A stretch of DNA of 64,000 bases from Escherichia coli. GTDB taxonomy: Bacteria > Pseudomonadota > Gammaproteobacteria > Enterobacterales > Enterobacteriaceae. The translations under genes were made by a program, and so were the position numbers. The notes beneath the pieces were generated by a model. The model searched no databases. It was not told the DNA's origin and saw only the letters and a list, made by a program, of their open reading frames with translations. The stretch lies in the NCBI RefSeq assembly GCF_003018115.1, contig NZ_CP027457.1; one strand, 5' to 3'. Below, piece after piece: positions 1-64,000 of this stretch (positions are counted from its first letter, which is position 1; each line of letters opens with the position of its first letter).

Positions 1-331
1 ATTGTGCAGGTCAGCTCGTTTTTAAAGAGTCCGGCCATCATCTTACTGGTACAGACACCATATACTTTGTGACGGTCAGGCTACATATGCACAACTCAAC
101 TTATTCATCTATTTTTTGCTTTAGCATGTCAGTGTTGCTTTCTCGTCGGCGGGTGAGCGGTGACCTGACCTGTCGATAAAGGAACGTAACACGTTTTATG
201 CAACACCCGCATGCGGCAGAAAATTATTGCCGAACGTTTACCCCTGTCAACAAGCTTTACTTTCTGAGGCGCGCCAGCCCGCGAGGAAAACAATCTGAAC
301 ATCAAACAATTAATGACACAAGAAATACGAT

Positions 332-358
332 TAAAGATTTTTTTGTGCATGCCGATAG
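332..358 (+). promoter_or_regulatory. sigma-28 (FliA) type promoter upstream of flxA
   Basis: TAAAGATT (332-339), 11-nt spacer, GCCGATAG (351-358), matching class 3 flagellar promoter consensus TAAAGTTT-N11-GCCGATAA; sits 24 nt upstream of the flxA ATG with AGGAG RBS. Confidence 0.6.
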
Positions 359-381
359 TGCTTTTTTAAAAGGAGAAATCT

Positions 382-714
382 ATGTCTGTCACAATTCAGG
401 GAAATACCTCAACCGTTATTTCAAACAACTCCGCCCCGGAAGGAACATCAGAAATAGCCAAAATCACAAGACAAATTCAGGTGCTGACTGAAAAGCTTGG
501 GAAAATCTCATCGGAAGAGGGGATGACGACACAGCAGAAAAAAGAAATGGCTGCATTGGTACAGAAGCAAATTGAAAGCCTCTGGGCTCAACTGGAGCAG
601 TTGTTAAGGCAGCAGGCAGAGAAAAAGAATGAAGACGCGACAGTTCAGCCTGATAAAAAAGAAGAGAAAAAAGACGATACAAATACCGCTGGCACCATTG
701 ATATTTACGTCTAA
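382..714 (+). CDS. flxA: FlxA, FliA-regulated prophage protein
   Basis: 110-aa ORF MSVTIQGNTSTVISNN... recognised as Qin prophage FlxA; RBS AAGGAG upstream. Confidence 0.85.
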   Translation: MSVTIQGNTSTVISNNSAPEGTSEIAKITRQIQVLTEKLGKISSEEGMTTQQKKEMAALVQKQIESLWAQLEQLLRQQAEKKNEDATVQPDKKEEKKDDTNTAGTIDIYV

Positions 715-728
715 GTGACAGCCGTATT

Positions 729-751
729 GTGGCCCTCATCGGGCCACTTTT
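729..751 (+). terminator. putative hairpin terminator after flxA
   Basis: GTGGCCC-TCATC-GGGCCAC stem-loop followed by TTTTC. Confidence 0.4.
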
Positions 752-879
752 CGCCATCAGCCTTTTCTTTAAAGACATATTATCTTTGTATCATTTCTGA
801 TAGTTAACATTACAAGATATAAGTAATGGACGCACTCCCAATTAGTCTATTTAAATCGCCACGAGTTTAACTGACAACC

Positions 880-2600
880 CATGATCAATTATGAATTGCA
901 ACTATTTCTGTAGTCACTTTTGTGGGGACAGTCCACAAAACTGCCAACTTCCGCTTCTTGCTCTTAGCGGACATTAGCATAGGCTATTTACCATAACGCC
1001 TCATTACGCGCACCGCCCAGACTGACTCAGCGCGTTTCTGGCATATCCCCGGTAAAACAAGTAACAAACCACCCGAAAATGAACACCAGAAACGCGACTT
1101 AAGAATCTACCCTATGAATGGATATGCACTCAACCGAATCGATCTTGGTTTCAATCTTTTTTATCGGGATCAGGCTTCTTTTTAGGTAACTTCGGGGGCT
1201 TAACTTGCTGATGACTTTGCGTTCGGCGCGTAAGCCAGGGATGGTCAGCTTTAGGTTTAACATAGTATTTTGAGCGTAAATCAATACGGGCATTATCCAC
1301 TCGTTCATGGACACTCTTTTCATCATCCAGTGGTATAGGCTCCGGGCCATCAACATACTTTTCCCAGCCCAGCGCTTTCCCGTCATACAGAACGTTAATT
1401 TCACCGTCAAAGTTCTCGCATACAGTAACAACCGAATGCCTAAGTCGATATCCCCGGCCCTCACTGCGTACCTGAAACGCACTGCTTTTGTACTGGAAAG
1501 TGAGATTTTTAGACAGAACGCGCTTCGCCTGTAGGCTGAAGATATAACCCAGTTCCTCTTCAGAATGGTGCACATCAAGATGAGCATTATCAGTAGTACG
1601 AGGCGACGTAGCGAACCGGTTGTTATAGGCTTCAATAAAGGTCGGCAACCATGCATTTGCTGTTTCAATATCACTGATATTCTGAAGCCGCATTTCTTTG
1701 ACCAGCCTGTCCTGTAGTGTCTGATTGGCGCGCTCTACCCGCCCTTTTGCCTGCGGGCTGTTGGCATGGATTGGCTCGATGCCCAGTGTCTTTATCGCAC
1801 GAGTGAACTGGGTCAGCTCACCTTCCCGCTCTGGGTTATTTACCCTGAATATACTGTGTCTATCAGAGTAGAGAGCGAGCGGTACGCCATGATCATTAAG
1901 GTAACCCCGGAGGGTTTCCATGTAAGCCCGGGTTGTTTCAGCAGGCACAAAACGCAACGCCATCAACGCACTGGTGGCATCATCAATGAAAACGATCAGT
2001 GTACATCTGGGGCCTCGATTTTCAAACCAGTCATGAGGTGAGCCATCAATCTGGATCAGTTCACCGTAAGATGGTCGTCGCATGCGGCGTTGATATATAC
2101 GGGCAATTTTACGACGGCGTTCACGCCATAACCCCTCTTCTATCATCCACTTTCTGAGAGTTTCAACGGATAAAGATAAACCGTGTATCTCGCGCAATTT
2201 TTCGCACGCAAACGTAGGTCCAAAATCAGCGTAACGGCCTTTGAGGAGTGAAATTACTGTTGCTCTGAATTCAGTAGAAAAGGAATTATTAGGACGCTTT
2301 CCACGTCGGTGGGAAACCAGACCAGAAGGCCCTTCATTTCTATACCGTTGCACCAGACGTTTAACCTGCCGAATAGAAATGCCAATGCGTGCCGCAGCTT
2401 GTTCCTGAATAATCTGAAGTCGGTGGAGTTCCTTATGACTCATCGTAACAGTCTCTTTGATCATGAAAAATCCCCCAGAGAATTGTCTGGGGACATTTTA
2501 GAATGGTTCAAAGGGGACATTACAGCTTGGTGTTAACAATAGCCTGCTTCTCCGTGCCTTTCGGCACGTAAGAGGCTAACCTACATGTGTCTAGCATGAA
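880..2600 (-). mobile_element. IS481-family-like insertion sequence, boundaries not resolved
   Basis: single 437-aa transposase ORF with N-terminal HTH and rve-type DDE core; interrupts prophage synteny between flxA and the replication module; ends are approximate. Confidence 0.45.
1151..2464 (-). CDS. DDE transposase, IS481-family-like
   Basis: 437 aa; HTH-like N-terminus (ARIGISIRQVKRLVQRY), integrase-core motifs (IDGSPHDWF..., LYSDRHSIF, E in RANQTLQDRL), basic C-terminal tail. Confidence 0.75.
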   Translation of the reverse strand: MIKETVTMSHKELHRLQIIQEQAAARIGISIRQVKRLVQRYRNEGPSGLVSHRRGKRPNNSFSTEFRATVISLLKGRYADFGPTFACEKLREIHGLSLSVETLRKWMIEEGLWRERRRKIARIYQRRMRRPSYGELIQIDGSPHDWFENRGPRCTLIVFIDDATSALMALRFVPAETTRAYMETLRGYLNDHGVPLALYSDRHSIFRVNNPEREGELTQFTRAIKTLGIEPIHANSPQAKGRVERANQTLQDRLVKEMRLQNISDIETANAWLPTFIEAYNNRFATSPRTTDNAHLDVHHSEEELGYIFSLQAKRVLSKNLTFQYKSSAFQVRSEGRGYRLRHSVVTVCENFDGEINVLYDGKALGWEKYVDGPEPIPLDDEKSVHERVDNARIDLRSKYYVKPKADHPWLTRRTQSHQQVKPPKLPKKKPDPDKKD

Positions 2601-2798
2601 ATTGGCCTCAGATTAATGTTAAGCGTCTTGCAGGACGCGTAATGTTAACTGGGGCTTTTCTCTATCTGCCGTTGGTGTCCATGCCCGAGGCAGATAGCCT
2701 CAAGCACCCGCAGTCATTCTACTTAACTAAGATTTCCCCGCAAACCGTTTTTGTCCAGCACAGTAAATATCCAACTAAACCAATGGAGTTCGCTGTAT

Positions 2799-2978
2799 TT
2801 ACCGCCAGTATTCAATGCACATGACCGCCATGAACACCCCTAAAAAAAGGGCATTTATATATCCAAATATTAATATCAAAACATCAACTTTTTCCATATA
2901 CCTTGCTGTGAAGATGATGGGCATACATGATGCGAACAACCAGAACGCAACAAACAAAAACTGCAATGCGTTTTTCAT
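2799..2978 (-). CDS. small hydrophobic protein (59 aa), unknown function
   Basis: ORF MKNALQFLFVAFWLFASCMPIIFTARYMEKVDVLILIFGYINALFLGVFMAVMCIEYWR with two predicted hydrophobic helices; consensus AGGAGG RBS 5 nt upstream of the ATG on the minus strand. Confidence 0.4.
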   Translation of the reverse strand: MKNALQFLFVAFWLFASCMPIIFTARYMEKVDVLILIFGYINALFLGVFMAVMCIEYWR

Positions 2979-3245
2979 TATTCCTCCTACAATCAATGTG
3001 CAATTACATTTAAACACACCTCAATTTGGCCGGACATATAAATATCTAAACCAGAAAAAATCACTTACATAGCGTTACAAACTCTTTAGTCTAAAGGTTC
3101 ATCGTAAAACATTCCCCATACTTATCAGTCCGTTCCGCGCCAGGTAGCTCATTGCCTTATCTGGCAACCTGTAATCAGGTTTCCGCTTTTTCAGTTGGCT
3201 GGTCGTTTAACCGACATAGTTAATCCATTAATCTAGTTGCCGGAT

Positions 3246-3660
3246 GTTGGTGGATTTTCGCGTTTTAGTTGTTCATAAAAGTGCACAGCTTTAACCAGTT
3301 CTTCTGATGTAACTGGGACTGGTGAGGCAGTGAATAAGGCCTGAATTTGATAGTTCGGCCTGTCGTTACAATCCTCTTTTTTCGGTACATATTTCCAGTC
3401 ACCAGACCACTACTTCCCCTGAAAGTCCGTAACGCCTTTTTTCACGTAGCGATATCGCCATGCCACTGGTTTTGCTTGCCCCGCCGTTTCATGCCCTTCC
3501 TGATAATTAATCTCGCTCATTCATCGCCCCACTCATCACAATATGCTTCGACCGGAGTTTTTCCCGCTTCATAGTCATCACGCTAGGATTCGACATCAGC
3601 AGCACTTCCACCGCGTAACTCACCATAGTCCATTAATAGTTCATCCCGCTCTTCAAAACT
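3246..3660 (-). pseudogene. degraded prophage gene remnants (short ORFs broken by stops and frame changes)
   Basis: minus-strand translation gives runs such as MSEINYQEGHETAGQAKPVAWRYRYVKKGVTDFQGK and WSGDWKYVPKKEDCNDRPNYQIQALF... in shifting frames; continues across the IS66 target site. Confidence 0.25.
3653..3660. repeat. target site duplication TCAAAACT (left copy) of the IS66-family element
   Basis: identical 8-mer immediately outside both inverted repeats. Confidence 0.8.
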
Positions 3661-3741
3661 GTAAGCGTCGTCTCAGCACCGTCTGGCAGATCCTGAAATT
3701 CCTGAGAGAATAGTGGACACCAAATATGGTGGACGCAATCC

Positions 3742-4146
3742 ATGAAATCATTAACCGCAGTGCGTAAAAAAAGCCCTAATTATCCCGTTGAGTTCAAAAT
3801 CAAAATGGTTGAACTCTCGCATCGACCAGAGATCTCCGTAGCGCAACTCGCTCGTGAGCATGGGATCAACGATAATTTGCTGTTCAAGTGGCGCCAGTAC
3901 TGGCGCGAAGGAAAACTACGTCCTCCTTCAACAACAGAAAACAACGTGCCTGAGCTGCTCCCGATAACACTTGATGCCGAAGATGTTGTCCCTACAACCT
4001 CCCCCCGGTCACAACCTGTAGCTGCTGCGACACCTGAATCACTCAATATCAGCTGTGAAGTGACGTTCCGGCACGGATCACTCCGTCTGAATGGTGCCAT
4101 CAGCGAAAATATCCTGAACCTGCTGATACGGGAGCTCAAACGTTGA
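3742..4146 (+). CDS. IS66-family TnpA (orf1)
   Basis: 134 aa, HTH-like N-terminus; first ORF of the IS66 triad. Confidence 0.8.
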   Translation: MKSLTAVRKKSPNYPVEFKIKMVELSHRPEISVAQLAREHGINDNLLFKWRQYWREGKLRPPSTTENNVPELLPITLDAEDVVPTTSPRSQPVAAATPESLNISCEVTFRHGSLRLNGAISENILNLLIRELKR

Positions 4147-4490
4147 TCCCATTACCATCAGGGACAAAGATCTGGCTGGTCGCTGGCATCACCGATATGA
4201 GAAACGGCTTCAACGGCCTGGCGGCAAAGGTGCAGACGACGCTGAAAGACGATCCGATGTCAGGTCACGTTTTTATCTTCCGTGGGCGTAATGGCAGTCA
4301 GGTAAAGCTCCTCTGGTCTACCGGCGATGGACTGTGTCTGCTGACCAAACGGCTGGAGCGCGGCCGCTTCGCCTGGCCGTCAGCCCGGGATGGCAAAGTG
4401 TTCCTCACACCGGCACAGCTGGCGATGCTGCTGGAAGGTATCGACTGGCGGCAGCCTAAAAGACTGCTTACGTCCCTGACTATGTTGTAA
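4143..4490 (+). CDS. IS66-family TnpB (orf2)
   Basis: 115 aa MIPLPSGTKIWLVAGITDMRNGFNGLAAKVQ...; overlaps the tnpA stop. Confidence 0.8.
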   Translation: MIPLPSGTKIWLVAGITDMRNGFNGLAAKVQTTLKDDPMSGHVFIFRGRNGSQVKLLWSTGDGLCLLTKRLERGRFAWPSARDGKVFLTPAQLAMLLEGIDWRQPKRLLTSLTML

Positions 4491-4538
4491 GCCTCTTTAT
4501 CCTGGTCGACGCTGAATGAGCCTGGTAATATACCCGGT

Positions 4539-6074
4539 ATGAGCAGCTCACTTCCTGACGATATCAATGCACTGAAACGTCTCCTTGCCGAACAGGAGGC
4601 GCTGAACCGTGCCCTGCAGGAAAAGCTGAACGAGCGTGAACGCGAAATAGACCATCTGCAGGCACAGCTGGATAAGCTGCGCCGGATGAACTTCGGCAGC
4701 CGCTCGGAAAAAGTCTCCCGTCGTATCGCACAGATGGAAGCTGACCTGAAGGCACTTCAGAAAGAAAGTGATACCCTTACCGGTCGGGTTGACGACCCGG
4801 CCGTGCAGCGCCCGCTGCGTCAAACCCGCACCCGCAAACCGTTCCCCGAATCACTCCCCCGCGATGAAAAACGGCTGCTGCCGGCAGCGTCATGCTGCCC
4901 GGAATGTGGAGGCTCGCTGAGCTATCTGGGTGAGGATGCCGCCGAACAGCTGGAGCTGATGCGCAGCGCCTTCCGGGTTATCCGGACTGTACGTGAAAAG
5001 CATGCCTGTACTCAGTGCGATGCCATCGTGCAGGCCCCCGCGCCTTCACGGCCCATCGAGCGGGGTATCGCAGGACCGGGGCTGCTGGCCCGCGTGCTGA
5101 TCTCAAAGTATGCAGAGCACACCCCGCTGTACCGCCAGTCTGAAATGTACGGCCGCCAGGGCGTGGAGCTGAGTCGTTCACTGCTGTCGGGCTGGGTGGA
5201 TGCATGCTGCCGGCTACTGTCACCGCTGGAAGAAGCGCTTCAGGACTATGTGCTGACTGACGGTAAGCTCCATGCTGATGACACGCCTGTCCCGGTGCTG
5301 TTGCCAGGCAATAAGAAAACGAAGACCGGGCGGTTATGGACCTACGTTCGTGACGACCGTAACGCCGGGTCAACGCTGGCGCCGGCGGTGTGGTTCGCTT
5401 ACAGCCCGGACAGAAAAGGCATCCATCCGCAGACCCATCTTGCGGGGTTCAGTGGTGTACTGCAGGCGGATGCATACGCCGGGTTCAACGAGCTGTACCG
5501 GGATGGCCGGATAACGGAAGCCGCCTGTTGGGCTCACGCCCGCCGTAAAATCCACGATGTGCACGTTCGCACCCCGTCAGCCCTGACGGAGGAAGCGCTG
5601 AAACGGATCGGCGAACTGTACGCCATCGAGGCAGAGATAAGGGGAATGACGGCGGAGCAGCGCCTTGCCGAACGTCAGTTGAAAACGAAACCGCTGCTGA
5701 AATCCCTGGAAAGCTGGCTGCGTGAAAAGATGAAAACCCTGTCGCGACACTCAGAACTGGCGAAAGCGTTCGCATACGCCCTGAACCAGTGGCCGGCGCT
5801 GACGTACTATGCAGATGATGGCTGGGCTGAGGCGGACAATAACATCGCTGAAAATGCGTTGCGGATGGTCAGTCTGGGCCGCAAAAACTACCTGTTCTTC
5901 GGTTCGGATCATGGAGGAGAGCGGGGAGCGCTGCTGTACAGCCTGATCGGGACGTGCAAACTGAACGGAGTGGAGCCAGAAAGCTACCTCCGCTATGTCC
6001 TTGACGTCATAGCCGACTGGCCGATAAACCGGGTCGGCGAACTGCTCCCCCTGGCGCGTAGCACTGCCGACTGA
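4539..6074 (+). CDS. IS66-family transposase TnpC (orf3)
   Basis: 511 aa with N-terminal coiled-coil, CxxC pairs (CCPECG, CTQCD) and DDE-type core typical of IS66 transposases. Confidence 0.85.
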
Positions 6075-6115
6075 ATAACACATCCCCGTCAATACGGTTC
6101 TTGCTGCACGCTTAC

Positions 6116-6123
6116 TCAAAACT
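6116..6123. repeat. target site duplication TCAAAACT (right copy) of the IS66-family element
   Basis: identical 8-mer immediately outside both inverted repeats. Confidence 0.8.
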
Positions 6124-6593
6124 GATGTTATATTTAGCTGAACAAAAATCAGCCACTTTGTTCTTCCTCATCGTCTTTTATTTCGTGGTATGAGTAATTG
6201 CAGTAGTTAAAGAAAATTTCTTATGCTCCGTCATGAATTTCCTCAGGTGTTGCGTCATCGTCCACTTCGAATACATCCTCAAAATCTCCACCAGCTATTC
6301 CCGTTTCAATAATAATTTTGAACTTTCGCATTTCACTACCGCCCTTTCGGGCGGCCTCCTGATGTTCTGAGGGTGCAGAAATCCATCCGGTTAAGGATTA
6401 AATTTTATTTACAGAACTGAATTTAATTATTCAGATATACGTATCTGTAGCCTTACGAATCTACTCACTGGATGCCTCTTTCATAAAAATAATCCAGTGG
6501 GTTTTATCGTTTTTTCCCTGTTCGTTGACAGATAACAGGTTTTCTGTCTGTCAGTGCCAGAATCTGGCTTACCGGTATTTGCGTTTCATTCCA

Positions 6594-6950
6594 TTAAAAA
6601 ATCAGAACGCCGTGCGGCCTCAACACCCGAAAGGCTTCTTTAAATCTCTGTCGCGAATCATCACGCCAGGCATCTTTATTCAGCCGTCCATATTTCTTTC
6701 CCATCCAGGCGTTATCACCAACACTCTCAAGATGCGGAGGGTCTAATACAACCATCGAAAAAGATGCGTCTGCAAATGATAATGCACGAAAATCTGCGAT
6801 AATGTCAGGGCTGATAATCAAGCGTCTCCCATTGCGTAATGTGTATCCTTCTTTTCTGATATCGCTGAATATCGCCCGTTCGTCAGACTTATCGAACCAG
6901 AACATGCGGCTGCCACAGCACATATCAAGAATGGTTGCCGGTGCACTCAC
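6594..6950 (-). CDS. small SAM-dependent methyltransferase-like protein (118 aa), possibly truncated or orphan
   Basis: G-loop-like motif ILDMCCGSRMF and a DPPH motif (DPPY-like amino-methyltransferase motif IV); start overlaps the stop of the upstream ORF by 4 nt. Confidence 0.4.
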   Translation of the reverse strand: MSAPATILDMCCGSRMFWFDKSDERAIFSDIRKEGYTLRNGRRLIISPDIIADFRALSFADASFSMVVLDPPHLESVGDNAWMGKKYGRLNKDAWRDDSRQRFKEAFRVLRPHGVLIF

Positions 6951-7369
6951 TGCGCCACGTCCTGAAAATTACCCTGATAGAAAGCCAGTATGCGCTGCAT
7001 AACTTCGCTCTTCCGGCACTCGCGACAGATTATGTTTAGGCGACTGTCGTAGCGACGTATTTCTCCGTCAGGTGATGACCAGATAAGGTCCGGATCAACC
7101 ACAGCAGGTTTCTTCACCTTTGCCCTCGAGAGTTTTTTGCGGGCGTTTTGCCAGTCCTTACGCGCCTGTTCAGAGGGGAATAACCCGTAGCCGGAGTTGT
7201 ATACATCGCCACTGGCTACCAGCTCTCTGGCAAGAACGCTCATCAGATATCTAGTCGCACCTGTTTTAGCTTCCAGTTGCCGTAACGTCTCACGGCCGCT
7301 CTGGCGCACGAGTTCCACCACCTGCCATTTAATTTTTTCCCGCTCTTCTTGTGTAAAAACTTTTGCCAC
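6947..7369 (-). CDS. hypothetical prophage protein (140 aa)
   Basis: ORF immediately downstream of the replication gene on the same strand; no recognisable family from sequence alone. Confidence 0.4.
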   Translation of the reverse strand: MAKVFTQEEREKIKWQVVELVRQSGRETLRQLEAKTGATRYLMSVLARELVASGDVYNSGYGLFPSEQARKDWQNARKKLSRAKVKKPAVVDPDLIWSSPDGEIRRYDSRLNIICRECRKSEVMQRILAFYQGNFQDVAQ

Positions 7370-7409
7370 AAGTCCCCCTTAAAATTACCTCATGACCTGA
7401 AATCAACAC

Positions 7410-8375
7410 TTATCCTCTGAAACCAGGCGGAATTTCTGTATCCGGTTCAGAAATATGATTAACACAACGCTGTACAGGTGAACGTCCCAGGCGGATGACC
7501 AGTTCGTCCCATTTTTCGCGGAGCTTTGACGGGCTCATGATGTTTTTTACCCAGAATGGATCTCGCTGAACCCGACCAAACATTTCGCAAATTTGTCTGT
7601 GGCTTCTGCCATCCAGCATCCGCATTGTGCGCACGTCATTGGCCCAGGCAGTCCAGTTAGGCTCTTTTGGTCGCATGATCTCGCCATCATCACTGGCTGC
7701 CTGTTCGTAGAGACCCACGATCCGCCCCCAGATCCACTGCGCACACGCCAAATCCTCCCTGCTACCCCACTGGCGTTTTTTCGCACTAAACACAACCGCG
7801 TCGGAGTTCCGGGTTAAAAAATCCTGTTCAGTCGTCTGCGGGTCCGGTTGCGAAGCTTCCGGACGAAAAGTGTTTTTATTCTCTGTAGTAATCTCTGTTG
7901 TATTCTCTGTAAGATCATCAGGCCATTTTGACCCGATGACATTGGGTCGTTTTGAACCAATGGAGCGTTTCATTTTGACCTCTTCCATCGTGTCATTTTG
8001 ACCTGATGGAGCGGCGCATTTTGAACCGATGGATTCGCTCAATTTGCCACCATCTAAAAGCTCGCTCCCATAGTTGATCGTGTAGAAATTGGTCATATCG
8101 CGCTTTGATTTATTGAGCTTTTCACAACGCAAAAGCCCCAGCGTTTTCAGACTTGCAAACGCGCGCTTTAACGTTGACTCTGACCAGAATGGGAACTGTT
8201 CCAGCCATTGTTCCGTTGTGTTATAAATCCAGCGAACACCATCACATTCCATGCCGGAGTTGGTATCTCTCAACCAGTAGTGCAGTTGTTGCAAAACAAT
8301 GGCTTCGTTTAAGCCAATTTTCATTGCCAGCTGCGTGTTTATAACCAGTGGACGTTCAGCAAAAAGAAGGCTCAT
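7410..8375 (-). CDS. phage replication initiator, lambda O-like (replisome organiser)
   Basis: N-terminal region resembles the phage O N-terminal DNA-binding domain; iterons embedded in the coding sequence (protein repeats IGSK); start uncertain: TTG at 8429, ATG at 8375 or ATG at 8324. Confidence 0.6.
   Translation of the reverse strand: MSLLFAERPLVINTQLAMKIGLNEAIVLQQLHYWLRDTNSGMECDGVRWIYNTTEQWLEQFPFWSESTLKRAFASLKTLGLLRCEKLNKSKRDMTNFYTINYGSELLDGGKLSESIGSKCAAPSGQNDTMEEVKMKRSIGSKRPNVIGSKWPDDLTENTTEITTENKNTFRPEASQPDPQTTEQDFLTRNSDAVVFSAKKRQWGSREDLACAQWIWGRIVGLYEQAASDDGEIMRPKEPNWTAWANDVRTMRMLDGRSHRQICEMFGRVQRDPFWVKNIMSPSKLREKWDELVIRLGRSPVQRCVNHISEPDTEIPPGFRG
7924..8054. repeat. iteron array (putative prophage origin of replication) inside the O-like gene
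   Basis: five to six copies of CATTTTGA(C/A)C(N)GATGG-like units at about 23-24 bp spacing (near 7924, 7949, 7971, 7994, 8017, 8041), flanked at 7861-7923 by ATTCTCTGT repeats and an AT-rich stretch. Confidence 0.6.
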
Positions 8376-8877
8376 AATTCCATCCAGCTTTTTGTTGGTA
8401 TTGCTGTCGATACGCAAGTTTGAAAGCAATTGCTTTTTCTATAAGTTCGTCAGTTTCACGATCCACTACGGCAGGATCAGCAAAAAGCAGTCCGGACTCC
8501 ACCACATCGCCATATTCTTTGTTTAACCCGGCGATCATGCACGTGATGCTTTTTCCGTCAGTAATTTCACGATACAACCTGAAATCATTAATCCGGATAG
8601 CCTCCATAATTGCAGGCACTAGCGCCGTGAACTTTTCACGCTTATCCCTGGTGTCGATAGCCTTCCAGCGTTCAAATATCTTCACTCGATTAACGCCAAG
8701 CGCTCGCTGATCAATCGCGCCACCTTCATATGTGACACGCTGAACATCGATGTTCGGGCGCTCTTTCAAAGCCCAGAATGCTTCAGTGATTAATATCGTC
8801 GCCTGCTCCTGTGTCATTCCTGGTCGACATATCCAGGCATCCAGAGCCTCACGAGCCTGTTCAGGAGTGATTTTCAT
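8356..8877 (-). CDS. hypothetical prophage early protein (173 aa)
   Basis: ORF between the cro-like dicC and the O-like gene on the same strand; ATG start. Confidence 0.45.
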   Translation of the reverse strand: MKITPEQAREALDAWICRPGMTQEQATILITEAFWALKERPNIDVQRVTYEGGAIDQRALGVNRVKIFERWKAIDTRDKREKFTALVPAIMEAIRINDFRLYREITDGKSITCMIAGLNKEYGDVVESGLLFADPAVVDRETDELIEKAIAFKLAYRQQYQQKAGWNYEPSFC

Positions 8878-9091
8878 TGTTCAACCGCCCCGCCCGCTTC
8901 GTCTTACGATATTCATCATAAACTTTGGGATCATACTGAAGCTCCCCGCCAGATGCCTCCTGTAGACGCATCGCGCGACCTTCGGGAACTAAATCCCCTT
9001 TCCAGCTATAAAGCGAAGCCAAACGAATACCTGCTGCTTGTGCAAGTTTTGTTTTTGAACCGAAATACAAAAGAGCGTCAGTTTTAAGCAT
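8861..9091 (-). CDS. dicC: DicC, Cro-like repressor of division inhibition
   Basis: 76 aa MLKTDALLYFGSKTKLAQAAGIRLASLYSWKGDL...; divergent from dicA. Confidence 0.85.
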   Translation of the reverse strand: MLKTDALLYFGSKTKLAQAAGIRLASLYSWKGDLVPEGRAMRLQEASGGELQYDPKVYDEYRKTKRAGRLNNENHS

Positions 9092-9174
9092 TTAAAACAC
9101 CTTTATTGTTAGTCATAACTAACAAGATAGATGTTAACAAAAACATAGTCAATACGATTTAGCATTAGCTAACT
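9092..9174. promoter_or_regulatory. dicA-dicC divergent promoter and operator region
   Basis: repeated TTAG(T/C)-N-CTAA-type half-site motifs (TTAGTCATAACTAACAA, TTAGCATTAGCTAACT); similar motifs recur at 9600-9670. Confidence 0.5.
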
Positions 9175-9582
9175 ATGGAAACAAAAAATTTAACTATCGG
9201 CGAACGCATCAGGTATCGTCGGAAAAACCTCAAACACACCCAAAGGTCTCTTGCTAAAGCCCTGAAAATCTCCCATGTGTCTGTATCACAATGGGAACGG
9301 GGTGATAGTGAACCTACAGGGAAGAACCTTTTTGCCCTCAGCAAAGTATTGCAATGCTCACCAACATGGATTCTATTTGGCGATGAAGACAAGCAACCAA
9401 CACCACCTGTTGAGAAGCCAGTTGCCTTATCCCCCAAAGAACTAGAGCTCCTTGAGCTGTTTAATGCACTGCCAGAATCAGAACAGGATACCCAGCTCGC
9501 CGAAATGCGAGCTCGAGTAAAAAACTTCAATAAACTCTTTGAAGAATTACTAAAAGCCCGTCAGCGGACAAATAAAAGATAA
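9175..9582 (+). CDS. dicA: DicA, cI-like HTH repressor
   Basis: 135 aa METKNLTIGERIRYRRKNLKHTQRSLAKALKISHVSVSQWERGDSEPTG... Confidence 0.9.
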   Translation: METKNLTIGERIRYRRKNLKHTQRSLAKALKISHVSVSQWERGDSEPTGKNLFALSKVLQCSPTWILFGDEDKQPTPPVEKPVALSPKELELLELFNALPESEQDTQLAEMRARVKNFNKLFEELLKARQRTNKR

Positions 9583-9748
9583 CATCATCAATGAGTTATC
9601 TTTTACCACATCAATTATGTTAGCTATAGCATACAAAATCACTTGACCGATATGTTAGTCATGGCTAATCTTGTTTGCATCAACACACCGCACGGTGTTC
9701 TCAGCAAACAGTTCCGCTACCCCAGCGTTAAGGGGAAATGAGGTCAGC

Positions 9749-9904
9749 ATGGATACTATCGATCTTGGCAACAACGAATCTCTGGTGTACGGCGTGTTTC
9801 CAAACCAGGACGGCACGTTCACCGCAATGACGTATACCAAAAGCAAAACGTTTAAAACCGAAAATGGTGCCCGTCGCTGGCTGGAAAGAAACTCAGGTGA
9901 GTGA
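9749..9904 (+). CDS. ydfA: YdfA small prophage protein
   Basis: 51 aa MDTIDLGNNESLVYGVFPNQDGTFTAMTYTKSKTFKTENGARRWLERNSGE. Confidence 0.8.
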   Translation: MDTIDLGNNESLVYGVFPNQDGTFTAMTYTKSKTFKTENGARRWLERNSGE

Positions 9905-9905
9905 T

Positions 9906-10034
9906 ATGGATTTCGACACAATCATGGAAAAGGCTTACGAAGAATACTTCGAAGGCCTTGCCGAAGGCGAAGAAGCTCTCAGCTTCAGTGAGTTTAAACA
10001 GGCGCTTTCCAGTTCGGCAAAATCTAACGGCTGA
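9906..10034 (+). CDS. ydfB: YdfB small prophage protein
   Basis: 42 aa MDFDTIMEKAYEEYFEGLAEGEEALSFSEFKQALSSSAKSNG; below the ORF-track length cutoff. Confidence 0.75.
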   Translation: MDFDTIMEKAYEEYFEGLAEGEEALSFSEFKQALSSSAKSNG

Positions 10035-10063
10035 TAAGCGAAACAGCACCGCGAGGAATCAGT

Positions 10064-10282
10064 ATGCAGAAACGAGAACCCGTCATCATCGCGCCAGACT
10101 ATACCGATGATGAACTTTATGAGTGGATGCGCCAGAAAATTAATGCAGCGCAGGATCTGAAATGGGCTAATGAAGCCAGGGCTAAGCAGGCTGAAAATCT
10201 GTCCGCTCTGGAGCAGGATATCACCAATCTGGAAAAAGCAGCGGCATTAAGCATTGCCAGAATGATTACATACCCGCGTTAG
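10064..10282 (+). CDS. ydfC: YdfC prophage protein
   Basis: 72 aa MQKREPVIIAPDYTDDELYEWMRQKINAAQDLKWANEARAKQAENL... Confidence 0.8.
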   Translation: MQKREPVIIAPDYTDDELYEWMRQKINAAQDLKWANEARAKQAENLSALEQDITNLEKAAALSIARMITYPR

Positions 10283-10622
10283 TAGCTAATCAACAAAGCT
10301 AAGGTTAGTAATTAAGGAGTTCTCCACGGGTGAGGTGGAGTGCGTGCGCCGGACACGGGTGCGCATCCGGAACTGACAGTTTACTGAAAGGATATTTCCC
10401 TGAAAAGTCAGACCATAACGCGAAAGCGCACGGCGAGGTAGCTGGTTCATAGATAGCCTGTCGTTAAATTTTCGTCGACCGTGCGCTTCCGGTTGTGGCA
10501 ACCCGCGAAATGGCGCGGCGGTAAGTATGGCGGGGTTATTCCTTCCCCGTTGAGGACACCGGGTTGTCAGGTTGACCATACGCTTAAGTGACAACCCCGC
10601 TGCAACGCCCTCTGTTATCAAT

Positions 10623-10675
10623 TTTCTGGTGACGTTTGGCGGTATCAGTTTTACTCCGTGACTGCTCTGCCGCCC
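10623..10675 (+). ncRNA. dicF: DicF small RNA (ftsZ-targeting, processed from the dicA operon transcript)
   Basis: sequence TTTCTGGTGACGTTTGGCGGTATCAGTTTTACTCCGTGACTGCTCTGCCGCCC followed by a T-run, between ydfC and dicB. Confidence 0.8.
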
Positions 10676-10849
10676 TTTTTAAAGTGAATTTTGTGATGTG
10701 GTGAATGCGGCTGAGCGCACGCGGAACAGTTAAAACCAAAAACAGTGTTATGGGTGGATTCTCTGTATCCGGCGTTAATTGTTAACTAGTTAACGTCACC
10801 TGGAGGCACCAGGCACTGCATCACAAAATTCATTGTTGAGGACGCGATA

Positions 10850-11038
10850 ATGAAAACGTTATTACCAAACGTTAATACGTCTGAAGGTTGTTTTGAAATT
10901 GGTGTCACTATCAGTAACCCAGTATTTACTGAAGATGCCATTAACAAGAGAAAACAAGAACGGGAGCTATTAAATAAAATATGCATTGTTTCAATGCTGG
11001 CTCGTTTACGTCTGATGCCAAAAGGATGTGCACAATGA
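10850..11038 (+). CDS. dicB: DicB cell-division inhibitor
   Basis: 62 aa MKTLLPNVNTSEGCFEIGVTISNPVFTEDAINKRKQERELLNKICIVSMLARLRLMPKGCAQ. Confidence 0.9.
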   Translation: MKTLLPNVNTSEGCFEIGVTISNPVFTEDAINKRKQERELLNKICIVSMLARLRLMPKGCAQ

Positions 11039-11226
11039 ATTCAGCATTTGTGCTTGTTCTGACAGTTTTTCTTGTTTCCGGAGAGCCAGTTGATATTGCA
11101 GTCAGTGTTCACAGGACAATGCAGGAGTGTATGACTGCAGCAACCGAACAGAAAATTCCCGGTAACTGTTACCCGGTCGATAAAGTTATTCACCAGGATA
11201 ATATCGAAATCCCGGCAGGTCTTTAA
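11035..11226 (+). CDS. ydfD: YdfD small membrane (lysis-type) protein
   Basis: 63 aa MNSAFVLVLTVFLVSGEPVDIAVSVHRTMQECMTAATEQKIP...; ATGA overlap with the dicB stop. Confidence 0.8.
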   Translation: MNSAFVLVLTVFLVSGEPVDIAVSVHRTMQECMTAATEQKIPGNCYPVDKVIHQDNIEIPAGL

Positions 11227-11318
11227 AACAGTTCCGTAATAAATATCCGGTTTCATTCTTATATGCCAGCAATGGCAGGGATTTGTTCATCCTTAAATCT
11301 GTCATGAGGTTAAAACAA

Positions 11319-13790
11319 ATGAGTAAAGTCTTTATTTGCGCCGCTATTCCTGACGAACTGGCAACAAGGGAAGAAGGCGCTGTGGCTGTAGCCACAGCCA
11401 TTGAAGCTGGCGACGAACGCCGTGCTCGAGCAAAATTTCACTGGCAATTCCTGGAACATTATCCGGCTGCTCAGGACTGCGCTTATAAATTTATTGTCTG
11501 CGAGGATAAACCTGGCATACCCCGCCCTGCCCTCGATTCATGGGATGCTGAATATATGCAGGAAAACCGCTGGGATGAGGAGTCTGCTTCTTTTGTCCCG
11601 GTTGAGACTGAATCCGATCCGATGAACGTCACTTTTGACAAGCTGGCCCCTGAAGTACAGAACGCTGTCATGGTTAAGTTCGACACATGTGAAAACATCA
11701 CCGTTGATATGGTTATTAGCGCACAGGAATTGTTGCAGGAAGACATGGCAACATTCGACGGACATATCGTTGAAGCGTTGATGAAAATGCCAGAAGTTAA
11801 CGCCATGTATCCGGAGCTTAAGTTGCACGCCATTGGGTGGGTTAAGCATAAATGTATTCCTGGTGCTAAATGGCCCGAAATTCAGGCAGAGATGCGCATC
11901 TGGAAAAAACGTCGCGAAGGTGAACGCAAGGAAACCGGAAAATACACGTCTGTTGTTGATCTCGCCCGCGCCAGAGCCAATCAACAGTACACTGAAAATT
12001 CAACAGGAAAAATCAGCCCGGTCATTGCTGCCATTCATCGCGAATACAAGCAGACATGGAAAACACTGGATGACGAACTGGCCTACGCTCTCTGGCCTAG
12101 TGATGTGGATGCCGGAAACATTGACGGCAGCATCCATCGCTGGGCAAAAAAAGAAGTTATCGACAACGACCGCGAAGACTGGAAGCGTATCTCGGCATCA
12201 ATGCGCAAACAGCCTGATGCCCTTCGCTACGACCGCCAAACTATTTTTGGCCTTGTCCGTGAGCGTCCGATCGACATTCACAAAGATCCCGTAGCACTGA
12301 ACAAATATATCTGCGAATACCTGACGACAAAGGGCGTGTTTGAGAATGAAGAAACAGACCTGGGCACTGTTGATGTTCTCCAGTCATCAGAAACACAAAC
12401 TGATGCAGTGGAAACTGAGGTATCTGATATCCCAAAAAATGAAACCGCGCCGGAAGCTGAACCATCTGTAGAGCGTGAGGGGCCGTTCTATTTCCTCTTC
12501 GCAGATAAGGACGGAGAAAAATACGGTCGCGCAAACAAACTCTCTGGTCTGGATAAGGCACTGGCTGCTGGCGCCACTGAAATCACAAAAGAAGAATATT
12601 TTGCCCGAAAAAATGGCACATACACGGGCTTACCGCAAAATGTAGATACCGCTGAAGATTCAGAACAACCAGAGCCGATAAAAGTTACCGCTGACGAAGT
12701 AAACAAAATTATGCAGGCAGCCAATATCAGCCAGCCTGACGCCGATAAGTTGCTTGCTGCATCACGTGGTGAATTTGTTGAAGGGATTAGTGACCCGAAT
12801 GATCCGAAATGGGTTAAGGGGCTCCAGACCCGCGATTCTGTGAACCAGAACCAGCATGAATCGGAACGGAACTACCAAAAAGCGGAACAAAACAGTCCAA
12901 ATGCGTTACAAAACGAGCCAGAAACGAAACAGCCTGAACCAGTAGCGCAACAGGAAGTGGAAAAAGTCTGCACCGCCTGCGGTCAGACCGGCGGCGGCAA
13001 CTGCCCTGATTGTGGCGCGGTGATGGGCGACGCAACATACCAAGAAACATTCGATGAAGAGTATCAGGTTGAAGTTCAGGAAGATGATCCGGAGGAAATG
13101 GAAGGCGCTGAACATCCACACAAGGAGAACACTGGCGGCAATCAGCATCACAATAGCGATAATGAAACTGGCGAGACGGCAGATCACCCAATTAAGGTGA
13201 ACGGTCATCACGAAATCACATCCACCAGCAGGACGTGTGACCATCTAATGATCGACCTTGAAACCATGGGAAAAAATCCTGATGCCCCGATCATCTCAAT
13301 AGGTGCAATATTTTTCGATCCGCAAACCGGAGATATGGGACCGGAATTTAGTAAGACTATCGATCTGGAAACTGCTGGCGGAGTCATTGATCGGGACACC
13401 ATTAAATGGTGGCTTAAGCAATCACGCGAAGCGCAATCTGCCATTATGACCGATGAAATCCCGTTAGATGATGCACTGTTACAATTGCGAGAATTTATCG
13501 ACGAAAACTCCGGTGAATTTTTTGTTCAGGTTTGGGGAAATGGAGCCAACTTCGACAACACGATTTTGCGCCGTTCATACGAACGGCAGGGGATCCCCTG
13601 CCCGTGGCGTTACTACAACGATCGCGATGTACGCACAATCGTTGAGCTGGGGAAAGCCATAGACTTCGATGCCAGAACGGCTATTCCATTCGAAGGTGAG
13701 CGCCATAATGCACTTGATGACGCCCGTTACCAGGCAAAATACGTTTCAGTTATCTGGCAAAAACTGATCCCGAGTCAGGCTGATTCTTAA
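11319..13790 (+). CDS. ydfE: YdfE-family protein with C-terminal DnaQ-like (DEDDh) 3'-5' exonuclease domain
   Basis: N-terminus MSKVFICAAIPDELATREEG... matches YdfE; acidic low-complexity linker; CxxC-x8-CxxC ribbon (CTACGQTGGGNCPDCG); C-terminal exonuclease motifs MIDLETMG, WGNGANFD, HNALDDARY. Confidence 0.8.
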   Translation: MSKVFICAAIPDELATREEGAVAVATAIEAGDERRARAKFHWQFLEHYPAAQDCAYKFIVCEDKPGIPRPALDSWDAEYMQENRWDEESASFVPVETESDPMNVTFDKLAPEVQNAVMVKFDTCENITVDMVISAQELLQEDMATFDGHIVEALMKMPEVNAMYPELKLHAIGWVKHKCIPGAKWPEIQAEMRIWKKRREGERKETGKYTSVVDLARARANQQYTENSTGKISPVIAAIHREYKQTWKTLDDELAYALWPSDVDAGNIDGSIHRWAKKEVIDNDREDWKRISASMRKQPDALRYDRQTIFGLVRERPIDIHKDPVALNKYICEYLTTKGVFENEETDLGTVDVLQSSETQTDAVETEVSDIPKNETAPEAEPSVEREGPFYFLFADKDGEKYGRANKLSGLDKALAAGATEITKEEYFARKNGTYTGLPQNVDTAEDSEQPEPIKVTADEVNKIMQAANISQPDADKLLAASRGEFVEGISDPNDPKWVKGLQTRDSVNQNQHESERNYQKAEQNSPNALQNEPETKQPEPVAQQEVEKVCTACGQTGGGNCPDCGAVMGDATYQETFDEEYQVEVQEDDPEEMEGAEHPHKENTGGNQHHNSDNETGETADHPIKVNGHHEITSTSRTCDHLMIDLETMGKNPDAPIISIGAIFFDPQTGDMGPEFSKTIDLETAGGVIDRDTIKWWLKQSREAQSAIMTDEIPLDDALLQLREFIDENSGEFFVQVWGNGANFDNTILRRSYERQGIPCPWRYYNDRDVRTIVELGKAIDFDARTAIPFEGERHNALDDARYQAKYVSVIWQKLIPSQADS

Positions 13791-13862
13791 TGTTCAACTG
13801 TCGCCGGTTGTGACTGGTATTCTGCAACCGGCGCTCGTCTGATGTAAGAGATAAAGAAATCG

Positions 13863-14114
13863 ATGAGCGAAGTAATCATGATTGTCTCTCCCGGCAAATG
13901 GGTATCCGAAGAGCAGTTAATTGCGCTGAAAGGAATAAAAAAAGGTACGTTAAAAAAGGCCCGGGAAAAATCGTTTATGGAAGGAAGGGAATATAAGCAT
14001 GTCGCTCATGACGGTATGCCATGGGATAACAGTCCATGCTTTTACAACCTGGAAGAAATTGATCGCTGGATTGAGCGCCAGGCATCAGCGAGACCAAGAC
14101 GTCATCTTACTTGA
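13863..14114 (+). CDS. excisionase-like protein
   Basis: 83-aa basic ORF directly upstream of the integrase, the typical lambdoid xis position. Confidence 0.6.
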   Translation: MSEVIMIVSPGKWVSEEQLIALKGIKKGTLKKAREKSFMEGREYKHVAHDGMPWDNSPCFYNLEEIDRWIERQASARPRRHLT

Positions 14115-14133
14115 CTAAAAGCCACACTAACTA

Positions 14134-15429
14134 ATGAGAGAAGTTGAAATGAAATATCCGACAGGCGTGGAAAACCATGGAGGGAAATTACGTATCTGGT
14201 TTGTTTATAAAGACGTAAGAGTCAGGGAAAATCTGGGGGTTCCTGACACAGCAAAAAACAGGCGCGTTGCAGGTGAACTACGCTCCTCTGTTTGTTACGC
14301 AATAAAAACTGGTGTTTTCGACTATGCAAAACAGTTTCCCTCCTCACGCAATCTGGAAAAATTTGGTGAGGCCCGACAAGATTTAACCATAAAAGAACTG
14401 GCTGAAAAATTTCTGGCACTGAAAGAAACTGAAGTCGCCAAAACATCACTCAACACATACCGTGCCGTCATCAAAAATATCCTGAGCATAATCGGTGAAA
14501 AAAATCTTGCCTCATCGATTAATAAAGAAAAATTACTGGAGGTTCGTAAAGAGTTACTGACTGGATACCAGATCCCCAAAAGTAACTATATTGTTACACA
14601 ACCAGGGAGATCGGCTGTAACTGTAAATAATTACATGACAAATCTTAACGCCGTGTTCCAGTTTGGTGTTGATAACGGTTACCTGGCAGATAATCCGTTT
14701 AAGGGGATCTCGCCATTAAAGGAATCAAGAACCATTCCGGATCCTCTTTCGCGGGAAGAATTTATCCGTCTTATCGATGCGTGCAGAAATCAGCAAGCAA
14801 AAAATTTATGGTGTGTTTCTGTTTATACTGGAGTTCGCCCTGGTGAGCTGTGTGCACTTGGATGGGAGGACATAGATCTGAAAAATGGAACAATGATGAT
14901 CAGGAGAAATTTAGCAAAAGACCGTTTCACGGTACCAAAAACACAGGCGGGAACCAATCGGGTCATTCATCTTATTAAGCCAGCAATCGACGCTCTCCGG
15001 AGTCAGATGACATTAACGAGACTGAGCAAAGAGCATATCATTGATGTTCACCTCAGAGAGTATGGCAGAACAGAAAAACAAAAATGCACCTTTGTTTTTC
15101 AACCTGAAGTGTCAGCGAGAGTAAAAAATTATGGTGACCATTTTACCGTTGACTCAATAAGGCAGATGTGGGACGCAGCGATAAAACGTGCCGGACTCCG
15201 CCATCGAAAATCATATCAGTCGAGACATACTTATGCCTGCTGGTCGCTGACAGCTGGTGCTAACCCGGCATTTATAGCAAACCAGATGGGCCATGCAGAT
15301 GCGCAAATGGTATTTCAGGTATACGGAAAATGGATGTCTGAAAACAATAATGCACAGGTAGCTTTGTTAAATACACAGTTAAGCGAGTTTGCCCCAACCA
15401 TGCCCCATAACGAAGCAATGAAAAATTAA
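14134..15429 (+). CDS. intQ: tyrosine recombinase, phage integrase (IntQ-like, full length)
   Basis: 431 aa with C-terminal catalytic motifs (HxxR in SRHTYACW, Y in VFQVYGKW); last gene before core rspB. Confidence 0.85.
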   Translation: MREVEMKYPTGVENHGGKLRIWFVYKDVRVRENLGVPDTAKNRRVAGELRSSVCYAIKTGVFDYAKQFPSSRNLEKFGEARQDLTIKELAEKFLALKETEVAKTSLNTYRAVIKNILSIIGEKNLASSINKEKLLEVRKELLTGYQIPKSNYIVTQPGRSAVTVNNYMTNLNAVFQFGVDNGYLADNPFKGISPLKESRTIPDPLSREEFIRLIDACRNQQAKNLWCVSVYTGVRPGELCALGWEDIDLKNGTMMIRRNLAKDRFTVPKTQAGTNRVIHLIKPAIDALRSQMTLTRLSKEHIIDVHLREYGRTEKQKCTFVFQPEVSARVKNYGDHFTVDSIRQMWDAAIKRAGLRHRKSYQSRHTYACWSLTAGANPAFIANQMGHADAQMVFQVYGKWMSENNNAQVALLNTQLSEFAPTMPHNEAMKN

Positions 15430-15616
15430 TTTAATATTTATCAAATAGTTAACACGCATGACTCTTGAAATCCATAAATTCAAGCGCAGTGCCCAGCCAT
15501 CCCGATACCGCTGCTTTCACCAAATCCTTAGTGCTTCTTTCGTGTTTTTCTATTGTCATAATGGTTATCTCTAAAAAAGAGGTAAGATGCGTACTACTTA
15601 CTCGCCGTTATTGGTA
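15430..15616. other. prophage-chromosome junction (attR candidate) between int and rspB
   Basis: position only: 187-bp non-coding gap between the integrase stop and the first core gene. Confidence 0.4.
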
Positions 15617-16636
15617 TTATTCAGAAAAAGTGAGTAAGACTTTGCAGCAATGTTTTTGATCCTGTTCAAATAAACTAATGGCATCAGCAACATGCTGGAA
15701 ATCAAACGTATGGGTAATTAATTTTTCTGGTTTAATTAACCCTTTACTTAACCAGTCGATAACGACCGGAAATTTATTTGCATTTAAGCGTGAAGAGAAA
15801 ATAGAGAGTTCTTTTCCGGTAATTCCTTGCTGAATCACTTCAGACGGTTCACTGGAGAACCCCATCAATACAATACGTGCCGCTGGAGAAGCCAGCGTTA
15901 CGGCCTCTTTCAAGATAGAAGGATGACAAGCCGCATCGATAATTAATGTCGGCTTGATGCCTTTTTCAGTGAAAATCTCGCCAAGCGGTGTCTGGCTGTT
16001 ATTAATCGCCCAGTCAGCCCCGCTCTCTTTCGCTTTTTCCAGTCGTTCATCAATGCGATCGGCAACAATCACATTTTTAACGTTATAGACGCCTTTTAAT
16101 ACCTGAACGATCGTCAGGCCGATTGGACCGGCACCATAAACCAGAACGGTATCATTTTCTGTCGGTTGACCATGTCCGGTTACGTTAGCCGCAATGGTAA
16201 AAGGTTCGATCATTACCGCATATTGATCGGCCACTGCTTCAGGAATTTTCCACGCATTTTTTGCCGGAACCACGGCATATTCACTGAAACCACCGTCAGC
16301 GTGCACACCTAATACAGCCAGTGTCATACAAACGTTCGGTTTACCTATAGAGCACGGATAGCAATGCCCACAGCTGACCACCGGATCGACAGCAACACGT
16401 TCACCGACTCTGGCGCTTTCCACGCCGTCACCCACTGCATCAATGACGCCAAAGAATTCATGACCAATGACGCGCGGATATTTCGCAAAAGGATTATGCC
16501 CACGATAAATATGGCTATCTGAACCACAAATTCCGGCAAGTTTCACTTTTACTCGTACTTCACCCGCTGACGGGGTGGGTATTTCACGTTCGACAATCGC
16601 CAGTTGATTCGGTTTTTCAATTAATATGCTTTTCAT
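15617..16636 (-). CDS. rspB: starvation-sensing protein RspB, Zn-dependent alcohol dehydrogenase family
   Basis: MKSILIEKPNQLAIVEREIPT...; GHEFFG and CGxCxxC zinc motifs. Confidence 0.9.
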   Translation of the reverse strand: MKSILIEKPNQLAIVEREIPTPSAGEVRVKVKLAGICGSDSHIYRGHNPFAKYPRVIGHEFFGVIDAVGDGVESARVGERVAVDPVVSCGHCYPCSIGKPNVCMTLAVLGVHADGGFSEYAVVPAKNAWKIPEAVADQYAVMIEPFTIAANVTGHGQPTENDTVLVYGAGPIGLTIVQVLKGVYNVKNVIVADRIDERLEKAKESGADWAINNSQTPLGEIFTEKGIKPTLIIDAACHPSILKEAVTLASPAARIVLMGFSSEPSEVIQQGITGKELSIFSSRLNANKFPVVIDWLSKGLIKPEKLITHTFDFQHVADAISLFEQDQKHCCKVLLTFSE

Positions 16637-16647
16637 TATCTTACTCC

Positions 16648-17862
16648 TTACCAGTTCCACAGCGTGCCATCTTCCAGACGTGCGACTGGTAGATAAGCAG
16701 GTTCATAGGGATATTTCGCCGCCAGCTTTTCATCGAATTCGATACCAAGACCCGGTTTGTCTCCCGGATGCATATAGCCGTTATCGAAAGTCCAGTTGTG
16801 CGGGAAGACTTCGAGCATTTGTTCGGAATAACCCATGTATTCCTGGACACCGAAATTGGGGACCCACAGATCAAAATGCAGCGCCGCAGCCATGCAGACT
16901 GGTGACAAATCGGAAGGACCGTGTGAGCCAGTACGTACCTGATACAGCGAAGCAAAATCGGCAATCCGGCGCATACCGGTAATTCCGCCTGTATGGGTCA
17001 GCGTGGTGCGGATATAATCGATAAGTTGCTCTTCAATCAGTTGCTTGCAGTCCCAGATGCTGTTGAAGACTTCACCCACTGCGATGGGTGTGACGGTATG
17101 TTGGCGAATGAGACGGAAGCATTCCTGGTTTTCCGCAGGCGTCGGGTCTTCCATCCAGAACATGCGATAATCTTCAATGCTTTTACCAAAGCGCGCCGCT
17201 TCAATAGGCGTTAAGCGATGGTGCATGTCATGCAGCAAATGTTCATTAAAACCAAACTTGTTACGTACCGCGTCAAACAATTTCGGCATGAAATCGAGGT
17301 ATTTCTCCGTCGACCACAGCTGCTCTTCCGGCCACTGTCCTTTGGTTGCGGGTTCATAAGCCAGACCTTTACCTTTCGACATGCCGTAGGTGGTTTTCAT
17401 ACCAGGGATTCCGCACTGCACGCGGATGGCTTTGAATCCCAGCTCCTGATGACGGGCATAATCATCCAGAGCTTCATCAATACTGTGACCGGTGGTATGG
17501 CAATAAACCATCACCCCTTCACGAGACGCGCCGCCGAGTAACTGGTAAAGCGGCATGTTGGCAGCTTTGGCTTTAATATCCCACAGCGCCATATCAACCG
17601 CTGAAATGGCCGACATCGTAACCGGACCGCGACGCCAGTAAGCACCTTTATAGAAAAACTGCCAGATATCTTCGATACGGTGCGCATCGCGACCAATAAG
17701 CTGCGGACAAAGGTGATCCTGCAAATAAGAGGCCACGGAAAGCTCACGTCCATTGAGGGTGGCATCCCCAAGGCCCGTAATACCGTCCTCAGTGGTGATT
17801 TTTAATGTGACGAAATTACGCCCCGGACAGGTAACAAAAACTTCAGCCTTTACGATCTTCAT
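16648..17862 (-). CDS. rspA: starvation-sensing protein RspA, enolase-superfamily dehydratase
   Basis: [27 protein letters not shown]... Confidence 0.9.
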
Positions 17863-18067
17863 GTTCGATTCCTTGCATCGCTTGTCGTGATGCATGAAAT
17901 CTACGCAACTGAGCTACTACCATACAAGTATGAAGATCAAAAAAAGCCGGAGTGATCACAAAAAAAGGCGTATATTTTCGCCATGAATGGTTGACAAAAG
18001 ATGAAATAGAGTACCTTTTATCAGCTGACGCTTCCTCGTATCTTATTGATAAAATGGATTTATGTTC

Positions 18068-18394
18068 CTACGTGCGCCCCCAGCCCGCAACAATGATCAA
18101 CATGCCGCAAAGCGCAATCAACGCACCCATCCAGTCATAAAGAGTCAGTTTCACGCCATCCACAACGCGCAGCCACATCAACGCCGTGCAGACATAAACG
18201 CCACCATAAGCCGCGTAAACACGCCCACTCGCCGCAGGATGCAACGTTAACAACCAGACAAACAGCGCCAGTGAAATCCCCGCCGGAAGCAACAGCCAGA
18301 TACTGGCGTTTCGTTTTAACCACAACCAGGGCAGAAAGCATCCAATAATTTCACACAGCGCAGTAGCAAAAAATAGTAACGTTGTTTTAATCAT
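18068..18394 (-). CDS. ynfA: UPF0060 inner membrane protein YnfA
   Basis: [25 protein letters not shown]... Confidence 0.85.
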
Positions 18395-18528
18395 CTTTGT
18401 CACTTATTGACATCATGTATAGTTATAGGGCCACATAATATCATCAATATAAACACCCTCCTGGTACGTTTTGCGTTCGCAGTGGATGGTGTAGAATCAC
18501 CTTTAATCATTCATACAGGGAATGAATT

Positions 18529-18870
18529 ATGAAAATCACTCTCAGCAAACGAATCGGCCTGCTCGCTTTTCTGCTGCCTTGCGCACTGGCATTGAGCACA
18601 ACTGTTCATGCCGAAACTAACAAACTGGTGATTGAGTCTGGCGACAGTGCACAAAGCCGCCAGCACGCCGCTATGGAAAAAGAGCAATGGAATGACACGC
18701 GCAATCTGCGTCAGAAAGTGAATAAACGCACTGAAAAAGAGTGGGATAAAGCCGACGCCGCTTTTGATAACCGCGATAAATGTGAGCAAAGCGCCAACAT
18801 CAATGCCTACTGGGAGCCCAATACTTTGCGCTGCCTGGACCGTCGAACTGGCCGCGTTATTACCCCCTAA
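18529..18870 (+). CDS. ynfB: secreted protein YnfB
   Basis: 113 aa with signal peptide. Confidence 0.85.
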
Positions 18871-18904
18871 CCTGTTATTGATTTAAGGAATGTAAGGACA
18901 CGTT

Positions 18905-19465
18905 ATGCCAAGCGCCCACAGTGTTAAGCTACGCCCGCTGGAGCGTGAAGATTTACGCTATGTACATCAACTCGACAATAACGCCAGTGTGATGCGTTAC
19001 TGGTTTGAGGAACCCTACGAAGCCTTTGTTGAACTCTCTGATCTGTATGATAAGCATATTCACGATCAGAGCGAACGGCGCTTTGTGGTGGAATGTGACG
19101 GCGAAAAAGCCGGTCTGGTGGAGCTGGTGGAAATTAACCATGTTCATCGCCGCGCAGAATTTCAGATAATTATCTCCCCGGAGTATCAGGGGAAAGGTCT
19201 GGCAACCCGTGCCGCCAAATTAGCAATGGACTATGGCTTCACCGTTCTCAATCTCTATAAGCTGTATCTGATCGTCGATAAAGAGAATGAAAAAGCGATT
19301 CACATTTACCGCAAGCTTGGCTTTACGGTTGAAGGTGAATTGATGCATGAGTTCTTTATTAATGGTCAATATCGTAATGCCATTCGCATGTGTATATTCC
19401 AGCATCAGTATCTGGCAGAGCACAAAACACCGGGTCAGACTCTCCTGAAGCCGACCGCACAATAG
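18905..19465 (+). CDS. speG: spermidine N1-acetyltransferase
   Basis: 186 aa GNAT-family protein [23 protein letters not shown]... Confidence 0.9.
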
Positions 19466-19467
19466 CA

Positions 19468-20178
19468 TTAATAATAATCGATCGTATTTTTGATGGTGTA
19501 AACCCGTTCGACGGCGGGTTTTACTCCTTCATCAACAATGATCAGCTGACAGTCCACCGGATTGGCGTGACTGTCATATTCACAGCTCTGTTTTACATTA
19601 CCAACTCGTTGATTATTCAGTAAAGTAACCGCTGTGTAATCTAATTTTTTGATCGGGTCCGTTGATGGCGTGGCGCTGACAGATAATGTTTTGTCGTTAC
19701 TTTTCGTGGTTTTACCCAGTGGATAACCCTGATCATCATAGCGATATTCCATCTGCATTTGTTTGCTGCTGGCTTTAATCACGAAGCCATTATCATCGGT
19801 TTCCCAACTCACCCCGGCGGAAGGTAATTCCGCTAGCTGGCATTTTCCCTGTAAACGTACTCTCTTCTCCAGCGTCTCGGCATCACGGTAATAATTGGCG
19901 TCCAGTACCAGAGCGACCACGGTATTATTTTCCAGATCCAGTAATTCGAGTGAATCAAAACAGCCTTCTTCCGACAAAGTCCCCGAAACACGTTTCGTCA
20001 CTTCACCTTGCTCATCCATTAATGTCTGAGTGAAATCTTTTACCGGACCACGCAGCGGATCAAAATCGAATTCATTAGAGAAACTGGCCATCTCAGGAGT
20101 AAATGAAAGTGTTACCTCTGTGCGGTCACATCCTGTGAGGAATATCGCGAGTAAGCATGGTAGTAATTTGTATTTCAC
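19468..20178 (-). CDS. ynfC: lipoprotein YnfC
   Basis: lipobox LTGC; likely GTG start at 20178. Confidence 0.85.
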   Translation of the reverse strand: MKYKLLPCLLAIFLTGCDRTEVTLSFTPEMASFSNEFDFDPLRGPVKDFTQTLMDEQGEVTKRVSGTLSEEGCFDSLELLDLENNTVVALVLDANYYRDAETLEKRVRLQGKCQLAELPSAGVSWETDDNGFVIKASSKQMQMEYRYDDQGYPLGKTTKSNDKTLSVSATPSTDPIKKLDYTAVTLLNNQRVGNVKQSCEYDSHANPVDCQLIIVDEGVKPAVERVYTIKNTIDYY

Positions 20179-20285
20179 AACAGTCACCAGAGAGTAGAGA
20201 TGATTCTCAATCATAGTAGCAAATACAGTACTTTACACGTTAAATGCTATGCTTAAAGAAGTTATCTTCGCGTAAGGAGCTTATG

Positions 20286-20591
20286 ATGAAACTCTCAACC
20301 TGCTGTGCCGCGCTTCTGCTCGCCCTCGCCTCACCCGCGGTACTTGCCGCGCCGGGATCCTGTGAGCGCATACAGAGCGATATATCACAGCGCATTATCA
20401 ATAATGGCGTACCCGAAAGCAGCTTCACGTTAAGTATTGTACCCAATGACCAGGTTGATCAGCCTGATTCCCAGGTCGTCGGGCATTGTGCTAATGATAC
20501 GCATAAAATTCTCTACACCCGCACCACCAGCGGTAACGTCTCTGCTCCCGCGCAGTCTACCCAGGATGGCGCGCCTGCCGAACCGCAGTAA
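20286..20591 (+). CDS. ynfD: secreted protein YnfD
   Basis: MKLSTCCAALLLALASPAVLA signal peptide. Confidence 0.85.
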   Translation: MKLSTCCAALLLALASPAVLAAPGSCERIQSDISQRIINNGVPESSFTLSIVPNDQVDQPDSQVVGHCANDTHKILYTRTTSGNVSAPAQSTQDGAPAEPQ

Positions 20592-20607
20592 CACATTATC
20601 GACTGAA

Positions 20608-20630
20608 CGCCGGATATGACACATCCGGCG
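20608..20630 (+). terminator. putative hairpin terminator after ynfD
   Basis: CGCCGGAT-ATGACAC-ATCCGGCG stem-loop. Confidence 0.4.
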
Positions 20631-20789
20631 ATTTGAACATACAACATAATCCCACCATATTACTCATACCCTTCTATTGATGTGGATTAATAATTCTTAA
20701 CCCAAAATGGGTAGACTTCCTCTATTGTTAGCGCGCTAAATATTCAATATATAAACATTTATATAACGATAAAGAACAGGGAGTGAGTT

Positions 20790-23216
20790 ATGTCAAAAAA
20801 TGACCGAATGGTGGGCATCAGCCGCAGAACACTCGTTAAATCTACCGCGATAGGTTCTCTGGCGCTGGCTGCAGGCGGTTTTTCTTTGCCGTTTACCCTG
20901 CGCAGTGCAGCAGCAGCGGTACAACAGGCCCGCGAAAAAGTGGTCTGGGGTGCCTGTTCCGTCAACTGTGGTAGCCGCTGTGCACTTCGTCTACATGTTA
21001 AAGATAATGAAGTGACCTGGGTGGAAACTGACAATACCGGCAGCGATGAGTACGGCAACCATCAGGTACGCGCCTGTTTGCGCGGTCGCTCCATCCGCCG
21101 GCGTATTAATCATCCCGATCGCTTGAATTACCCAATGAAACGCGTGGGTAAACGCGGTGAAGGCAAATTCGAACGGATTAGCTGGGATGAAGCCCTGGAT
21201 ACTATCGCCAGTAGCCTGAAGAAAACCGTCGAACAATATGGCAATGAGGCTGTATATATTCAGTACTCTTCGGGGATCGTTGGCGGCAATATGACCCGCT
21301 CTTCGCCATCAGCCTCGGCGGTCAAACGCCTGATGAACTGCTACGGCGGTTCACTCAATCAGTATGGCTCCTACAGCACCGCACAAATTTCCTGTGCCAT
21401 GCCCTACACCTACGGCAGTAATGATGGCAACAGCACCACGGATATTGAAAACAGCAAGCTGGTCGTGATGTTTGGTAACAACCCGGCAGAAACCCGCATG
21501 AGCGGCGGTGGCATCACTTATCTTCTTGAAAAAGCGCGCGAGAAATCGAACGCCAAAATGATTGTTATCGATCCGCGATATACCGATACGGCTGCTGGTC
21601 GTGAAGATGAATGGCTTCCTATTCGCCCGGGCACCGATGCCGCGCTGGTTGCGGGGATTGCCTGGGTATTGATTAACGAAAATCTCGTTGATCAACCTTT
21701 TCTCGATAAATACTGCGTCGGCTATGACGAAAATACCTTACCCGCAGATGCACCCAAAAATGGTCACTATAAAGCCTATATTCTTGGTGAAGGAAACGAT
21801 AAAACAGCGAAAACGCCGCAGTGGGCTTCGCAAATTACCGGTATCCCGGTGGACCGTATCATCAAACTGGCGCGTGAAATTGGCACAGCAAAACCCGCTT
21901 ATATCTGCCAGGGCTGGGGGCCACAACGCCAGGCAAACGGCGAGCTGACCGCACGCGCTATTGCTATGTTGCCTATTCTGACGGGCAATGTCGGCATCAG
22001 CGGCGGAAATAGTGGCGCGCGTGAATCGACCTATACCATTACCATAGAACGCCTGCCGGTGCTGGATAATCCGGTCAAAACGTCAATCTCCTGCTTCAGC
22101 TGGACAGATGCTATCGATCATGGCCCGCAAATGACGGCAATCCGCGACGGCGTCCGGGGCAAAGATAAACTGGATGTGCCCATTAAGTTCATCTGGAACT
22201 ACGCGGGAAATACCCTGGTTAATCAGCATTCTGACATCAACAAAACGCATGAAATTCTGCAGGACGAATCGAAATGCGAAATGATTGTGGTCATCGAAAA
22301 CTTTATGACCTCATCGGCAAAATATGCCGACATTCTGCTGCCAGACCTGATGACCGTTGAGCAGGAAGATATTATTCCTAACGACTACGCCGGTAACATG
22401 GGATATCTCATTTTCCTCCAGCCAGTCACCAGCGAAAAATTCGAACGTAAACCGATTTACTGGATCCTGAGTGAAGTCGCGAAACGTCTTGGACCTGACG
22501 TCTATCAAAAGTTCACTGAAGGTCGCACGCAGGAACAATGGTTACAACATCTGTACGCCAAAATGCTTGCCAAAGATCCGGCGTTACCGTCTTACGACGA
22601 ACTGAAAAAAATGGGTATCTATAAGCGTAAAGATCCCAATGGTCATTTTGTCGCCTACAAAGCATTTCGTGACGACCCCGAGGCAAATCCACTTAAAACA
22701 CCTTCCGGTAAGATTGAAATTTATTCCAGCAAGCTGGCTGAAATTGCCCGTACCTGGGAACTGGAAAAAGATGAAGTGATAAGCCCACTGCCAGTTTATG
22801 CCTCTACCTTTGAAGGCTGGGACTCACCTGAACGTAGAACCTTCCCACTGCAACTGTTTGGTTTCCATTACAAATCCCGTACTCACTCGACCTACGGCAA
22901 TATTGATCTCCTGAAGGCTGCCTGCCGTCAGGAGGTGTGGATCAACCCTATAGATGCGCAGAAACGTGGGATTGCCAACGGCGATATGGTGCGGGTGTTT
23001 AACAATCGTGGCGAAGTTCGGCTACCAGCCAAAGTGACACCACGTATTCTCCCTGGAGTTAGCGCTATGGGCCAGGGAGCCTGGCACGAGGCCAATATGT
23101 CTGGCGATAAAATCGACCATGGAGGCTGTGTGAATACGCTAACCACTCTGCGCCCTTCACCACTGGCGAAGGGAAACCCGCAGCATACGAATCTGGTCGA
23201 GATCGAAAAAATATAA
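20790..23216 (+). CDS. ynfE: Tat-exported molybdopterin oxidoreductase, DMSO/selenate reductase family
   Basis: 808 aa; twin-arginine motif SRRTLVK; Cys cluster CSVNCGSRC. Confidence 0.9.
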   Translation: MSKNDRMVGISRRTLVKSTAIGSLALAAGGFSLPFTLRSAAAAVQQAREKVVWGACSVNCGSRCALRLHVKDNEVTWVETDNTGSDEYGNHQVRACLRGRSIRRRINHPDRLNYPMKRVGKRGEGKFERISWDEALDTIASSLKKTVEQYGNEAVYIQYSSGIVGGNMTRSSPSASAVKRLMNCYGGSLNQYGSYSTAQISCAMPYTYGSNDGNSTTDIENSKLVVMFGNNPAETRMSGGGITYLLEKAREKSNAKMIVIDPRYTDTAAGREDEWLPIRPGTDAALVAGIAWVLINENLVDQPFLDKYCVGYDENTLPADAPKNGHYKAYILGEGNDKTAKTPQWASQITGIPVDRIIKLAREIGTAKPAYICQGWGPQRQANGELTARAIAMLPILTGNVGISGGNSGARESTYTITIERLPVLDNPVKTSISCFSWTDAIDHGPQMTAIRDGVRGKDKLDVPIKFIWNYAGNTLVNQHSDINKTHEILQDESKCEMIVVIENFMTSSAKYADILLPDLMTVEQEDIIPNDYAGNMGYLIFLQPVTSEKFERKPIYWILSEVAKRLGPDVYQKFTEGRTQEQWLQHLYAKMLAKDPALPSYDELKKMGIYKRKDPNGHFVAYKAFRDDPEANPLKTPSGKIEIYSSKLAEIARTWELEKDEVISPLPVYASTFEGWDSPERRTFPLQLFGFHYKSRTHSTYGNIDLLKAACRQEVWINPIDAQKRGIANGDMVRVFNNRGEVRLPAKVTPRILPGVSAMGQGAWHEANMSGDKIDHGGCVNTLTTLRPSPLAKGNPQHTNLVEIEKI

Positions 23217-23273
23217 CCCACTACAACCATAAATTCTGGCATGACATTTTGTTTGAAAAGCAATAAGTGAGTA

Positions 23274-25700
23274 ATGATGAAAATCCATACCACAGAGGCG
23301 CTCATGAAGGCTGAAATCAGCCGTAGAAGTCTGATGAAAACCTCCGCACTTGGCAGTCTTGCGCTGGCAAGCAGTGCTTTCACTCTGCCATTTTCCCAAA
23401 TGGTCCGAGCGGCAGAGGCACCGGTAGAAGAGAAAGCGGTCTGGAGTTCCTGCACCGTTAACTGCGGGAGCCGCTGTCTGTTACGTTTGCATGTGAAAGA
23501 TGACACCGTGTACTGGGTGGAGTCTGATACGACAGGTGACGACGTCTACGGTAATCATCAGGTTCGTGCGTGTTTACGCGGGCGCTCTATCCGCCGACGG
23601 ATGAATCATCCTGATAGGTTGAAATATCCCATGAAGCGCGTCGGCAAGCGCGGTGAAGGTAAATTTGAACGGATAAGTTGGGACGAAGCCCTGGATACCA
23701 TCAGTGATAATCTTCGGCGGATCCTGAAAGATTACGGCAATGAGGCTGTACATGTCCTGTACGGAACAGGCGTAGATGGCGGAAACATCACCAACTCAAA
23801 CGTCCCGTACCGTCTGATGAACTCATGTGGTGGTTTTCTCAGTCGCTATGGCAGCTACAGTACCGCACAGATCAGTGCCGCAATGAGTTATATGTTCGGT
23901 GCCAATGATGGCAACAGCCCGGATGATATCGCCAATACGAAACTGGTCGTTATGTTCGGAAATAACCCGGCAGAAACACGGATGAGCGGCGGTGGTGTCA
24001 CTTACTACGTCGAGCAAGCCCGCGAACGTTCAAACGCACGCATGATCGTCATCGATCCACGTTATAACGACACAGCTGCCGGGCGTGAAGATGAATGGCT
24101 GCCCATTCGCCCTGGCACCGATGGCGCACTGGCCTGTGCGATTGCCTGGGTACTGATTACTGAAAACATGGTCGATCAGCCATTTCTCGACAAATATTGT
24201 GTTGGTTACGATGAAAAAACGCTGCCCGCCAACGCACCACGTAACGCGCATTATAAAGCCTATATTCTGGGCGAAGGGCCTGACGGCATAGCTAAAACGC
24301 CGGAATGGGCAGCAAAAATCACCAGCATCCCGGCAGAAAAAATTATCCAGTTGGCACGAGAGATCGGTTCAGCAAAACCTGCTTATATTTGTCAGGGTTG
24401 GGGGCCACAACGACACTCCAACGGCGAACAAACATCCCGCGCTATTGCCATGCTTTCCGTTCTCACCGGTAACGTCGGCATAAACGGCGGCAACTCAGGC
24501 GTACGCGAAGGTAGCTGGGATCTGGGGGTAGAATGGTTCCCGATGCTCGAGAATCCTGTTAAAACGCAGATTTCCGTCTTTACATGGACAGATGCCATCG
24601 ACCATGGTACGGAAATGACCGCGACCCGTGATGGTGTTCGTGGAAAAGAAAAACTGGATGTCCCCATCAAGTTTTTATGGTGCTACGCCAGTAACACATT
24701 GATCAATCAACATGGCGACATCAATCACACCCATGAGGTGCTTCAGGATGACAGCAAGTGCGAGATGATTGTTGGCATTGACCACTTCATGACTGCCTCG
24801 GCTAAGTATTGCGATATCCTGTTGCCCGACCTGATGCCAACAGAGCAAGAAGACCTTATCTCTCATGAATCTGCAGGGAATATGGGCTATGTGATCCTCG
24901 CCCAACCCGCAACCTCAGCAAAATTTGAACGCAAACCCATCTACTGGATGCTGAGTGAAGTCGCCAAACGCTTAGGACCAGACGTTTATCAAACCTTTAC
25001 TGAAGGTCGCAGTCAGCATGAATGGATCAAATATCTCCATGCGAAAACGAAGGAACGTAACCCTGAGATGCCCGACTACGAGGAGATGAAAACGACCGGG
25101 ATCTTTAAGAAAAAATGCCCGGAAGAACACTACGTCGCTTTCCGCGCATTCCGTGAAGATCCACAGGCAAACCCGTTGAAAACACCTTCGGGGAAAATCG
25201 AAATTTATTCTGAACGACTGGCGAAGATTGCAGATACCTGGGAATTGAAAAAAGATGAAGTTATTCATCCCCTTCCAGCTTATACGCCAGGTTTTGATGG
25301 CTGGGACGATCCCCTGCGGAAAACCTATCCACTGCAGTTAACGGGCTTCCACTACAAAGCGCGTACCCACTCCAGCTACGGCAATATTGATGTGTTACAG
25401 CAGGCCTGCCCACAAGAGGTGTGGATCAACCCCATTGATGCTCAGGCACGCGGTATCCGTCATGGCGATACCGTGCGGGTATTTAACAATAATGGAGAAA
25501 TGCTGATTGCCGCAAAAGTGACTCCGCGTATTCTGCCTGGCGTTACCGCCATCGGGCAAGGTGCGTGGCTTAAAGCGGATATGTTTGGTGACCGGGTCGA
25601 TCACGGCGGCAGTATTAATATTCTGACCTCTCACCGCCCTTCACCGCTGGCAAAGGGAAACCCGTCGCACAGCAATCTTGTCCAGATCGAAAAGGTTTAA
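23274..25700 (+). CDS. ynfF: Tat-exported molybdopterin oxidoreductase, tandem paralog of ynfE
   Basis: 808 aa; twin-arginine motif SRRSLMK; Cys cluster CTVNCGSRC. Confidence 0.9.
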   Translation: MMKIHTTEALMKAEISRRSLMKTSALGSLALASSAFTLPFSQMVRAAEAPVEEKAVWSSCTVNCGSRCLLRLHVKDDTVYWVESDTTGDDVYGNHQVRACLRGRSIRRRMNHPDRLKYPMKRVGKRGEGKFERISWDEALDTISDNLRRILKDYGNEAVHVLYGTGVDGGNITNSNVPYRLMNSCGGFLSRYGSYSTAQISAAMSYMFGANDGNSPDDIANTKLVVMFGNNPAETRMSGGGVTYYVEQARERSNARMIVIDPRYNDTAAGREDEWLPIRPGTDGALACAIAWVLITENMVDQPFLDKYCVGYDEKTLPANAPRNAHYKAYILGEGPDGIAKTPEWAAKITSIPAEKIIQLAREIGSAKPAYICQGWGPQRHSNGEQTSRAIAMLSVLTGNVGINGGNSGVREGSWDLGVEWFPMLENPVKTQISVFTWTDAIDHGTEMTATRDGVRGKEKLDVPIKFLWCYASNTLINQHGDINHTHEVLQDDSKCEMIVGIDHFMTASAKYCDILLPDLMPTEQEDLISHESAGNMGYVILAQPATSAKFERKPIYWMLSEVAKRLGPDVYQTFTEGRSQHEWIKYLHAKTKERNPEMPDYEEMKTTGIFKKKCPEEHYVAFRAFREDPQANPLKTPSGKIEIYSERLAKIADTWELKKDEVIHPLPAYTPGFDGWDDPLRKTYPLQLTGFHYKARTHSSYGNIDVLQQACPQEVWINPIDAQARGIRHGDTVRVFNNNGEMLIAAKVTPRILPGVTAIGQGAWLKADMFGDRVDHGGSINILTSHRPSPLAKGNPSHSNLVQIEKV

Positions 25701-25710
25701 GGAGTAGCCC

Positions 25711-26328
25711 ATGACCACACAATATGGATTTTTTATCGATTCCAGCCGCTGTACTGGCTGTAAAACCTGCGAACTGGCGTGCAAAGATTTTAAAGATCTT
25801 GGCCCGGAAGTCAGTTTCCGCCGTATTTATGAATATGCTGGCGGCGACTGGCAGGAAGATAATGGCGTCTGGCACCAGAACGTGTTCGCTTATTATCTCT
25901 CCATCTCCTGTAACCATTGCGATGACCCCGCATGTACAAAAGTCTGCCCCAGCGGCGCAATGCATAAGCGTGAAGATGGCTTTGTGGTGGTTGATGAAGA
26001 TGTTTGTATCGGCTGCCGCTACTGCCACATGGCTTGTCCGTACGGCGCGCCACAGTACAATGCTGAAAAAGGACACATGACGAAGTGCGATGGTTGTTAT
26101 TCGCGCGTCGCCGAGGGGAAACAACCCATATGTGTCGAATCCTGCCCACTGCGTGCACTTGAGTTCGGTCCAATTGAAGAGCTGCGCCAGAAGCACGGCA
26201 CTCTTGCTGCCGTCGCGCCACTGCCGCGCGCGCATTTCACAAAACCCAATATCGTTATCAAACCTAACGCCAACAGCCGCCCGACCGGCGATACCACTGG
26301 TTATCTGGCTAATCCGGAGGAAGTGTAA
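25711..26328 (+). CDS. ynfG: 4Fe-4S ferredoxin-type subunit (DmsB-like)
   Basis: 205 aa with four CxxCxxCxxxCP clusters. Confidence 0.9.
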   Translation: MTTQYGFFIDSSRCTGCKTCELACKDFKDLGPEVSFRRIYEYAGGDWQEDNGVWHQNVFAYYLSISCNHCDDPACTKVCPSGAMHKREDGFVVVDEDVCIGCRYCHMACPYGAPQYNAEKGHMTKCDGCYSRVAEGKQPICVESCPLRALEFGPIEELRQKHGTLAAVAPLPRAHFTKPNIVIKPNANSRPTGDTTGYLANPEEV

Positions 26329-26329
26329 A

Positions 26330-27184
26330 ATGGGAAATGGATGGCATGAATGGCCACTGGTTATCTTTACCGTATTGGGTCAATGCGTAGTAGGCGCGCT
26401 GATTGTTAGCGGAATTGGCTGGTTCGCCGCCAAAAATGACGCAGACCGTCAGCGTATTGTCCGTGGCATGTTTTTCCTCTGGCTGTTGATGGGCATCGGG
26501 TTTATTGCCTCTGTCATGCACCTGGGATCGCCACTGCGAGCGTTTAACTCGCTGAATCGAATCGGAGCTTCTGGTCTGAGTAACGAGATTGCTGCCGGTT
26601 CCATATTTTTTGCCGTTGGCGGACTATGGTGGCTGGTGGCGGTCATCGGTAAAATGCCGCAAGCGTTGGGGAAACTCTGGTTACTTGTCAGCATGGCGCT
26701 CGGCGTCATTTTCGTCTGGATGATGACCTGCGTGTATCAAATCGACACCGTGCCAACCTGGCATAACGGTTACACTACGCTGGCTTTCTTCCTGACGGTA
26801 TTGTTGAGCGGTCCAATACTTGCTGCCGCAATTCTACGGGCAGCTCGCGTTACATTTAATACCACACCATTTACCATCATTAGCGTTCTGGCGCTGATCG
26901 CTTGTGCCGGGGTGATTGTGCTGCAAGGTTTGTCTCTGGCGTCTATTCACTCATCCGTGCAACAAGCCAGCGCACTGGTACCAGATTACGCCTCCTTACA
27001 GGTCTGGCGTGTGGTATTGTTATGCGCAGGTCTTGGATGCTGGCTTTGCCCGCTCATTCGTCGCCGTGAACCTCACGTTGCCGGACTTATTCTGGGGCTA
27101 ATCCTCATACTTGGCGGTGAGATGATCGGGCGTGTGCTCTTTTATGGCCTGCACATGACAGTAGGAATGGCTATTGCAGGTTAA
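26330..27184 (+). CDS. ynfH: membrane anchor subunit (DmsC-like)
   Basis: 284-aa polytopic membrane protein starting MGNGWHEWPLV. Confidence 0.85.
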   Translation: MGNGWHEWPLVIFTVLGQCVVGALIVSGIGWFAAKNDADRQRIVRGMFFLWLLMGIGFIASVMHLGSPLRAFNSLNRIGASGLSNEIAAGSIFFAVGGLWWLVAVIGKMPQALGKLWLLVSMALGVIFVWMMTCVYQIDTVPTWHNGYTTLAFFLTVLLSGPILAAAILRAARVTFNTTPFTIISVLALIACAGVIVLQGLSLASIHSSVQQASALVPDYASLQVWRVVLLCAGLGCWLCPLIRRREPHVAGLILGLILILGGEMIGRVLFYGLHMTVGMAIAG

Positions 27185-27226
27185 CAAATTGGTGCGGGGC
27201 AACCCGCACATTTCAGGATGTTAGGA

Positions 27227-27841
27227 ATGACCCATTTTTCACAGCAAGATAATTTTTCTGTCGCGGCGCGCGTGTTGGGCGCGCTGTTTTATTACGCTCC
27301 AGAGAGTGCGGAAGCCGCACCTCTGGTTGCGGTACTCACCCGTGACGGCTGGGAAACTCAGTGGCCTCTACCAGAAGCGTCATTAGCGCCGCTGGTGACG
27401 GCTTTTCAGACACAGTGTGAAGAGACTCACGCCCAGGCCTGGCAGCGTTTGTTTGTCGGCCCGTGGGCACTGCCGTCTCCGCCGTGGGGGTCGGTCTGGC
27501 TGGATCGCGAATCTGTGCTGTTTGGCGATTCAACATTGGCACTTCGTCAGTGGATGCGCGAGAAAGGCATTCAGTTTGAAATGAAGCAAAACGAACCGGA
27601 AGATCATTTTGGTTCACTGCTGTTGATGGCTGCGTGGTTGGCGGAGAATGGTCGCCAGACAGAATGCGAAGAATTGCTGGCATGGCACCTTTTTCCCTGG
27701 TCAACACGTTTTCTTGACGTTTTTATCGAAAAAGCAGAACACCCTTTCTACCGTGCACTGGGTGAACTGGCTCGCTTAACGCTGGCGCAATGGCAATCAC
27801 AACTGTTGATTCCTGTCGCGGTTAAACCACTCTTTCGATAG
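27227..27841 (+). CDS. dmsD: Tat proofreading chaperone DmsD
   Basis: MTHFSQQDNFSVAARVLGALFYYAPESAEA... Confidence 0.9.
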   Translation: MTHFSQQDNFSVAARVLGALFYYAPESAEAAPLVAVLTRDGWETQWPLPEASLAPLVTAFQTQCEETHAQAWQRLFVGPWALPSPPWGSVWLDRESVLFGDSTLALRQWMREKGIQFEMKQNEPEDHFGSLLLMAAWLAENGRQTECEELLAWHLFPWSTRFLDVFIEKAEHPFYRALGELARLTLAQWQSQLLIPVAVKPLFR

Positions 27842-28034
27842 GATGACCGTAATATTGCCGGATAGTGGCGATTACGCGCAATTCGGCAATAATAGGTTAC
27901 AGTGTCACGTTTTTTGTCTCTTAAAGCACGCACTGCTTTTGCAGCTGGCCTCTTTTGCCGCAAAATAGTCGCCCGTGTTTCATTGCCCATTTCTGCTCAT
28001 GCATCATCTACACACCTATCCGGATCTGCGCACT

Positions 28035-29291
28035 ATGTTCCGCCGTCTGCTTATCGCAACAGTCGTCGGTATTCTCGCGGCCTTTGCCGTTGCCGGGTTT
28101 CGTCATGCGATGCTGCTACTGGAGTGGTTGTTCCTCAATAATGACTCCGGCAGTCTGGTCAATGCAGCGACAAACCTTTCCCCCTGGCGACGGCTGCTAA
28201 CTCCGGCGCTCGGCGGACTGGCGGCGGGTTTGTTGCTGATGGGCTGGCAGAAATTTACCCAGCAACGCCCTCATGCGCCGACCGATTACATGGAAGCGTT
28301 GCAAACCGATGTGCAGTTTGATTACGCAGCAAGCCTGGTTAAATCGCTTGCCTCTCTGCTGGTAGTAACCAGCGGCAGTGCAATTGGTCGCGAAGGTGCG
28401 ATGATTCTTTTAGCTGCCCTTGCCGCCTCCTGTTTTGCCCAACGTTTTACGCCACGCCAGGAGTGGAAATTATGGATCGCCTGTGGGGCCGCGGCGGGAA
28501 TGGCTGCGGCCTATCGTGCCCCGCTTGCTGGCAGTTTATTTATAGCCGAAGTGCTGTTTGGCACTATGATGTTGGCCTCTCTCGGCCCGGTGATTATTTC
28601 CGCCGTCGTGGCATTGCTGGTTAGCAATCTGATTAATCATAGCGACGCGTTACTCTACAGCGTACAACTCTCAGTGACGGTTCAGGCTCGTGACTATGCG
28701 CTGATTATCAGTACAGGTGTGCTGGCAGGTCTGTGCGGACCACTGTTGTTAACGTTAATGAACGCCTGTCATCGTGGATTTGTGAGTCTCAAACTTGCGC
28801 CGCCCTGGCAACTGGCACTGGGCGGGTTGATCGTGGGTCTGCTTTCCCTGTTCACACCTGCAGTGTGGGGCAACGGCTATAGCACCGTACAATCCTTTTT
28901 AACCGCCCCGCCACTGTTAATGATCATTGCCGGGATCTTCCTTTGTAAACTGTGTGCCGTGCTGGCGAGTAGCGGTTCCGGCGCACCCGGTGGTGTCTTT
29001 ACACCGACGCTATTTATCGGTCTTGCCATTGGCATGTTGTATGGTCGTAGCCTGGGATTATGGTTCCCTGATGGCGAAGAAATTACGCTTTTACTCGGAT
29101 TGACCGGGATGGCGACACTGTTGGCGGCGACCACGCACGCGCCGATTATGTCGACGTTGATGATATGTGAAATGACCGGGGAGTATCAGCTACTCCCCGG
29201 TTTATTGATTGCCTGCGTAATTGCGTCGGTAATCTCGCGGACGTTACACCGTGAGTCTATCTACCGCCAGCACACTGCGCAGCATAGCTAA
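28035..29291 (+). CDS. clcB: voltage-gated ClC-type chloride channel ClcB
   Basis: 418 aa; GREG and GxFxP ClC motifs. Confidence 0.9.
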
Positions 29292-29939
29292 GCGGATGTA
29301 TTGCCCCAGTTCACGCTGTTCGGCGCGCGGCAGATAAGGCAGTTCACCAATGAGCGGTGCCGGAAGTTTTTTACCGAGCACATCAATGATTTCCGCATAA
29401 TGCGCCAGTCCTGGGTTGATTCGGTTAGCCACCCAGCCAATGAGCGGCAGCCCGTCGTTGGCAATCGCCTGAGCTGTTAGCAGCGCATGGTTAATGCAAC
29501 CTTCCTGAATACCGACAACCATCAACACCGGCAGTTGTTCCTGCACCACCCATTCAGAGAGTGGACGCAAATCATTCATCAGACTGCGCCAGCCGCCAGT
29601 CCCTTCTACCACGACATGATCGACTTTATCGGTCAGGTTTGCCAGGCCGTTTGAAATGAGGGTGTAATTGATTGGGCAACTGTGCGCCACGCTACTTTCT
29701 TCTTCGCTTAACGCGATAGGATTAACTGCTTCATAAGGCAGTTCGATGGTTGAAACACTCTGCAACACCAGGGCATCTTTATTACGCAGCCCTTCGGGTG
29801 TCTCTTTGCTCCCCTTCGCTACGGGTTTATATCCCGCAACCGTTTTTCCCTGGGAGGCTAACGCTTGTAGCAATGCGCGGGAAACCACCGTTTTCCCTAC
29901 AGAAGTGTCTGTACCGGTAATAAAGAAACGCTTCAGCAT
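29244..29939 (-). CDS. ynfK: dethiobiotin synthetase paralog YnfK
   Basis: P-loop GTDTSVGKT; 3' end overlaps clcB convergently. Confidence 0.85.
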
Positions 29940-30063
29940 CACTAACTCCACCGTTATGCTTCACAAATATAAACCAGGAAAATAATTAACCTTGAAAGTC
30001 TAAGTTATGCTTTCCTGGCCCAAATTGAGATAGCGCAAATTTTGGTAGAACAGTTAAAAAATG

Positions 30064-31284
30064 TTAACCCTGCAACAGACGAATCAACAAAGAACCGTTA
30101 TACATCGCGTCTTTTACCAGCGCAGCGCCTGCCATCGTGCCCTGGTTAGAGAACTGAGTACTCTCAACGCTAATGTGCTGACTATACGCAGGAAGGGCCT
30201 GCTGACGGATGCTGTCTGAGATCACCGGGAAGAGGATATCTGCCGCTTTACTTAACGGTGAGCCAATCAGTATTTTTTGTGGGTTAAATAAATTCACCAT
30301 GATGGCAAGAATGCGCCCTACATGCGCGCCCACCCCGGTAATGATGTCTTTTGCCAGCAGATCGCCGCGCAATGCCGCCTGACACAATGAGTCCACGGTT
30401 AACGGTTGCCCATGTAACATCGAGCTCATGGATTGATTGAGACGCAGCTGTGCCAGCTCAAGAATACTGTCCACACTGGCGATGGTTTCGAGGCAGCCGT
30501 GGTTCCCGCAATAACAACGTTTCCCATACGGGTCGACCTGTGTGTGGCCTATTTCCACGAGGCTACTGCTGCCTGCGTGTAGCAGATGACCATCGGTAAT
30601 GACGCCCGCCCCCACGTTGTGATCGATAACCACCTGAATCACATCGCGCGCCCCGCGTGAGGCACCAAACAAGGCCTCTGCCATCGTCCATGCGCTGATA
30701 TCATGCTGAATATAAACCGGAACGCCGGTATGCTGCTCCAGAGCCTCGCCGAGCGGCATCTCTTTTACATCCTCGTAGAACGGCATGCGATGTACAATGC
30801 CATTTTCCGTATCAATAATTCCCGGCAGGGTTATGGCAATCGAAGTTAGACGCTCAAGTTTTTTCTGGTGGCGGATAAAAAACTGATCGATATGGGAAAT
30901 GATACGATCCAGCAATGGCGAGTCATCTTTTAACGCCAGTTCCTGCGACTCTTCCACCACCAGTTTGCTGCTCAGATCGCGCAGAGCAAGGAAAATCTCC
31001 CCGCGACTAATGCGCAGAGAAAGATAGTGCCAGGCTTCAGTTTCAACCACCAGCCCCACCGCCGGACGGCCACGGTTCCCCGCTTCTTTGATTTCCAGCT
31101 CTTGCACCAGGTGTGCTTCGAGCATCTCACGGACAATTTTAGTGATACTGGCAGGAGCCAGCTGCGCCAGACGGGAAAGATCGATACGCGAGACTGGACC
31201 AAGCTGATCAATCAGGCGATAAACCGCGCCCGCGTTGGTCTGCTTTATTTGATCAATGTGCCCAGGCTGGTTTTCAGCAACCAC
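30064..31284 (-). CDS. mlc: ROK-family global regulator Mlc (DgsA)
   Basis: 406 aa MVAENQPGHIDQIKQTNAGAVYRLIDQ... Confidence 0.9.
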   Translation of the reverse strand: MVAENQPGHIDQIKQTNAGAVYRLIDQLGPVSRIDLSRLAQLAPASITKIVREMLEAHLVQELEIKEAGNRGRPAVGLVVETEAWHYLSLRISRGEIFLALRDLSSKLVVEESQELALKDDSPLLDRIISHIDQFFIRHQKKLERLTSIAITLPGIIDTENGIVHRMPFYEDVKEMPLGEALEQHTGVPVYIQHDISAWTMAEALFGASRGARDVIQVVIDHNVGAGVITDGHLLHAGSSSLVEIGHTQVDPYGKRCYCGNHGCLETIASVDSILELAQLRLNQSMSSMLHGQPLTVDSLCQAALRGDLLAKDIITGVGAHVGRILAIMVNLFNPQKILIGSPLSKAADILFPVISDSIRQQALPAYSQHISVESTQFSNQGTMAGAALVKDAMYNGSLLIRLLQG

Positions 31285-31418
31285 CGCATACTCCCTATAT
31301 TTTCGCGCTCCGAAATAATCTGTAGGCTATGGTGAAGCACTTCAATACGTGTCGTCAAATTTTTACTTAGGCATGTGATTAACAGCACATTTTTCGGGCT
31401 TTTTCGCTGAAATTTCCC

Positions 31419-32312
31419 TCACCTGAGAGCATTCAGCAGATGAATACGAAAGTTACGCGCAGCTGGACTTTGTTCATGATGTTTCGGCCAGACCAACCAC
31501 ATTTCAGAAACCGCATCCTCTTCAGCAATCGGCACCCAGCGCATTTCGTTGAGCTGAACACGTTTAAATGACGCAGGCAAAATTGAAACACCCAGACCGG
31601 CGGAAACCAGACCGATGATGGTCATTGCCTCGCCCACCTCCTGAGTGATGACGGGTGTCAAATGGTAACGTCGCATCAGTCCGAGAATATCGTCATACAG
31701 CCCTGTCCCGACGTGCGGATCAAAAAAGACAAAGGGTTCTTTCGCCAGTTCAGCCAGCGTTACATTCGGGTTATTTGCCAGGGGATGATCGTGCGGGATC
31801 ATCGCCATAAGCGGTTCATGGACGATGACTGCGTGTTCAAGCGTCTCCGGTAACGCTGTGTTACGCAGCAATCCCATATCCAGCGTTCCTTCAATGAGCG
31901 GAGCGATTTGCTCGCGAGTGTTCATTTCGCGGGTTTGTAAATGGACATCAGGATAATCTCGGCGAAACAGCGATAACGTATCAGACACCGCCCGAATAAA
32001 AGGAGCGGACGAAGTAAAACCAATACGCAACTCCCCCGCTTCACCCTGATGCAGCCTTTCAGCGCGAGCGGCAGCGTCATCCACCATAGACAGGATTTGC
32101 CGACTATCTGCAAGAAACTGTTTTCCTGCTGCCGTCAGCAATACACTGCGATTGGTTCGTGCCAGCAGTCGGGCACCAATTTGTTGCTCCAGCGCCTGAA
32201 TCTGCTGACTTAGCGGCGGTTGCGAAATATTCAGGCGGGCAGCGGCGCGCCCGAAATGCAGCTCTTCCGCAACAGCAACAAAGTAACGCAGATGACGAAG
32301 TTCAATATTCAT
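31419..32312 (-). CDS. ynfL: LysR-family transcriptional regulator YnfL
   Basis: 297 aa with N-terminal HTH. Confidence 0.85.
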   Translation of the reverse strand: MNIELRHLRYFVAVAEELHFGRAAARLNISQPPLSQQIQALEQQIGARLLARTNRSVLLTAAGKQFLADSRQILSMVDDAAARAERLHQGEAGELRIGFTSSAPFIRAVSDTLSLFRRDYPDVHLQTREMNTREQIAPLIEGTLDMGLLRNTALPETLEHAVIVHEPLMAMIPHDHPLANNPNVTLAELAKEPFVFFDPHVGTGLYDDILGLMRRYHLTPVITQEVGEAMTIIGLVSAGLGVSILPASFKRVQLNEMRWVPIAEEDAVSEMWLVWPKHHEQSPAARNFRIHLLNALR

Positions 32313-32418
32313 ATTTAAAACATCTTATTTGAGATTATTAATATATTAGACAGAACAATTCGATTTTCCTAACCTATGTATAAGCCTGATCCACAGGCAT
32401 ATTTAGCAAGGATTTCAA

Positions 32419-33672
32419 GTGAGCCGTACTACAACTGTTGATGGCGCTCCGGCAAGCGACACTGACAAGCAAAGCATTTCTCAGCCAAATCAATTTATTA
32501 AACGCGGTACGCCGCAATTTATGCGCGTCACCCTGGCGCTGTTCTCTGCCGGACTGGCAACATTTGCACTTCTCTATTGTGTGCAGCCTATCCTTCCGGT
32601 GCTTTCGCAGGAGTTTGGCTTAACGCCCGCGAACAGTAGTATTTCACTGTCCATTTCCACGGCGATGTTGGCTATTGGTTTGCTGTTTACTGGCCCCCTA
32701 TCCGATGCCATTGGTCGCAAACCAGTGATGGTCACGGCGCTACTATTGGCCTCCATTTGTACGTTACTTTCGACAATGATGACCAGCTGGCACGGCATTT
32801 TGATTATGCGCGCCTTGATTGGGCTTTCGTTAAGTGGCGTGGCAGCTGTTGGCATGACTTATCTTAGCGAGGAAATCCACCCCAGTTTCGTGGCCTTTTC
32901 GATGGGGTTGTATATCAGCGGCAACTCAATTGGCGGCATGAGCGGACGCTTAATTAGTGGTGTCTTCACGGACTTTTTCAACTGGCGAATTGCTCTGGCG
33001 GCTATCGGTTGTTTCGCGCTAGCCTCGGCGTTGATGTTCTGGAAAATCCTCCCGGAATCACGCCATTTTCGCCCGACTTCGCTGCGACCTAAGTCGTTGT
33101 TTATCAACTTTCGTCTGCACTGGCGTGACCGGGGATTACCGTTATTGTTCGCAGAAGGCTTTTTGCTGATGGGGTCGTTCGTCACGCTGTTTAATTACAT
33201 CGGCTATCGGTTGATGCTCTCCCCCTGGCATGTCAGTCAGGCCGTGGTTGGCTTATTATCGCTGGCTTATTTGACCGGTACATGGAGCTCACCCAAAGCC
33301 GGAACCATGACCACCCGCTATGGGCGTGGTCCAGTGATGTTGTTTTCGACGGGGGTTATGCTGTTTGGTTTACTGATGACCTTATTCAGCTCGCTGTGGC
33401 TGATCTTTGCCGGAATGTTACTCTTCTCAGCAGGATTCTTCGCAGCCCACTCAGTTGCCAGCAGCTGGATCGGCCCCCGCGCAAAACGCGCTAAAGGCCA
33501 GGCCTCCTCGCTGTATCTGTTCAGTTACTATCTGGGGTCGAGTATTGCCGGGACGCTGGGTGGTGTTTTCTGGCATAACTATGGCTGGAACGGCGTCGGC
33601 GCATTTATTGCTCTGATGCTGGTCATTGCTCTGCTGGTCGGGACGCGTTTGCATCGTCGTCTGCACGCCTGA
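32419..33672 (+). CDS. ynfM: MFS transporter YnfM
   Basis: 417-aa polytopic protein; divergent from ynfL. Confidence 0.85.
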   Translation: MSRTTTVDGAPASDTDKQSISQPNQFIKRGTPQFMRVTLALFSAGLATFALLYCVQPILPVLSQEFGLTPANSSISLSISTAMLAIGLLFTGPLSDAIGRKPVMVTALLLASICTLLSTMMTSWHGILIMRALIGLSLSGVAAVGMTYLSEEIHPSFVAFSMGLYISGNSIGGMSGRLISGVFTDFFNWRIALAAIGCFALASALMFWKILPESRHFRPTSLRPKSLFINFRLHWRDRGLPLLFAEGFLLMGSFVTLFNYIGYRLMLSPWHVSQAVVGLLSLAYLTGTWSSPKAGTMTTRYGRGPVMLFSTGVMLFGLLMTLFSSLWLIFAGMLLFSAGFFAAHSVASSWIGPRAKRAKGQASSLYLFSYYLGSSIAGTLGGVFWHNYGWNGVGAFIALMLVIALLVGTRLHRRLHA

Positions 33673-34095
33673 AAAATAAGTCCGGACTGCAGTAAATACC
33701 CATCCGGACTTATTGCCTGCTCAAACCAACGTTAATAGCCATCCTAAAATAGACGAAGCGCCAGCCAATTCCCGCAGCGCGTCTAGCGTCATCAGGATTA
33801 TAAGTACCCAAATAAACGGATTCATTTTGCTGTGTGTCATTTATTACTGATGCGCAGTTATTCTACCGCTTTGTAAGTAGTAAAATAGTTAACCCGATCA
33901 AGACTACTATTATTGGTAGCTAAATTTCCCTTAAGTCACAATACGTTATTATCAACGCTGTAATTTATTCAGCGTTTGTACATATCGTTACACGCTGAAA
34001 CCAACCACTCACGGAAGTCTGCCATTCCCGGGGATATAGTTATTTCAACGGCCCCGCAGTGGGGTTAAATGAAAAAACAAATTGAGGGTATGACA

Positions 34096-34404
34096 ATGAA
34101 AAAAGTATTAGCTCTGGTTGTTGCCGCTGCTATGGGTCTGTCTTCTGCCGCCTTTGCTGCAGAGACTGCGACCACACCTGCTCCAACTGCGACGACCACC
34201 AAAGCAGCGCCGGCGAAAACTACACATCATAAAAAACAGCATAAAGCAGCACCTGCCCAGAAAGCGCAGGCGGCTAAAAAGCATCATAAAAATGCGAAAA
34301 CTGAACAGAAAGCCCCTGAACAAAAAGCGCAGGCAGCGAAGAAACACGCCAAGAAACACAGCCATCAGCAACCGGCAAAACCTGCTGCACAACCCGCAGC
34401 GTAA
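34096..34404 (+). CDS. asr: acid shock protein Asr
   Basis: 102 aa, signal peptide then Lys/Ala/Gln/His-rich repeats. Confidence 0.9.
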
Positions 34405-34496
34405 GTTTTCAACAGTAATGCTGGCGCGCCCCCTCGCGCCTGAAAATTACGGTGCTAAGCGGGTAACGTTTAGCACCGCCTTTAGCGGAGGGTAGT

Positions 34497-34580
34497 ATGG
34501 TGGGCCGTTATCGCTTTGAGTTCATTCTTATCATCCTTATTTTATGCGCACTGATTGCCGCCCGTTTTTATCTTTCCTGA
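34497..34580 (+). CDS. ydgU: small membrane protein YdgU (27 aa)
   Basis: MVGRYRFEFILIILILCALIAARFYLS; below the ORF-track cutoff. Confidence 0.6.
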   Translation: MVGRYRFEFILIILILCALIAARFYLS

Positions 34581-34679
34581 CTGTAGTTATCTGATTTTAC
34601 TCCCACTTTCATCCCGTCCCGTCTATAGTATTTATGAGGGTTTGCTTTTAATAATCATAATTACCCACCAGAGTGTGAT

Positions 34680-35501
34680 ATGCGTACAACCATTGCTGTA
34701 GTGTTGGGTGCAATTAGTTTGACGTCTGCTTTTGTGTTTGCAGATAAACCAGACGTTGCCAAATCGGCAAACGATGAGGTCAGCACCCTGTTTTTTGGTC
34801 ATGATGATCGTGTGCCAGTGAATGACACGACCCAATCACCGTGGGATGCGGTTGGGCAACTGGAAACGGCCAGCGGCAATTTATGTACGGCGACGCTGAT
34901 TGCACCCAATCTGGCATTAACGGCAGGACACTGTTTATTGACACCTCCAAAGGGTAAAGCCGATAAAGCAGTAGCGCTGCGTTTTGTGTCAAATAAAGGT
35001 CTTTGGCGCTATGACATCCACGACATAGAAGGCCGCGTTGATCCGACACTGGGAAAGCGGTTAAAAGCAGATGGGGATGGTTGGATTGTACCTCCCGCAG
35101 CCGCGCCGTGGGACTTCGGATTGATTGTGCTACGTAATCCCCCTTCTGGCATTACGCCGTTGTCGTTATTTGAGGGAGATAAAGCCGCGCTTACCGCCGC
35201 ATTAAAAGCGGCAGGTCGTAAAGTGACTCAGGCAGGATACCCTGAAGATCATCTCGATACGTTGTACAGTCATCAAAACTGTGAAGTGACTGGCTGGGCG
35301 CAAACGTCGGTGATGTCACATCAGTGCGATACCTTGCCGGGTGACAGCGGTTCGCCTCTGATGTTGCATACCGATGACGGCTGGCAATTAATTGGGGTGC
35401 AAAGTTCGGCTCCTGCCGCGAAAGATCGCTGGCGCGCCGATAACCGGGCCATTTCTGTTACCGGTTTTCGCGACAAGCTGGATCAACTGTCGCAAAAATA
35501 A
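34680..35501 (+). CDS. ydgD: secreted trypsin-like serine protease YdgD
   Basis: 273 aa; TAGHC and GDSGSP catalytic motifs. Confidence 0.9.
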
Positions 35502-35539
35502 TGTTCAAACGCTGCCCGACAGCGCGGGCAGCGTCTTCA

Positions 35540-35869
35540 TCAGGCAAGTTTCACCATGATCATTCCAGCCAACAGCAAGACCAGGCCAATCCAGCCTTTA
35601 CGATTTAACCGTTGACCAAACAAGATCCAACCTGCGGCTAACGTGGCGGCAATACCAAACCCGCCCCACAATGCATAAGCGACAGACAAGTCGATCCCTT
35701 TAACGGCCTGAGAAAGCGCACTAAAGGCAGCCAGCACCGCCGCCAGGGAGAGCAAGCCAAATATTTTGCGACGAAAGCCGTCAGAAAATTTCAAAAAGAC
35801 GTTAGCAACGATTTCCAGCACGATTGCCAATGCCAGCCAGGCGGCGTGAACCCATTCAAACTGCGCCAT
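35540..35869 (-). CDS. mdtI: SMR-family spermidine exporter subunit MdtI
   Basis: 109 aa, four TM helices. Confidence 0.9.
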
Positions 35870-36221
35870 GGTTCACCTCCAGTTCAGGTTTACGCGCTTT
35901 ACGGGTACCTGATTTTATCAACACAATCCCGGCGACCAGGGTGGTTAACCCGGCAATTTTCATCAGCGATAAACTTTCGTCGAATAACAAAACGCTAAAC
36001 AAGGTAATAAATAAAATACCGATACCTTCCCACAGCGCATAAGCTACGCCTAAGGCGATTTTTTTAACGGCGAAAGAGAGAAATATATACGACAGAGAAA
36101 TCATCACCAGCATTAAAATAAAGCCGCCATTTCCCTCACTGACGCTCGCCCATTTCATGGACAGCGTACCGGTAATTTCTGTAGCAATAGCCAGGCCTAA
36201 TAAAATCCAATAAATATACAT
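35856..36221 (-). CDS. mdtJ: SMR-family spermidine exporter subunit MdtJ
   Basis: 121 aa; overlaps mdtI by 14 nt. Confidence 0.9.
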
Positions 36222-36632
36222 TGTCCTTCTCCTGCAAGAGAATTATTTTAATTTTCGCTTAATTCAGCGAAACCAAAGTAAAGTGGTCAAGCCCCGCGCT
36301 TAGCGCAAGCTTTGGCAGAAGAAAGGACTAAAGCGCGTTGCGCCAGTGCTGCTCACCTACGAGCAAGATAGTGGATGAGGTACGAAGATGGGTAAATGTA
36401 GAAAATAACGTCCTGAACAAATTGTCCATAATATTACAATTATCCGCAGTGTTGCTTCTCGTCATCGCGGATGATAATTGTCCTCGGTAGTTGAACACGC
36501 CTGATTTGTATCATAGCTTAAGAATTAACTCAAAATATTTTCACTTCTTTACCTGAGCGGTTTGATTTTCGTTATGATGACGGAGCGAAAAAGACATTAT
36601 TATTAGCAAAGGAAGAAAAAACGGAGACAAGC

Positions 36633-37667
36633 ATGGCAAAGCCGATCATCACGCTCAATGGCCTAAAAATCGTCATTATGTTGGGAATGCTGGTCATTAT
36701 TCTCTGCGGTATCCGTTTTGCCGCCGAGATCATCGTGCCGTTTATTCTCGCATTATTTATTGCTGTTATTCTTAACCCGCTGGTGCAACACATGGTCCGC
36801 TGGCGAGTGCCGCGTGTACTGGCGGTGTCGATTTTGATGACCATCATCGTGATGGCGATGGTGTTGCTATTAGCTTACTTGGGTTCCGCGCTCAACGAGT
36901 TGACGCGGACGTTACCACAATATCGCAACTCTATTATGACGCCGCTGCAAGCTCTTGAGCCGTTGTTGCAACGCGTAGGGATTGACGTCTCAGTTGACCA
37001 ACTGGCGCATTACATTGATCCGAACGCGGCGATGACGTTGCTCACCAACTTATTGACGCAGTTATCTAATGCCATGTCATCAATATTTTTATTGCTGCTG
37101 ACGGTGCTGTTTATGCTGCTCGAAGTGCCACAATTGCCCGGAAAATTTCAGCAAATGATGGCGCGTCCGGTTGAAGGGATGGCGGCGATTCAGCGTGCGA
37201 TTGACAGTGTGTCTCATTATCTGGTGCTGAAAACAGCCATCAGCATCATCACCGGCCTGGTCGCCTGGGCGATGCTCGCCGCACTCGATGTTCGCTTCGC
37301 TTTTGTCTGGGGATTGCTGGCCTTTGCGCTTAATTACATCCCTAATATTGGTTCAGTTCTCGCGGCAATCCCCCCTATCGCTCAGGTACTGGTGTTTAAT
37401 GGCTTCTACGAAGCGTTGCTGGTGCTGGCGGGATATCTGCTGATTAATCTGGTCTTCGGCAATATTCTGGAGCCGCGCATCATGGGGCGTGGGCTGGGTC
37501 TTTCCACATTGGTGGTATTTTTGTCGTTGATTTTTTGGGGATGGTTGTTAGGACCGGTGGGTATGCGGCTTTCCGTGCCGTTGACAATTATTGTCAAAAT
37601 TGCGCTTGAACAAACAGCGGGAGGTCAAAGCATCGCCGTTCTGTTAAGCGATCTCAATAAAGAGTGA
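36633..37667 (+). CDS. tqsA: AI-2 transport protein TqsA (AI-2E family)
   Basis: 344-aa polytopic membrane protein. Confidence 0.85.
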
Positions 37668-37691
37668 CGGCCTCCGCAGAGGCCGTCAGGG

Positions 37692-39083
<1,392 letters not shown>

Positions 39084-39090
39084 TTACCCC

Positions 39091-40686
<1,596 letters not shown>

Positions 40687-41146
40687 TCATGTACGAGCTA
40701 AATGTTACTCCGTTAAAATAAATTAGTAACAAACGCCCTATAACGTACTGAAAATTATGCCTGTGATCTAGCTCCAAAAATCAGTATTTCGGCGTGAACT
40801 CGCAAAATATTAACGATTCAGCCGTGATAGTGGGATAAACACCTTAGAACGCTGGATAAAGACTGATAATTGTCTTCGACGGTCAGGTAAAACGAGACAT
40901 CGCCCCGGCACGAATCACTACTTAACATTAAATTAACTTATACAATTCAGTTGCTTCAGTAGTATTGATGCTGATACGGCTGTTTTTTAAGCATAGACGG
41001 TCATTTGGGCAGGATTAAAATTGGCTTAAGGAATCTGATATGAAAAATGACGCAGACAGTTACACCGTTTAAATGCAATAATCAGCCACGTTTCTCGTTA
41101 ATAACAATACCAGTACCTGGTTTGCGCAAGGCGAAGGATTATTTTT

Positions 41147-42091
41147 ATGAAGCTTAAGAACACCCTCCTGGCGTCGGCACTGCTTTCTGCTACGGCATTC
41201 TCCGTTAACGCAGCAACAGAACTGACACCGGAGCAAGCGGCAGCGGTTAAACCTTTTGACCGTGTAGTGGTTACCGGTCGTTTTAATGCTATTGGCGAAG
41301 CGGTGAAAGCCGTTTCTCGTCGCGCAGATAAAGAAGGTGCCGCCTCTTTTTATGTTGTCGACACTTCTGATTTTGGTAACAGCGGTAACTGGCGTGTGGT
41401 CGCTGACCTCTATAAAGCCGATGCTGAAAAAGCAGAAGAAACAAGTAATCGCGTAATTAACGGTGTTGTCGAACTGCCGAAAGATCAGGCTGTTCTGATT
41501 GAACCGTTTGACACGGTCACCGTCCAGGGCTTCTATCGTAGCCAGCCAGAAGTCAATGATGCCATCACCAAAGCGGCAAAAGCGAAAGGTGCCTACTCTT
41601 TCTACATCGTTCGTCAAATCGATGCCAACCAGGGCGGCAACCAGCGTATTACTGCATTCATCTATAAAAAAGATGCTAAGAAACGTATCGTCCAGAGCCC
41701 GGATGTGATCCCGGCAGATTCCGAAGCAGGACGTGCAGCTCTGGCTGCCGGTGGCGAAGCCGCGAAGAAAGTTGAGATCCCGGGTGTTGCGACTACCGCA
41801 TCACCAAGTTCTGAAGTCGGTCGCTTCTTTGAAACCCAGTCATCAAAAGGCGGGCGTTACACTGTCACGCTTCCGGATGGCACTAAAGTCGAAGAACTGA
41901 ACAAAGCGACAGCAGCGATGATGGTCCCGTTCGACAGCATCAAATTCTCTGGCAACTACGGCAACATGACCGAAGTCTCCTATCAGGTTGCGAAACGTGC
42001 CGCGAAGAAAGGTGCTAAATATTACCACATCACCCGCCAGTGGCAGGAACGTGGTAATAACCTGACCGTCAGTGCAGATCTGTATAAATAA
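41147..42091 (+). CDS. ydgH: periplasmic protein YdgH (DUF1471 repeats)
   Basis: 314 aa with signal peptide and internal repeats. Confidence 0.85.
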   Translation: MKLKNTLLASALLSATAFSVNAATELTPEQAAAVKPFDRVVVTGRFNAIGEAVKAVSRRADKEGAASFYVVDTSDFGNSGNWRVVADLYKADAEKAEETSNRVINGVVELPKDQAVLIEPFDTVTVQGFYRSQPEVNDAITKAAKAKGAYSFYIVRQIDANQGGNQRITAFIYKKDAKKRIVQSPDVIPADSEAGRAALAAGGEAAKKVEIPGVATTASPSSEVGRFFETQSSKGGRYTVTLPDGTKVEELNKATAAMMVPFDSIKFSGNYGNMTEVSYQVAKRAAKKGAKYYHITRQWQERGNNLTVSADLYK

Positions 42092-42276
42092 CTATTCAGT
42101 TACTCTTATAAGGCGGCTTGATGCCGCCTTTCGCATTTTTAGTCACAAATTTCCCCGCGACCATTGCATGCAGACACATCTCTTCGTAAAATCCCGCGCT
42201 TCAGTGGCAAACTCCATTTTTATGCGTTTTGCCCTAATATTTATTCTTCTTATCACGTTTTAATCACTGGATATCG

Positions 42277-43659
42277 ATGGAAAAGAAACTGGGACTGAGC
42301 GCACTCACCGCGCTGGTATTAAGCTCAATGCTGGGCGCGGGTGTTTTCAGTCTGCCGCAAAATATGGCGGCAGTTGCCAGCCCGGCAGCACTGCTCATCG
42401 GCTGGGGTATTACTGGCGCTGGCATTTTATTGCTGGCCTTTGCCATGCTGATCCTCACGCGCATTCGTCCCGAACTTGACGGCGGTATCTTTACCTATGC
42501 CCGCGAAGGGTTTGGCGAGCTAATCGGCTTTTGTTCCGCATGGGGATACTGGCTGTGCGCAGTCATCGCCAACGTCTCCTATCTGGTGATCGTTTTTTCC
42601 GCGTTAAGCTTTTTTACGGACACGCCGGAATTGCGCCTGTTTGGCGATGGTAATACCTGGCAATCGATCGTCGGTGCATCGGCTTTATTGTGGATTGTTC
42701 ACTTTTTGATCCTGCGCGGGGTGCAAACCGCTGCCAGCATTAACCTGGTGGCGACACTGGCAAAATTGTTGCCGCTGGGTCTGTTTGTTGTGCTGGCGAT
42801 GATGATGTTCAAACTGGATACCTTCAAGCTCGACTTCACCGGACTTGCACTTGGCGTACCTGTTTGGGAACAGGTGAAAAACACCATGCTGATCACCCTG
42901 TGGGTTTTCATTGGTGTGGAAGGTGCCGTGGTTGTTTCTGCGCGTGCGCGTAATAAACGTGATGTTGGCAAAGCGACACTGCTGGCGGTTCTCTCCGCTC
43001 TGGGCGTTTACTTGCTGGTAACGCTGCTTTCGCTAGGTGTGGTGGCACGTCCTGAACTGGCTGAAATTCGTAACCCGTCAATGGCCGGTCTGATGGTGGA
43101 AATGATGGGACCGTGGGGCGAAATCATCATCGCTGCCGGTTTGATCGTTTCCGTTTGCGGCGCGTACTTAAGCTGGACCATCATGGCAGCAGAAGTTCCG
43201 TTCCTGGCCGCCACTCATAAAGCATTCCCACGCATTTTTGCGCGCCAGAACGCACAAGCTGCGCCATCCGCCTCACTGTGGTTGACCAACATCTGCGTGC
43301 AAATTTGTCTGGTACTCATCTGGCTGACCGGTTCCGATTACAACACGTTGCTGACCATCGCCTCAGAAATGATTCTGGTGCCCTATTTCCTGGTCGGCGC
43401 GTTCTTGCTGAAAATCGCAACCCGTCCACTGCATAAAGCGGTAGGTGTCGGTGCCTGCATTTATGGCTTATGGTTATTGTACGCCTCTGGTCCAATGCAC
43501 TTGCTGTTATCCGTTGTTCTGTATGCGCCGGGGCTGCTGGTTTTCCTGTACGCGCGCAAAACGCATACACATGATAATGTACTGAACCGTCAGGAAATGG
43601 TGCTGATTGGCATGCTGTTAATTGCCTCAGTTCCGGCGACCTGGATGCTGGTGGGATAA
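42277..43659 (+). CDS. ydgI: APC-family basic amino acid antiporter (ArcD-like)
   Basis: 460-aa polytopic transporter. Confidence 0.85.
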   Translation: MEKKLGLSALTALVLSSMLGAGVFSLPQNMAAVASPAALLIGWGITGAGILLLAFAMLILTRIRPELDGGIFTYAREGFGELIGFCSAWGYWLCAVIANVSYLVIVFSALSFFTDTPELRLFGDGNTWQSIVGASALLWIVHFLILRGVQTAASINLVATLAKLLPLGLFVVLAMMMFKLDTFKLDFTGLALGVPVWEQVKNTMLITLWVFIGVEGAVVVSARARNKRDVGKATLLAVLSALGVYLLVTLLSLGVVARPELAEIRNPSMAGLMVEMMGPWGEIIIAAGLIVSVCGAYLSWTIMAAEVPFLAATHKAFPRIFARQNAQAAPSASLWLTNICVQICLVLIWLTGSDYNTLLTIASEMILVPYFLVGAFLLKIATRPLHKAVGVGACIYGLWLLYASGPMHLLLSVVLYAPGLLVFLYARKTHTHDNVLNRQEMVLIGMLLIASVPATWMLVG

Positions 43660-43695
43660 CGTTCATCCCATCGTTGGATAGCAAAGGAGATAACG

Positions 43696-44418
43696 ATGGG
43701 TCAAACCCAGCCCTTGCCAATATTAATTACTGGCGGAGGTCGTCGCATTGGCCTCGCCCTCGCATGGCATTTCATTAATCAAAAGCAACCGGTGATTGTC
43801 AGCTATCGGACACACTATCCAGCCATTGATGGACTGATTAATGCAGGTGCGCAGTGTATTCAGGCTGATTTTTCGACCAACGACGGTGTGATGGCGTTTG
43901 CCGATGAAGTACTAAAAAGCACCCATGGTCTGCGTGCTATTTTGCATAACGCCAGTGCGTGGATGGCGGAAAAACCGGGTGCGCCACTGGCCGACGTACT
44001 GGCTTGCATGATGCAGATCCACGTTAATACCCCATACCTGCTCAACCATGCGCTGGAAAGATTACTGCGTGGGCACGGACACGCCGCCAGCGATATCATT
44101 CACTTTACCGATTATGTGGTGGAGCGCGGTAGCGACAAACATATTGCGTATGCTGCAAGCAAAGCGGCACTGGATAATATGACCCGCTCGTTTGCCCGCA
44201 AGCTGGCACCGGAAGTGAAAGTGAATTCTATTGCGCCATCGCTGATCCTGTTTAATGAACATGATGATGCCGAATATCGACAACAGGCGCTGAATAAATC
44301 ACTGATGAAAACCGCGCCTGGCGAGAAAGAAGTGATCGACCTGGTCGATTACTTACTTACCAGTTGCTTTGTCACCGGACGCAGTTTCCCACTTGATGGC
44401 GGTCGTCATCTGCGTTAA
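43696..44418 (+). CDS. folM: dihydromonapterin/dihydrofolate reductase FolM (SDR family)
   Basis: 240 aa; ITGGGRRIG NADPH-binding motif. Confidence 0.9.
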   Translation: MGQTQPLPILITGGGRRIGLALAWHFINQKQPVIVSYRTHYPAIDGLINAGAQCIQADFSTNDGVMAFADEVLKSTHGLRAILHNASAWMAEKPGAPLADVLACMMQIHVNTPYLLNHALERLLRGHGHAASDIIHFTDYVVERGSDKHIAYAASKAALDNMTRSFARKLAPEVKVNSIAPSLILFNEHDDAEYRQQALNKSLMKTAPGEKEVIDLVDYLLTSCFVTGRSFPLDGGRHLR

Positions 44419-44750
44419 TGCAGCTTTATCCAGCATATAATCAACACCCATGCGCTTATCCCCCAACACGCAACAGAACCAACAAAAGCAGCGGGTAAGC
44501 GCATCATTCCGGTGAAATACCACAGCGACACCAGGTAAACAAAATAGGGAATAATCGACCACATGCTAAAAATGATGGTTGCGCGCAAGGCTTCGATGCC
44601 ACGTTCGCTGGCAACAATATAATGCGCGATGAGCGCAAAGGTCGGGAAAAGTGGAATCAGCCCGGCGATATAATAATTTTTCGTTTTTGCTAAAACACCA
44701 ATCAACAGCACTACCAGCGCACCGAGCGCGGCTTTGATTACCAGCCCCAT
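44415..44750 (-). CDS. ydgC: GlpM-family inner membrane protein YdgC
   Basis: 111 aa; convergent 4-nt overlap with folM. Confidence 0.8.
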   Translation of the reverse strand: MGLVIKAALGALVVLLIGVLAKTKNYYIAGLIPLFPTFALIAHYIVASERGIEALRATIIFSMWSIIPYFVYLVSLWYFTGMMRLPAAFVGSVACWGISAWVLIICWIKLH

Positions 44751-44878
44751 CTTTTTACCTTAACATTTCCATAACAAGTCATCAGTAGAATACCTGATGA
44801 AAACTTGTTTAGAAACGATTGATAGTAAGTAAAAACAGCGCGCTGTATTGTGACGTTTTTATATCTACCGTGAATGTT

Positions 44879-45598
44879 ATGAACACTATCGTATTTGTGG
44901 AAGATGATGCGGAAGTCGGTTCACTGATTGCCGCGTACCTGGCAAAACATGATATGCAGGTTACCGTAGAGCCGCGCGGCGACCAGGCCGAAGAAACCAT
45001 TTTGCGAGAAAATCCGGATTTGGTGTTACTCGACATCATGCTACCAGGCAAGGACGGCATGACCATTTGTCGTGATTTACGCGCAAAGTGGTCTGGACCG
45101 ATTGTTCTTCTAACCTCTCTCGATAGCGATATGAACCACATCCTGGCACTGGAAATGGGTGCCTGCGACTATATTCTCAAAACGACGCCCCCTGCTGTTT
45201 TGCTAGCGCGTTTACGTTTGCATTTGCGTCAGAATGAGCAAGCCACACTGACCAAAGGTCTTCAGGAAACGTCTCTGACTCCCTACAAAGCCCTGCATTT
45301 CGGCACGTTGACCATCGATCCCATCAACCGCGTAGTCACCCTGGCTAACACTGAAATCTCGCTCTCGACAGCTGATTTCGAATTATTGTGGGAATTAGCT
45401 ACCCATGCCGGGCAAATCATGGACCGCGATGCATTGCTGAAAAATTTACGCGGCGTCAGTTATGACGGACTGGATCGTAGCGTGGACGTGGCTATTTCGC
45501 GGTTAAGAAAAAAACTGCTCGATAACGCCGCAGAACCTTATCGCATTAAAACTGTGCGTAACAAAGGCTATCTTTTTGCGCCTCATGCATGGGAATAA
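44879..45598 (+). CDS. rstA: two-component response regulator RstA (OmpR family)
   Basis: MNTIVFVEDDAEVGSLIAAYLAKH...; receiver plus winged-helix domains. Confidence 0.9.
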   Translation: MNTIVFVEDDAEVGSLIAAYLAKHDMQVTVEPRGDQAEETILRENPDLVLLDIMLPGKDGMTICRDLRAKWSGPIVLLTSLDSDMNHILALEMGACDYILKTTPPAVLLARLRLHLRQNEQATLTKGLQETSLTPYKALHFGTLTIDPINRVVTLANTEISLSTADFELLWELATHAGQIMDRDALLKNLRGVSYDGLDRSVDVAISRLRKKLLDNAAEPYRIKTVRNKGYLFAPHAWE

Positions 45599-45601
45599 GC
45601 G

Positions 45602-46903
45602 ATGAAAAAACTGTTTATCCAGTTTTACCTGTTATTGTTTGTCTGCTTCCTTGTGATGTCTCTGCTGGTTGGGTTGGTGTACAAATTTACCGCCGAACGC
45701 GCGGGCAAACAGTCGCTGGATGATTTGATGAACAGTTCGCTGTATCTGATGCGCAGCGAATTGCGAGAGATCCCCCCACACGACTGGGGTAAGACGCTGA
45801 AAGAGATGGATTTAAATCTCTCTTTCGATCTGCGTGTCGAGCCATTGAGTAAATACCATCTTGATGATATTTCCATGCACCGACTGCGTGGCGGCGAAAT
45901 TGTCGCCCTGGACGATCAGTACACGTTTTTGCAGCGTATCCCGCGCAGCCACTACGTGCTGGCAGTTGGTCCTGTTCCTTATCTTTATTATCTCCATCAG
46001 ATGCGATTGCTGGATATCGCCCTGATCGCTTTTATTGCTATTTCCCTCGCCTTTCCGGTGTTTATCTGGATGCGTCCGCACTGGCAGGATATGTTAAAAC
46101 TGGAAGCAGCGGCGCAACGATTTGGCGATGGGCATCTCAATGAGCGTATCCACTTTGATGAGGGTTCGAGCTTTGAACGACTTGGTATCGCATTTAACCA
46201 GATGGCGGACAATATCAACGCCTTGATTGCCAGCAAAAAACAGCTTATTGACGGTATCGCTCACGAACTGCGAACACCGTTAGTGCGCCTGCGTTATCGA
46301 CTGGAGATGAGCGATAACCTGAGCGCCGCCGAATCCCAGGCGTTGAATCGTGATATCAGTCAACTTGAAGCTTTAATTGAAGAGCTGCTGACTTATGCCC
46401 GACTCGATCGCCCACAAAACGAGCTTCATCTTAGCGAACCAGACCTGCCGTTGTGGCTGTCAACGCATCTGGCAGACATTCAGGCAGTAACGCCCGATAA
46501 AACGGTACGGATAAAAACGCTCGCGCAAGGCCATTATGCGGCGTTGGATATGCGCTTAATGGAGCGCGTGCTGGATAATTTGCTCAATAATGCCCTGCGC
46601 TACTGCCATTCAACGGTTGAAACCAGCCTGCTACTGTCGGGGAATAGAGCGACATTAATTGTTGAGGATGATGGCCCAGGGATTGCCCCAGAAAACCGCG
46701 AACATATCTTTGAACCTTTTGTTCGCCTCGATCCCAGCCGGGATCGCTCAACCGGCGGCTGCGGGCTGGGGCTGGCAATTGTCCACTCTATAGCACTGGC
46801 AATGGGCGGTACGGTTAATTGTGACACCAGCGAACTGGGTGGTGCCCGCTTCTCGTTTAGCTGGCCGTTATGGCATAACATCCCGCAATTTACCTCTGCT
46901 TGA
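45602..46903 (+). CDS. rstB: sensor histidine kinase RstB
   Basis: 433 aa; H-box HELRTP and G-box GLGLAIV. Confidence 0.9.
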   Translation: MKKLFIQFYLLLFVCFLVMSLLVGLVYKFTAERAGKQSLDDLMNSSLYLMRSELREIPPHDWGKTLKEMDLNLSFDLRVEPLSKYHLDDISMHRLRGGEIVALDDQYTFLQRIPRSHYVLAVGPVPYLYYLHQMRLLDIALIAFIAISLAFPVFIWMRPHWQDMLKLEAAAQRFGDGHLNERIHFDEGSSFERLGIAFNQMADNINALIASKKQLIDGIAHELRTPLVRLRYRLEMSDNLSAAESQALNRDISQLEALIEELLTYARLDRPQNELHLSEPDLPLWLSTHLADIQAVTPDKTVRIKTLAQGHYAALDMRLMERVLDNLLNNALRYCHSTVETSLLLSGNRATLIVEDDGPGIAPENREHIFEPFVRLDPSRDRSTGGCGLGLAIVHSIALAMGGTVNCDTSELGGARFSFSWPLWHNIPQFTSA

Positions 46904-46945
46904 CACTACGCGCACGGTGGTCAAGTCACCACCACTGTGCTATAA

Positions 46946-49308
<2,363 letters not shown>

Positions 49309-49420
49309 GGCCTGCTCCTCACCTGATTAATTTTTTCTTTCTGTTTTGCTTTCGTTAAGTAACTTTTAGCTCACTCATTATTTACTATTTGATAACAAAT
49401 GTTTGGTCTTTCGTGCCATG

Positions 49421-49444
49421 TAAAAAAACCGCCCCGAAGGGCGG
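49421..49444 (-). terminator. rho-independent terminator downstream of fumA
   Basis: CCGCCC-TTCG-GGGCGG hairpin followed by a T-run on the minus strand. Confidence 0.65.
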
Positions 49445-49450
49445 CTCTGT

Positions 49451-51097
49451 TTATTTCACACAGCGGGTGCATTGTGTGAGTTGTATCTGCTGGAAGAAGT
49501 CATTTCCTTTATCATCCACAAGGATAAACGCCGGGAAATCTTCCACTTCAATTTTCCAGATGGCTTCCATTCCCAGTTCCGGATATTCAACACATTCCAG
49601 GCTCTTAATACTTCCCTGCGCCAATACAGCGGCCGGACCACCGATACTGCCAAGGTAGAAGCCGCCGTGTTTTTTACAGGCATCCGTCACCTGCTGGCTG
49701 CGGTTGCCTTTCGCCAGCATGATCATACTTCCGCCCTGCGCTTGCAGTTGATCGACATAAGAATCCATCCGTCCGGCGGTCGTTGGGCCAAGAGAACCGG
49801 AGGCATAACCTTCCGGCGTTTTGGCCGGACCCGCGTAGTAAATCGGATGATCTTTAATGTACTGCGGCAGCCCTTCACCGTTATCCATCCGCTCTTTCAG
49901 TTTGGCGTGAGCAATATCACGACCGACGATAATCGTGCCGTTAAGCGATAAGCGTGTAGAAACGGGATACTGCGACAACTGTGCGAGGATCTCTTTCATC
50001 GGACGGTTAAGGTCAACGCGCACCGCTTCGCCCTCTCCCGCTTTGCGCAGCTCTTCCGGGATATATTTGCCTGGATTATGTTCCAGTTTTTCGATCCAGA
50101 TCCCCTGACGGTTGATCTTCGCTTTGATATTACGGTCAGCAGAGCAGGAGACGCCCATACCGACCGGGCAGGATGCGCCGTGACGTGGCAGGCGAATCAC
50201 GCGGATGTCGTGAGCGAAGTATTTACCACCAAACTGCGCACCCAGACCAAGATTTTGCGCTTCGATCAGCAATTCTTTTTCCAGTTCCACATCGCGGAAC
50301 GCCTGACCGTGCTCATTCCCTTCCGTTGGCAGTTCATCATAGTATTTCGCGGAAGCCAGTTTCACCGTTTTAAGGTTCGTTTCTGCAGAAGTTCCACCAA
50401 TAACGAACGCAATATGATACGGAGGACAGGCCGCCGTACCCAGCGTGCGCATCTTCTCAACCAGGTAATTTTTCAGTTTCCCCGGCGTCAGTAACGCTTT
50501 GGTTTCCTGATAGAGATACGTCTTGTTTGCCGAACCACCACCTTTGGCGATACAGAGGAATTTGTACTCGTCGCCATCAACGGCATAAAGATCGATCTGC
50601 GCTGGCAGATTGGTGCCGGTATTCACCTCTTTATACATATCCAGCGGCGCGTTTTGCGAGTAGCGCAGATTATCTTCGATATAAGTGTTATAGACACCGC
50701 GCGCCAGCGCCGCTTCATCACCACCACCGGTCCATACACGCTGCCCTTTTTTACCAACAATAATCGCGGTGCCGGTATCCTGACAGGTTGGCAGAACGCC
50801 TTTCGCCGCGATGTCGGAGTTACGCAGGAATTGCAGCGCCACATATTTATCATTTTCGCTGGCCTCCGGGTCACGCAGAATGTCGGCCACCTGTTGTTGG
50901 TGCGCCGGACGCAGCATAAACGACGCATCATGAAACGCCTGACGCGCCAACAGAGTTAACGCTTCGGGTGCGACTTTCAAAATCTCCTGCCCTTCAAATT
51001 CAGATACGCTAACGTGTTCGCTGGTTAGCAGGTAATACTCAGTATCATCTTTTTTGAGTGGAAAAGGAGCCTGATAATGAAAGGGTTTGTTTGACAT
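49451..51097 (-). CDS. fumA: class I Fe-S fumarate hydratase
   Basis: 548 aa [28 protein letters not shown]... Confidence 0.95.
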
Positions 51098-51295
51098 TGT
51101 TCTCTCACTTACTGCCTGGTTTGGTTATGCTCTGGGCGGGTGTTCCGTTGCCCTGTTAAAAGCGAGTAACAATATCCTACACACTTTTTTAACAAAAACT
51201 GAGACTAGTACGACTTTTTGCGGCTCCAGGTTACTTCCCGTAGGATTCTTGCTTTAATAGCGGGATTAATTTCCACATTAAAACAGGGATTGATC

Positions 51296-52471
51296 ATGCA
51301 AAAACTCATTAACTCAGTGCAAAACTATGCCTGGGGCAGCAAAACGGCGTTGACTGAACTTTATGGTATGGAAAATCCGTCCAGCCAGCCGATGGCCGAG
51401 CTGTGGATGGGCGCACATCCGAAAAGCAGTTCACGAGTGCAGAATGCCGCCGGAGATATCGTTTCACTGCGTGATGTGATTGAGAGTGATAAATCGACTC
51501 TGCTCGGAGAGGCCGTTGCCAAACGCTTTGGCGAACTGCCTTTCCTGTTCAAAGTATTATGCGCAGCACAGCCACTCTCCATTCAGGTTCATCCAAACAA
51601 ACACAATTCTGAAATCGGTTTTGCCAAAGAAAATGCCGCAGGTATCCCGATGGATGCCGCCGAGCGTAACTATAAAGATCCTAACCACAAGCCGGAGCTG
51701 GTTTTTGCGCTGACGCCTTTCCTTGCGATGAACGCGTTTCGTGAATTTTCCGAGATTGTCTCCCTACTCCAGCCGGTCGCAGGTGCACATCCGGCGATTG
51801 CTCACTTTTTACAACAGCCTGATGCCGAACGTTTAAGCGAACTGTTCGCCAGCCTGTTGAATATGCAGGGTGAAGAAAAATCCCGCGCGCTGGCGATTTT
51901 AAAATCGGCGCTCGACAGTCAGCAGGGTGAACCGTGGCAAACGATTCGTTTAATTTCTGAATTTTACCCGGAAGACAGCGGCCTGTTCTCTCCGCTGTTG
52001 CTGAATGTGGTGAAATTGAATCCTGGCGAAGCGATGTTCCTGTTCGCTGAAACACCGCACGCTTACCTGCAAGGCGTGGCGCTGGAAGTGATGGCAAACT
52101 CCGATAACGTGCTGCGTGCGGGTCTGACGCCTAAATACATTGATATTCCGGAACTGGTTGCCAATGTGAAGTTCGAAGCCAAACCGGCTAACCAGTTGTT
52201 GACCCAGCCGGTGAAACAAGGCGCAGAACTGGACTTCCCGATTCCTGTGGATGATTTTGCCTTCTCGCTGCATGACCTTAGTGATAAAGAAACCACCATT
52301 AGCCAGCAGAGTGCCGCCATTTTGTTCTGTGTCGAAGGCGATGCAACGCTGTGTAAAGGTTCTCAGCAGTTACAGCTTAAACCGGGTGAATCAGCGTTTA
52401 TTGCCGCCAACGAATCACCGGTGACTGTCAAAGGCCACGGCCGTTTAGCGCGTGTTTACAACAAGCTGTAA
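51296..52471 (+). CDS. manA: mannose-6-phosphate isomerase
   Basis: 391 aa MQKLINSVQNYAWGSKTALTELYG... Confidence 0.95.
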   Translation: MQKLINSVQNYAWGSKTALTELYGMENPSSQPMAELWMGAHPKSSSRVQNAAGDIVSLRDVIESDKSTLLGEAVAKRFGELPFLFKVLCAAQPLSIQVHPNKHNSEIGFAKENAAGIPMDAAERNYKDPNHKPELVFALTPFLAMNAFREFSEIVSLLQPVAGAHPAIAHFLQQPDAERLSELFASLLNMQGEEKSRALAILKSALDSQQGEPWQTIRLISEFYPEDSGLFSPLLLNVVKLNPGEAMFLFAETPHAYLQGVALEVMANSDNVLRAGLTPKYIDIPELVANVKFEAKPANQLLTQPVKQGAELDFPIPVDDFAFSLHDLSDKETTISQQSAAILFCVEGDATLCKGSQQLQLKPGESAFIAANESPVTVKGHGRLARVYNKL

Positions 52472-52571
52472 GAGCTTACTGAAAAAATTAACATCTCTTG
52501 CTAAGCTTATTAAAGGCTTATAACACCTTCAGGCGGCCAGTCCGCCTGATTTCATTTTATGGATAATCATT

Positions 52572-54080
52572 ATGAATAAATCGCTGGTAGCGGTAGGCGT
52601 CATTGTTGCGCTAGGCGTAGTCTGGACAGGCGGCGCATGGTATACAGGCAAGAAGATTGAAACCCATCTCGAAGACATGGTCGCGCAGGCGAACGCGCAA
52701 CTCAAACTGACCGCTCCTGAATCCAACCTGGAAGTGAGTTATCAAAACTATCATCGCGGCGTATTCAGCAGTCAGCTGCAACTGTTGGTGAAACCCATTG
52801 CCGGGAAAGAAAATCCGTGGATTAAAAGCGGTCAGAGCGTCATCTTCAACGAATCGGTTGATCATGGTCCCTTCCCCCTTGCCCAGCTTAAAAAACTGAA
52901 CCTGATCCCGTCGATGGCATCAATTCAAACCACGCTGGTTAATAACGAAGTAAGCAAACCACTGTTTGATATGGCAAAAGGTGAAACGCCTTTTGAGATT
53001 AACTCGCGCATTGGTTACAGCGGTGATTCCAGTTCCGATATTTCGCTCAAGCCACTGAATTACGAGCAAAAGGATGAAAAAGTCGCCTTTAGCGGCGGCG
53101 AGTTCCAGTTAAATGCTGACAGAGACGGCAAAGCTATCTCCCTTTCCGGGGAGGCGCAAAGTGGTCGGATAGACGCAGTTAACGAATACAACCAGAAAGT
53201 GCAGTTGACCTTTAATAATCTGAAAACCGACGGTTCCAGCACGCTGGCAAGTTTTGGTGAGCGCGTAGGAAACCAAAAACTGTCACTGGAAAAAATGACC
53301 ATTTCAGTGGAAGGCAAAGAACTGGCACTGCTGGAAGGCATGGAGATCAGCGGTAAATCGGATCTGGTCAATGATGGTAAAACGATCAATAGCCAACTGG
53401 ATTACTCGCTAAACAGCCTGAAGGTACAGAATCAGGATCTGGGCAGCGGCAAGCTGACTTTAAAAGTCGGCCAGATTGATGGTGAAGCCTGGCATCAGTT
53501 TAGCCAGCAATATAACGCGCAAACTCAGGCGCTGCTGGCACAGCCAGAAATTGCCAACAATCCCGAACTTTATCAGGAGAAAGTGACGGAAGCCTTCTTT
53601 AGCGCCCTGCCGCTGATGCTGAAAGGCGATCCGGTGATTACTGTCGCGCCGCTAAGCTGGAAAAACAGTCAGGGTGAAAGTGCGCTGAATCTGTCGCTGT
53701 TCCTGAAAGATCCGGCAACGACTAAAGAAGCGCCGCAAACGCTGGCGCAGGAAGTAGATCGTTCGGTTAAATCTCTGGATGCGAAACTGACCATTCCGGT
53801 GGATATGGCAACTGAGTTGATGACTCAGGTAGCGAAGCTGGAAGGTTATCAGGAAGATCAAGCGAAAAAACTGGCGAAACAGCAAGTTGAAGGTGCATCA
53901 GCAATGGGGCAGATGTTCCGTCTGACCACCTTGCAGGACAATACCATCACCACCAGCCTGCAATATGCTAACGGTCAGATAACGTTAAATGGGCAGAAAA
54001 TGCCACTGGAAGATTTCGTTGGTATGTTTGCAATGCCGGCATTAAACGTTCCGGTCGTACCCGCTATTCCGCAGCAGTAA
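52572..54080 (+). CDS. ydgA: DUF945-family protein YdgA
   Basis: 502 aa with N-terminal signal/anchor. Confidence 0.85.
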   Translation: MNKSLVAVGVIVALGVVWTGGAWYTGKKIETHLEDMVAQANAQLKLTAPESNLEVSYQNYHRGVFSSQLQLLVKPIAGKENPWIKSGQSVIFNESVDHGPFPLAQLKKLNLIPSMASIQTTLVNNEVSKPLFDMAKGETPFEINSRIGYSGDSSSDISLKPLNYEQKDEKVAFSGGEFQLNADRDGKAISLSGEAQSGRIDAVNEYNQKVQLTFNNLKTDGSSTLASFGERVGNQKLSLEKMTISVEGKELALLEGMEISGKSDLVNDGKTINSQLDYSLNSLKVQNQDLGSGKLTLKVGQIDGEAWHQFSQQYNAQTQALLAQPEIANNPELYQEKVTEAFFSALPLMLKGDPVITVAPLSWKNSQGESALNLSLFLKDPATTKEAPQTLAQEVDRSVKSLDAKLTIPVDMATELMTQVAKLEGYQEDQAKKLAKQQVEGASAMGQMFRLTTLQDNTITTSLQYANGQITLNGQKMPLEDFVGMFAMPALNVPVVPAIPQQ

Positions 54081-54091
54081 TTCACAGCCAA

Positions 54092-54127
54092 AACGCCGGA
54101 GATTTTTCTCTCCGGCGTTATTTTTTA
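54092..54127. terminator. bidirectional rho-independent terminator between ydgA and uidC
   Basis: AACGCCGGAGA-TTTTT-CTCTCCGGCGTT hairpin followed by a T-run. Confidence 0.6.
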
Positions 54128-55390
54128 CTTCAGCATAAAGTCATACTGAATACTCATTTTCACATCCCAGTAATTCAGGCGATCGCCCAGCGTACTGCCA
54201 TCGCGCTTTTCCCGCCCTTTATCGGCAGCAAGAAAGAAATTCATCCCTTGTAACGGCCCTTCGCTGACCCGATAGTTCATACCACCTAAGATACCCGTGC
54301 CTTCAATCCGCACATCTCGTTTACTGGATTCATAGCCGCGAGTCACAATCGGTGCAAATGTCAGTGTAAATTGCGGCGTTAAACGATAGTTGACACCCAA
54401 TTGCCAGGACTGCATTCCTTCACGGTTACGATCTAGACTTAATGAAAAGGGATAGCCAATGTCGGTATCCACCACGGCACCATTAATTGCATGGCGCAAA
54501 TAACCACCACTGCCAAATACGCTTCCCCACGGCGCATTCCAGGTCAATTGTCCACTAACCAACGCCGTTTCATTGGGCTGGCTGGTATTACGACTTAAAC
54601 CTTCGAGCTGCGCGTAAAAGCCGAGCAACTCCCCTTTCAACGTATAATTCGGGTCGAGCGGTATGCTTTTCTCGAGAATACTTTGTATCTGATTGGAAAC
54701 ATCTTTCTGTACCGATGTCCCCAGAGAATAGCGACTGGTATCATCATGCCAACTGGCGGCTAAAAAAGAACGTGCGCGATGTTTATCGTATTTTCCCGTC
54801 TGGCTGTTATACACCCCTTCATCACGAATACCGGTTGTTGAATCAGTCCATAAAAATACTCGTGAACGCCACATTCCCCACAGATCAATATTTGGCGTTA
54901 AAGCCCAATAACCTAATGCTCCTTCAGAAACTGTCGGTAATGTACGTTGCGAACTGCCAGCCATTAACGGAATACGATAAGGTAAGCTACCATAACTATA
55001 ATCCGTCCCGAAGCGACCTATTTTAAGCAGGCTATTTTCACTGGGTTTTATTTTTACTGCCCCGAGGGCAAAGCCAAAACTTTTATCACCATCAAGATAC
55101 CACCGGGTACTCATATCAGCACGAGCACCTAATTTATAAACATAATACGCTCCGCCTTCAACGCCAATAATATTGGAATAATAACCACTATTGAAATCGA
55201 GCAATCCTCCCTGTACCCATGCGTAAATATCTCTTCCCGCGCCAGCACTGGGCTTATCAGCCCTGCGCAATTCGTTTTTCAGTCTGATGCGTAGTCCCGC
55301 TTCATCGTCAGCCAGTTGCGCCGCGTAAGCAGAGGTAAGGCCAGAGGCAGCCGTCAGGCAAATAACGGTCATGGCCACTATTTTTCTCAT
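54125..55390 (-). CDS. uidC: outer membrane porin-like protein UidC
   Basis: 421 aa; signal peptide; C-terminal aromatic residue. Confidence 0.9.
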   Translation of the reverse strand: MRKIVAMTVICLTAASGLTSAYAAQLADDEAGLRIRLKNELRRADKPSAGAGRDIYAWVQGGLLDFNSGYYSNIIGVEGGAYYVYKLGARADMSTRWYLDGDKSFGFALGAVKIKPSENSLLKIGRFGTDYSYGSLPYRIPLMAGSSQRTLPTVSEGALGYWALTPNIDLWGMWRSRVFLWTDSTTGIRDEGVYNSQTGKYDKHRARSFLAASWHDDTSRYSLGTSVQKDVSNQIQSILEKSIPLDPNYTLKGELLGFYAQLEGLSRNTSQPNETALVSGQLTWNAPWGSVFGSGGYLRHAINGAVVDTDIGYPFSLSLDRNREGMQSWQLGVNYRLTPQFTLTFAPIVTRGYESSKRDVRIEGTGILGGMNYRVSEGPLQGMNFFLAADKGREKRDGSTLGDRLNYWDVKMSIQYDFMLK

Positions 55391-55428
55391 AGTTGCACCT
55401 TTGATGTTCTGATTATTTTTATTGAATA

Positions 55429-58661
<3,233 letters not shown>

Positions 58662-58998
58662 TTAACCAATTCTGTGTTGCACACAGTTATCTGTGAGAAA
58701 CCCATGGAAGAGAAATGGAAATAAAAAGAACTGACACCGCGATCAAAAAACCAAAAACTGCAATACCCACAGCGTGATATTGATCGCATTAATCTTTAAA
58801 ACGGCGTTGACAGAAGCCATAAAATAAGCAACCGAACGTTCGTTCGAGCATGTTGGGAACGATAAACTCTCATGACATATGGCTACGGTGAATATTTTGG
58901 GGGGGGAATTCTCCGATCCCGGCTAGATTGTATTTTGTACAGGGAAATTAAAGTATGAAACGCGGGCACAGTTATCACCAGCCCGCGAAATGAGAGGA

Positions 58999-59589
58999 TC
59001 AGGATGCGGTTAAGATACCGCCAATCATCGCGCGTAATCCCTGAGCAAACGACGCTTCACGCGCCAGATCTTCCGCTTCGATATCGGCCAGTACACCGTA
59101 GGTCAGATCCAGCAGTAAACGTGAAGTCATTGACGTGTTGATGTCTGGGCTTATCTCGCCTTTTTGCTGGGCATCACGCATCCGCTGGGCAACAAATTCA
59201 GTGATCGTCATATGCTTATTTTTAAGCATGGCGGCGACCTGTGGGTTACGCATCCCTTCCGCCATAATTTCGACCACCAGCGCCCGTTGCCCAAAGGCTT
59301 CATGGGTGAGAGAGACAATAGACTCGACCATATAGTCAACAAAATGAATCCCTTCTATCGGTTCCCGGAAACGGGCCAGCGCCCTCTCCTGGTCCTGTAA
59401 GATAATCGCCTGAATCAAGGCTTCTTTGGAGATGAAATGGTGATAGAGCGTCCCGGGACTAATGGCGCAGGATTTACAGATGGCTTTCATCGAGGCACTG
59501 TGAAATCCATTTTCTGAAAAAATCTCTCTGGCAGCATTGAGGATCCGGGTCCGTGTCGGTTGTGCTTCAGTCTGCATGTTATCCATCAT
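58999..59589 (-). CDS. uidR: TetR-family repressor UidR
   Basis: 196 aa with N-terminal TetR HTH. Confidence 0.9.
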   Translation of the reverse strand: MMDNMQTEAQPTRTRILNAAREIFSENGFHSASMKAICKSCAISPGTLYHHFISKEALIQAIILQDQERALARFREPIEGIHFVDYMVESIVSLTHEAFGQRALVVEIMAEGMRNPQVAAMLKNKHMTITEFVAQRMRDAQQKGEISPDINTSMTSRLLLDLTYGVLADIEAEDLAREASFAQGLRAMIGGILTAS

Positions 59590-59817
59590 TAAACCATTAT
59601 AGTTAGCGTGAATAACTAGTTTACCGCGTTGTCAGGTGAGCGCCTATCATTGCTGTTGAATAGTGCGAAGGCACACTCTATTCGTTTACTTTTCATCCAG
59701 TAATTGGTTAACCAATAGCCGTGATTTGGCTGCCAGTTGTTTAGCAGAGACGTTGATGAATTGCACACGCTATCCCGGTAAACAACACATACTGCTGTTT
59801 ACCGGTTCGTTAGTGTA

Positions 59818-60585
59818 TTAATTGAGCTCCTGTACCCCACCACCGGAGACGGTGAGAATTTGTCCGCTTACCCAGCTGGCTGCAGGCGAGCAAAGGAACA
59901 GAGCTGCGTTAGCAATATCTTGCGGTTGGCCCAGACGTCTGATCGGCGTGTGCTGTAACATTTTTTGTTCAATTTCTGGTGTAATAACGGATTTCAGGGC
60001 ATCGGTTAATATTGCCCCCGGCGCAATGCCATTTACCCGAATATTTTTTTCACCCAGGTCAAACGCCATATTTCTGACCAGATGACTGGCCGCAGCTTTA
60101 GATGATGCATAGGAAGTCATGTTTATATTTTTATTTTCTGCCGCCATAGAAGTGATGGTCAGAATAACGCCACCGCCATTTTTTTCCATTTCTGGCGCAA
60201 CAAGTTGTGACAGATGGAAAAAAGAAAACACATTCAGTTCATAAGCACGGCGAAAATCCGCCATTGGCATATCAAACGGTTTAGGTCCACCGCCACCGGC
60301 GTTGTTAACCAGAATATCAACTTTACCCAGCTTACTGATAGCAAAGTCTGCCAGTGCAGAGAGTTCCTGTTCGGAAGTAATATCACAACGGCAGGCAAAT
60401 GCCTGACCACCCAGTTGTTGAATTTCGTCTACAACATGGTTAGCTGCGTCGGCGTTAATATCACTGACCACCACAGATGCGCCAGCTGTCGCGAATGTAA
60501 TGGCGATTTCTTTACCAATACCTGCACCCGCACCTGTGATGATGGCGCATTTTCCGTCGAGTCTCAGGTTGTCAGAATTAAACAC
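59818..60585 (-). CDS. hdhA: 7-alpha-hydroxysteroid dehydrogenase (SDR family)
   Basis: 255 aa; GAGAGIG and YxxxK motifs. Confidence 0.9.
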   Translation of the reverse strand: MFNSDNLRLDGKCAIITGAGAGIGKEIAITFATAGASVVVSDINADAANHVVDEIQQLGGQAFACRCDITSEQELSALADFAISKLGKVDILVNNAGGGGPKPFDMPMADFRRAYELNVFSFFHLSQLVAPEMEKNGGGVILTITSMAAENKNINMTSYASSKAAASHLVRNMAFDLGEKNIRVNGIAPGAILTDALKSVITPEIEQKMLQHTPIRRLGQPQDIANAALFLCSPAASWVSGQILTVSGGGVQELN

Positions 60586-60696
60586 ATAAACCTCCTGTGA
60601 ACTTCAGTAAAAATAAAAGGCACCGCCTGTGTGCCACATTTTTTATCATTAACCTTGAGGAAAGGACACTACCAGGTATAGCAGATAAAGAGAGGA

Positions 60697-63492
<2,796 letters not shown>

Positions 63493-63501
63493 GGATAAGA
63501 T

Positions 63502-64000
63502 ATGTTCGATTTTTCAAAGGTCGTGGATCGTCATGGCACATGGTGTACACAGTGGGATTATGTCGCTGACCGTTTCGGCACTGCTGACCTGTTACCGTTC
63601 ACGATTTCAGACATGGATTTTGCCACTGCCCCCTGCATTATCGAGGCGCTGAATCAGCGCCTGATGCACGGCGTATTTGGCTACAGCCGCTGGAAAAACG
63701 ATGAATTTCTCGCGGCTATTGCCCACTGGTTTTCCACCCAGCATTACACCGCAATTGATACGCAGACGGTGGTGTATGGCCCTTCTGTCATCTATATGGT
63801 TTCAGAACTGATTCGTCAGTGGTCTGAAACAGGTGAAGGCGTGGTGATCCACACGCCCGCCTATGACGCATTTTACAAGGCCATTGAAGGTAACCAGCGC
63901 ACAGTAATGCCCGTTGCTTTAGAGAAGCAGGCTGACGGCTGGTTTTGCGATATGGGCAAGCTGGAAGCCGTGTTGGCGAAACCAGAATGTAAAATTATGC
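63502..64000 (+). CDS. malY: MalY, PLP-dependent beta-C-S lyase (5' part; runs off the window end)
   Basis: MFDFSKVVDRHGTWCTQWDYVADRFG...; no stop before position 64000. Confidence 0.9.
   Translation, partial: MFDFSKVVDRHGTWCTQWDYVADRFGTADLLPFTISDMDFATAPCIIEALNQRLMHGVFGYSRWKNDEFLAAIAHWFSTQHYTAIDTQTVVYGPSVIYMVSELIRQWSETGEGVVIHTPAYDAFYKAIEGNQRTVMPVALEKQADGWFCDMGKLEAVLAKPECKIM

Follow-up and report, generated by a model that had tools for sequence, protein, structure and literature searches.

The segment at positions 7873-8054 of the 64,000-nucleotide stretch of Escherichia coli DNA analyzed here (the window) most probably serves as the origin of replication for a lambdoid prophage of the Qin/CP-933O/mEp460 type, located inside the gene for its own initiator; we put the probability of this reading at approximately 85%. 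A layout like that of lambda ori had been proposed for this region in a preliminary description, and our analysis agrees with it: the iterons are located centrally in the gene, the least stable segment comes next on the gene strand, and the encoded protein's C-terminal domain has homology to that of lambda O. Since about 1980, lambda and related phages have been known to carry iteron arrays and unwinding regions within the initiator gene, and the origin is an ordinary member of this known type. The practical value of the result is for annotation, in that the origin can now be mapped at base resolution in a widespread, poorly named initiator gene. This gene is carried by 2796 of 5426 complete E. 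coli genomes (approximately half), its product is labeled mostly as 'hypothetical protein' in RefSeq, and it is without a Pfam model. The wider interest is in the single-gene replication module and in a DnaT-like tail on the initiator, which leads to a testable hypothesis for helicase loading.

Table 1. Features of the putative origin, the initiator and the neighboring genes, in window coordinates.
Feature	Position	Strand	Evidence or description
cro-like gene	8861-9091	-	Pfam P22_Cro, 1.7e-11
Candidate sigma-70 promoter, pR-like, upstream of cro	9124-9152	-	Consensus scan alone, TTGACT-17-TATCTT
cII-like/YdaT-family gene, directly upstream of initiator gene	8356-8877	-	Pfam YdaT_toxin, 4.5e-5; PHROG 163 'CII-like'
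O-like replication initiator gene (321 aa)	7410-8375, stop codon included	-	ORF list; PHROG 391; annotated phage CDS
Folded N-terminal winged-helix domain (approximately aa 11-108), presumed iteron-binding	8052-8345	-	AlphaFold2, Foldseek
Iteron array, six 23-bp units, core GGTCAAAATG	7916-8054	-	Direct reading, repeat detection, TRF
Iteron unit 1	8054-8032	-	GATGGTGGCAAATTGAGCGAATC; degenerate
Iteron unit 2	8031-8009	-	CATCGGTTCAAAATGCGCCGCTC; good copy
Iteron unit 3	8008-7986	-	CATCAGGTCAAAATGACACGATG; good copy
Iteron unit 4	7985-7963	-	GAAGAGGTCAAAATGAAACGCTC; core only, degenerate
Iteron unit 5	7962-7940	-	CATTGGTTCAAAACGACCCAATG; good copy
Iteron unit 6	7938-7916	-	CATCGGGTCAAAATGGCCTGATG; good copy
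Three tandem 12-mers, ACAGAGAnTAC	7877-7912	-	Gene strand TTACAGAGAATA, CAACAGAGATTA, CTACAGAGAATA
Least stable 40-mer, 72% A+T, candidate first-opening site	7873-7912		Nearest-neighbor profile
Folded C-terminal domain (approximately aa 180-298), lambda O C-domain homologue	7482-7838	-	BLASTP; pLDDT 75-92
Disordered C-terminal tail QRCVNHISEPDTEIPPGFRG	7413-7472	-	Near-identical to the final 20 residues of DnaT from E. coli
DUF977/Ren-like gene, immediately downstream of initiator gene	6947-7369	-	Pfam DUF977, 5e-29; PHROG 142 'Ren-like exclusion protein'

The mechanically called open reading frame of the initiator (339 aa) extends to a TTG at 8429, and the gene had been given as 7410-8429. 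This start was not borne out, the likely one being the ATG at 8375, as in the corresponding 966-nt coding sequence annotated in the phages HannyBb, mEp460_ev081 and PhiR42_1. The protein matched the profile of PHROG 391 ('replication initiation O-like') over its full length with an E-value of 1.3e-91, residues 35-339 of the 339-aa reading frame aligning with profile positions 11-298 of 298. A search of Pfam returned no family at E ≤ 0.01, and a search of NCBIfam returned nothing beyond a 16-bit match of the tail to DnaT. BLASTP aligned only residues 147-294 with lambda O (1e-26, 34% over 148 aa); this result and the lack of a Pfam match led us to reject the assignment of the N-terminal domain to that of lambda O (Phage_rep_O, PF04492). 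The designation of the protein as O-like thus holds for its C-terminal domain and its PHROG family, but not for its N-terminal domain. The latter (aa 11-108) was modeled by AlphaFold2 with a pLDDT of 70-87, and a Foldseek search with the model retrieved winged-helix proteins, including the N-terminal domains of the plasmid RepA initiators 4pql and 4pt7, with a probability of approximately 1 and weak E-values of 0.03 or higher. By tblastn against phage records, the domain is 51-52% identical to the N-terminal domains of Staphylococcus and Bacillus phage initiators. On the basis of the model and these matches, the N-terminal domain is a predicted winged helix of a family other than that of lambda O, one common to initiators of Staphylococcus and Bacillus phages. 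Residues 109-178, encoded by the repeats, are predicted to be disordered, the iterons encoding approximately aa 108-154. The origin DNA thus also codes for a predicted disordered interdomain linker, and the repeats can therefore sit within the open reading frame.

The six iteron units are spaced at 23/23/23/23/24 bp, consistent with the five to six repeats at 23-24 bp that had been noted inside the reading frame, and the IGSK peptide motifs noted with them are found in the translation as SIGSK, SIGSK and VIGSK. Good copies account for four of the six units, and the dyad arms CATCxGG...CCxGATG are present in three of them. Repeat detection yielded families spaced at 23/23/23 and 24/46/23, and TRF reported a period of 23 with 3.7 copies. 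The periodicity expected of the array is significant, with a TRF score of 70 and no occurrence of the repeat in 100 shuffles: with at most 3 mismatches allowed, the 23-mer consensus occurs twice in the window, both times in the array. Similarly, the 10-mer core with at most 1 mismatch was found 4 times in 103 bp of the array, as compared to 4 times elsewhere in the 64 kb, both strands included. The Poisson estimate for at least 4 core matches in a 110-bp span is approximately 1e-10.

The triplicate repeats reported to follow the iterons are real, being recovered by repeat detection and TRF, but had been quoted in their plus-strand form. On that strand 7877-7912 reads TATTCTCTGTAG, TAATCTCTGTTG and TATTCTCTGTAA; the gene-strand form is ACAGAGAAT / ACAGAGATT. 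Nearest-neighbor calculations identified 7873-7912 as the stability minimum both of the gene and of 6900-8900 (dG of -44.3 kcal/mol; z = 3.0 within the gene), at the 99.3rd percentile of the whole window. The AT-rich stretch of the preliminary description is accordingly present as a minimum of duplex stability, although its A+T content is only moderate. Over a 40-bp stretch, the 12-mer block has 97.5% identity to the O genes of Stx phages, to which the gene is otherwise unrelated. We consider this conserved block a candidate for the sequence-specific part of a DNA unwinding element.

Comparison with known systems supports a lambda-like organization of the region. In lambda ori/O, as well as in phi80 gene 15, phage 82 and P22 gene 18, 4-6 dyad iterons of approximately 20 bp, spaced at approximately 20-24 bp, occupy the central part of the initiator gene, as they do here. 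The least stable 40-mer of the lambda O gene starts 4 bp past iteron 4, with an equal z-score of 3.0; its A+T content is 78%, as compared to 72% here. The gene order CI / cro / cII-like / O / ren-like is the same, the origin-encoded peptide is in both cases predicted to be the interdomain linker, and in both the N-terminal domain and iterons are swapped as one module. There are also differences. Lambda has four iterons of sequence TCCCTCAAAACGAGGGA, unrelated to the GGTCAAAATG core of the six units here, and its unwinding region is rich in A-tracts rather than containing specific 12-mer repeats. Lambda O has a Phage_rep_O N-terminal domain, a P partner and no DnaT-like tail, whereas the initiator here has no match to Phage_rep_O, no P and a tail.

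The layout of an N-terminal domain followed by iterons and then by purine-rich ACAGAGA-like repeats recurs in phages of Erwinia, Hafnia, Pseudomonas, Staphylococcus and Bacillus, and also in phages of Listeria, Vibrio, Xanthomonas, Burkholderia and Lactobacillus. In the Staphylococcus and Bacillus phages, the iteron core GGTCAAAATGAC is unchanged, and across the mosaic relatives the type of iteron follows the type of N-terminal domain. Among these systems are the Staphylococcus and Bacillus proteins annotated as 'DnaD-like helicase loader / replication initiation protein' (for example, vB_SauS_fPfSau02 gp44 and vB_BhaS-171 gp52), which have the homologous N-terminal domain and in which the identical core lies just past the part coding for that domain, followed by ACAGAGA / CCAGAGA repeats. 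They differ in having three iterons, a DnaD-type C-terminal domain, their own helicase loader and DnaB-type helicase, and no DnaT-like tail. The ACAGAGAnTAC 12-mers may represent a sequence-specific unwinding or loading element common to unrelated initiator families, across phyla. Literature searches with the verbatim iteron or 12-mer sequences returned only coincidental primer matches.

We considered whether the repeats might serve the protein, the IGSK/TENTTE peptides having the functional role and the DNA periodicity being a by-product of coding. The repeats are in frame, the 12-mer block translating as TENTTEITTEN next to the SIGSK / SIGSK / VIGSK of the iterons, and TE(I/T)TTE-like peptides recur in relatives. 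We find this explanation very improbable, however, given the predicted disorder of the encoded residues and the dyad symmetry of the units, which is irrelevant to a peptide. Furthermore, IGSK, SGQN and EVKM are all translations of GGTCAAAATG in different frames, such that the DNA core is kept and the amino acids are not, and Thr-Glu pairs are coded as ACAGAG in 21 of 21 cases in the block but in only 3 of 16 elsewhere (p = 1.6e-7). Third codon positions, which would be free to vary under selection for the protein only, are the most conserved of the gene within the repeats. This was determined from 47 distinct alleles, for which loci from an IMG/VR scan were reused as source; all 80 of the 80 loci returned by that scan were 98-100% identical, too close for deep comparison, and diverged relatives were taken from tblastn against phage records. 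Among the 47 alleles, variable third positions numbered 28/107 in the N-terminal domain, 2/46 in the iterons, 1/19 in the 12-mers, 10/28 in the linker, 59/100 in the C-terminal domain and 14/22 in the tail. The repeats taken together (3/65) differ from the N-terminal domain with a Fisher p-value of 2e-4 and from the rest of the gene (111/257) with one of 2e-10, values that overstate independence because the alleles are related and because the C-domain half is inflated by recombination. This pattern indicates that selection acts on the repeat DNA itself, beyond the needs of coding, as do the co-variation of iterons with the N-terminal domain among relatives and the invariable ACAGAG codons of a 12-mer block found even in Stx-phage O genes.

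The relatives also bear on the possibility that the 12-mer block is mainly a recombination joint, at which N-domain/iteron modules and C-domain modules are swapped, and has no role in strand opening. Klebsiella phages have the N-terminal domain, iterons and 12-mers in common with the prophage and a different C-terminal domain; E. coli AVS0465 has the C-terminal domain in common, with a different N-terminal domain and iterons. Similarity breaks exactly at the block (query positions 467/471), making it a mosaic junction: relatives by the C-terminal domain only align with query positions 1-467 and those by the N-terminal domain only with 471-909, whereas the alignment is confined to 468/471-507 for Stx phages and strain A34. 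The two roles are compatible, though, and a functionally constrained DNA element would automatically provide a homology patch for exchange. The block is also the minimum of duplex stability and occupies the position of the lambda unwinding region, and even phages of Staphylococcus, Bacillus and Listeria, for which exchange with enterobacterial phages is implausible, have ACAGAGA-type repeats beside their iterons. A joint with no part in opening is therefore unlikely, if somewhat less so than a purely peptide role. As improbable as the latter is the possibility that the array is a decayed relic of a defective prophage, its origin and initiator being non-functional in this genome. The prophage does carry an IS66-family insertion (3662-6115), absent from PhiR42_1, and a second IS that it has in common with PhiR42_1; two of the iteron units are degenerate; and only part of the prophage, approximately 15.5 kb, lies within the window. 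The reading frame is nevertheless intact, with copies in other genomes that are 100% identical, and gene and origin are 99.9%, 98.2% and 96.8% identical to the records of PhiR42_1, HannyBb and mEp460_ev081, respectively, all three of which have the same two degenerate units. The synonymous conservation indicates continuing selection, and the IS66 element, approximately 800 bp downstream of the neighboring genes, leaves gene and origin untouched. An interruption of the downstream methyltransferase gene by this element was considered and rejected: PhiR42_1 has the same 118-aa reading frame for it, and the position of the IS is farther downstream. The earlier view that the replication module is intact is supported insofar as its content is identical to that of plaque-forming phages (97-99.9%), but the module consists of a single gene rather than a lambda-like O-P pair.

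With 7873-8054 taken as the origin, initiation would proceed as follows. The winged-helix N-terminal domain of the 321-aa protein would bind four to six of the 23-bp iterons, probably as dimers, and the nucleoprotein complex would destabilize the adjoining 40-bp segment of lowest stability with its three ACAGAGAnTAC 12-mers, at which the host DnaB helicase would then be loaded. Rightward early transcription from the cro promoter would cross the origin, as in lambda. We infer the binding of the initiator, the unwinding, the helicase route and the origin activity itself from sequence and structure prediction. The pR-like site upstream of cro would transcribe the cro, cII-like and O-like genes and continue through the origin; it is a positional suggestion only, because a scan of the region found promoter-like sites to be no more numerous than in shuffles. 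Lambda O binds P through its C-terminal domain. With P absent here, a lambda-type mechanism is incomplete as it stands. The DUF977/Ren-like gene sits where lambda has P and then ren, and is followed by a methyltransferase gene; according to the reading frames, Pfam searches and annotations, no homologue of P, DnaC or DnaB follows the initiator gene here or in HannyBb, mEp460 and PhiR42_1, and HannyBb has no annotated replication gene besides the initiator. Helicase loading must therefore use host factors. With lower confidence, we propose as the most likely route that the C-terminal domain and DnaT-like tail would together recruit host DnaB-DnaC or the PriA/PriB primosome.

The initiator ends in …SEPDTEIPPGFRG, matching the tail of host DnaT. 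Similarity to E. coli DnaT is confined to this tail: NCBIfam PRK02854 (DnaT) matched with 16.2 bits (cut-off 201 bits) at profile positions 160-179 only, the PDB DnaT chains 2ru8, 6aep and 9zbt matched just the last 21 residues of the initiator, and in neither comparison was there a match to the N-terminal domain or the three-helix ssDNA-binding domain of DnaT. The label 'Primosomal protein I' in some phage records thus reflects a match of the tail only. The tail is found on at least five unrelated types of initiator N-terminal domain. It was present in 7 of 7 initiators examined from O-only modules (the window, mEp460_4F5, Klebsiella ST147-VIM1phi7.2, Hafnia yong2, E. coli AVS0465, LLS and SPN1S), which span several unrelated N- and C-terminal domains, and was absent from the initiators examined whose partner is lambda P, a phage DnaB or a primase-helicase. 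A strict rule by which the tail marks the lack of a loader gene was rejected, three initiators having both the tail and a DnaC-like loader next to them (Rac YdaU-YdaV, Gifsy-2 O and Shigella 75/02 Stx gp15). In this sample, the pattern is rather that the tail goes with DnaC-type loading. The host dnaT and dnaC genes form an operon, and the pairing of a tail-bearing initiator with a DnaC-like loader mirrors this arrangement.

A tentative interpretation, to which we give clearly less than an even chance, is that the tail common to DnaT and the initiator (consensus approximately VNxxSxPDxxIPxGFRG-COOH) is a short linear motif recruiting DnaB-DnaC-type complexes. O-only phages would then replicate by presenting a DnaT tail at the iteron-bound initiator, bypassing lambda P, DnaA and the recognition of DNA structure by PriA. 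O-only modules have been described in 34 of 314 lambdoid phages (approximately 11%), including LLS (Genome Res 2025, PMC12315714); as here, the initiator is the sole replication gene, and relatives of the mEp460 type are named. Their replication is 'not yet understood' according to the same report, the accessible portion of which contains no description of origins and no mention of DnaT or PriA. The O protein of LLS resembles the initiator here in kind, having internal iterons and the end ...IPEGFRG, and differs in its HTH-type N-terminal domain, other iterons and Phg_2220_C-type C-terminal domain. How DnaT recruits DnaB/DnaC is still unknown according to a 2026 study of preprimosome structure (PMC13377028), which in its accessible portion does not discuss the extreme C-terminus of DnaT. 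If true, our reading of the tail would explain the replication of O-only phages (PMC12315714) and bear on the recruitment of DnaB/DnaC by DnaT (PMC13377028). DopC has been described as a domesticated O-like protein with a DnaT C-terminal motif (GBE 2017, PMC5509034); DopC loci are without iterons, which the locus here has. Apart from that report, literature searches on 'initiator-solo' and on DnaT with phage O found no paper on this origin or on the tail in lambdoid phages.

A more distant resemblance is to the RepA_N plasmid initiators (RepA of pSK41 and pTZ2162; 4pql, 4pt7 and 5kbj), whose N-terminal domains are winged helices with a weak similarity in fold to that of the initiator here (E ≥ 0.03). 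The initiator had no Pfam match that would make it a member of RepA_N, and the C-terminal domains differ. In RepA_N plasmids, the iterons also lie within the rep coding sequence, between the parts coding for the two domains.

On the gene strand, the O-like initiator gene contains six head-to-tail 23-bp units, and their periodicity was picked up both by a repeat search and by TRF. Four of the six are good copies, and dyad arms (CATCxGG...CCxGATG) are present in three of these four, a feature shared with lambda iterons. The rest of the 64 kb contained no further match to the 23-mer consensus, nor did any of 100 shuffles. Near-matches to a 10-bp core were also clustered, with 4 of the 8 in the 64-kb window falling within 103 bp (Poisson estimate ~1e-10). 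The periodic direct repeats that the preliminary description had placed inside this reading frame are thus confirmed.

Features of the initiator gene, its product and its surroundings
Feature	Coordinates	Strand	Sequence or basis
Unit 1	8054-8032	-	GATGGTGGCAAATTGAGCGAATC
Unit 2	8031-8009	-	CATCGGTTCAAAATGCGCCGCTC
Unit 3	8008-7986	-	CATCAGGTCAAAATGACACGATG
Unit 4	7985-7963	-	GAAGAGGTCAAAATGAAACGCTC
Unit 5	7962-7940	-	CATTGGTTCAAAACGACCCAATG
Unit 6 (one extra base before)	7938-7916	-	CATCGGGTCAAAATGGCCTGATG
Three 12-mers, 3-nt spacers	7912-7877	-	ACAGAGAAT, ACAGAGATT, ACAGAGAAT
CI-type repressor	9175-9582	+	Pfam/PHROG profile searches
cro	8861-9091	-	Pfam/PHROG profile searches
cII-like/YdaT-family gene	8356-8877	-	Pfam/PHROG profile searches
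DUF977/Ren-like gene, downstream of initiator	6947-7369	-	Pfam/PHROG profile searches
IS66-family element	3662-6115		ORFs 3742-4146, 4143-4490, 4539-6074; inserted relative to PhiR42_1
Folded N-domain	aa 11-108		AlphaFold2 model
Disordered stretch	aa 109-178		AlphaFold2 model; matches exactly the residues encoded by iterons and 12-mers
Folded C-domain	aa 180-298		AlphaFold2 model
Disordered tail	C-terminal to C-domain		AlphaFold2 model

The triplicated repeats reported to follow the iterons on the gene strand proved to be three 12-mers, their motif having originally been given in the plus orientation. Within the gene and the 2 kb around it, the 40-mer at 7873-7912 has the lowest stability (z = 3.0; at the 99.3rd percentile for the window as a whole). 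The AT-rich stretch proposed at this place is therefore present as the least stable part of the gene, but its A+T richness is moderate (72%). When lambda O was subjected to the identical calculation as a control, its minimum lay 4 bp past annotated iteron 4 with an equal z-score. The proposed lambda ori layout, with iterons inside an O-like gene followed by a stability minimum, agrees with this control in geometry and z-score, and a lambda-type origin made up of the iterons and 12-mer block is the best-supported reading. Such an origin would be an ordinary example of a well-known kind. We infer that initiator dimers would bind the iterons and form a complex opening the adjacent low-stability 12-mer block, where host helicase would be loaded for replication. 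A promoter close to cro would drive early rightward transcription across the origin; the candidate (9152-9124) is a consensus match only.

The gene product resembles phage O proteins, as had been expected: it matches PHROG 391 'replication initiation O-like' (1e-91), and residues 147-294 align with the C-terminal half of lambda O (BLASTP, 1e-26). A Pfam search with the protein matched no family, and the N-domain family is absent from Pfam. The protein was modelled with AlphaFold2 from 21 homologues, and Foldseek grouped its N-domain with winged-helix DNA-binding proteins; the N-domains of RepA initiators from staphylococcal plasmids were among these matches (weak scores). The minus-strand reading frame described at 7410-8429 is present, but its TTG start at 8429 is not retained, relatives being annotated from ATG 8375. 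This most likely start, used in three phage records, gives a 966-nt CDS of 321 aa that shares 20 nt with the end of the cII-like gene. Some 448-aa database entries (P0001, P0002, P0004) join a YdaT-family N-terminus to the initiator protein, which may reflect fusion of the two genes, by frameshift or mis-calling, in some genomes.

We also considered whether the element is functional or a relic. Gene and origin are 99.9% identical to PhiR42_1, 98.2% to HannyBb and 96.8% to mEp460_ev081, and the degenerate units are identical in the latter two. This near-identity to phages that share the degenerate units argues for a functional element and against a relic. The window is collinear with PhiR42_1 at 99.9% identity except for the IS66-family insertion, which leaves the initiator module untouched. 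In the alignment, the two flanks of the insertion overlap over 9 bp (PhiR42_1 locus L006, 7707-7715), as would fit a target-site duplication.

IMG/VR and phage records supplied 47 distinct full-length alleles, whose third codon positions were compared. Variable positions numbered 2/46 in the iterons and 1/19 in the 12-mer/AT block; the N-domain had 28/107, the linker 10/28, the C-domain 59/100 and the tail 14/22 (repeats versus N-domain, Fisher's test, 2e-4, indicative only because the alleles are related). Thr-Glu is encoded by ACAGAG in 21/21 cases within the block and in 3/16 elsewhere in the same genes. Both results, like the module swapping and the conserved layout described below and the lambda control above, are evidence that the repeats act at the DNA level.

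Mosaic relatives support a modular organization. Klebsiella phages have only the N-domain, iterons and 12-mers in common with this gene (query 471-909, 78% identity), their C-domain being unrelated. In E. coli AVS0465 and others the similarity is limited to the C-domain half (query 1-467, 86% identity), and they carry another HTH N-domain with another repeat family (TTGACCCGTCAA-like). For Stx phages and strain A34 the shared part is just the 40-bp 12-mer block beginning GATCTTACAGAGAATACAACAGAGATTACT (window 7877-7916, L004 2501-2540, L100 2501-2537; 97.5% identity), situated between unrelated GGGAAA-type iterons and an unrelated C-domain; in these Stx-phage genes the iterons and both protein domains are unrelated to ours. 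From this module swapping it follows that iteron type follows the N-domain, a line of reasoning that is classical for lambda, phi80, 82 and P22. Similarity to other relatives ends exactly at the 40-bp block, which appears to double as mosaic junction and conserved origin element; judged by alignment, the ACAGAGAnTAC block is common to different initiator families, a by-product that also deserves recording.

N-domain homologues in phages of Erwinia, Hafnia, Pseudomonas, Klebsiella, Staphylococcus, Bacillus, Listeria, Vibrio, Xanthomonas, Burkholderia and Lactobacillus have 2-6 xxCAAAATGxx-type iterons right behind the N-domain coding part, then purine-rich ACAGAGA/CCAGAGA repeats. The GGTCAAAATGAC core is retained in Staphylococcus phage fPfSau02 gp44 (L091) and Bacillus phage vB_BhaS-171 gp52 (L093), at about nt 320-400 of each gene, with N-domains 51-52% identical to ours. 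The initiator-iteron pair is thus conserved across phyla, and this core identity between enterobacterial and Gram-positive phages is a by-product worth recording.

In lambda, P follows O, whereas no P, DnaC or DnaB gene follows the initiator here (6594-7409) or in mEp460, PhiR42_1 and HannyBb. No helicase, primase or helicase-loader gene follows it in related loci L001, L002, L005, L006, L007, L101 and L102; DUF977/Ren-like and methyltransferase genes are found instead. The complete HannyBb genome has no further annotated replication gene. A 2025 study on phage LLS describes the same situation, with the initiator as sole replication gene (O-only), and calls replication of this class not understood (PMC12315714). 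Judged by gene content, our module matches that class.

The initiator C-terminus (window 7413-7472, minus strand; QRCVNHISEPDTEIPPGFRG) closely matches the final 20 residues of E. coli DnaT, being almost identical to them. Related tails occur on O-only initiators (mEp460_4F5, Klebsiella ST147-VIM1phi7.2, Hafnia yong2, AVS0465, LLS, SPN1S) and on initiators preceding a DnaC-like loader (Rac YdaU, Gifsy-2 O, Shigella 75/02 Stx gp15), combined with at least five unrelated N-domains and two C-domains. The tail was not found on sampled initiators paired with lambda P, phage DnaB or primase-helicase. A tblastn search with the tail returned 46 records, all from Escherichia, Salmonella, Klebsiella or Shigella, the matches lying under replication or primosomal protein features bar a few unannotated or otherwise named entries. 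The DnaT motif was noted earlier on the domesticated O-like protein DopC (PMC5509034); our literature search found no paper connecting it with O-only lambdoid phages. Because the route by which DnaT recruits DnaB/DnaC is itself stated as unknown in PMC13377028, the tail can reasonably be put forward as a candidate motif for DnaC/DnaB recruitment (or PriA docking), based on a correlation across a small sample. A single-gene module with a DnaT-like tail is likewise worth recording as a by-product.

The prophage portion inside the window spans only ~15.5 kb, and the wider surroundings of the initiator gene (dicA/dicC-type immunity genes, ydfA-C, relBE, flxA) are those of a Qin/CP-933O-type prophage. 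Of 5426 complete E. coli genomes, 2796 (about half) have the initiator gene, which RefSeq mostly names 'hypothetical protein'; in some phage records it is wrongly labelled 'Primosomal protein I' or 'transcriptional regulator'.

What the first reader, a model, noticed from the sequence alone, without database searches (positions are those of the whole stretch)
8861..11226. Complete DicC/DicA switch with dicF sRNA, dicB and an overlapping ydfD
The whole division-inhibition cassette is present and apparently intact: divergent dicC and dicA with repeated operator-like motifs between them, ydfA-ydfB-ydfC, the 53-nt DicF sequence with a terminator T-run, DicB, and ydfD overlapping the dicB stop by ATGA. 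De-repression would be expected to block cell division, so the region is a conditional toxic locus kept silent by DicA.
Basis: established knowledge. Interest (0 to 1): 0.35.

Follow-up and report, generated by a model that had tools for sequence, protein, structure and literature searches.

The report
Known Qin prophage dicA/dicC–dicBF locus
This stretch is the well-studied cell-division-inhibition cassette of the E. coli Qin prophage, essentially identical to the laboratory strain K-12 copy, so it is real and intact but already known.

Summary
Window 8861-11226 matches E. coli K-12 MG1655 dicC..ydfD at 2363 of 2366 bases. DicC, DicA, YdfA, YdfB, YdfC, DicB, YdfD and the 53-nt DicF are all identical to K-12. 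The three differences are one synonymous change in dicA and two intergenic changes. Rfam calls DicF at 76.7 bits (gathering score 48). The published DicA operator Oc is present exactly at 9106-9125. The dicB/ydfD ATGA overlap and the DicF T-run are present. Many complete E. coli genomes carry the segment at 100% identity.

One correction: only one strong operator lies between dicC and dicA. The other two good matches flank the dicB promoter, downstream of dicA.

The prophage here is less decayed than K-12 Qin. It keeps a full YdaT/CII-like gene, an intact exonuclease, xis and int.

Side observation: a 117-nt structured RNA domain (10491-10607) sits just upstream of the DicF seed. It is conserved in many lambdoid and P1-like phages, about half of which lack the DicF seed. 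Its function is unknown.

Novelty: already known. Interest: low.

The parts
8861..9091 (-). dicC, Cro-like regulator (76 aa)
   Evidence: ORF; identical to K-12 DicC; Pfam P22_Cro 44.1 bits; annotated dicC in identical RefSeq genomes.
9106..9125 (.). Operator Oc, the DicA binding site; perfect 20-bp palindrome TTGTTAGTCATAACTAACAA
   Evidence: Exact match to the Oc sequence cloned and tested for DicA binding in PMC3441716. It is the only zero-mismatch hit of TGTTAG-N6-CTAACA in the window. It overlaps a promoter-like site on the minus strand (TTGACT-17-TATCTT, 9152..9124) that would drive dicC.
9175..9582 (+). dicA, CI/C2-like repressor (135 aa) without a self-cleavage domain
   Evidence: Identical protein to K-12 DicA, with one synonymous difference at 9342. 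Pfam HTH_3 60.8 bits and Phage_CI_repr; no peptidase S24 domain reported. The translated sequence has no Ala-Gly dipeptide.
9618..9671 (+). dicB operon promoter region. Two operator-like sites (9618-9635, 9653-9670). Inferred -35 TTGACC at 9643-9648 and -10 TAATCT at 9666-9671. Inferred transcription start near 9678.
   Evidence: Operator matches with 2 mismatches each and their alignment; sequence read. The promoter hexamers are my reading of the sequence. A start near 9678 fits the published RNase III cut 'between positions 813 and 814' giving a 190-nt DicF species that ends at 10680, and fits a 1,608-nt ydfABC-dicFB-ydfD transcript that ends near 11285 (PMC10448788). This is inference, because the paper's numbering origin was not stated in the text I read.
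9749..9904 (+). ydfA (51 aa, DUF1391)
   Evidence: Identical to K-12; Pfam DUF1391 98.5 bits.
9906..10034 (+). ydfB (42 aa)
   Evidence: Identical to K-12; annotated ydfB in RefSeq genomes.
10064..10282 (+). ydfC (72 aa)
   Evidence: Identical to K-12; annotated ydfC.
10413..10498 (+). Long predicted hairpin (23 pairs) in the ydfC-dicF spacer; likely RNase III substrate
   Evidence: Folds. The inferred RNase III cut (about 10490/10491) lies in its 3' arm. The difference from K-12 at 10431 turns a U-G pair into C-G, so the helix is kept. Assignment as the RNase III site is inference from PMC10448788.
10491..10607 (+). Conserved 117-nt structured RNA domain, the 5' part of the 190-nt DicF precursor species; function unknown
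   Evidence: Covariance model R1 scores it at 138.4 bits, the only copy in the window. Across 60 distinct sequences, 96.9% of cells form a standard pair against 34-59% for slid controls, and 6 pairs change on both sides. 42 variants of the variable hairpin keep the stem. No Rfam family matches it.
10623..10680 (+). DicF sRNA (53 nt, 10623-10675) plus its terminator T-run (10676-10680)
   Evidence: Rfam RF00039 76.7 bits, gathering score 48. Identical to K-12 dicF b1574. Hairpin of -15.9 kcal/mol followed by UUUUU. Nucleotides 24-53 are complementary to K-12 ftsZ -29..+1, including the Shine-Dalgarno sequence: -27.9 kcal/mol, with 6 of 300 shuffles as good.
10850..11038 (+). dicB (62 aa), MinC-dependent division inhibitor
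   Evidence: Identical to K-12 DicB; Pfam DicB 136.8 bits over the full length; GAGGA ribosome-binding site 6 nt upstream of the start.
11035..11226 (+). ydfD (63 aa), lysis protein; its start overlaps the dicB stop as ATGA
   Evidence: ATGA at 11035-11038; identical to K-12 YdfD; Pfam DUF1482 91.1 bits; annotated 'lysis protein YdfD'.
11264..11287 (+). Weak terminator-like hairpin after ydfD
   Evidence: Consensus scan hit TGCCAGCAATGGCA followed by GGGATTTGTT. It coincides with the end expected for the published 1,608-nt transcript if the start is at about 9678 (inference).

Best explanation
This is the immunity region and early-left (PL-type) operon of a Qin-type lambdoid prophage of E. coli.

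Switch. DicA is a short CI/C2-like helix-turn-helix repressor without a RecA-cleavable linker. It binds the palindromic operator Oc between dicC and dicA, which shuts off the Cro-like dicC and supports dicA's own transcription. DicA also represses the dicB promoter just downstream of dicA, where two further operator-like sites overlap the -35/-10 region.

Induction. DicA can be removed or inactivated by the antirepressor Rem (encoded elsewhere on the prophage), by heat or urea, or by rare spontaneous switching that DicC reinforces. One transcript then runs through ydfA-ydfB-ydfC-dicF-dicB-ydfD.

Products. RNase III cuts a long hairpin in the ydfC-dicF spacer and yields a 190-nt RNA. RNase E trims that RNA to the 53-nt DicF, whose 3' end is an intrinsic terminator. 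DicF pairs with the ftsZ ribosome-binding region and with other mRNAs. DicB brings MinC to the division site and also blocks ManYZ-dependent phage DNA entry. YdfD causes lysis.

Basis. Shown here: the presence, order and sequence identity of all parts. Taken from published work on the identical K-12 sequence: regulation, processing and phenotypes. Inferred by me: the exact promoter hexamers, the transcription start and the RNase III hairpin.
For: - 2363/2366 identity to K-12, with all products identical.
- 100% identical copies in dozens of complete E. coli genomes, annotated dicC, dicA, ydfA-C, dicB and ydfD. At least 80% of the segment is present in 762 of 5426 genomes.
- Rfam DicF 76.7 bits.
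- Pfam families for DicC, DicA, YdfA, DicB and YdfD.
- Exact Oc operator, and clustering of operator matches around dicA.
- DicF terminator hairpin and complementarity to the ftsZ ribosome-binding region.
- A long hairpin at the place where the published RNase III cut falls.
- Experimental literature on the same sequence: PMC10448788, PMC3441716, PMC5069750.
Against: Nothing in the sequence argues against it. Limits:
- No expression or phenotype can be tested here.
- rem and the host targets (ftsZ, minC, manXYZ) lie outside the window, so their state in this strain is unknown.
- The consensus promoter scan did not call the dicB promoter, because its -10 matches only 3 of 6 positions.
- The published 1,146-nt ydfABC-dicF transcript length does not fit my inferred start plus the DicF terminator, which gives about 1,003 nt. 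My start site, or my reading of the paper's numbers, may therefore be off.
Confidence: 0.95

Rival explanations
1. The cassette is a decayed, non-functional remnant that only looks intact.
For: It sits in a prophage with clear decay upstream: an IS66-family element, an ISNCY transposase remnant, and pseudogenes between the replication genes and ydfW.
Against: All seven ORFs and DicF are identical to the K-12 copies, which have been shown to be active. The three nucleotide differences are a synonymous change, a helix-preserving change and an intergenic change. The segment is 100% conserved across many genomes.
Confidence: 0.02
2. In this strain the operon is not only a silent toxic cassette. 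It is the working early-left operon of a prophage that can still excise. Derepression would then also express the intact exonuclease, Xis and Int downstream, so that the division block is coupled to excision.
For: K-12 has IS2E with ydfE' and intQ' pseudogenes at this position. The window instead has an intact 823-aa exonuclease (11319-13790), an excisionase (13863-14114) and an integrase (14149-15429) on the same strand directly after ydfD. The same arrangement at 99.9% identity is deposited as a complete phage genome, PhiR42_1. The ydfA-ydfD operon occurs at 96-98% identity in several phage records.
Against: In K-12 no transcript longer than ydfABC-dicFB-ydfD was detected (PMC10448788), and a terminator-like hairpin follows ydfD. 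The rightward operon is interrupted by insertion sequences, so lytic growth is unlikely. The other prophage end and its attachment site are outside the window.
Confidence: 0.3
3. The cassette is retained mainly as an anti-phage (superinfection exclusion) module rather than as a division regulator. DicB would block ManYZ-dependent DNA entry of incoming phages, and DicF would repress manX.
For: Published for the identical K-12 DicB (PMC6832061, listed; summarised in PMC10448788). The locus is kept intact in hundreds of genomes despite its toxicity (PMC5069750).
Against: This does not exclude the division-inhibition mechanism. Both activities belong to the same proteins, and nothing in the window discriminates between them. 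The PADLOC defence library was not searched.
Confidence: 0.25

Closest known systems
Qin (Kim) cryptic prophage dicAC-dicBF locus of E. coli K-12 MG1655 (b1569-b1576)
   Same: Gene order, all protein sequences, DicF, the Oc operator and the dicB promoter region are the same: 2363/2366 nucleotides identical.
   Different: There are three silent or intergenic substitutions. The flanks differ. Here dicC is followed by a full 173-aa YdaT/CII-like gene, of which K-12 ydfX is only the N-terminal remnant, plus 7.26 kb that K-12 lacks (window 1336-8597). Here ydfD is followed by an intact exonuclease, xis and int, whereas K-12 has IS2E with ydfE' and intQ'.
Lambda/P22 immunity region (cI/c2, cro, OR/OL operators, PL operon with kil)
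   Same: Divergent repressor and Cro-like genes. Palindromic operators lie at both the divergent promoters and the leftward promoter. The early-left operon carries a host division inhibitor and ends with exo-xis-int. The switch is bistable (PMC10448788; Pfam P22_Cro, HTH_3 and Phage_CI_repr).
   Different: DicA is short (135 aa), has no S24 peptidase domain and no Ala-Gly site. It is therefore controlled by an antirepressor (Rem), like the Gifsy repressors, and not by RecA. There is no N gene or recognisable nut site at the start of the operon. Only Oc has been shown to bind DicA.
P1 'dicF-like region' in the ban operon leader (NC_005856 68791-68892), and the related stretch in Stx2c and cdtI phages
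   Same: They share the 117-nt structured domain found at window 10491-10607, followed by an intrinsic terminator-like hairpin.
   Different: They lack the DicF single-stranded seed (TTTCTGGTGA), and dicB and ydfD are not found downstream. In P1 the outer helix differs and the model scores are lower (64-90 bits for P1-like copies against about 138 bits in the window).

Membership tests
Qin-type dicAC immunity switch | Divergently transcribed HTH repressor (DicA) and Cro-like regulator (DicC) | tested here: met
   ORFs at 9175-9582 (+) and 8861-9091 (-), 83 bp apart. Pfam HTH_3 and Phage_CI_repr for DicA, P22_Cro for DicC. Both identical to K-12.
Qin-type dicAC immunity switch | DicA operator Oc (TTGTTAGTCATAACTAACAA) in the dicC-dicA intergenic region | tested here: met
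   Exact match at 9106-9125. The sequence is the one used in the DicA binding assay of PMC3441716.
Qin-type dicAC immunity switch | Repressor lacks the RecA-dependent self-cleavage module and is antirepressor-controlled | tested here: met
   No Peptidase_S24 hit and no Ala-Gly dipeptide in the 135-aa sequence. The antirepressor gene rem is not in the window, so its presence in this strain was not tested.
Qin-type dicAC immunity switch | DicA actually represses the dicB promoter, and DicC reinforces the on state | not testable with these tools
   Known for the identical K-12 sequence (PMC10448788).
DicF RNA (Rfam RF00039) | Match to the covariance model above the gathering score | tested here: met
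   76.7 bits against 48, full model length 1-52, at 10624-10675.
DicF RNA (Rfam RF00039) | 3' end formed by an intrinsic terminator (hairpin plus U-run) | tested here: met
   Hairpin of -15.9 kcal/mol followed by UUUUU at 10676-10680.
DicF RNA (Rfam RF00039) | Antisense complementarity to the ftsZ translation initiation region | tested here: met
   DicF nucleotides 24-53 against K-12 ftsZ -29..+1, covering GGAGAG: -27.9 kcal/mol, with 6 of 300 shuffles as good. This strain's own ftsZ is outside the window.
DicF RNA (Rfam RF00039) | Lies inside the dicB operon, downstream of ydfC and upstream of dicB, and is processed from the operon transcript | tested here: met
   The position is met. A predicted 23-pair hairpin lies at the inferred RNase III site. 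Processing itself cannot be tested here.
DicB (Pfam PF05358) | Full-length match to the DicB family | tested here: met
   136.8 bits, residues 1-62 on profile positions 1-62; identical to K-12 DicB.
DicB (Pfam PF05358) | MinC- and ZipA-dependent inhibition of FtsZ ring assembly | not testable with these tools
   Established for the identical K-12 protein (summarised in PMC10448788).
YdfD lysis protein (Pfam DUF1482, PF07358) | Family match, and translational overlap with dicB | tested here: met
   91.1 bits; ATGA overlap at 11035-11038; identical to K-12 YdfD.
HK022 put antiterminator RNA (considered for the 117-nt domain at 10491-10607) | Sequence and structure similarity to putL/putR of HK022 | tested here: not met
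   Neither an nhmmer profile nor covariance model R1 finds any match in the HK022 genome. put RNAs are about 70 nt with two stems (PMC9378689), whereas this domain has six helices over 117 nt.

The most novel reading that the evidence does not exclude
The 117-nt structured domain at 10491-10607 would be a functional module in its own right, and DicF only one allele of a family of phage RNAs built as 'conserved domain, exchangeable single-stranded linker, intrinsic terminator'. The domain could act as a processing or stability scaffold that launches sRNAs with different seeds. Alternatively it could control read-through of the terminator into the downstream early genes (dicB-ydfD-exo-xis-int here, ban in P1).
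Probability: 0.3. Interest if true: 0.5.

Novelty: already known. Interest (0 to 1): 0.12.

Why it matters
The main finding adds nothing new biologically. It shows only that this genome carries an intact, K-12-identical dicAC-dicBF locus, as hundreds of E. coli genomes do.

It is useful for annotation. RefSeq records with the identical sequence do not annotate dicF.

It is also useful for strain handling. Cloning the Oc region at high copy, or inactivating dicA, should be toxic in this strain.

Two by-products may be of some use:
1. This prophage version shows what K-12 Qin has lost: a full YdaT/CII-like gene, the replication module, the exonuclease, xis and int.
2. The conserved structured domain upstream of DicF is widespread, shows covariation support, and is absent from Rfam.

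Tried and rejected
1. Rfam at a permissive E-value over 9583-11330, to find a family for the ydfC-dicF spacer. Only DicF came up, plus a sub-threshold STnc100 match in the dicF-dicB spacer.

2. The idea that the conserved upstream domain is an HK022-type put antiterminator. There is no match in HK022 by nhmmer or by covariance model.

3. The idea that the non-DicF variants in Stx phages are the GcvB sponge AgvB. Rejected, because AgvB lies between the late promoter and the lysis genes (PMC7873438).

4. Unrestricted RNAduplex of DicF against 200 nt around the ftsZ start. It gave a long pairing inside the coding region that was not better than shuffles (24 of 300). I restricted the target to -50..+25 instead.

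5. A second collection scan with CAGGTTGACCATNCGC. It returned mostly chance matches in unrelated contigs and only a few new true copies.

6. Faubladier and Bouche 1994 (PMC205167), the original description of dicF-like prophage sequences, is not held in the library. A search for 'dicF' with 'ban operon' found nothing.

The consensus promoter scan missed the dicB promoter.
Full report
**1. Is it there?**

- A 76-aa ORF lies on the minus strand at 8861-9091.
- A divergent 135-aa ORF lies at 9175-9582.
- Three small ORFs follow at 9749-9904, 9906-10034 and 10064-10282.
- A 567-bp non-coding stretch comes next.
- It is followed by a 62-aa ORF (10850-11038) and a 63-aa ORF (11035-11226).
- The 63-aa ORF's ATG overlaps the preceding TGA as ATGA.

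A scan of the whole window against Rfam finds DicF at 10624-10675. The score is 76.7 bits against a gathering score of 48, and the full model is matched.

**2. How close is it to the known locus?**

I fetched the K-12 MG1655 Qin region and compared it base by base. Window 8861-11226 and K-12 1647620-1649985 have the same length and differ at 3 of 2366 positions.
- 9342 is synonymous in dicA.
- 10431 lies in the ydfC-dicF spacer.
- 10788 lies in the dicF-dicB spacer.

DicC, DicA, YdfA, YdfB, YdfC, DicB, YdfD and the 53-nt DicF are identical. A megablast against 5,426 complete E. coli genomes finds the 2.4-kb segment at 100% identity in every one of the 30 records listed. At least 80% of the segment is present in 762 genomes, and partial matches occur in 4,749. 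The genes are annotated dicC, dicA, ydfA, ydfB, ydfC, dicB and ydfD in those records. Those RefSeq records do not annotate dicF. Pfam agrees with the assignments: P22_Cro, HTH_3/Phage_CI_repr, DUF1391, DicB and DUF1482.

**3. Regulatory sites.**

The 20-bp palindrome TTGTTAGTCATAACTAACAA at 9106-9125 is exactly the Oc operator that Yun et al. cloned and showed to be needed for DicA binding in vivo (PMC3441716). The same paper reports that the two other sequence-predicted operators in that intergenic region did not bind DicA.

In the window, the 18-mer TGTTAG-N6-CTAACA has four matches with at most 2 mismatches. Three of them lie within 564 bp around dicA: 9107, 9618 and 9653. With 3 mismatches allowed the count is at chance level, so the candidate at 9157 is weak.

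The site at 9653-9670 lies between a TTGACC (9643-9648) and a TAATCT (9666-9671) that are spaced 17 bp apart. I read these as the -35 and -10 of the dicB promoter. A start near 9678 agrees with two published numbers (PMC10448788). [quoted passage not shown] The second is a 1,608-nt ydfABC-dicFB-ydfD transcript, which would end near 11285, where a weak terminator-like hairpin lies. The published 1,146-nt figure does not fit this arithmetic, so the start site remains an inference.

On the minus strand, a promoter-like site (9152..9124) overlaps Oc. This fits DicA repression of dicC.

**4. The RNA part.**

DicF folds into a hairpin of -15.9 kcal/mol followed by UUUUU. Its nucleotides 24-53 are complementary to K-12 ftsZ from -29 to +1, including the Shine-Dalgarno sequence (-27.9 kcal/mol; 6 of 300 shuffles as good).

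The ydfC-dicF spacer is strongly structured. A 23-pair hairpin at 10413-10498 contains the inferred RNase III cut in its 3' arm. The single difference from K-12 in that hairpin changes U-G to C-G.

**5. Mechanism.**

The sequence is the K-12 sequence, so the published experiments apply.
- DicA represses the dicB promoter, which rises 22-fold on dicA deletion.
- Rem, a Qin-encoded antirepressor, derepresses it 165-fold and causes filamentation that requires dicB or dicF.
- About 1% of cells switch on spontaneously in a dicC-dependent way.
- DicB acts through MinC and also blocks ManYZ-dependent phage entry. DicF also represses xylR, pykA and manX. YdfD is a lysis protein.

**6. Context.**

Relative to K-12, the window carries 7.26 kb (1336-8597) that K-12 lacks between ydfW and ydfX. 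It also carries an intact 2.2-kb stretch where K-12 has IS2E.
- K-12 ydfX is the N-terminal remnant of the 173-aa YdaT-family (CII-like) ORF at 8356-8877.
- Downstream of ydfD lie an intact 823-aa protein with a C-terminal Rv2179c-like exonuclease domain, an excisionase and an integrase.
- The rightward operon is nevertheless broken by an IS66-family element and an ISNCY remnant.
- The first 15 kb of the window are identical to strain Ecol_AZ155.
- The same module is deposited as phage PhiR42_1 at 99.9% identity. The ydfA-ydfD operon, from about window 9711 on, occurs at 96-98% identity in several other phage records that have different immunity modules.
- A 2016 survey had found no DicB or DicF in about 2,000 phage genomes (PMC5069750). 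That statement is now outdated.

**7. Side study.**

Blast against phage records showed that window 10492-10614 is conserved in phages that lack the DicF seed. This stretch lies just upstream of mature DicF and inside the 190-nt species. It is conserved at about 89% in Stx2c phages and phage cdtI, and at about 78% in the P1 ban leader, which the P1 record annotates as 'dicF-like region'.

- Two pattern scans of viral contigs gave more than 140 copies.
- A covariance model built from 19 diverse copies finds one copy in the window (10491-10607, 138.4 bits). It finds a copy in all 98 pattern-selected loci searched, and none in HK022.
- On 60 distinct sequences, 96.9% of cells form a standard pair, against 34-59% when partners are slid. 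Six pairs change on both sides (24 cells; 0 of 500 shuffles reach this). One pair of the variable hairpin shows GC, UA, AU and CG.
- 42 variants of that hairpin keep the stem.
- In 119 of 124 unique versions, a hairpin plus T-run follows within about 60-100 nt.
- The linker between the domain and the terminator falls into 14 classes. About half of the copies carry the DicF seed.
- dicB and ydfD follow in the DicF-seed classes and in four non-DicF classes. They do not follow in the Stx2c class or the P1 class.

The alignment is biased by the search patterns, the sequences are closely related, and the alignment was fitted to the model. The covariation evidence is therefore moderate rather than strong. 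That dicF-like sequences are conserved has been known since 1994, and I could not read that paper. A function for this 5' domain is, to my knowledge, not described, and Rfam has no family for it.

**8. Verdict.**

The finding is real, correctly located and correctly interpreted. It is already known, and the sequence is the textbook one. Interest is low.

Noticed in passing
window 10491-10607 (+): A 117-nt, six-helix RNA domain lies immediately upstream of the DicF seed, inside the published 190-nt RNase III species. It is conserved in more than 140 viral contigs and phage records, including Stx2c phages, phage cdtI and P1-like phages. About half of these lack the DicF seed and many lack dicB. 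It is almost always followed by an intrinsic terminator. It is not in Rfam and is not similar to HK022 put RNA.
   Followed up: partly
window 2538-2709 (-): Rfam 'sok' match (104.1 bits, gathering score 59), which corresponds to a hok/sok-type leader. It is not annotated in the identical RefSeq genomes. The match stops where the toxin ORF should begin, about 70 nt before the start codon (2464) of an ISNCY-family transposase ORF (1151-2464, minus strand). It looks like a hok locus truncated by the insertion.
   Followed up: partly
window 1336-8597: A 7.26-kb segment that K-12 Qin lacks. It holds an ISNCY transposase remnant, the hok/sok leader, an IS66-family element (tnpA 3742-4146, tnpB, and a frameshifted ISEc22 transposase to about 6078), a DUF7167 pseudogene, a SAM methyltransferase (6594-6950), DUF977 (6947-7369), a 321-aa protein that one phage record calls replication protein O (7410-8375), and most of a YdaT-family gene. 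K-12 ydfX is the N-terminal remnant of that YdaT-family ORF (8356-8877).
   Followed up: partly
window 11319-15429 (+): An intact 823-aa protein with a C-terminal Rv2179c-like 3'-5' exoribonuclease domain (residues 642-813, 226.5 bits), an excisionase (13863-14114) and an integrase (14149-15429), next to rspB. In K-12 this region is disrupted by IS2E (ydfE' and intQ' pseudogenes). This prophage copy may therefore still be able to excise.
   Followed up: partly
window 10673-10882 (+): A sub-threshold Rfam match to STnc100 (33.7 bits, gathering score 47, E = 3.6e-5) covers the dicF-dicB spacer. A similar sub-threshold STnc100 match occurs in P1, about 1.2 kb downstream of its dicF-like region (L006 2842-2961).
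   Followed up: no
window 10286-10621 (-): A 111-aa minus-strand ORF lies antisense to the structured ydfC-dicF spacer. Phage record PV340562 annotates hypothetical proteins on this strand in the spacer. Single-base insertions and deletions are frequent among homologues of this stretch, which argues that it is not coding.
   Followed up: partly
window ~9711; phage records OV696610, ON470583, ON470580 and CP025907: In several phage genomes, similarity to the window starts at about 9711, roughly 33 nt downstream of the inferred dicB-operon start site, and continues through ydfD (to query position 2101 in CP025907). These phages carry different repressor modules upstream. This marks a mosaic junction between the immunity module and the early-left operon.
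   Followed up: no
RefSeq records NZ_CP025707 and NZ_CP019005 (L001, L003), at the position matching window 10623-10675: The PGAP annotations of genomes with a 100% identical segment list no dicF ncRNA feature between ydfC and dicB, although Rfam calls it well above threshold.
   Followed up: no

Follow-up and report, generated by a model that had tools for sequence, protein, structure and literature searches.

Two genes that converge until their coding sequences run into each other leave no DNA between them in which a transcript could end. The clcB and ynfK genes of Escherichia coli are such a pair, and they raise the question of where and how the two messengers end, and of whether transcription of either gene disturbs the other. 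The locus was studied within a window of 64,000 nucleotides (the whole stretch of DNA analysed here), and positions are given in window coordinates unless stated otherwise. The original prediction held that the 3' ends of the two genes overlap by 48 bp, that this leaves no room for separate terminators, and that transcription of one gene may consequently interfere with that of the other.

The clcB-ynfK overlap and the protein tails that it encodes

The coding features of the region are the following:

28035..29291, + strand: clcB coding sequence, 418 aa, MG1655-like form (open reading frame list, RefSeq annotation, structural match to ClcA)
29244..29939, - strand: ynfK coding sequence, BioD paralogue, 231 aa (open reading frame list, RefSeq annotation, structural match to BioD)
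29244..29291, both strands: dual-coding overlap, 48 bp, specifying the end of ClcB (residues 404-418, stop) and that of YnfK (residues 217-231, stop)

The convergent 48-bp overlap at 29244-29291 was confirmed by the coordinates of the open reading frames and by RefSeq, in which an identical overlap is annotated in MG1655 (clcB, 1665315..1666571; bidA/ynfK, 1666524..1667219; bidA being the present MG1655 RefSeq name of ynfK) and in J53. The overlap itself is thus already known and can be read from public annotation. The clcB/ynfK region was found in 5415 of 5426 complete E. coli genomes, and the segment from 27800 to 30100 is 100% identical to strain F9792. For clcB, alternative starts exist upstream of the one adopted here: PGAP places it at 27999, and the frame is open from a GTG at 27975.

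The stop codons (TAA at 29289-29291 on the plus strand for clcB, TAA at 29246-29244 on the minus strand for ynfK) lie at opposite ends of the shared segment. Across it, the frames on the two strands are exactly in register, codon facing codon: the ynfK stop faces the TTA codon of ClcB Leu404, and the clcB stop faces the TTA codon of YnfK Leu217. Both genes are genuine protein genes, with orthologues in 80 species, and not chance open frames. ClcB matches ClcA structures over residues 5-404 (E = 5e-27); residues 3-220 of YnfK match structures of E. coli BioD (E = 5e-65).

These alignments delimit what the overlap encodes. The ClcA-homologous core of ClcB stops at residue 404, the first codon of the overlap, and the shared DNA codes for the ClcB tail past the last transmembrane helix. 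On the opposite strand, BioD homology stops at YnfK residue 220, so that residues 221-231 form an extension beyond BioD; the overlap codes for the last four BioD-like residues and for this 11-residue extension. Overlap is apparently tolerated at this point because only non-core C-terminal tails are encoded there. As to which tail is the older, a first homologue search gave only close Enterobacteriaceae, and distant ClcB homologues were obtained from a representative search. These distant members of the ClcB family (45-49% identity) end in R-x-L-x3-S-I-Y followed by 2-3 residues, with the spacing found in E. coli ClcB. In the four cases in which the contig was examined, the genomic context differs and none of the genes adjoins a bioD-like gene. 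The occurrence of the tail motif in proteins with other gene contexts indicates that the ClcB tail is ancestral to the family. We infer that the YnfK extension, being the antisense of the ClcB tail, probably arose by read-through of ynfK into the 3' end of clcB.

The age of the arrangement was assessed in a survey of one genome per species, which yielded 80 Enterobacteriaceae loci. YnfK is 231 aa long at all 80. Where the 3' end of clcB is readable and uninterrupted, as it is at 64 loci, ynfK always overlaps it, by 27, 39, 45, 48 or 66 bp, and the length is invariably a multiple of 3. The 48-bp form occurs in Escherichia, Kluyvera, Klebsiella, Raoultella, Buttiauxella and Cedecea, the 45-bp form in Salmonella and Citrobacter, and the 66-bp form in Enterobacter and Leclercia; overlaps of 27 or 39 bp are found in a few others. 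All of these differences are due to a shifted clcB stop, with zero indels among the 64 loci. Codon usage in the ynfK tail follows the presence of the neighbour. When clcB is present, Val226 is encoded by GTA in 58 of 58 sequences, facing the TAC codon of a ClcB tyrosine, and Ala231 by GCG in 56 of 57; when clcB is absent, other residues or codons (GCC, for example) occupy these positions. Likewise, ynfK ends in TAA or TAG next to clcB and mostly in TGA without it. Judged from these alignments, the codon choice in the ynfK tail is a visible dual-coding constraint. Comparison with K-12 revealed a single SNP in the overlap, at 29254, which alters both proteins conservatively (E/D in ClcB, L/V in YnfK). 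As read from this comparative record, clcB and ynfK are an old and stable convergent dual-coding pair.

A conserved stem-loop inside clcB

Beyond the ynfK stop codon, the minus strand runs antisense to clcB and contains a stem-loop, listed here with its flanks:

29175..29201, - strand: stem-loop with a perfect 11-bp stem (29175-29185 with 29191-29201) and a 5-nt loop (folding, conservation, covariation)
29166..29174, - strand: tail 3' of the stem, UCAUUUCAC, nearly invariant in the alignment
29202..29213, + strand: tail after the stem, UUAUUGAUUGCC, flagged by the consensus scan

The structure begins 41 nt beyond the ynfK stop, is GC-rich, and lies within the clcB codons for T-G-E-Y-Q-L-L-P-G. 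Folding gives -21.5 kcal/mol whichever strand is taken. A consensus terminator scan flagged a strong hairpin at 29174-29202, the only strong terminator-like match in the region. The minus-strand tail UCAUUUCAC contains 3-4 U, and the scan raised no intrinsic terminator on this strand; its U-richness is weak, since the same bases specify Cys-Glu-Met-Thr of ClcB.

A stem-loop folds at this site in all 64 species that have a clcB 3' end, with energies from -13.7 to -22 kcal/mol. Several lines of comparison show that the ClcB peptide alone does not account for its maintenance. Among 62 distinct sequences, the synonymous sites of the stem are frozen (Thr is ACC in 62 of 62, Pro CCC in 62 of 62, and Gly is GGG in 53, GGA in 8 and GGC in 1), while nearby fourfold-degenerate codons of equally conserved residues show 1.2-1.9 bits of codon entropy. 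At pair 20-34 of the stem, 31 sequences have C-G and 21 have G-C. Of all stem cells in the alignment, 86% are paired; with the partner shifted by 1-3 columns, the figure is 27-48%. The codons involved change together: of 27 sequences with a Glu codon, 26 have Leu CTC, and of 37 with a Gln codon, 31 have a Leu codon ending in G. The alternation of Glu GAG/Leu CTC with Gln CAG/Leu CTG is thus, on the evidence of the alignment, a compensatory change, in which an amino acid swap is matched by a silent one. When the peptide was recoded with local codon usage, a stability like that of the E. coli hairpin was reached in 1.5e-4 of the trials, and values of at most 0.0016 were obtained for four other lineages. 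Finally, 5287 of 5420 E. coli genomes share an identical 61-mer with the hairpin at its centre, as against 776 of 5347 for a control 61-mer lying 78 nt away; this comparison is rough (a single control window, with effects of BLAST end-trimming) and was given little weight. Taken together, the comparative data show that the hairpin is conserved beyond coding need.

Loci in which the two genes have been separated by evolution indicate which of them the hairpin belongs to. In Trabulsiella (L048) and Lelliottia (L058), clcB has been lost and the sequence flanking the stem on both sides is gone, yet 8-11 nt beyond the ynfK stop the CCGGGCAG...CTGCCCGG stem survives. The stem is also kept in four of four clcB pseudogene remnants (L012, L020, L052, L057), in which the identity of the remnant protein has fallen to 46-64%. 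Four further loci without clcB (L011, L016, L039, L040) carry a canonical T-run terminator at the position of the stem, two of them with a GGGGAG...CTCCCC stem. Two clcB-less Kosakonia species (L046, L054) are an exception, no strong hairpin having been found after ynfK. The converse situation, clcB away from ynfK, is provided by the four distant ClcB homologues (45-49% identity, not beside a bioD-like gene): at the homologous site these show no comparable hairpin (-4 to -13 kcal/mol). In one, the T-G-Q-Y..L-P-G residues are likewise present but are written with GGC and CCG codons, and the hairpin does not form. This distribution strongly ties the hairpin to ynfK and not to clcB.

Ends of the ynfK and clcB transcripts

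Published mapping of Rho-dependent termination supplies a coordinate for the minus strand:

29234, - strand: Rho-termination-region coordinate (MG1655 1666514), transferred from supplementary file 2 of PMC7815308

This coordinate lies 10 nt beyond the ynfK stop, and the region is classified as "primary: ynfK, antisense: clcB" (Adams et al. 2021, PMC7815308). Minus-strand reads upstream and downstream of it number 85 and 11 in the untreated sample, and 292 and 159 with the Rho inhibitor bicyclomycin (BCM); the Rho score is 4.2 (p = 1.5e-6), in a coarse measure based on 800-nt windows and low counts (PMC7815308). By these data, minus-strand transcription mostly stops near the end of ynfK, and Rho contributes to the stop; about half of the drop persists under BCM. 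Transcription antisense to clcB is for the most part cut short. The tables of PMC7815308, which are from aerobic cultures, list no Term-seq 3' end between MG1655 positions 1666300 and 1666899, ynfK being directly activated by FNR (PMC3688515), and the TERMITe supplements contain no entry at the locus. The RNA past the ynfK stop is modestly enriched in C, with a C/G ratio of 1.45 over the first 100 nt and of 1.23 from 100 to 200 nt.

As a canonical intrinsic terminator of ynfK, the site has the GC-rich stem-loop and lacks the U-run (about five or more U in eight positions). Two features of a Rho-dependent terminator with a protective stem-loop were found, namely an increase of read-through when Rho is inhibited and a stable stem without a U-tract. 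Rho-terminated E. coli mRNAs typically have their steady-state 3' ends at stable stem-loops that lack a U-tract and protect against exonucleases (Dar & Sorek 2018, PMC6061677). The best reading of the 29175-29201 stem-loop is therefore that of a Rho-assisted terminator, or protective 3' hairpin, of ynfK embedded in clcB; that it actually determines the ynfK 3' end is what we infer from the combined data. Lacking intergenic DNA, ynfK would have its 3'-end signal written into the codons of its neighbour. The hairpin, together with Rho, would end the ynfK (or mlc-ynfK) transcript, shield its 3' end from exonucleases, or do both, and most minus-strand transcription would thereby be kept from continuing antisense through clcB. 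The full reading, that of an old dual-coding pair in which a Rho-assisted 3' signal of ynfK is hidden in clcB codons, seems to us rather probable. The idea that there is no room for separate terminators hence stands only in part: the intergenic DNA is indeed nil, but ynfK has a conserved stem-loop inside clcB and a Rho-sensitive drop in reads.

Nothing similar was found for clcB. Within ynfK, the consensus scan gave only a weak 5-bp match at 29758, synonymous entropy over ynfK codons 151-216 revealed nothing frozen, and RNAalifold analysis of 29280-29480 in 24 species yielded only -10 kcal/mol with zero covariation. Since no element resembling a clcB terminator was found inside ynfK, read-through antisense to ynfK is possible, and clcB transcripts probably extend into ynfK as far as Rho or a collision allows. 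The geometry imposes a further consequence: because each stop codon sits at the far end of the overlap, a complete clcB or ynfK mRNA can never end before it. Each full-length mRNA is thus antisense to its partner over at least 48 nt, and over about 118 nt if the ynfK mRNA ends after the hairpin. The interference envisaged in the original prediction is possible, especially from clcB into ynfK.

The data bear on three other accounts of the stem-loop. The simplest, that it has no function and is a by-product of a conserved ClcB peptide and local codon habits, with the overlap a neutral accident, can appeal to the peptide itself: EMTG(E/Q)Y.LLPG shows strong conservation, and its codons form a partial palindrome. 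It does not explain why the fourfold sites are invariant with the otherwise rare codons CCC and GGG next to codons that vary freely, nor why recoding so seldom recovers the observed stability. The silent change that accompanies the Glu to Gln replacement in the pairing partner, the distant homologue in which the same residues are encoded by other codons and no hairpin forms, and the survival of the stem in clcB pseudogene remnants all speak against it. On these comparative grounds we take absence of function to be very improbable and largely refuted. Another account dispenses with a terminator for either gene, converging polymerases colliding near the overlap and lowering each other's expression, with the hairpin merely positioning the collisions, in the manner of the programmed-collision model of convergent pairs. 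The want of intergenic DNA and of a recognisable clcB terminator inside ynfK would suit such an arrangement, and head-on collisions positioned by stem-loops do terminate convergent E. coli pairs (Wang et al., bioRxiv 10.1101/2022.10.23.513370). Here, however, the hairpin is kept, or swapped for a canonical terminator, where clcB and hence convergent transcription are gone, and the drop in minus-strand reads is sensitive to Rho. At 85 reads per 800 nt, both genes moreover seem weakly expressed as assayed, and collisions are then unlikely to be frequent; the hairpin, too, is inside clcB rather than between the stops, so that clcB polymerases halted there would leave mRNAs without a stop codon. 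Collision as the main mechanism is therefore unlikely in our view.

The remaining alternative concerns the strand on which the hairpin acts. It could work mainly on the plus strand, or on both, as a translation-sensitive intragenic terminator: uncoupled clcB transcription would be halted before it runs antisense to ynfK, whereas coupled ribosomes would melt the stem and allow the complete mRNA to be made. In Escherichia the plus-strand stem is followed by UUUAUUGAUUGC and is the region's only strong terminator-like match; it resembles an intrinsic terminator in the clcB direction, placed 87 nt before the clcB stop, and is more terminator-like than the minus-strand version. The first Leu codon after the stem (29202) is TTA in 38 of 62 species, which is unusual for enteric bacteria, and the apical pair favours the plus strand, where it is U-A or U.G in 59 of 59 sequences. 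Against this, the U-richness of the plus-strand tail is lineage-specific and is not conserved beyond Escherichia, Klebsiella having CUGCUGAU. Variants that break a pair on the plus strand and keep it as G.U on the minus strand recur (GGA in 8 sequences, CAA in 11), whereas those tolerated on the plus strand only (ACT, CCT) were never found among the 62 sequences; in the core 9 bp, 97.6% of the cells are paired on the minus strand and 89.5% on the plus strand. Folding energy, equal on the two strands in E. coli and averaging -17.4 versus -17.1 kcal/mol across the alignment, is uninformative as a guide to the acting strand. Stem variation thus leans, and only leans, towards the minus-strand RNA. 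Since the stem also stays beside ynfK after clcB is lost, action principally in the clcB direction strikes us as quite improbable, and we retain the reading of a Rho-assisted 3' signal of ynfK.

Relation to known systems

To judge from the parallels available, the hairpin most resembles the protective stem-loops of Rho-dependent transcripts. Like those described in E. coli mRNAs (PMC6061677), it is stable, has no U-run, lies past the stop codon and is associated with bicyclomycin-sensitive read-through; the C enrichment of the RNA that follows it is modest. Unlike them, it is embedded in the coding region of its convergent partner and must also satisfy ClcB. The mscL-arfA pair (Morra et al. 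2023, PMC10070815) provides another precedent, in that it consists of convergent E. coli genes whose mRNAs have complementary 3' regions, so that duplex formation and RNase III cleavage are possible. In mscL-arfA, unlike clcB/ynfK, a regulatory effect and RNase III processing have been demonstrated (PMC10070815), and in clcB/ynfK, unlike mscL-arfA, the coding regions themselves overlap. Among convergent overlaps of opposite-strand 3' ends, that of clcB/ynfK belongs with those that are in register ("phase 0"), with a length that is a multiple of 3 (bioRxiv 10.1101/2025.11.07.687268). At 48 bp it is far longer than the common 4-nt convergent overlaps, and its phase is not the most frequent among the longer ones (bioRxiv 10.1101/2025.11.07.687268).

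A literature search on clcB and ynfK together returned no account of the hairpin or of reciprocal regulation, and a ynfK hairpin with frozen synonymous sites inside a coding sequence seems not to have been described before.

Ju et al. in 2019 reportedly observed bidirectional terminators, with overlapping 3' ends, at convergent E. coli gene pairs. The locus shares with the bidirectional terminators of convergent pairs (bioRxiv 10.1101/2022.10.23.513370) the complementary 3' regions and a single stem-loop common to both directions. That class calls for a site between the two stops, and the 29175-29201 hairpin is upstream of the clcB stop, inside the clcB open reading frame. In the clcB direction, unlike a bidirectional terminator, it cannot be a normal end-of-gene terminator.

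One may speculate that the frozen hairpin and the antisense overlap together create a putative regulatory link between two stress genes, working in both directions. Anaerobic, FNR-driven transcription of ynfK would lower clcB, either because the RNAs form a duplex that RNase III cleaves or because polymerases collide; conversely, the stem, 87 nt short of the clcB stop, would serve as an attenuator sensitive to translation, the clcB mRNA being completed only when translated. We give this proposal little credence at present. If it were true, one coding-embedded stem-loop would be a bidirectional control element for a dual-coding pair.

The overlap alone, present in every E. coli annotation, is of little consequence. 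What the locus indicates is that, in convergent genes without intergenic space, a 3'-end signal can hide in the codons of the neighbour. Such hidden signals may be recognised by frozen synonymous sites, by compensatory pairs in which an amino acid change is matched by a silent one, and by a stem that outlives its host gene; terminator predictors that mask coding regions miss them. In practical terms, a clean deletion of clcB, or its codon optimisation, would probably harm 3' end formation of ynfK.

Other convergent ORF pairs and Rfam RNA matches in the window

Besides clcB and ynfK, the window contains further convergent ORF pairs whose 3′ ends overlap or lie close together:

46967-47908 (+) and 47905-49308 (-): 3′ ends overlapping by 4 nt
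18905-19465 (+) and 19468-20214 (-): 2-nt gap
36633-37667 (+) and 37692-39080 (-): 24-nt gap
37665-37688: 10-bp GC-rich hairpin filling the 24-nt gap

No terminator-like site was seen within 200 nt on either side of the overlapping pair, whose members may correspond to tus and fumC of K-12. The sole terminator-like match for the pair separated by 2 nt (19295-19312, - strand) falls within the + strand ORF and may be another case of a 3′ signal lying inside an adjacent gene. The GC-rich hairpin, which overlaps the stop codon of the + strand ORF, looks like a classic terminator shared by the two genes of its pair.

Two stretches gave Rfam matches above the gathering score:

2538-2709 (-): sok antitoxin RNA (104 bits)
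10624-10675 (+): DicF RNA (77 bits)

These matches suggest that a Qin-like defective prophage makes up the left part of the window.

The clcB reading frame and the sequence following the stem

Annotations of the clcB start disagree over the interval 27975-28035, with the open frame extending back to a GTG at 27975. The two annotated forms are:

28035 (+): ATG start of the MG1655 form, 418 aa
27999 (+): start in PGAP records, 430 aa

Directly 3′ of the conserved stem-loop within clcB (29175-29201), the + strand carries a leucine codon (29202-29204) that is TTA in 38 of the 62 species compared. TTA is a rare codon in the genomes of these species; its presence here makes the + strand tail following the stem U-rich.

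Sequence changes in the overlap and the C-terminal end of ClcB

The 48-bp clcB/ynfK overlap differs from that of MG1655 at a single position, 29254, which is G in this strain and C in K-12. The change alters both proteins together (Glu407/Asp in ClcB, Leu229/Val in YnfK). In E. coli E69 (L003) and two Superficieibacter loci (L053 and L063), clcB ends early, directly after an S-I-Y-R/H motif (around locus position 4670), reducing the overlap with ynfK to 27 bp. The extra clcB stop is silent in ynfK, where it changes one leucine codon to another (CTG to CTA). The final seven residues of ClcB therefore appear dispensable.

One distant clcB homologue (locus L083) likewise converges on a gene that it overlaps, in this case by 4 nt (4251-4254); the partner encodes a peptidase M20/M28. 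Distant ClcB-family proteins (P0128-P0138; loci L083, L085, L086 and L087) share a C-terminal R-x-L-x3-S-I-Y and stop two to three residues past it. These proteins, at 45-49% identity, come from unrelated genomic contexts, and the shared ending suggests that R-x-L-x3-S-I-Y is a functional motif of the cytoplasmic tail in this ClC subfamily.

Follow-up and report, generated by a model that had tools for sequence, protein, structure and literature searches.

Does a homopolymer of eight residues upstream of the β-glucuronidase gene of Escherichia coli take part in the expression of uidA or uidR, or is it an ordinary length polymorphism of the DNA between them? The run lies in a window, by which we mean the whole 64-kb stretch of DNA that was analysed, and the locus is the E. 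coli malI-hdhA-uidR-uidA-uidB region, in which every gene is on the minus strand. Gene names were taken from the RefSeq annotation of the homologous loci in MC4100 and E2863. The elements on which the question turns are the following.

56799-58610, minus strand: uidA (gusA), coding sequence of β-glucuronidase, 603 aa, intact, after the RefSeq annotation of the homologous locus
58895-58898, minus strand: A4 run adjoining the C8 (T4 on the plus strand), with a C/A boundary that shifts between alleles, e.g. C7A5 vs C8A4
58899-58906, minus strand: the homopolymer, C8 on the gene strand and G8 on the plus strand
58999-59589, minus strand: uidR (gusR), coding sequence of a TetR-family repressor, 196 aa, stop codon included, intact, after the RefSeq annotation of the homologous locus

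The initial annotation had set the run at 58889-58896, where the stretch reads TGAATATT; the run in fact sits 10 bases away, at 58899-58906, which is the only GGGGGGGG within the 64-kb window. Its placement between the uidR stop and the uidA start was correct, as the run belongs to the 388-bp non-coding uidR-uidA spacer; 92 nt separate it from the uidR stop codon, which precedes it, and 288 nt from the uidA ATG, which follows. The gene-strand sequence here is AATT-CCCCCCCC-AAAA-TATTCACC, and no open reading frame of at least 40 aa extends across the run. As regards the neighbouring gene, uidA of the O157:H7 strain ECP19-598 is annotated as a frameshifted pseudogene, the frameshift being the known basis of the GUS-negative phenotype in O157:H7; the uidA of the window is intact.

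The mere presence of such a run calls for no particular explanation. Indeed, the G8 is the single run of G or C of at least 7 in the 64 kb, and this one G8/C8 run compares with a mean of 1.21 over 100 dinucleotide-preserving shuffles of the window, 62 of which contain at least one, and with a first-order Markov estimate of about 0.9. One G8/C8 run per 64 kb is therefore no more than chance and is statistically unremarkable.

The initial annotation had proposed a comparison of tract length across strains, and so compared the run proves polymorphic, from C6 to C10, with interrupted forms in addition. Haplotype-specific queries of 85-89 nt were matched against 5,426 complete E. coli genomes, substitutions and indels were read from exact matches and from the match span, and selected sequences were fetched. 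The 388-bp spacer is found in 5,419 of the 5,426 genomes, none of which carries a spacer identical to that of the window (best match 99.5%, most 90-95% identical). The alleles are as follows.

C6A4: exact in 1,481 genomes, including K-12 MG1655, W3110, MC4100, C600 and evolved derivatives
C7A5: on the flanking haplotype of the window, about 22 of the 60 rows sampled from 1,870 genomes
C6A5: on the flanking haplotype of the window, about 15 of the 60 rows sampled
C7A4: on the flanking haplotype of the window, rare
C8A4 in the exact context of the window (identical 88 nt): only 3 genomes, e.g. GF3-3
C8A4 on a flank with two base differences: exact in 263 genomes of one haplotype
AAT-C8-A4: IAI39
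C9A4: avian-associated haplotype, 50 exact genomes
C10A4 (CT282) and C8A4 (64.1): on flanks identical to those of the C9A4 allele
CAC9-A3: one related strain, ChlosBP-23-1
C6A3 and C6T-A3: single fetched strains
CCACCT-A3, interrupted: B2-type, matched in 1,057 genomes, with a length change in 0 of 60 evenly sampled rows
CCTCCCT-A4, interrupted: O157:H7 and BL21(DE3)
CCCACT-A4, interrupted: E. whittamii, the outgroup

The C8 form thus accounts for about 5% of genomes, C8A4 being present in about 280 of the 5,426. Every K-12 laboratory derivative listed carries C6A4; a few sampled rows of the C6 class are 1 nt shorter, and the one that was fetched is C6A3, i.e. a change of the A-run. Furthermore, the 263 genomes carrying the exact C8A4 include the serial isolates Ec-042-T0, T5 and T20. 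On the genomes compared, the run is a genuine inter-lineage length polymorphism, C6 to C10, mostly stable within lineages. Of the readings in the initial annotation, that of a simple strain feature fits the tract best, C8A4 being a lineage allele.

How the alleles differ bears on the mechanism behind them. Compared with the commonest allele on its flank (e.g. that of E2863), the window differs by 58899 C>A, C7A5 vs C8A4, with the total length kept, and boundary substitutions of this kind, rather than indels, account for about half of the observed allele changes. Substitutions at the edges of a run are what transient-misalignment models of polymerase error predict. Among the fetched sequences, one-base changes of the C-run on identical flanks occur only at C8-C10. 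The indel rate depends on run length in E. coli, and when mismatch repair is defective 8-bp G.C runs are indel hot spots (PMC8510543). An identical C8 is shared by 263 genomes and a C6 by 1,481. The C8, C9 and C10 forms that share identical flanks belong to one haplotype and may include assembly errors: homopolymer miscalls, and not true variation, may account for some of the differences between them. The homopolymer length that long-read assemblies give at 58899-58906 should accordingly not be over-interpreted.

The same reservation could be extended to the window itself, the isolate having in truth a G7 or a run of another length that was miscalled as G8. Homopolymers of at least 8 are error-prone on long-read and older platforms, and the absence of a spacer identical to that of the window from the complete genomes would fit such an error. 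However, what separates the window from the commonest allele is a substitution (plus strand, T5G7 to T4G8) that leaves the length unchanged, typical errors of this sort being indels, and C8A4 recurs, in 3 genomes with the identical 88-nt context and in 263 with the flank that differs by 2 nt. Because the nearest allele differs by a substitution and C8A4 recurs in 266 independent genomes, an assembly artefact is quite unlikely. The lack of an identical spacer is explained by the C at position 58852 together with the rare combination of C8A4 plus CTAGCC; at 58852, all 16 E. coli spacers compared have T or G.

Per-column variation was then considered over 17 E. coli spacers/haplotypes in 20-column bins, with divergence measured against E. 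whittamii. In this representative-haplotype alignment, variation is concentrated in the uidR-adjacent third of the spacer and the uidA-adjacent part is nearly invariant. The bins covering 58899-58936, i.e. the run and about 20 nt on its uidR side, each have 10 variable columns out of 20, the maximum of the spacer, and the bin that holds the run has 12 differences to E. whittamii out of 20. The next bin, 58937-58956, has 5 variable columns out of 20. Over 58611-58838, values fall to 0-4 variable columns and 0-2 differences to E. whittamii per 20 columns. The run thus falls within the 40 nt of the spacer that vary most, and the following features can be placed relative to it.

58611-58838, minus strand: regulatory block of uidA, conserved with hardly any change in E. 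coli and E. whittamii
58657-58671, minus strand: UxuR/ExuR-like box AATTGGTTAACTAAT, inside the conserved uidA block
58672-58686, minus strand: palindrome CTGTGTGCAACACAG, inside the conserved uidA block
58788-58948, minus strand: equivalent of the 159-bp O1-deletion segment of BL21(DE3), as given by the mapped primers; it contains the run
58832-58847, minus strand: palindrome TCGAACGAACGTTCGG, for the most part conserved in E. whittamii, at 51 nt from the run
58907-58947, minus strand: hypervariable segment, upstream of the run on the gene strand, devoid of any conserved element by column variation in the alignment

The segment 58907-58947 diverges far more than the flanking genes or the uidA-proximal spacer, with haplotypes as deeply diverged as ACAAAATACAATCTAGCCGGGATCGG and, in K-12, GCAAAAATTATCCTTCCCGGCTTCGG. 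A (CT)n repeat at 58992-58998 on the minus strand, immediately after the uidR stop (58999-59001), also differs in length from strain to strain: it is short in the window (GATCCTCTCATTTC), 4 bases longer in K-12, O157 and B2 strains (TCTCTCTCTC...) and 6 bases longer in AHB3. A contig search for wider phylogenetic footprinting returned three Escherichia loci, two of them with a rearranged or deleted uid region. Escherichia sp. MOD1-EC7003 and E. coli SCPM-O-B-8794 keep uidR but are rearranged downstream of it; SCPM-O-B-8794 has lost the distal spacer, together with the run and the palindrome at 58832-58847, and its conserved leader is not followed by uidA. NZ_CP090612.1, a 420-kb record classed as a plasmid, also carries a copy of the uid spacer, which matches at 86.7% and spans 5 nt more than the query.

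The control region of the gus operon reportedly comprises the GusR/UidR operators O1 and O2 together with co-repression by UxuR (Blanco 1985, Little 2018). The UxuR/ExuR-like box AATTGGTTAACTAAT upstream of uidA is matched by a near-identical palindromic box, AATTGGTTAACCAAT, upstream of uidR at 59702-59716. The two boxes, 58657-58671 and 59702-59716, share 14 of 16 matches, a value equal to the maximum of 30 shuffles (max 14, mean 12.1). Both resemble the UxuR/ExuR operator consensus, and this likeness suggests that UxuR/ExuR control extends to uidR in addition to uidA.

In BL21(DE3), deletion of an "O1 operator" segment (OpΔ) abolished the control by GusR (PMC9881133). The bounds of this deletion were obtained by mapping primers DE6279/DE6280 (PMC9881133 supplement) onto BL21 and onto the window. 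These primers are all that the literature searched yielded, its text giving no operator sequences for O1 or O2. The palindrome at 58832-58847 is the only palindrome or dyad symmetry inside the O1-deletion segment and would be the candidate distal GusR operator. At or adjoining the run, no dyad symmetry is found, so that the run lacks the palindromic character of a GusR/UidR operator; nor does it have the conservation, being interrupted in E. whittamii, O157, BL21 and B2 strains. Two sequences next to the run were also considered as GusR sites: TATTCACCGTAGCCATA resembles the uidR -10 region with 12 of 16 matches and CTGTCAACGCCGT resembles the uidR promoter with 14 of 20, both at the level of shuffled controls, and both were rejected. 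The promoter scan gave no promoter-like site at the run; its one promoter-like site, on the plus strand at 58796-58825, is unrelated to the run and no more than expected by chance.

Since the run is upstream of every conserved element, a change of its length leaves the spacing between any two of them unaltered; it alters only the distance of those elements to the hypervariable segment and to the uidR terminator. If O1 lies in the conserved part of the fragment, the run would be on its uidR side and the distances between O1, O2, the UxuR box and the promoter would be unaffected. Proximity of the run to O1 would be excluded by conservation arguments only. The initial annotation had supposed that slippage could alter promoter or operator spacing. 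This is not supported, given that the run is upstream of the whole conserved block, that the allele of the window differs by a substitution from the commonest one on its flanking haplotype and that C8 is invariant in 263 genomes.

These observations weigh on the alternative in which slippage of the C-run would change the geometry between O1 and the other elements and thereby produce heritable, reversible changes in β-glucuronidase expression. Contingency loci of this type are known in Neisseria, Haemophilus, Campylobacter and Helicobacter, where the homopolymer tract occupies the promoter or the coding region of a gene. Like such phase-variable loci, the run is a G/C homopolymer, about 8 nt long, that precedes a regulated operon and differs in length between strains (C6-C10). 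One-base variants occur at C8-C10 on identical flanks, and the run is inside the very segment whose deletion abolished GusR control (PMC9881133). However, the run is neither between -35 and -10 hexamers, nor between two conserved sites, nor within any reading frame. Large clades keep it unchanged, with C8 fixed in 263 genomes that include serial isolates and C6 in 1,481, and most lineages lack it or carry it in interrupted form. Nowhere is the spacer less conserved than on the uidR side of the run, the motif similarities beside the run stay at the level of the shuffled null, and E. coli is mismatch-repair proficient. Many lineages, as well as E. whittamii, carry interrupted runs that cannot slip, and control by GusR is normal in strains with short or broken runs. 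In K-12, which carries C6, GusR-dependent control works, as known from classical genetics. It also works in BL21(DE3) (PMC9881133), which carries the interrupted CCTCCCT at the site of the run, within its O1-deletion segment. A pure or long C-run is thus not needed for GusR regulation. Altogether, we regard a contingency tract as highly improbable, and to our knowledge no expression phenotype is associated with the run.

A related idea is that of a lineage-specific tuning spacer next to the distal GusR operator, in which the length or rigidity of the C-run would modulate the cooperation of O1 with promoter-proximal sites through GusR looping. If this were true, C8-C10 lineages would differ in basal or induced β-glucuronidase, and long alleles would switch at appreciable rates. 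We give this possibility hardly any credence. 

The run could otherwise act in RNA, as a C-rich stretch of the 3' read-through transcript of uidR that serves as a Rho-utilisation site or affects the uidR 3' end or read-through into uidA. One feature of the transcript is relevant here.

58961-58987, minus strand: terminator-like hairpin of uidR, MFE -17.1 kcal/mol, z = -3.4

This hairpin is plausibly an intrinsic terminator for uidR. Its tail, at about 58945-58960, is just moderately U-rich, so that some uidR read-through is conceivable, and the C-rich run, about 40-55 nt beyond the hairpin, is predicted to stay unpaired on the transcribed strand. On the other hand, the run and its surroundings are not conserved, the sequence beside it is not G-poor and most lineages have interrupted or short runs. 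Structure around the run is not significant and folds no better than shuffles (z = -0.3 to -0.9), and the spacer matches no Rfam family at E <= 1. A role in Rho utilisation or at the RNA level therefore appears very remote. As for a G-quadruplex, a single G8 cannot, by reasoning, form an intramolecular one.

We are thus led to regard the G8/C8 tract as a neutral, lineage-specific and mildly slippage-prone run in an unconstrained spacer, with no demonstrated or likely role in uidA or uidR expression, a reading to which we assign a probability of roughly 0.86. We infer both its neutrality and the mutational mechanisms behind it. The site is without detectable constraint (10 variable columns and 12 differences to E. 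whittamii per 20 in the bin of the run), and the alleles form single-base steps, from C6A3 through C10A4, with more change in the longer runs; the positions that would make a run phase-variable, i.e. promoter hexamers, intervals between regulatory sites and reading frames, are all elsewhere. Nothing in the sequences compared indicates selection for or against a particular run length.

To judge from the outgroup and from the distribution among lineages, the run probably descends from a short C-rich stretch with interruptions, such as E. whittamii, B2 strains and O157 carry. Substitutions within these interruptions and on the T/C and C/A edges would have given rise to pure runs of 6-8. Runs of C8-C10 would be long enough for one-base replication slippage to be frequent enough to show among close relatives.

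With neutral intergenic homopolymer polymorphism in general, the locus shares a pure run, single-base differences between lineages, variability in the longer alleles and a setting in unconstrained non-coding DNA; nothing substantive differs, boundary substitutions making up about half of the changes here. With the gus (uid) control region, it shares its position in the 388-bp spacer and inside the published 159-161-bp O1-deletion fragment, but the run is outside the conserved block, and the published K-12 and BL21 systems are without C8. The finding is an ordinary mononucleotide-run polymorphism in a well-studied locus, known in kind and with its allele already in public genomes.

The uidA (gusA) gene is a diagnostic marker for E. 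coli and encodes an enzyme of drug reactivation in the gut, so that its regulatory variants are of some interest; nothing at the run points to such a variant, and in this respect the run matters little. The uidR-proximal third of the spacer, with its C-run, A-run, (CT)n repeat and hypervariable 40 nt, discriminates lineages and is a possible typing marker.
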